Positions 1 to 20,000 of a DNA stretch of 20,000 nucleotides are shown here, in pieces (positions within the stretch are counted from its first letter, which is position 1; the number at the start of each line of letters is the position of its first letter). This DNA comes from an uncultured virus (IMG/VR IMGVR_UViG_3300025316_000017) (lineage: Duplodnaviria; Heunggongvirae; Uroviricota; Caudoviricetes). The position numbers and the translations under genes were made by a program. The notes under the pieces were generated by a model. It made no database searches. It was not told where the DNA came from and saw nothing but the letters and a program-made list of their open reading frames with translations. The stretch lies in IMG/VR virus record IMGVR_UViG_3300025316_000017. One strand, 5' to 3'.

Positions 1-319
1 TTCCAACTACGGGTTTACCATTAGTAAATACAGGTTTTACTAGATCAAAAGGAAATTCAGCAAAATATTGTGCACGAGGGCAATGAACCCACTGTATAGA
101 CCTGTTTAAACTGTTTAAAAAATGGTTTTGACCATCCAAAGTTTCAAAAATATGAATTGGATCAACCGCAATGCCAATAGTTTCAAAAAATTCTTTAGCA
201 CCCTGCAAATGCGTTACGGCTGCATATTTATAAGGTTTATCCTTTCGGTTAGCATCGATAAATGGTAAGCATTGCAAAAAATCGCCAATTCCGCCCATCA
301 GTAAAATTATTTGCTCCAT
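1..319 (-). CDS. Glycosyltransferase, GT9/heptosyltransferase-like N-terminus (partial, runs off the left edge)
   Basis: Hand translation from ATG at 319 is open to position 1: MEQIILLMGGIGDFLQCLPFIDANRKDKPYKYAAVTHLQGAKEFF... GGIGDxxxxxP after a hydrophobic strand is the typical GT9 (GT-B) N-terminal motif. Overlaps the end of the TPR-GT gene by 13 nt. Not in the ORF track. Confidence 0.7.
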   Translation of the reverse strand, partial: MEQIILLMGGIGDFLQCLPFIDANRKDKPYKYAAVTHLQGAKEFFETIGIAVDPIHIFETLDGQNHFLNSLNRSIQWVHCPRAQYFAEFPFDLVKPVFTNGKPVVG

Positions 320-1920
320 TCAATTAAGTCCTTTTTAATGTTTTGAACTACAGATTCCCAGTCGCCTAATTTTGGCTGTCGGTAAAGTTTAATTGTTGGA
401 TACCAAGGGCTATCGGTTCTATTCATAAACCAGCGCCAGCAGGTATCAAATCGGTTCATCATCCACACTTCCTTGCCCATAGCCGCCGCTAAGTGAGCCG
501 TAGACGTGTCAACGGCAATTACTAGGTCTAGGCTCCAGATATAAGCTGCGGTGTCTGCAAAGTCCTTAAAATGGGCTGTATGGTTGATCATATCTTTCCA
601 CCCCAAACAATTGTCAAGTTCTTGCTCTGGTTCTTTGCCTTTTTGTAAAGAATAGAAGTTAACATTGTCAAGTTTTAGCGGAAGTAAACGTTCTAAAGAT
701 ATATTTCTGCGTTCATTAACAGCCCAAACCTCAGGCTGATCAGGTCTAAAACCACCAGACCATACCAATCCAACATTCTTTTTACCATTTTTCAAGATTT
801 TTCTTGAAAATTCTTGAACCAATTCAGGATCAGGTTTTAAATAAATGCCATACGGAATGTTATCCATACGAGTTTTAAACGCATAAGGAAGGCTCATAAG
901 GGGAATATGGAGATCAAAAGGCGGAATAGCTTCGCCAGTAGTTACAATTTGATCTATTCCGTCAAGCGTAGTTAGCAGTTTAACCAAAGGTTTTTCTGTG
1001 CCAAGAATCACTTTAGCTCCATTTTCTTTAGCTAATTTGGCATAGCGACAAAATTGAATCATATCCCCAAGACCCTGTTCACCATGAATAAACAGAGTCT
1101 TTCCATTTAAATCTTGGGAACCATCGTAGCAAATACCGGGTAAATCACGCCTTGGATAGGTTTTTCTATTCCAACGCCATTCATGTTCATCCCACGCAGT
1201 GTCATATTCGCCACGCAAAAGTAAGCATAAAGACCGATTAAAACGAGCATCAGCAAGTTTTGGATCAATTTCTACCGCTCGGTTATAGTCTTCCAAAGCT
1301 TCGTCTGGTCTTCCTAAGTTTTGATAAACCAAACCACGATTATTGTAAAAAGCCTCCACTCCTTTGGGTTTTAACTTGATTCCAGCTTCATAATTTGCTA
1401 AAGTTTCTTCCATGCGATGCAATTTTTGCAGGGCTATCCCTTTGTTGTTATAAGCCTCTGGGAAGTTTGGTTTGTATTTAAGGGCTAAATCATAAAGCGC
1501 AATTTCTTCTTCAGTTCTATGAAGACTACCGACTACAATCCCTTTGTTGTAATAGGCTTCAGCATAATTTGGCATTAATTTTATGGCACTGTCAAAGTCC
1601 ATAATAGCCAATTCTGGCTGTTTTAAAGCTTGAAATACATTAGCTCGGTTATTTAAAGCTATGGGATTATGCGGGTGTCTTTCTATGGAAAGATTAAAGA
1701 AATTTAATGCCGCCAAATAATTCTGAACACTACCTAAAATGCACCCAATTAAATGATAAGCATCAGGATGATCTGGGTTTTGAGCAATAATTTGATCACA
1801 TAATATGATTGCTTTTTGATTGTCTCCGTTGGCATGGCTTTGTTGAGCTTGAACAAGTCTAGCCACATTTTGGTCGGATAATGGTTTTAATTTTATCTTG
1901 GGAACGTTCTTCTTTTTCAT
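307..1920 (-). CDS. TPR-repeat protein fused to a GT9-like glycosyltransferase domain
   Basis: 537 aa. About 6-7 TPRs in the first ~250 aa (e.g. PNYAEAYYNKG, PNFPEAYNNKG, AFYNNRGLVY). C-terminal domain has HGEQGLGDMIQFCRY, GLVWSG and DFADTAAYIWSLDLVIAVDTSTAHLAAAMGK. Confidence 0.9.
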   Translation of the reverse strand: MKKKNVPKIKLKPLSDQNVARLVQAQQSHANGDNQKAIILCDQIIAQNPDHPDAYHLIGCILGSVQNYLAALNFFNLSIERHPHNPIALNNRANVFQALKQPELAIMDFDSAIKLMPNYAEAYYNKGIVVGSLHRTEEEIALYDLALKYKPNFPEAYNNKGIALQKLHRMEETLANYEAGIKLKPKGVEAFYNNRGLVYQNLGRPDEALEDYNRAVEIDPKLADARFNRSLCLLLRGEYDTAWDEHEWRWNRKTYPRRDLPGICYDGSQDLNGKTLFIHGEQGLGDMIQFCRYAKLAKENGAKVILGTEKPLVKLLTTLDGIDQIVTTGEAIPPFDLHIPLMSLPYAFKTRMDNIPYGIYLKPDPELVQEFSRKILKNGKKNVGLVWSGGFRPDQPEVWAVNERRNISLERLLPLKLDNVNFYSLQKGKEPEQELDNCLGWKDMINHTAHFKDFADTAAYIWSLDLVIAVDTSTAHLAAAMGKEVWMMNRFDTCWRWFMNRTDSPWYPTIKLYRQPKLGDWESVVQNIKKDLIEWSK

Positions 1921-1926
1921 GAAAGA

Positions 1927-1935
1927 ATTCTAACA
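1927..1935 (-). promoter_or_regulatory. Putative extended -10 promoter (TGnTAGAAT) for a leaderless TPR-GT transcript
   Basis: Minus strand reads TGT-TAGAAT-tctttc-ATG. The hexamer ends 6 nt before the start codon and no Shine-Dalgarno sequence is present. Confidence 0.55.
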
Positions 1936-1954
1936 CTAAAAAATAAAAAATAAC

Positions 1955-1984
1955 CAAGTTTAAACTTGCAAGATGTTTAAACTT
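1955..1984. promoter_or_regulatory. Tandem palindromic operator-like sites (GTTTAAAC x2)
   Basis: Perfect 14-bp palindrome CAAGTTTAAACTTG at 1955-1968. GTTTAAACTT is directly repeated at 1958-1967 and 1975-1984, flanking the rightward -35. Confidence 0.45.
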
Positions 1985-1994
1985 AGTGTATAAA
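1966..1994 (+). promoter_or_regulatory. Putative sigma70-type promoter of the structural operon
   Basis: TTGCAA (1966-1971), 17-nt spacer, TATAAA (1989-1994). Predicted TSS is about 2001-2002. Confidence 0.65.
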
Positions 1995-2001
1995 TACAAC
2001 T

Positions 2002-2076
2002 ATCTGGGAGATTGCTTAAACCACCACTGCCCCAGCAGACGATGCAACGATCGGTTTAAGCCTTTTGCATAAGGAG
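2002..2076 (+). ncRNA. Candidate cis-regulatory structured leader RNA with interlocking pseudoknot helices
   Basis: Three helices: CTGGG 2004-2008 / CCCAG 2031-2035; GCTTAAACC 2014-2022 / GGTTTAAGC 2053-2061; ATGCAA 2042-2047 / TTGCAT 2065-2070. SD AAGGAG follows immediately at 2071-2076. Confidence 0.6.
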
Positions 2077-2082
2077 TCCATT

Positions 2083-2796
2083 ATGGGACGTAGTACATTT
2101 GAAGGTCCGATTCTGTCGGGTGATAATCGTTTTGGTCAACAACGTGACGTTGGTCCAGTTCTTTTAACTCAATACGCATTTTTAGATTTTTCTAAAACCA
2201 CTCCCGGCACCGCTGGTTATGCTGGTTCTTCAGGCGTGTTTGTTTCTCCAAATAACATTCCTAACAATACAGGTACTATTTGGACACCACAAGCTGGCTC
2301 ATATAGCGCAAATGGTCCTACTGTAGCAACTGCCCCTACCGCTGATGCCGCTGGTACTATTTACCGTGGTGTTGTAATGTTATTGCCACAGGCTTCTTAT
2401 TTAAAATCTGTAGAACTTGACTATATTGTTCAACCAACTGACGGTACAAATGCCGCTACAGTAACTTCTGTATTTATTTCTAATCAATTTGTAACTTCTT
2501 CTACTGGCGCTGTATATGGTAGCCTTGCCGCTAACACAACTACAGCAGTTGGTCGTACCTCTGCTACTTTTACAGCAACTCAATACGCAAACTGCCAATC
2601 TACTTTGCAAGATGTTCAAAACATCCAACCGGGTCAACAGCCAACTTGGTTTAGCCAAGTAGTATTTACCATTCAAATGCTTGGTTCAACTATGAATGCC
2701 CCTACGTCTGGCAAACTTGGAATTACTTTAAGTTATGTTCAATCAGATCCTAATATTGGTAATAGTTCAACATATCCATACGGTAACTTTGACTAA
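2083..2796 (+). CDS. Probable virion (capsid-associated/decoration-like) protein
   Basis: ATG 2083 with SD AAGGAG is preferred over the track's TTG at 2065; 237 aa. N-terminus MGRSTFEGPILSG resembles the M-x-x-T-F-x-G-P starts of phage head-associated proteins. T/A/S/G-rich and beta-like. Function is inferred. Confidence 0.55.
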   Translation: MGRSTFEGPILSGDNRFGQQRDVGPVLLTQYAFLDFSKTTPGTAGYAGSSGVFVSPNNIPNNTGTIWTPQAGSYSANGPTVATAPTADAAGTIYRGVVMLLPQASYLKSVELDYIVQPTDGTNAATVTSVFISNQFVTSSTGAVYGSLAANTTTAVGRTSATFTATQYANCQSTLQDVQNIQPGQQPTWFSQVVFTIQMLGSTMNAPTSGKLGITLSYVQSDPNIGNSSTYPYGNFD

Positions 2797-2805
2797 TAAT
2801 CCGAT

Positions 2806-2832
2806 GGGGAACTTCGGTTCCCCTATTTAAAA
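2806..2832 (+). terminator. cUUCGg hairpin; weak intrinsic terminator or mRNA-stabilising stem
   Basis: GGGGAAC-TTCG-GTTCCCC (2806-2823) followed by TATTTAAAA, just after the stop at 2796. Confidence 0.65.
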
Positions 2833-2846
2833 TTTAAGGAGATATT

Positions 2847-5375
2847 ATGTCAGGTGCATGGTCGTTATTGAATTTCTTTTCACCCAACACTCAAACGGGT
2901 GCTATGGGTGTGCAAACCGCTTCTACCCCTTTAACAGGTATTGATGGCGCAGCGCAATTTATTGCTCCTCAGCGTTTACGTGATGTTGTAGGTAAATTGA
3001 AAGTTTCACAATCGCAAAATATTTATGATGCCGACTTTGAGTATGGTGTTCAACCATTGCGCTGGGAACAATTTATTCAAAATACATCGGGTCAAGCTTA
3101 CATTGTTCAAAACCCCGGTTTAGGTGGTGTATCAATGAACATTGGTGGTGGCAACACTCCCGGTGACATTACTATTCGCCAGTCACGTCCTTATCATCGT
3201 TATCAGCCCGGCAAAACAATGTATATGGCTTCTAACGTGAATTTTGGTGCATCTGTTAGCGGTCAAACGCAACGTGTTGGTATTTTTGATGATTCTAACG
3301 GTATTTTCTTTTTGCAAAATGGTGCTGGATATGCACAAAACCCATACTCAATGTATGTGGTAATTCGTTCTGATTCTGGTGGTTTGCCAACAGATCAAGT
3401 ATTCCCAATGGAATCTTGGAACGGCAACAAAAATATTATCAATTCAATTGATTGGACTAAGGTTCAAATGATTTGGATGGAGTATGCTTGGTACGGAGCT
3501 GGCGCATTGCGTTGGGGTGTAGTTATCAATGGCGAACCTTGGGTTATTCATCAAGTTGGTACAGGTAATGGAACAGTTTTAGGTACTGCACAAGTTAAAC
3601 CTTGGAGCCGTACAGGTAACCTTCCTGTTCGCTATGAACAACGTGATAATGGAAGTTCTGCACAGTCTTTGATGACTCACTATGGTGTATCAGTATTGAT
3701 TGAGGGCGGAATAGATAAACAGCGTGGTTTTACTTATTCATATGGTAATTACGCAGCTTCTCAACAACGTAGTTTAACTGGTGCAGTAACCCGTTATCCA
3801 GCTATGTCATTTCGTATGAGAGCAGTTGGTTCTGATATTTTTGATAACACTAATGCCGCAGCAACAGGTGGGTCGCCACAAACTTTAACTATTAGTGCAG
3901 CTACTCCAGCAATTAACTCAGTTGTTGGTCAAGCTAATGGTGGTCAAGCTTTATTTACTTTTAACTCTGCTCATGGTTATGCGGTCACCAACCCAGCCAA
4001 TGCTAATAACCCCGCACAATATGTTACTTTAAGTTCATTTACGCAAACAGCATCTATTACTGGATATACAATTGCTTCTGCAACATTGACAGTTACCACT
4101 ATTACTGCTGGTGCAATTCAATCTGGCATGACATTGACTGGTACTGGAATTTCTTCTGGCACATCAATTACCGCACAATTAACTTCAACAGGATCTGCCG
4201 TAGGATCACAAGCTTTTGCAAGTGGTGGTGCAATTGGTTCAAGTATTGTTGTTTTAGCGGCTGGTACAAGTTTTGCAGTAGGTCAATTGTTTGCTGGAAC
4301 AGGCGTACCTACAAACACATTTATCACTGCGGTTAACGGTGCAACTATTACCCTTAACAAAGCGTTTACGGCTCAAGCTGCTGGTACATATACATCTTAT
4401 GCTGTAGGTGGTGTTGGTACTTATCAATTAAGTTCTGCGCAAACAGGTGTATCAGGCACTATTACTGCTACAACTACTTATGCTGCTCAAACTTGGTTGA
4501 TCCAATCTGTTCCAAGCACAACAACTATGGTTTTACCAATTTTATTGGTAAACGGTGCAACATTGACCTCTACCCCAACAGCAACATATTGGGGTACAAA
4601 CCAATGGGTTGGTAAATCTGTTTACTATCAAGCGGCACTTCCAAGCCTTACAGGTGCAGCAATTGGTGCAGCAACGGTTATTGGTGGTGTGACTCAATTC
4701 CCCGTAACCTTAACTTTTGCAGCAATTACTAGCTTGGCAACAGGTAACGTCATCACTATTTCTGGCGCTACTCCAACTCAATATAATGGTATTTTTAATA
4801 CCACCGTATTGACTGCAAGCCAAGCATTAATTTATATGCCATCTAGCCCCGGTGCAATTACATTAGCGGCACAAGTCATTACATCGCCATATACAGGTCG
4901 TATTACAAGTAATACAACTTCAACTATTACATTTGGCGATATAGTCACTGGAGGAGCTTTAGCTAACGCTCCAACTTCTGGATGCACATATCAAATTGGT
5001 TTGATTGACCGTGGACAATTATTGCCACAAACATTGTTGACCAATACTAGCCAAACAGCTTTGATTGAATTGATTGCTAGTACACCAACTAACCAATTGT
5101 CGTTGCAAAACGCATCGTTTAAACCTTTAAATACGCTTGGTTCATTTAACTCATTTGCGGAAGTAGATTTATCTGCTACCGGATTGAGCGGCGGTGAAGT
5201 AGTTTATGCATTCTCAACTCCAAATAATGCACTACAACAATTGGATTTGACAAACTTCTTCCCAGTGTTGACCAACATTAAGGGTAACGTAGCCGATATC
5301 TTGACGGTAGCAATTACCACTACAACTGGTACAGTAGTTCAGGTTAACGTAGTTTGTCAGGAGGCAATGGCTTAA
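2847..5375 (+). CDS. Large virion structural protein: conserved beta-rich N-domain plus a T/A/G-rich multi-module insertion
   Basis: 842 aa, SD AAGGAG. Motifs IRQSRPYHRYQPGK, RVGIFDDSNGIFF, WMEYAWYGAG and LPVRYE recall virion proteins of aquatic phages. Residues ~335-720 are low-complexity beta modules. Confidence 0.6.
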   Translation: MSGAWSLLNFFSPNTQTGAMGVQTASTPLTGIDGAAQFIAPQRLRDVVGKLKVSQSQNIYDADFEYGVQPLRWEQFIQNTSGQAYIVQNPGLGGVSMNIGGGNTPGDITIRQSRPYHRYQPGKTMYMASNVNFGASVSGQTQRVGIFDDSNGIFFLQNGAGYAQNPYSMYVVIRSDSGGLPTDQVFPMESWNGNKNIINSIDWTKVQMIWMEYAWYGAGALRWGVVINGEPWVIHQVGTGNGTVLGTAQVKPWSRTGNLPVRYEQRDNGSSAQSLMTHYGVSVLIEGGIDKQRGFTYSYGNYAASQQRSLTGAVTRYPAMSFRMRAVGSDIFDNTNAAATGGSPQTLTISAATPAINSVVGQANGGQALFTFNSAHGYAVTNPANANNPAQYVTLSSFTQTASITGYTIASATLTVTTITAGAIQSGMTLTGTGISSGTSITAQLTSTGSAVGSQAFASGGAIGSSIVVLAAGTSFAVGQLFAGTGVPTNTFITAVNGATITLNKAFTAQAAGTYTSYAVGGVGTYQLSSAQTGVSGTITATTTYAAQTWLIQSVPSTTTMVLPILLVNGATLTSTPTATYWGTNQWVGKSVYYQAALPSLTGAAIGAATVIGGVTQFPVTLTFAAITSLATGNVITISGATPTQYNGIFNTTVLTASQALIYMPSSPGAITLAAQVITSPYTGRITSNTTSTITFGDIVTGGALANAPTSGCTYQIGLIDRGQLLPQTLLTNTSQTALIELIASTPTNQLSLQNASFKPLNTLGSFNSFAEVDLSATGLSGGEVVYAFSTPNNALQQLDLTNFFPVLTNIKGNVADILTVAITTTTGTVVQVNVVCQEAMA

Positions 5376-5376
5376 T

Positions 5377-5622
5377 ATGGCTAAGACTCCAGCTTGGCAA
5401 CGCAAGGAGGGGAAGTCTCCCTCCGGCGGTTTAAACGCCAAAGGTAGAGCGTCTGCAAAAAAAGAAGGCATGAATCTAAAAGCACCCCAACCAGAAGGCG
5501 GATCACGCAAAAAGTCGTTCTGCGCCCGCATGGAAGGGATGAAAAAGAAACTAACTTCTTCTAAAACAGCCAGCGATCCTGATAGCAGAATTAATAAATC
5601 TTTAAAGAAGTGGAAATGCTGA
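5377..5622 (+). CDS. Small basic phage protein (DUF6321-like)
   Basis: 81 aa: AWQRKEGKSPSGGLNAKGRAS...RKKSFCARM...DPDSRINKSLKKWKC. Family recognised from memory. Confidence 0.65.
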   Translation: MAKTPAWQRKEGKSPSGGLNAKGRASAKKEGMNLKAPQPEGGSRKKSFCARMEGMKKKLTSSKTASDPDSRINKSLKKWKC

Positions 5623-5864
5623 TGGATGGATTAATGCAATTTTGGAACGCTGCTTTAACGCTATTTGTTGCGGCTATTGGATACTTTGTTAAAGAAAAGT
5701 TTAATGACTTGGATCGTACTAAAGTTCTTTTAAATAAAACACGTGAAGAAATGGCTCGTGATTATATTACTAAGACGGAAGTACGTAGCGACATGGAACA
5801 AATTATTTCAAGATTTGATAAGCTAGAAGCTAAACTGGATCGTTTTATTGAAGGACATAAATAA
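5622..5864 (+). CDS. Small protein with N-terminal transmembrane helix and coiled coil
   Basis: ATG 5622 in a TGATG overlap with the upstream stop; 80 aa. Hydrophobic FWNAALTLFVAAIGYFV then heptads (RFDKLEAKLDRF). Confidence 0.7.
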   Translation: MDGLMQFWNAALTLFVAAIGYFVKEKFNDLDRTKVLLNKTREEMARDYITKTEVRSDMEQIISRFDKLEAKLDRFIEGHK

Positions 5865-6319
5865 TGCCAAGCACTAGCAAAAAACAACATAATTTAATGG
5901 AAGCGGTTGCTCATAATCCGAGCTTCGCTAAAAAAGTAGGTATCCCTCGCTCTGTTGGCGAGGATTTTAGTAAAGCCGACAAGGGCAAAACTTTTAAAAA
6001 GGGTGGAGAAATGAAAAAGAAAATGGCAAGCGGTGGCGAGACTATGGGTCCTCGTTCCATGAAGGAAGACGTAGAAGCTGGTTCTAACAAACATGGCAAA
6101 TTTGGCGAAAGCAAGCTTCAGAAAAAAGGTCACACCAAAGGTAAAAATTTAGGTGATACTGGTAAAAAAGAGCCAATTGAATCTGAAAAAAATATGCCTT
6201 CATTTATGAAAGAAATGAAAAAAGGCGGCAAAGTTAAGAAGATGGCTGCTGGCGGCACTGCTTCTAGCCGTGCTGATGGTATTGCACAACGTGGTAAAAC
6301 AGTTGGTAAATATTGCTAA
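5864..6319 (+). CDS. Lys-rich small protein with four hydrophobic-x-x-GG motifs
   Basis: 151 aa, TAATG-coupled start. Contains FKKGG, MASGG, MKKGG, MAAGG and C-terminal RADGIAQRGKTVGKYC. Confidence 0.8.
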   Translation: MPSTSKKQHNLMEAVAHNPSFAKKVGIPRSVGEDFSKADKGKTFKKGGEMKKKMASGGETMGPRSMKEDVEAGSNKHGKFGESKLQKKGHTKGKNLGDTGKKEPIESEKNMPSFMKEMKKGGKVKKMAAGGTASSRADGIAQRGKTVGKYC

Positions 6320-6328
6320 GGATAAATT

Positions 6329-6532
6329 ATGAAAAATGATCACCCACCAATCTCTATGGATATGGCTGCTGAAGAGCATATGATCCACCCAGAGCATATT
6401 GAAAAGCATCATGGCGGAGACGGACACGTACAACACCACGAGCATTTTAAGAAACACGCCGCTGGTCACAAACTGCACCATGAACACGTTAAAGCAATGT
6501 GTGGTGGCGGTTATGCTAAGGGCAAAAAGTAA
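6329..6532 (+). CDS. His-rich mini-protein (15 His in 67 aa)
   Basis: SD AAGGA, stop coupled to the next gene by TAATG. Three HxxH(H/P)EH repeats; ends MCGGGYAKGKK. Confidence 0.75.
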   Translation: MKNDHPPISMDMAAEEHMIHPEHIEKHHGGDGHVQHHEHFKKHAAGHKLHHEHVKAMCGGGYAKGKK

Positions 6533-6792
6533 TGATGGCAAGTCGTGGAATGGGTGATATTAACCCTTCCAAAATGCCTAGCAAAAAGGTCATTCAACGA
6601 AAGGATGATCCAAATGCTGTTGATATGTATGCAAAAGGTGGTGAAGTTTGGGATAAACCACGTCCAAAAAAATTAGGTAAACCCAAAAAAATGTCCGCAA
6701 GTAAAAAAGCTAGCGCTAAAGCAATGGCTAAAGCGGCGGGTAGACCATATCCTAATTTGGTTGACAATATGAGAGCCGCAAAAGGCAAATAA
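6532..6792 (+). CDS. Small basic protein with a YAKGG motif
   Basis: 86 aa, TAATG coupling at both ends, Lys/Ala-rich. Confidence 0.75.
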   Translation: MMASRGMGDINPSKMPSKKVIQRKDDPNAVDMYAKGGEVWDKPRPKKLGKPKKMSASKKASAKAMAKAAGRPYPNLVDNMRAAKGK

Positions 6793-7724
6793 TGGCGTAT
6801 ACCAGTGGCAGTTCTACTTTTAACCTTGACCTCACTGAGCTTGTAGAAGAAGCCTTTGAGCGTTGTGGCTCGCAGTTACGTACTGGATATGACCTTAGGA
6901 CTGCCAAGCGGTCAATAAACCTATTGACCATTGAATGGGCTAATAGGGGCATTAACCTTTGGACGGTGGAAGAGGTATCCGTTCCGTTGGTATATGGTCA
7001 AGCTATATACCCAGTAGATGCTAATACAATTGATATTTTAGATTTGGTCACACGCACCAATAATGCTAGTTCTAGCAACCAACAAGATATTAATTTAAAC
7101 CGTATTTCAGAATCTACGTATTCGACTATTCCGAATAAATTGACCTATGGTCGCCCAATTCAGACTTATTACAGCCGTGAAACAGGCAATTCAAACGTTT
7201 ATTCTGGAGTTACTTTAGCCGCCACTCTTACAGCTTCTGCTACAGCTATTACCCTCAGCTCTACAGCCAATATGCGATCTACTGGATTTATCCAAATAGA
7301 TAACGAAATCATTGGTTACGTCAATATATCTGGTAATCAGCTTTTAAATTGCTACCGTGGGCAATACAATACTACTGCTGCGGCTCATAGCATTGGAGCG
7401 CAAATTTATAACCAACAACTACCGTTTTTGGCTGTTTGGCCCACACCAGACAATTCAACCCCATATACGATGGTTTATTGGCGTATGAGACGTATTCAAG
7501 ATTCTGGAACAGGTGTATTTATTCAAGATATTCCATTCCGTTGGATTACTTGTATGGTAGCTGGATTAGCTTATTATTTGTCCATGAAATTACCAAACAT
7601 GGATATTCAACGTGCTGCTGGTCTTAAAGCGGAGTACATGGAACAGCTTGAACAGGCTTGTGAAGAAGATCGGGAAATGGTATCAATTCGTTTTGTTCCT
7701 CGTAATATGTTTTATTCGAGGTAA
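6792..7724 (+). CDS. Head-tail adaptor-like protein (P22 gp4/tail tubular A-like) with an inserted beta module
   Basis: 310 aa. Helical N-terminus LVEEAFERCG...AKRSINLLTIEWANRGINLW, then GRP..Y, WPTPD and C-terminal GLAYYLSMK. Insert TLAATL...IQIDNEII...RGQYNTTAAAH at about 7185-7420. Confidence 0.65.
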   Translation: MAYTSGSSTFNLDLTELVEEAFERCGSQLRTGYDLRTAKRSINLLTIEWANRGINLWTVEEVSVPLVYGQAIYPVDANTIDILDLVTRTNNASSSNQQDINLNRISESTYSTIPNKLTYGRPIQTYYSRETGNSNVYSGVTLAATLTASATAITLSSTANMRSTGFIQIDNEIIGYVNISGNQLLNCYRGQYNTTAAAHSIGAQIYNQQLPFLAVWPTPDNSTPYTMVYWRMRRIQDSGTGVFIQDIPFRWITCMVAGLAYYLSMKLPNMDIQRAAGLKAEYMEQLEQACEEDREMVSIRFVPRNMFYSR

Positions 7725-7726
7725 AA

Positions 7727-8155
7727 ATGCCAACTAAGTATGCAAGTGGCAAACACAGTATTGCGGAATGTGATAGATGTGGTCAAAGATATAAGCTGCA
7801 TGAATTAAAAAAGCTAACCATCAAGACCAAGTTGGTAAGTATTAAGGTTTGCCCTGAGTGTTGGGATCCAGATCATCCCCAGTTAAGACTGGGTATGTAT
7901 CCAGTGAATGATCCACAGGCTGTTATTGAACCAAGACCAGATATTAGTTACTATGCTTCTGGTCCAAGTGGTTTGCAGATTAATCAGGGAGGCGGTACTT
8001 CCCAAAGCCAAGCTGGTTTTCCAGAGGGCGGTAGTAGGGTAATTCAGTGGGGATGGTATCCAGTGGGTGGATCTAGCGGTACGGATAGAGGTTTAACACC
8101 AAACTATCTAGTAGGAAATGGCAATATTAATTCAGTAACAATTACGACAACGTAG
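7727..8155 (+). CDS. Zn-ribbon (CxxC-x23-CxxC) hypothetical protein
   Basis: 142 aa with CDRC (aa 15-18) and CPEC (aa 42-45), followed by WDPDHPQL. Confidence 0.75.
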   Translation: MPTKYASGKHSIAECDRCGQRYKLHELKKLTIKTKLVSIKVCPECWDPDHPQLRLGMYPVNDPQAVIEPRPDISYYASGPSGLQINQGGGTSQSQAGFPEGGSRVIQWGWYPVGGSSGTDRGLTPNYLVGNGNINSVTITTT

Positions 8156-8164
8156 GAGTAAAAA

Positions 8165-8437
8165 ATGGCAAAGATGGAAAAAGAATCAAAAGCAGAAATG
8201 CGCAAAGAAGAAAAAGCTGACAAAAAGCAAGATGTAGCTATGATCAAAAAAGCTTTTAAAGAACACGATGCCCAAGAACACAAAGGTGGCAAAGGCACAA
8301 AAATTGTTCTTAAAAAAGGCGGAATGGACAATGTTAAAAAAATGGCTAAGGGTGGTGTAACCCAGTCTAACCTACGCAGCATGGGTCGTAATATGGCTCG
8401 TGTAGCTAATCAGAAGTCTTCTTCAAGAGGTCGTTAA
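8165..8437 (+). CDS. Highly charged small protein with LKKGG and MAKGG motifs
   Basis: 90 aa, SD AGGAG, K/E-rich N-terminus, ends SSSRGR. Confidence 0.8.
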   Translation: MAKMEKESKAEMRKEEKADKKQDVAMIKKAFKEHDAQEHKGGKGTKIVLKKGGMDNVKKMAKGGVTQSNLRSMGRNMARVANQKSSSRGR

Positions 8438-8438
8438 T

Positions 8439-8753
8439 ATGGCAATCGCAAAGAATGTAAAACCAACCAAGAAAAATAGCCCCGCTATTAAGACTGGTAA
8501 GGCTCCTTATGACAAACCTGCAAGTGATTATGCTCGTCCACATACTATGGATGGCAAAATAATTAATGGCAATGAAGTTATGGAAATGGGCGATTTTGCA
8601 ACTGAAAAGTCTGCCAAAGAAGCTAACATTAAAGATCCATTGCCAGCAAGCGCTGTAGGATGGGGTAAAGGCACAACGAAGGAAGATGGTCAAGAAACTC
8701 GTGGAAATGGCGCTGCTACTAAGGGTCGTATTGCTCGTGGACCAATGGCGTAA
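8439..8753 (+). CDS. Small basic hypothetical protein with C-terminal RGNGAATKG motif
   Basis: 104 aa, starts 1 nt after the upstream stop. Confidence 0.75.
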   Translation: MAIAKNVKPTKKNSPAIKTGKAPYDKPASDYARPHTMDGKIINGNEVMEMGDFATEKSAKEANIKDPLPASAVGWGKGTTKEDGQETRGNGAATKGRIARGPMA

Positions 8754-8756
8754 TAA

Positions 8757-9686
8757 ATGAACTACGAAACGTTATATAACAATATTCAGACTTACGCTCA
8801 AACGACTGAAACAGCGTTTGTAGCTAATATCCCGTTCTTTGTAGAACAGGCTGAAACACGTATATATAACGCAGTTCAAATACCATCATTGCGCAAAAAC
8901 GTAACAGGTAATTTTACGGCTGGAAACCAGTATTTAACTTTGCCGTTTGACTGGTTGGCAACCTATTCAATTGCTGTTATTGATAGCAGCGGTAACTACA
9001 CCTATTTACTTAACAAAGATGTTAACTTTATTCGTGAAGCATACCCCAACAATGGTTCAACATATTGGACTATGCCTAAGTATTACGGTATTTTTGGCAG
9101 CTCTACCAATAATGTTAATGAATTAACTGTAATTGTTGGACCAACTCCAGATTCATCGTATAGCACCGAGTTACATTATTTTTACTATCCAGTATCTATT
9201 GTTCAAGGCGTAGTAGCTACTTTAAATGCTACTTTTGCAGCTGGCACTTTATATAGCGCAAGTTTATATCAAAATATTCCTATGACTGGCGGCTCTGGTT
9301 CGGGCGCTACTTGCGATATAGTAGTTAATAGCTCAGGCAATGTGTCATCCGTGACATTACAAAATGGCGGCAGCTTCTATCAAGTCGGTGATGTTTTAAG
9401 CGTTGCTTCATCTTCTATTGGCGGTACAGGCTCAGGGTTTACCATTAGTATAGCTACTGTAAACAACGCACAAGGTCAAAGCTGGCTTGGCGATAACTAT
9501 GATCCAGTACTATTTTATGGTGCTATGCGTGAAGCTATGCTATTCCAAAAACAGGAACAGGACATTATTAAATATTACGAAGATAAGTTCCAAGAAGCGC
9601 TTGGTGAAATGAAACGTCTTGGTGATGGTCTGGAGCGTGGTGATGCATATCGTGATGGTCAAACCAAGCTAAAGGTTAATACATAA
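8757..9686 (+). CDS. Second adaptor/tail-tubular-like protein with an inserted Gly/Ser-rich beta module
   Basis: 309 aa: MNYETL...FVEQAETRIYN, PKYYG, VGPTPDSSY..ELHYFYYP, SWLGDNYDPVLFYG. Insert with TGGSGSGAT...NGGSFYQVGDVL at about 9204-9470. Confidence 0.65.
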   Translation: MNYETLYNNIQTYAQTTETAFVANIPFFVEQAETRIYNAVQIPSLRKNVTGNFTAGNQYLTLPFDWLATYSIAVIDSSGNYTYLLNKDVNFIREAYPNNGSTYWTMPKYYGIFGSSTNNVNELTVIVGPTPDSSYSTELHYFYYPVSIVQGVVATLNATFAAGTLYSASLYQNIPMTGGSGSGATCDIVVNSSGNVSSVTLQNGGSFYQVGDVLSVASSSIGGTGSGFTISIATVNNAQGQSWLGDNYDPVLFYGAMREAMLFQKQEQDIIKYYEDKFQEALGEMKRLGDGLERGDAYRDGQTKLKVNT

Positions 9687-10114
9687 TGGCAATCGTTCAG
9701 ACTCAAACAACGCTATTTAAAGCCAATATTTTGTCTGGTTTGGAAAACTTCACTTCGACTTCTCCATATACCTACAAAATTGCTTTGTATAACGGTAATG
9801 CAAACCTTGATAATACAACTACAGCTTATACAAATACGAACGAAATTACTGGAGCTGGCTATACTGCTGGCGGTCAAATTTTAACTATATCAAATCCACC
9901 AACCCAAGATACGATTAATAACATAGCTTATATTTCGTTTAACAACGTAACATGGTCTGGGGGTATTTCCGCAAATGGAGCGCTAGTTTATAATAGCACC
10001 ACAGGAGCGGCTTGTTTTATATTGAATTTTGGTAGCACGATTACCAGCTCAAGCACGTTTACCGTTACGTTCCCAACGGCAACATCAACAACAGCAGTAC
10101 TGACAATTAGTTAA
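9686..10114 (+). CDS. Virion/tail-associated structural protein
   Basis: 142 aa. KIALY...Y..TNEITGAGYTAGG..L motif recalls phage minor tail proteins. TAATG-coupled. Confidence 0.6.
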   Translation: MAIVQTQTTLFKANILSGLENFTSTSPYTYKIALYNGNANLDNTTTAYTNTNEITGAGYTAGGQILTISNPPTQDTINNIAYISFNNVTWSGGISANGALVYNSTTGAACFILNFGSTITSSSTFTVTFPTATSTTAVLTIS

Positions 10115-10124
10115 GGAGTTTTAC

Positions 10125-10751
10125 ATGGAAAAAGCAAAATTTGGAGACATCAGTACCGCTGCGGTAATTCGTAATGCTGCGTCTGATAACTCCGTTGGTT
10201 TCGAGGGCTACTACGATGTTGTTTGCTACGATGCAAATGGCAATATTAAATGGGAAGACAGAGCGCCTAACTTGGTGACTGCTGTTGGAAAAAATGCTTT
10301 ATTTGATTATTATTTTGGCTCAACTGGTACTGGTGGCGGCACTTCTTCTGGCGCTAACTATCTTGGATTAGTAGGAAGCGCATCTGCTACTGCTAACTAT
10401 TTTCCATCAGATACAATGACATCTCATGCTGGTTGGCAAGAAGTTGGAGGTTCAAATGCTCCTGCATATACAGGTAACCGTCAATCACCAAACTGGACAG
10501 CCGCTTCTAACAATGGATCTGCTGCTGGCAACAACATTAGCTCAAAAGCTGCATCGGCTTTGACATTTACATTTACTAGCGGTGGAACTGTATTTGGTTG
10601 CTTCATTAACTCTGGTGCAAGCGCATCAGCTACTAAGGATACTGGTACTACTGGTGTTTTATATAGCGGCGGTAGCTTTACTGGAGGCAGCAAAATTGTA
10701 GCAAGTGGTGACTCTTTAGCAGTTACATATACAACTACCGCAACGTCTTAA
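10125..10751 (+). CDS. Virion/tail-associated structural protein
   Basis: 208 aa, SD AAGGAG. Motifs NLVTAVGKN, YLGL, WQE..Y.GNR and GDSLAVTY. Confidence 0.6.
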   Translation: MEKAKFGDISTAAVIRNAASDNSVGFEGYYDVVCYDANGNIKWEDRAPNLVTAVGKNALFDYYFGSTGTGGGTSSGANYLGLVGSASATANYFPSDTMTSHAGWQEVGGSNAPAYTGNRQSPNWTAASNNGSAAGNNISSKAASALTFTFTSGGTVFGCFINSGASASATKDTGTTGVLYSGGSFTGGSKIVASGDSLAVTYTTTATS

Positions 10752-10765
10752 TTTAGGAGCCAATT

Positions 10766-12370
10766 ATGGCTTTAGTATTAGCTGATAGAGTACAGGAAAC
10801 AACAACCAGTACAGGAACTGCCTCGGTTTTATTATCTGGGGCAGTTAATGGTTATCAAACATTTACTGCTGGTGTTGGTAATGGCAATACTTGCTATTAC
10901 ACCATTTATGACAATACATCCTTTGCATGGGAAGTAGGCATTGGCACGTACACAACATCACCTAATACTTTAACCCGTAATACGATTTTATCTTCAAGCA
11001 ATAGCGGTTCAGCAATTAATCTTGCTGGCAATACTGCGGCGGTCTGGGTAGATTATCCATCAGGAAAATCTGTTTATAAAGATGCAAACGGAAATGTATC
11101 AGCAAACAGTTTTATTCCCGGATGGACTTCAAATACAACTGCATCGGCTACAACAACTTTAACCGTAATAAGCTCATATTACCAAAGATTTGTTGGTACA
11201 TTAACGCAAACCGTTATTCTTCCTGATGCCACTACAGTATCTTTAAGTCAAGGATTTATTATTGATAATGATTCAACGGGCAACGTAACGTTATTAGCAA
11301 GCGGTGGTGGTGCTTTGGGAGCGGTTGTACCGGGCATGGCAGCATTTATTTTTTGCGAAAACAATAGCACAGCGGCTGGTAGCTGGTCTGGTTATATGTT
11401 TGTGCCGGGCGCAGGACCGAGTGGAGCTGTAACTTGGGGTACGTCTGGTTTAAATATGGGCGGAGGAACTCTTAGTGGGGCTACATGGGCTGGCAGTACT
11501 GTTTCCATGACTTATGGCGGTACTGGAGCTTCTTTGTTGCCTACTGCTGGAGCATCAGTATATTCAACGGGTACAAACCTAGCCCTTACCGCCGCTGGTA
11601 CATCTGGTCAAGTATTGGTATCAGGTGGATCGGGATCTCCAACATGGAATACTACATTAACTAGCATTTCTTTAGTAACTCCAGCGCTTGGTACTCCATC
11701 CTCTGGTGTGTTAACTAATACCACTGGATATCCAGCAAGTACATTATCGGGATCAACGTTAGCTTCTAACGTAATTGCATCTAGTTTAACTTCAGTAGGA
11801 ACACTTTCTACTTTAGCGGTAACAGCAATTATTTCTGGTTCAATTACAGGCAGTGCAGCTAGTGTCGCTGGTGGTTATGTATCTTCTAATGTAGCTGGAA
11901 CAGGTGTTTCTGTATCTGGTGCTACAGGAGCTGTAACAATTAGTATTGGTCAAGCAGTAGGAACTTCAGCGAATGTCCAATTTGGTTCTTTTGGTGTTGG
12001 CACTGCCGCATCAGGAACAACTGGCGAAATTCGAGCAACTAATAACGTTACCGCATACTACTCATCAGACCGAAATTTAAAAGAAAATATCAAACCTATT
12101 GATGCTGCATTACAAAAAGTAGAATACATTGGTGGTAAAACATTTAGTTGGACACAGGACTATATTACTGCTCACGGCGGGGAAGATGAGTATTTCTTGC
12201 AAAAAAATGATTTTGGTGTAATAGCTCAAGATGTTCAATCAGTATTTCCAATGGCTGTTAAAACCCGTACAGATGGTACTTTGGCAGTAGATTATGCAAA
12301 ATTAGTAGCACTGGCATTTCAAGCTATTGCAGAATTAAAGGCGGAAGTAGACGCACTAAAGGGTAAATGA
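10766..12370 (+). CDS. Tail fibre with C-terminal intramolecular chaperone (peptidase S74)
   Basis: 534 aa. MALVLADRVQETT anchor, G/S/T-rich shaft, YYSSDRNLKENI autocleavage motif (S at 12065), GVIAQDV, VDYAKLV and a terminal coiled coil. Confidence 0.88.
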   Translation: MALVLADRVQETTTSTGTASVLLSGAVNGYQTFTAGVGNGNTCYYTIYDNTSFAWEVGIGTYTTSPNTLTRNTILSSSNSGSAINLAGNTAAVWVDYPSGKSVYKDANGNVSANSFIPGWTSNTTASATTTLTVISSYYQRFVGTLTQTVILPDATTVSLSQGFIIDNDSTGNVTLLASGGGALGAVVPGMAAFIFCENNSTAAGSWSGYMFVPGAGPSGAVTWGTSGLNMGGGTLSGATWAGSTVSMTYGGTGASLLPTAGASVYSTGTNLALTAAGTSGQVLVSGGSGSPTWNTTLTSISLVTPALGTPSSGVLTNTTGYPASTLSGSTLASNVIASSLTSVGTLSTLAVTAIISGSITGSAASVAGGYVSSNVAGTGVSVSGATGAVTISIGQAVGTSANVQFGSFGVGTAASGTTGEIRATNNVTAYYSSDRNLKENIKPIDAALQKVEYIGGKTFSWTQDYITAHGGEDEYFLQKNDFGVIAQDVQSVFPMAVKTRTDGTLAVDYAKLVALAFQAIAELKAEVDALKGK

Positions 12371-13044
12371 TGTTTGGTTTAAACCCATTTGCCGCCGCTC
12401 CGTTTAATGCTTTTGTTTCCAATATCTATGGTAAAAGCATTACAGAAGCTATTTCTTCGGATGCAGACAGTGAATCGGTAATTGCCACATTTAATAGCGC
12501 TATTACTGAAGCTATAGCCAATTTTGTTGATTCCACAATTGTACAACCAATATATGCTGTACAAATAACTGAACCAATTAATAGTTTTGCAGACTCTTAC
12601 CCAACGCCAATACAAACATTTGCAGTTGTTGTAAATGAACAAATTACAACAGAGTCGGATACAGAAACAAGCGTTCTTGTATTTGTTGTAAGTATTAATG
12701 AAAATATTAGCGCTGATGCAGATATAGAATCTGTTATTGCAAATTTTAATACAGTTATTACTGAAAACTTTACTGCCGCAGATGCACCAACTGCCATTAA
12801 AATTTTTAACACTGTTATTACTGAAAACATTACCGCAGCAGAAAAAGAAACTGTAGTAGCTGCATTTATTAGCGCAGTAACAGAAAACTTTAGCCCAGCA
12901 GATGCTCCATCAGTTATTGCTACATTTAGATCAGCTATTAGCGAAAATACAACACTTTCAGATGGAAAAACTACTATTTCTGATTGGATTAAAATTATTG
13001 ATTCGCAAACACCAAATTGGGTTGTAATTAACAACTCACAATAA
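12367..13044 (+). CDS. Repeat-rich acidic virion protein (nine 20-22-aa repeats)
   Basis: 225 aa. (I/V)-(T/N/S)-E at aa 25, 46, 67, 89, 110, 131, 151, 171 and 191. N-terminus MFGLNPFAAAPF; ATGA overlap. Confidence 0.7.
   Translation: MMFGLNPFAAAPFNAFVSNIYGKSITEAISSDADSESVIATFNSAITEAIANFVDSTIVQPIYAVQITEPINSFADSYPTPIQTFAVVVNEQITTESDTETSVLVFVVSINENISADADIESVIANFNTVITENFTAADAPTAIKIFNTVITENITAAEKETVVAAFISAVTENFSPADAPSVIATFRSAISENTTLSDGKTTISDWIKIIDSQTPNWVVINNSQ
12745..12842 (+). repeat. 60-bp-period coding repeat
   Basis: GTTATTACTGAAAAC at 12754-12768 and 12814-12828 with similar flanks, encoding FNTVITEN twice. Confidence 0.7.
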
Positions 13045-13052
13045 GGATTAAC

Positions 13053-13793
13053 ATGACAACGACATATTCACCATCGCTTAAATTAGCCCTTATTGGTACT
13101 GGAGATCAGTCTGGTACATGGGGTCAAACAACCAATACCAATTTGGGTACTTTGCTTGAACAAGCGATTACTGGCGTTACTGCTATTTCACTATCTGGTA
13201 TAAGCTCTTATACGCTAACAAACTACAATGGCACGTCTGATGATGCCCGTAATGCTGTTCTTATTTTTAGCGGAACCCCAAGCGCTAACCCAACCATTAC
13301 AGCTCCAGCACAAAATAAAGTATATGTGGTAGTTAATAACACCACAGCACCACTAACAATGGTCGCTTCTGGTGGCGTTACTTCATTGGTTATCCCAGCG
13401 CTATCAACTGGTCAAGCATATTGCGATGCATCAAATGTTAGCGGGAATGGTATTGGGTTTTATTCTGCTCAAACTACTGCTGCTGGAAATTGGAATGTAG
13501 GCGGAAATTTAGCGGTTACAGGAACAAGCTCATTTACTGGTTCAGCAATTATGAGTACCTTAACAGCTACAGCAATTAGCTCTACGTTTTATGGCGCTGG
13601 CACAGGCTTGACAGGAACCGCCGCAAGCCTTACAGTGGGCGTATCTCAAAGTATAGCCAATGCTGGTGGTTGGAATATAACTCCAAATGGCAATAAGTTA
13701 TACTTTAATTATAATGGAACCAATGTAGCTTCATTGGATTCTTCTGGTAACTTTATTACGCTTGGCAATAATGTTGCTGGCGGCACACCTTAA
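13053..13793 (+). CDS. Tail fibre-like protein (proximal/anchor part)
   Basis: 246 aa. N-terminus TYSPSLKLALIGTGDQSGTWGQTTNTNL and GGNLAVTGTSSFTG fibre-type segments. Confidence 0.7.
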   Translation: MTTTYSPSLKLALIGTGDQSGTWGQTTNTNLGTLLEQAITGVTAISLSGISSYTLTNYNGTSDDARNAVLIFSGTPSANPTITAPAQNKVYVVVNNTTAPLTMVASGGVTSLVIPALSTGQAYCDASNVSGNGIGFYSAQTTAAGNWNVGGNLAVTGTSSFTGSAIMSTLTATAISSTFYGAGTGLTGTAASLTVGVSQSIANAGGWNITPNGNKLYFNYNGTNVASLDSSGNFITLGNNVAGGTP

Positions 13794-13809
13794 TTTTAGG
13801 AGTTAATTT

Positions 13810-14262
13810 ATGTCAACATCAATCGGCAGTGCAGGGATAACATTCCCTGATGCTACTACACAAGCTAGTGCTGGTTTAGCAGCTGGTGGCACTATTGCTA
13901 CTGGTACAGTAACTACTTTAACAACTACCACTATTTCAGACGGCACTAATAGCACTTCTTCTACTAACTGTATTAGGGGTTCTGCAAAAGCTTGGGTAAA
14001 CTTTGCGGCATCTAACCCTTGTACTATTTATGCTTCATATAATGTTAGTTCAGTTACTTATGTTTCTACAGGACAATATACAGTTAATTTTACTAATGCT
14101 TTTGTAGATGCAAATTATTCTATTTCTATGGGTTTAAGAACTGCTGGTGTTAGCACTTATTATACTGGTCAAGCACTTGACGGAAGTCAAACAACAACTT
14201 CTAGTCGCATTATGATTTTTGGAACAGACGCATCAGGTATGTATGCTTCTTATTTTAGATAA
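13810..14262 (+). CDS. Short tail fibre distal/tip protein
   Basis: 150 aa, SD AGGAG. GITFPDATTQ plus the AKAWVNF...SYNVSSVT...GQYTVNF...DANY module seen at fibre C-termini. Confidence 0.65.
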   Translation: MSTSIGSAGITFPDATTQASAGLAAGGTIATGTVTTLTTTTISDGTNSTSSTNCIRGSAKAWVNFAASNPCTIYASYNVSSVTYVSTGQYTVNFTNAFVDANYSISMGLRTAGVSTYYTGQALDGSQTTTSSRIMIFGTDASGMYASYFR

Positions 14263-14277
14263 TTAAAGGAAATAAAA

Positions 14278-14601
14278 ATGACACAATGTATCGTATTTGC
14301 AAATGACGCTGGTGGCGTTTCTGTAACAATCCCTTCTGGCGAAATTTCAATCGAAGCTGTATTAGCTAAAGACTGTCCTGCTGGCGCAATTATTGTTGAT
14401 GATTCTATTCTTCCACAAGGCGCAGATGCTCAATTCTTTGATGCTTGGGAACTTGCAGATGGCAAGGTAGTAGTTAATGAAGCTAAAAAACAAGCCATTA
14501 TTGATGCACAACAAGCACCAATTTTAGCTAAACAATCAGCACTAGCTAAACTAGCCGCATTAGGTTTAACCCAAGATGAAGTAACAGCATTAATAGGATA
14601 A
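14278..14601 (+). CDS. Probable tail fibre assembly/chaperone protein
   Basis: 107 aa directly after the fibre tip. GGVSVTIP...KDCP...IVDDS.LP...FFDAW, then a C-terminal helix SALAKLAALGLTQDEVTAL. Confidence 0.55.
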   Translation: MTQCIVFANDAGGVSVTIPSGEISIEAVLAKDCPAGAIIVDDSILPQGADAQFFDAWELADGKVVVNEAKKQAIIDAQQAPILAKQSALAKLAALGLTQDEVTALIG

Positions 14602-14611
14602 ATATCAAAAA

Positions 14612-15256
14612 GTGGAAATATTCAATCCAGTCTATCTTTTTGCTGCACCCGTTTATTTAATAGAAAAACCAGAATACTTAACTGCTGCTCGGCAAGTATC
14701 CAAAAGATTTATTGAAAAACGAAAAGAAGAAGTTGAGTTAAATCCAGCTTTTCCAGTGTATATGACGGAAAGCATTTACATTGACCCTGAAATATCAGGT
14801 CTTGCCAAGTTTATATCCCAAACAGCGTGGAGCATTCTAAGCGCCCAAGGATATGCAATGGACTATTTGCAAACTTACTATACCGAAATGTGGTGTCAGG
14901 AACACCATAGCGGTTCATTTGTAGAACGTCATATTCATAATAACGGCGCTATTTTAAGTGGTTTTTATTTTATGGATTGCCCAAAAGACTCCTGTAAAGT
15001 CATCGTATTTGATCCAAGAGATTCTAAAGTGATAACTAGCCTTCCAGAAAGAGATCCCAATATTGCCAGCCATGCCAGCAATTTGGTTAGTTTTGATCCC
15101 AAAGAAGGTCAATTAATGTTTACTAATTCTTGGCTACCCCATTCTTTTACCAAAAACCTTTCTAAAGGTCCTATGCGCTTTATTCACTTTAATATTGCCG
15201 TTGCGCCCTTTCAGCAAACCAATTCAATATGCCGACCCAGCGTAGAGGTGGTATGA
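14612..15256 (+). CDS. Putative 2OG-Fe(II) oxygenase (TIGR02466-like)
   Basis: 214 aa, GTG start. W...HIH...LSGFYF, FDPR, PKEGQLMFTNSWLPHS and RFIHFN give an HxH...H metal triad and a distal Arg. Confidence 0.82.
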   Translation: MEIFNPVYLFAAPVYLIEKPEYLTAARQVSKRFIEKRKEEVELNPAFPVYMTESIYIDPEISGLAKFISQTAWSILSAQGYAMDYLQTYYTEMWCQEHHSGSFVERHIHNNGAILSGFYFMDCPKDSCKVIVFDPRDSKVITSLPERDPNIASHASNLVSFDPKEGQLMFTNSWLPHSFTKNLSKGPMRFIHFNIAVAPFQQTNSICRPSVEVV

Positions 15257-15486
15257 ACAAATACCGCATCCGTTTTAATAAAAGTAGGGGTACGAACGGA
15301 AGGGGAACGTTCGACCATGTTTGGCGGGTATTTGAAGGAAATAAAGAATATTTGGTCAAAAACTTTCGTTTAAACGTTCCATCTTTTGCCGAAAAAGAGG
15401 ATAATAGCGAAGACTGGAATGTTTGCTGTTACGGTAACTTGACATTAGATCGAGTAACGTCAACAGCCATTATTAATGGAGACTAA
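15253..15486 (+). CDS. Hypothetical phage protein
   Basis: ATG 15253 in an ATGA overlap with SD GAGGTG is preferred over 15229; 77 aa, MNKYRIRFNKSRG...HVWRVFE. Confidence 0.7.
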   Translation: MNKYRIRFNKSRGTNGRGTFDHVWRVFEGNKEYLVKNFRLNVPSFAEKEDNSEDWNVCCYGNLTLDRVTSTAIINGD

Positions 15487-15488
15487 TT

Positions 15489-15677
15489 ATGAATTTCACA
15501 TTTACGTGGATTATGGACAAACTTGGCTATATGCCAAAGATTGACATGGAAATTGGTAAGGTTGTTGAACCTTGGTCTTTTCCTGCGCCCGCAGCAAAAA
15601 AGAAGCCTACTGTTCAAAAAGCTACCACTCGCATTAAAAAACCTGCCGTCAAAAAACCTAAGGCTAAAAAGGCATGA
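15489..15677 (+). CDS. Small protein with a Lys/Pro/Ala-rich (histone H1-like) tail
   Basis: 62 aa, SD GGAG. Ends PAPAAKKKPTVQKATTRIKKPAVKKPKAKKA. Confidence 0.65.
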   Translation: MNFTFTWIMDKLGYMPKIDMEIGKVVEPWSFPAPAAKKKPTVQKATTRIKKPAVKKPKAKKA

Positions 15678-15678
15678 T

Positions 15679-15966
15679 ATGGCAGAACAAAATGAAAAGG
15701 CAGTCTTTGTTGAAAAGATAGCCTTTGCTTTAATTCCTATTTTTGTACTTTCAATTGGTTGGTTAGTAAACCAAGTCAATGGCTTTGATGAGCGCATCAT
15801 TAAATTAGAAAGTCAAACCCATCAGCTTTTTTTACCTGACGGCAGGATTCGTTCATCGGATGAATCACGAGATGCTCGATATGCATTGCAGGAACATATT
15901 GCGGAAAAATTTGCAGATGTTAATGTTCGTTTAAAACTACTTGAAGAACGAGCAAAGGCTAAATAA
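15679..15966 (+). CDS. Single-TM coiled-coil protein, probable lysis accessory (holin/antiholin-like)
   Basis: ATG 15679 is preferred over 15523; 95 aa. TM segment IAFALIPIFVLSIGWLV. First gene of the lysis cluster. Confidence 0.6.
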   Translation: MAEQNEKAVFVEKIAFALIPIFVLSIGWLVNQVNGFDERIIKLESQTHQLFLPDGRIRSSDESRDARYALQEHIAEKFADVNVRLKLLEERAKAK

Positions 15967-16187
15967 TGAATTGGTTAATACATTTAGTAACAGGAAAAGA
16001 TAATGAAACCCATGATGTAGCTCGTTGGTCTTGGGTAACTACAACTGTAGCCACGATTATTGGCGCTGGTTGGAATGCTATGCATGGCGGAGCCATGAAT
16101 CTAATGGATTTTGCTCAAGCCATTGGAATTATCTCTGGCGCACATGGAGCAGCAGTTATGATGAAAAAAGACACGGAGCCACAGTAA
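15966..16187 (+). CDS. Putative holin (two TM segments)
   Basis: 73 aa with two hydrophobic segments and a charged C-terminus (KKDTEPQ), upstream of the spanins and endolysin. Confidence 0.6.
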   Translation: MNWLIHLVTGKDNETHDVARWSWVTTTVATIIGAGWNAMHGGAMNLMDFAQAIGIISGAHGAAVMMKKDTEPQ

Positions 16188-16594
16188 TGTTATATGGAAA
16201 CTACGTCAAAATTATATTACTTATTGGTCTTGTATGCGGCATCTTTTTCGCTGGCTGGCATACTAGGGATCGGGATTTTACTATTTACAAAGATCAAGTC
16301 CGTATTGAAGCTGAAAAAGCTCAAGCGCACACGGAGTCAATCCAAAAGCAACAGGAAATAACTACTAAAGGAATCCAAAATGAATATGATGCGAAGCTTG
16401 CTCTTTTGCGCCAGTATTATGCTAACGGGGTGCGGAACAACAATGGTAGCAACCCAATGTCCAGCATTTCCACAACCTCCAAGCTCTCTGATGCAATCGC
16501 CGCCTACAATCAACTTGCTTCAGACTGCGCAGCCACAACCCTCCAAGTAGTAACGCTTCAGCAATGGATTAACGAACAAATAGCAATTAAATGA
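16187..16594 (+). CDS. Rz: Rz-like inner-membrane spanin
   Basis: ATG 16187 (TAATG overlap); 135 aa. N-terminal TM IILLIGLVCGIFFAGW, coiled coil, Cys near the C-terminus, ends LQQWINEQ. Contains an embedded lipoprotein gene. Confidence 0.8.
   Translation: MLYGNYVKIILLIGLVCGIFFAGWHTRDRDFTIYKDQVRIEAEKAQAHTESIQKQQEITTKGIQNEYDAKLALLRQYYANGVRNNNGSNPMSSISTTSKLSDAIAAYNQLASDCAATTLQVVTLQQWINEQIAIK
16380..16550 (+). CDS. Rz1: Rz1-like outer-membrane lipoprotein spanin embedded in Rz (+1 frame)
   Basis: Hand translation: MNMMRSLLFCASIMLTGC-GTTMVATQCPAFPQPPSSLMQSPPTINLLQTAQPQPSK* (56 aa). Lipobox LTGC, Pro-rich mature part, SD AAAGGA 7 nt upstream. Confidence 0.85.
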   Translation: MNMMRSLLFCASIMLTGCGTTMVATQCPAFPQPPSSLMQSPPTINLLQTAQPQPSK

Positions 16595-17181
16595 AACCAG
16601 AACAATTAACACAACTTGGTATTGATGCAACAAAATGGTATACCTTATTAATTGATATGTTTGCTAGGTATAACATTAATACAATTCAGCGCCAAGCTTC
16701 TTTTATAGGACAGTGCCAACATGAGTCAAACAACTTCAGAACTTTGGAAGAGAACCTTCATTACTCTGCCGATGGACTTATGCGTACATGGTCCTCAAGA
16801 TTTCCTAGTAGAGATGTGGCTGAACAATTTGCACAAAATCCAGAAAAAATCGCTAACAAAGTTTATGCAGGACGCATGGGCAATACCCAAGATGGCGATG
16901 GCTGGGCATATCATGGGAGAGGGCTTATCCAACTTACTGGACGAGACGATTACAAAAACTGTGGAGCAGCCTTGGGCATGGATTTAATTAATCACCCAGA
17001 GCTCTTGGTGCAACCCAATGGTGCATCTTTGTCGGCGGGCTGGTTTTGGAACAAACATGGTTTAAACGACTTGGCTGATGCCCGTGATTATGAGACAATG
17101 ACCAAGCGAATCAATGGTGGAACATTGGGTCTGGACGATCGTATTGCCAAAATTAACAAAGCCTTGGAAATATTAGGGTAA
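16591..17181 (+). CDS. Endolysin, glycoside hydrolase family 19
   Basis: 196 aa: FIGQCQHES...LEENLHYSA, YHGRGLIQLTGRDDY, SAGWFW, TKRINGG. Confidence 0.92.
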   Translation: MKPEQLTQLGIDATKWYTLLIDMFARYNINTIQRQASFIGQCQHESNNFRTLEENLHYSADGLMRTWSSRFPSRDVAEQFAQNPEKIANKVYAGRMGNTQDGDGWAYHGRGLIQLTGRDDYKNCGAALGMDLINHPELLVQPNGASLSAGWFWNKHGLNDLADARDYETMTKRINGGTLGLDDRIAKINKALEILG

Positions 17182-17186
17182 ACCCC

Positions 17187-19769
17187 ATGCCATTACAAAA
17201 GCTTGCTTTTCGTCCCGGTTTGTATCGTGAAGGTACAGCTTACTCCAATGAAGGAGGATGGTATGACGGGGATAAAGTTCGCTTTCGTTCAGCTCTTCCA
17301 GAAAAAATTGGCGGATGGACTCAAGTAAGCAATTCCACGTTTAATGGTATTTGCCGTTCACTATGGACTTGGGTAGACCTTTCAAGTAACGTGTTTATTG
17401 GTCTTGGGACTACATCAAAATATTATATTTACTCTGGTGGTACATATAATGACATTACGCCGATTACGTATACCAGCACGTTAACTGCAACAGCAATTGC
17501 TACTACTGCAAGCTCAACTTCTGTAACGATCACTGATACTGCCTATAACCCATCTGTTGGGGACTATGTAATTTTTAGTGCTGCTACAGTTGGCGGAGTA
17601 GTAATTAGTGGGGAATATGTAGTAACTGGAGTTACATCTTCAACAACATATACCATTACCACATCTGTAGCATCTTCAACTACAACAGGTGGACCTAGTA
17701 CAGTACAGTATGAAGTACCAACTGGCGCTGCAACTTATTTTTCAAGCAATGGCTGGGGTACTGGACCATGGGGCGGTATTTCTCCACCTTTAACTGCAAC
17801 ATTAGGCACAAATCCTTTTAAAACTACTAGCGGAAGTGGCGTTGTAATTGTTTCTCAAGCATCTACACCATATACATTAACTGGTCAGTATGTTTACTTT
17901 TCTGGCGCTTCTAGCATAACTGGAACAGGAATAGCAGCTTCTATGTTGACTAACACATTTAGTGTTACCCCCATTAGTGCTAGTTCATATAGTATTAGTA
18001 TGCCAAGTGGGTTTACCGCTACCGCTACTACAACTGGTGGCGGAACATTAGTAGTTGCTACAGAGCAATCTGGTACTCGTGGTTGGGGAACTGCATTTAC
18101 TGGAACTGGAACAGGAAATCAATTACGACTTTGGAGTAATGATAATTTTGGTCAAGATTTAGTATTTGCACCACGTGGTGGAAATATTTATTATTGGGTT
18201 GATGCCAACGGCGTTGGAACAAGGGGCGTAACGCTTTCTTCTTTGGCTAATTCCAATGCTAGTACTATTACGTCTTTAACTTTTGCTAGTGGTTCTTCTA
18301 CAGCGATTGCTTCTGTTCCCACTGGTATTTATCCTTATTCCTATATCACTGGAACGGGAATAACTTCTGGCACTTATGTATCGTCAAATTATGTTATTGG
18401 ATCAACATCAGTTCCTCTTTCTATACCGTCAACGGCGGCTAGTAGCGGTAATTACACCATTTCTTATGCGGGGGCTTATGTACCGACCCAAGTTCTTCAA
18501 GTTATTACTTCATCCATTCAAGAATTTGTTATTGCATTTGGTGCAAATTCCTACAATGGCGGTTCTTTATCAAATGATCCGTTTAACCCGATGCTTGTCA
18601 GATGGTCAGACCAAGCAAATGCTTATCAATGGGTTCCGCAAGTTACAAACCAATCTGGTGAGTTTCCATTAAGTAATGGTTCTTTTATTGTAGGAGCAAG
18701 AGCAACTCGTCAAGAAATATTAATTTGGACAAATACCGCTCTTTATACTATGCAGTATGTTGGTTATCCATATGTTTGGTCTTTTAATATTTTGATGGAC
18801 AACATATCAACAATGTCACCAAATTGCATGGTAACTATTAATAACGTTACCTACTGGATGGGGACTTCAAAATTCTACAAATATGATGGTACGGTTCATA
18901 CTTTGCCATCAGCTCTACGTCAATATGTATTTGATGATTTAAATATTAATCAATCATTTCAAACTTTTTGCGGTGCAAACGAAGGATTTAATGAGGTTTG
19001 GTGGTTCTACGTTAGCAATGAAAGTATTAATAATTCAATTGACAAGTATGTTATTTATAACTATGTAGAAAATGCTTGGTCATATGGCACTTTTGAAACC
19101 ATTCAAATAACTGCTGGTAATTTTGTTGTTGGACAACAATATGTCATTGCAACCCAAGGAAATACTAATTTTACTCAGGCGGGGGCAGTAAATAATAATG
19201 TTGGGACATATTTTATTGCTACAGCTACAGGCTCTGGAACTGGAACGGCTTGGGCTTTAAATGGTAGAAGCGCTTGGTTGCAAGACAATATTCAATCTAA
19301 TCCAGTAGCTGCCGACTATAACAACCGTCTTTTGTATCATGAAAGCGGTGTGGATGATGCAGCAACATCTAATGTACAGCCTATTTATGCATATATACAG
19401 TCCTCTGACTTTGGAATTATGGCTTCAGACCAAAATAATTCTGGTCAGCATTTTGGTTTTGTATGGCGCTTATTGCCAGACGTAAATTTCAATGGCTCTA
19501 ACGTAGCCAATCCACAGGTAACTATGGCTTTATATCCCCGTTTAAACAGCGGAGCAGTATATGGTACAACTGATTTAAACGCTGTAACTAGCAGCCAAAC
19601 ATATGCCTATCCAACACCACAAGAATATACAGTTCAGCAATTTACTGGTGAGGTGTATACCCGTTTACGTGGTCGACAACTGGCTTTTAAATGTTATTCA
19701 AATACGATAGGAACGCAGTGGCAACTAGGAACTACTCGTTTTGATGTTAAACAGGATGGCAGAAGATGA
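17187..19769 (+). CDS. Tail nozzle-like protein (P22 gp10/tail tubular B-like) with several inserted beta modules
   Basis: 860 aa: W.DGDKVRFR..LPEKIGGW, RLWS.DNFGQDL, VRWSDQ, EILIWT..ALY.MQY, FNEVWWFY, YVIYNY.E..W, R.RGRQ. These are propeller-type motifs of podovirus nozzles. Confidence 0.7.
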   Translation: MPLQKLAFRPGLYREGTAYSNEGGWYDGDKVRFRSALPEKIGGWTQVSNSTFNGICRSLWTWVDLSSNVFIGLGTTSKYYIYSGGTYNDITPITYTSTLTATAIATTASSTSVTITDTAYNPSVGDYVIFSAATVGGVVISGEYVVTGVTSSTTYTITTSVASSTTTGGPSTVQYEVPTGAATYFSSNGWGTGPWGGISPPLTATLGTNPFKTTSGSGVVIVSQASTPYTLTGQYVYFSGASSITGTGIAASMLTNTFSVTPISASSYSISMPSGFTATATTTGGGTLVVATEQSGTRGWGTAFTGTGTGNQLRLWSNDNFGQDLVFAPRGGNIYYWVDANGVGTRGVTLSSLANSNASTITSLTFASGSSTAIASVPTGIYPYSYITGTGITSGTYVSSNYVIGSTSVPLSIPSTAASSGNYTISYAGAYVPTQVLQVITSSIQEFVIAFGANSYNGGSLSNDPFNPMLVRWSDQANAYQWVPQVTNQSGEFPLSNGSFIVGARATRQEILIWTNTALYTMQYVGYPYVWSFNILMDNISTMSPNCMVTINNVTYWMGTSKFYKYDGTVHTLPSALRQYVFDDLNINQSFQTFCGANEGFNEVWWFYVSNESINNSIDKYVIYNYVENAWSYGTFETIQITAGNFVVGQQYVIATQGNTNFTQAGAVNNNVGTYFIATATGSGTGTAWALNGRSAWLQDNIQSNPVAADYNNRLLYHESGVDDAATSNVQPIYAYIQSSDFGIMASDQNNSGQHFGFVWRLLPDVNFNGSNVANPQVTMALYPRLNSGAVYGTTDLNAVTSSQTYAYPTPQEYTVQQFTGEVYTRLRGRQLAFKCYSNTIGTQWQLGTTRFDVKQDGRR

Positions 19770-20000
19770 TTGAACCAGCCATTATTCCTACAAAAGCCCC
19801 CAACTTGCCAGTGGCTGGAACCGATTATGACCAATCTTATTTCAATCAAATTTTAAACACTTTGCGCTTATATTTTGTGCAAATTGACAACTTTTCTAGG
19901 ATTACTGCAACCGTTCGCTATGGAACAACGGCGCAAAGACCAGCGGTTGGTCAACTAACTGGGCAGCAGTATTTTGATACCACTTTGGGATATCCTATTT
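19766..20000 (+). CDS. Virion protein (partial, runs off the right edge)
   Basis: ATGA overlap with the nozzle stop. MIEPAIIPTKAPNLPVAGTDYDQSYFNQILNTLRLYFVQIDN...GTTAQRP...GQQYFDTTLGYPI is open to the window end. Not in the ORF track. Confidence 0.75.
   Translation, partial: MIEPAIIPTKAPNLPVAGTDYDQSYFNQILNTLRLYFVQIDNFSRITATVRYGTTAQRPAVGQLTGQQYFDTTLGYPI

Follow-up and report, generated by a model that had tools for sequence, protein, structure and literature searches.

The roughly 80 bases in front of a putative capsid cement gene in the window (the whole 20,000-nucleotide stretch of the uncultured virus IMGVR_UViG_3300025316_000017 that was analysed) are a real, doubly knotted RNA, which is widespread and uncatalogued. 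This leader is a more elaborate relative of the orphan motif Mu-gpT-DE (RF03012 in Rfam), and we give an even chance to the reading that it is a protein-responsive translational operator of the cement transcript. The features of the region are the following.

307..1920, minus strand: TPR / glycosyltransferase-9-like gene in the reverse-strand cassette that separates the capsid gene from the leader promoter
1958-1965 and 1975-1982, no strand: two 8-bp palindromes, GTTTAAAC, which flank the -35 box and lie outside the RNA
1966..1971, plus strand: predicted -35 box, TTGCAA
1989..1994, plus strand: predicted -10 box, TATAAA, 17 nt past the -35 box, with a predicted +1 near 2002
2002..2076, plus strand: whole structured leader RNA, the sole match in the window of covariance model R1 (79.6 bits, with the window within the R1 training set)
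2004-2008 with 2031-2035, plus strand: P1, pseudoknot of the 5' tail with loop L4
2014-2022 with 2053-2061, plus strand: P2, main stem, which closes the three-way junction
2026..2050, plus strand: junction core of three GAC-type units, with unpaired A2026, A2039 and A2050 and closing pairs C2027-G2038 and C2040-G2049
2027-2029 with 2036-2038, plus strand: P4, hairpin of 3 bp, whose 6-nt loop L4 bears the P1 3' strand
2040-2041 with 2048-2049, plus strand: P5, hairpin of 2 bp with the 6-nt loop L5
2042-2047 with 2065-2070, plus strand: P3, kissing interaction of loop L5 with the loop of P6
2062-2064 with 2071-2073, plus strand: P6, 3-bp helix that occupies the first three bases of the Shine-Dalgarno (SD)
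2071..2076, plus strand: SD sequence AAGGAG
2083..2796, plus strand: putative jelly-roll capsid cement/decoration gene, 237 aa
2806..2823, plus strand: GC-rich hairpin past the cement gene, a candidate leaky terminator or 3' stabiliser

In the folded leader P2, P4 and P5 meet in a three-way junction, each strand of which has a single conserved A. Of the two loops, L4 is paired to the 5' tail and L5 to the 3' tail, most commonly at 20-23 nt from the respective junction A. P1, P2 and P3 are perfect Watson-Crick helices at the coordinates that an earlier note, made from the letters only, had assigned to them, and they cross as described there (order P1, P2, P1', P3, P2', P3'). The SD and the ATG at 2083 also lie where that note placed them, and the GC content of the leader is 0.49 (2002-2078), compared to 0.33 at 1501-2000 and 0.42 at 2001-2500. 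The two pairings that had been regarded as competitors of this fold turned out to be mainly parts of it: CTGC/GCAG is in essence the 3-bp P4, of which the fourth pair alone competes with P1, and the supposed anti-SD hairpin CCTT/AAGG is in essence the 3-bp P6, which is compatible with P3 because the loop of P6 is the P3 3' strand. The 2-bp P5 is an extra helix that had gone unnoticed. We rejected a conserved 4-bp anti-SD hairpin competing with P2, as its outer pair is formed in just 26 of 98 aligned leaders, and likewise an alternative minimum free energy (MFE) register (2041-2043 with 2050-2052), which judged by eye suits the freshwater leaders but not several marine ones. Just one of 20,000 dinucleotide-shuffled versions of the 81-nt leader produced a chained set of helices of at least 5, 9 and 5 bp, with outer helices summing to at least 11 bp; a 9-bp helix was present in 96 versions, and the nested MFE of the leader is unremarkable (z -1.45). 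The linker from P2 to P3 measures 3-6 nt in 157 of 168 leaders and is so short that all helices may not form simultaneously.

The fold was evaluated on homologous leaders, of which a parser accepted 301 out of 360 usable ones, 168 of them distinct. A structure-blind MAFFT alignment was made of the 98 distinct leaders that are less than 93% alike, rows that had been pre-selected for P1-P3. In this alignment 88.4% of the cells were paired, against 34-42% in slid controls, 20 of the 24 pairs varied on both sides and the covariation score was reached by none of 500 shuffles. P1 was paired in 95.9% of its cells, with four of five pairs varying on both sides, P3 in 80.1%, and all eight tested pairs of P2 varied on both sides; P2 displays 88 distinct 7-bp cores across the 168 leaders. 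Helix sequences are fully replaced across leaders, with retention of the junction AC/GAC/GA. The P2 cells hold 27 G-U against four A-C combinations, an excess that points to an RNA of the plus strand.

Covariation of P1-P3 in homologous leaders had been put forward in the earlier note as a check. In a tree-aware G-test with permuted substitutions, run on a model-fitted alignment of 100 rows, P2 passed (six pairs at E<0.05 and two further pairs at E 0.15), whereas P1 and P3 were not significant: the best P1 pair had E=0.15, and P3 had none within the top 30. One P5 pair reached 0.32 and one P4 pair 0.35. The weak signal of P1 and P3 is partly due to variable linkers, which misalign the tails, and for these two helices the alignment-free evidence is stronger than the tree-aware test. 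Nine P1 and 15 P3 loop types each find a complement of 5-7 bp in the tail of the same leader (single probabilities 0.0015-0.11; the types are not independent). Cognate tails pair over at least 5 bp in 20/20 and 19/19 cases, which holds by selection, compared to 74/380 and 64/342 for non-cognate tails, counts that make an imperfect control since they are inflated by near-identical loops. Just two loci with the core and P2 were without P3.

In sequence, just about six positions are invariant. A2026, C2027, G2038, A2039 and A2050 are invariant in all 98 rows, although the parser required or favoured the invariant junction bases and a variant in seven loci departs from them. The middle pair of P4 is UA in 76, GC in 15, AU in five and CG in two of the 98 rows and is never unpaired; the outer pair of P5 is formed in all 98 and the inner one in 64, the remainder being mostly G-A. 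In the variant (loci L033, L034, L042, L054-L056 and L058) P4 reads CCC/GGG or CCG/CGG and the second GAC is missing, UCA replaces the single A of the second junction strand, and in some of these loci the C-G of P5 has become U-A.

Loci for the estimate of spread were picked by protein and not by RNA pattern, and six loci that were too short were dropped. The full fold was identified in 72 of the 78 close relatives for which upstream DNA was available (65 through the parser and seven by eye), in 39 of 78 DSL-LC04-type loci (37 and two, respectively), in all 78 HTVC023P-type loci and in four of nine cultured-phage records. The fold recurs with changed sequence in lake phages, in the pelagiphages HTVC023P and HTVC027P and in DSL-LC04. 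In the remaining six close relatives a GIY-YIG gene stands where the leader would be, and no copy of the RNA was found elsewhere on any of the five contigs searched, each just 9-34% complete, which suggests that the RNA is dispensable. A pattern scan gave at least 120 matches, and a cement-type start follows in 118 of the 118 readable ones among those listed, two others ending at a contig edge. R1 found a single strong copy in four of four complete IMG/VR genomes and in two of two complete cultured genomes. When 185,579 prokaryote genomes were scanned with a pattern that covers the freshwater type only, five matches appeared, of which four lack the fold and the context and one is a phage contig within a metagenome-assembled genome (MAG). 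In the latter (locus L372), a Nanopelagicaceae MAG contig carries the capsid gene, the leader and the cement gene; it is probably a binned phage contig and no evidence of the host.

Searches of the GenBank phages with the leader and the cement gene (blastn and tblastn) gave nothing relevant, and the cultured relatives were reached via the capsid protein. The RNA is undescribed in the literature that was covered, which includes six supplement files of Fremin 2023 with zero matches (PMC10690425, in part); the supplement of Weinberg 2017 and three supplement files of Fremin 2023 lie outside this coverage and may hold it.

The Rfam search that the earlier note had called for gave zero matches at gathering scores across the window, and at E<=10 two noise matches only near the leader (1900-2200). 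The leader has no Rfam riboswitch or ribozyme match, and the earlier note had likewise matched it to no such class, but it shares its slot and apparently its junction core with RF03012 and is, because of this, less isolated than that note supposed. The gathering score of RF03012, 49 bits, is not reached by the leader of the window, whereas the corresponding slot of CRP-901/902 (loci L206/L207) scored 72.3 bits and five more loci 60.6-71.9 bits as positive controls. RF03012 had zero matches in the full-form loci and, at E<=10, zero at 1900-2200 of the window, and R1 had zero matches at E<=1 in the Mu-gpT-DE loci. As neither covariance model finds the other form, the leader should be regarded as a relative of Mu-gpT-DE and not as a member.

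The Mu-gpT-DE motif reportedly stems from Weinberg et al. 2017. The string "gpT" is absent from the main text of that paper as far as it was accessible (PMC5737381), and Mu-gpT-DE is named in PMC7657543, including supplement rows. The position of the two RNAs is the same. RF03012 lies downstream of a Mu-like gpT capsid gene and extends into the SD and AUG of the next gene, which also holds for the leader: like Mu-gpT-DE it follows a Mu-gpT-like capsid gene and a terminator, sits behind a promoter and ends at the SD of the cement gene, and the capsid gene is directly upstream in many loci. The structures differ in complexity. In the Rfam model Mu-gpT-DE has 53 nt and two nested helices, compared to about 75 nt, six helices and two loop-tail pseudoknots for the leader, and the outer helix of Mu-gpT-DE pairs the 5' end directly with the SD, whereas in the leader the 5' end pairs with L4 and the SD is taken by P6/P3. 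Members of Mu-gpT-DE lend themselves to a drawing in which three GAC units form a three-way junction, which is our reading and not the Rfam annotation. The marine full forms have three GAC; the window has CAC, GAC and GAU, with the As and the closing pairs retained.

Simpler leaders occupy the same slot within one cement family, where 24 of 78 loci have a three-GAC and 13 a two-GAC leader. Mapped on a tree of 67 distinct cement proteins, all from one family, the full form requires 10 changes, the three-GAC form 8 and the two-GAC form 6; well-supported branches force at least six, five and five of them, respectively. This interleaving shows that the leader forms are exchanged or interconvert in one slot. 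Two loci, L258 and L265, look intermediate between the full form and Mu-gpT-DE in that they have the 5' knot and no P3.

The window belongs to a structural region of a tailed phage. The leader sits behind a predicted sigma70-type promoter with a start around 2002; a strict promoter scan of the window did not list the promoter at 1966-1994. Of 97 leaders, 94 have their best -10-like hexamer, sought over 5-13 nt, at 6-9 nt ahead of P1, and 41 have a -35 box that agrees at four or more of six positions. In the relatives the gene order is portal, GroES, scaffold-like protein, major capsid, terminator, promoter, leader, homologue of the 2083-2796 gene, hairpin and packed operon. The statement that the leader precedes the first structural gene was wrong. 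One contig has the same leader together with a cement protein of 100% identity; on it the major capsid gene lies ahead of the leader and ends 3.2 kb upstream across a reverse-strand cassette, which would place the capsid gene of our phage just past the left edge of the window. The capsid protein matches PF10124 (Mu-like gpT) and is 56-65% identical to those of HTVC023P, HTVC027P, DSL-LC04 and CRP-901/902. A hairpin of -8 kcal/mol or lower lies within 45 nt of the cement stop codon in 90 of 92 unique loci of the freshwater set and in 45 of 67 and 27 of 27 other unique loci, and the operon that follows is tightly packed, with gaps of at most 16 nt past 2847. For 13 of the 63 freshwater leaders, the preceding 65 nt hold a 7-mer of the GTTTAAAC motif (0.022 expected per search window), and the palindromes are possibly a DNA operator for a phage or host regulator.

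The name of the downstream gene follows from fold and position. The model of its 237-aa product is a beta-sandwich (pLDDT 83.9), for which VIA has cement proteins (from Pam1, KHP40 and a Bordetella phage) among its top rows, at Z 5.5-6.8 and level with the jelly-roll capsids of RNA viruses. The similarities are middling: Z 6.8, rmsd 8.6 and 129 aligned residues for the Pam1 capsid chain 7eel_H, and Z 6.2, rmsd 4.3 and 118 for the KHP40 cement 7dou_4. Foldseek against PDB gave zero matches at E<=0.001, the protein matched nothing in Pfam or PHROGs, no named family was retrieved from ESM Atlas, Foldseek PDB or BFVD, and sequence searches of PDB, for which the DSL-LC04 cement and the capsid protein served as queries, yielded nothing useful. 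The same slot is annotated as cement or minor capsid protein in DSL-LC04 and Pag-Yong1, and the synteny in the relatives fits a cement gene adjoining the major capsid gene. As the window protein aligns with the DSL-LC04 cement in the first 37 columns alone, and subfamilies align with each other in the N-terminal 18-43 residues alone, we use "cement" as a putative name.

Transcript levels are available for HTVC027P from PMC12753301. There the cement/capsid mRNA ratio at seven time points (probably 1-15 h) is 0.31, 0.31, 0.32, 0.48, 1.23, 0.67 and 0.38 (Table S3), the cement mRNA is 2.4-6.6 fold above that of the upstream gp60, and the next gene reaches 0.19-0.33 of cement, i.e. a drop of about fourfold. 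This pattern fits a separate promoter with a step-down after the cement gene. The early rise of the cement mRNA relative to the capsid mRNA is no proof of regulation, because gp60, which is without such a leader, rises likewise.

The conserved structure touches the SD of the cement gene, and of that gene only, as expected for a protein-binding translational operator. The first SD 4-mer begins 0-3 nt past P3 in 141 of the 167 leaders that have one, and overlaps P3 by 1-3 nt in 23. P6 occurs as CUU/AAG, CUC/GAG and GUG/CAC, forms that indicate a kissing interaction for P3, and its three pairs are formed in 76, 80 and 80 of 94 leaders, although runs of U and of purines raise the slid controls to high values too. 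P6 is absent in the HTVC027P-type subfamily, where P3 itself overlaps the SD, and in the DSL-LC04-type leaders it stops just before the SD. Other architectures in the slot pair with the SD as well, among them the outer stem of Mu-gpT-DE and, judged by eye, a possible 8-bp pairing in Pag-Yong1, 5 bp of which are in the MFE structure. The leader that Pag-Yong1 has in this slot (L203, 3945-4010) is a different, GC-rich one: it contains a long hairpin as well as a stretch of complementarity to the SD region, and it has zero Rfam or R1 matches.

From a list of cis-regulatory options in the earlier note, a conserved cis-acting RNA at the ribosome-binding site is upheld by covariation, fixed position and single copy, and a protein-binding operator is the option that agrees best. 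In such an operator P2 would close the three-way junction of the two short hairpins, L4 would capture the transcript's own 5' end in P1, and L5 would kiss the loop of the weak hairpin that holds the start of the SD (P3 on P6). With the knot closed, the 30S subunit would be hindered. P6 alone amounts to 0.0 kcal/mol, and since the 3' latch is just marginally stable, the balance would depend on a late protein of the phage able to recognise the junction with its three As. The likeliest protein would be unassembled cement, via its conserved N-terminal arm, or the major capsid protein, so that cement output would be matched to capsid supply; P1 may in addition shield the 5' end. The cement protein is not an obvious RNA binder, because it has 8 K+R in 237 aa and cement lies outside the capsid. 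Also at odds with an operator are the six loci that do without the RNA and the seven-locus variant without the second GAC.

Translational autoregulation has precedents in phages, such as T4 gene 32, the MS2 coat protein and the P22 scaffold. The leaders of T4 gene 32, the E. coli alpha operon and rpsO are pseudoknotted translational operators near the ribosome-binding site for products that are needed in stoichiometric amounts, and the leader resembles them in this respect; it differs in topology and in that the regulated gene is a capsid cement. The contact with the SD and the GAC-type core are common to all forms of the leader, which fits better with an operator than with a riboswitch, a ribozyme or an antiterminator.

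The chief alternative, a protein-free structural cap, which we think unlikely though by no means far-fetched, would have the knot bury the 5' end and resist 5'-end-dependent or 5'-to-3' decay, so that the cement mRNA would stay abundant, with P3/P6 setting a constant translation rate. P1 begins some 1-2 nt past the predicted +1, a stable hairpin lies at the 3' side of the gene, and the layout is as described for flaviviral class 1 xrRNAs, which combine a three-way junction, a 5'-end pseudoknot and a second, latching pseudoknot and which also block bacterial RNase J1 (PMC8374639). This likeness holds at the level of secondary structure and is a resemblance only. According to the same source, xrRNAs reside in the 3' UTRs of eukaryotic RNA viruses and have a 15-16-nt ring threaded by the 5' end, whereas the 5' end of the leader pairs over 5-7 bp with a hairpin loop and the leader sits on a bacterial SD. 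The higher mRNA level of cement compared to gp60 and the next gene in HTVC027P could likewise reflect a cap, but this support is weakened as the separate promoter alone explains the level. A knot-dependent function also leaves unexplained why the pseudoknot-free Mu-gpT-DE and two-GAC forms occur in the same slot.

A combined version of cap and operator, which as a whole we hold to be improbable, takes the three-GAC junction that is common with Mu-gpT-DE as a sequence-specific landing site. A capsid structural protein would read the state of assembly there and set the translation of cement, and the pseudo-symmetric double knot of the full form, in which each tail folds back 20-23 nt onto one loop, would shield the 5' end in an xrRNA-like manner. 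If true, the RNA would have a new tertiary fold, and dsDNA phages would possess a feedback device for capsid assembly, spanning the most abundant pelagiphage group and its freshwater kin. For the orphan motif Mu-gpT-DE the findings propose a revised core in the form of the three-GAC junction, capsid cement as its target gene and SD control as a job that can be tested. Carriers of the RNA are in culture, the infection time course of HTVC027P has been published, and an RNA of 75 nt with two pseudoknots around a junction of one A per strand is a compact target for structure determination. The modest reading alone would make the leader one more phage translational operator, with an unusual fold.

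Antitermination of the kind known from put RNA, in which the nascent leader would bind RNA polymerase for read-through of the post-cement hairpin into the 17-kb tail operon, seems very unlikely to us. The RNA is promoter-proximal and precedes a terminator-like hairpin and a packed operon, but it has a single copy with none at the capsid operon, and its conserved contact is the SD. HTVC027P relies on host RNA polymerase, as such a mechanism would have it, yet its expression falls about fourfold past the cement gene (PMC12753301).

The compact double pseudoknot with few invariant unpaired bases has the general look of small ribozymes. That the leader is a new self-cleaving RNA or a processing site, by which the cement mRNA would receive or reshape its 5' end, is nonetheless very doubtful indeed, even though the HEG genes inserted beside the leader in several loci could also speak for it: Rfam gave zero matches, the leader already begins at the predicted promoter, and the simpler forms retain just two GAC units, with about six invariant positions overall. 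A riboswitch for a metabolite or ion, with P3/P6 as expression platform, would make sense of the pseudoknot on the SD and the conserved junction, but hardly seems credible. It is a poor fit because a cement-type gene, and not a variety of genes, follows in all readable matches among those listed and because the invariant positions are so few; moreover, the freshwater-type pattern had zero true instances in the bacterial genomes, and the RNA is interchangeable with a simple hairpin. Finally, a trans-acting or oligomerising, pRNA-like RNA, whose loops would pair with the tails or loops of other molecules, is extremely unlikely in spite of its three-way junction with two interacting loops, its over-represented palindromes (in non-independent strand types) and the Rfam classification of Mu-gpT-DE as sRNA, as there is no terminator from the RNA to the start codon and the fixed SD spacing argues for action in cis.

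The palindromes, of 4 nt, are present in seven of 13 P3 and eight of 11 P1 strand types (15/24, where 12-18% would be expected), types that are not independent. HTVC023P and HTVC027P have two P1/P3 strand sequences in common, in swapped positions.

The gap between the capsid and cement genes looks like an insertion hotspot. In the window, positions 1-1920 (minus strand) hold TPR/glycosyltransferase-like and other genes, a reversed insert that is found in a subset of the freshwater phages. The GIY-YIG gene that replaces the leader (L061, L063, L077, L070, L072 and L079) runs from the promoter slot to the cement SD, and its last codons may form a stem with two-sided changes between two types, as judged by eye. 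In L035, L036, L045, L048, L050 and L055 the leader is intact and other inserted ORFs separate the capsid gene from the promoter, the one in L035 having a weak GIY-YIG match, and a phage without the leader carries an annotated homing endonuclease (L209, 3998-5548). Further downstream, several small ORFs rich in Lys, Met and His, one of them with DUF6321, follow one another between structural genes at 5377-8753 of the window.
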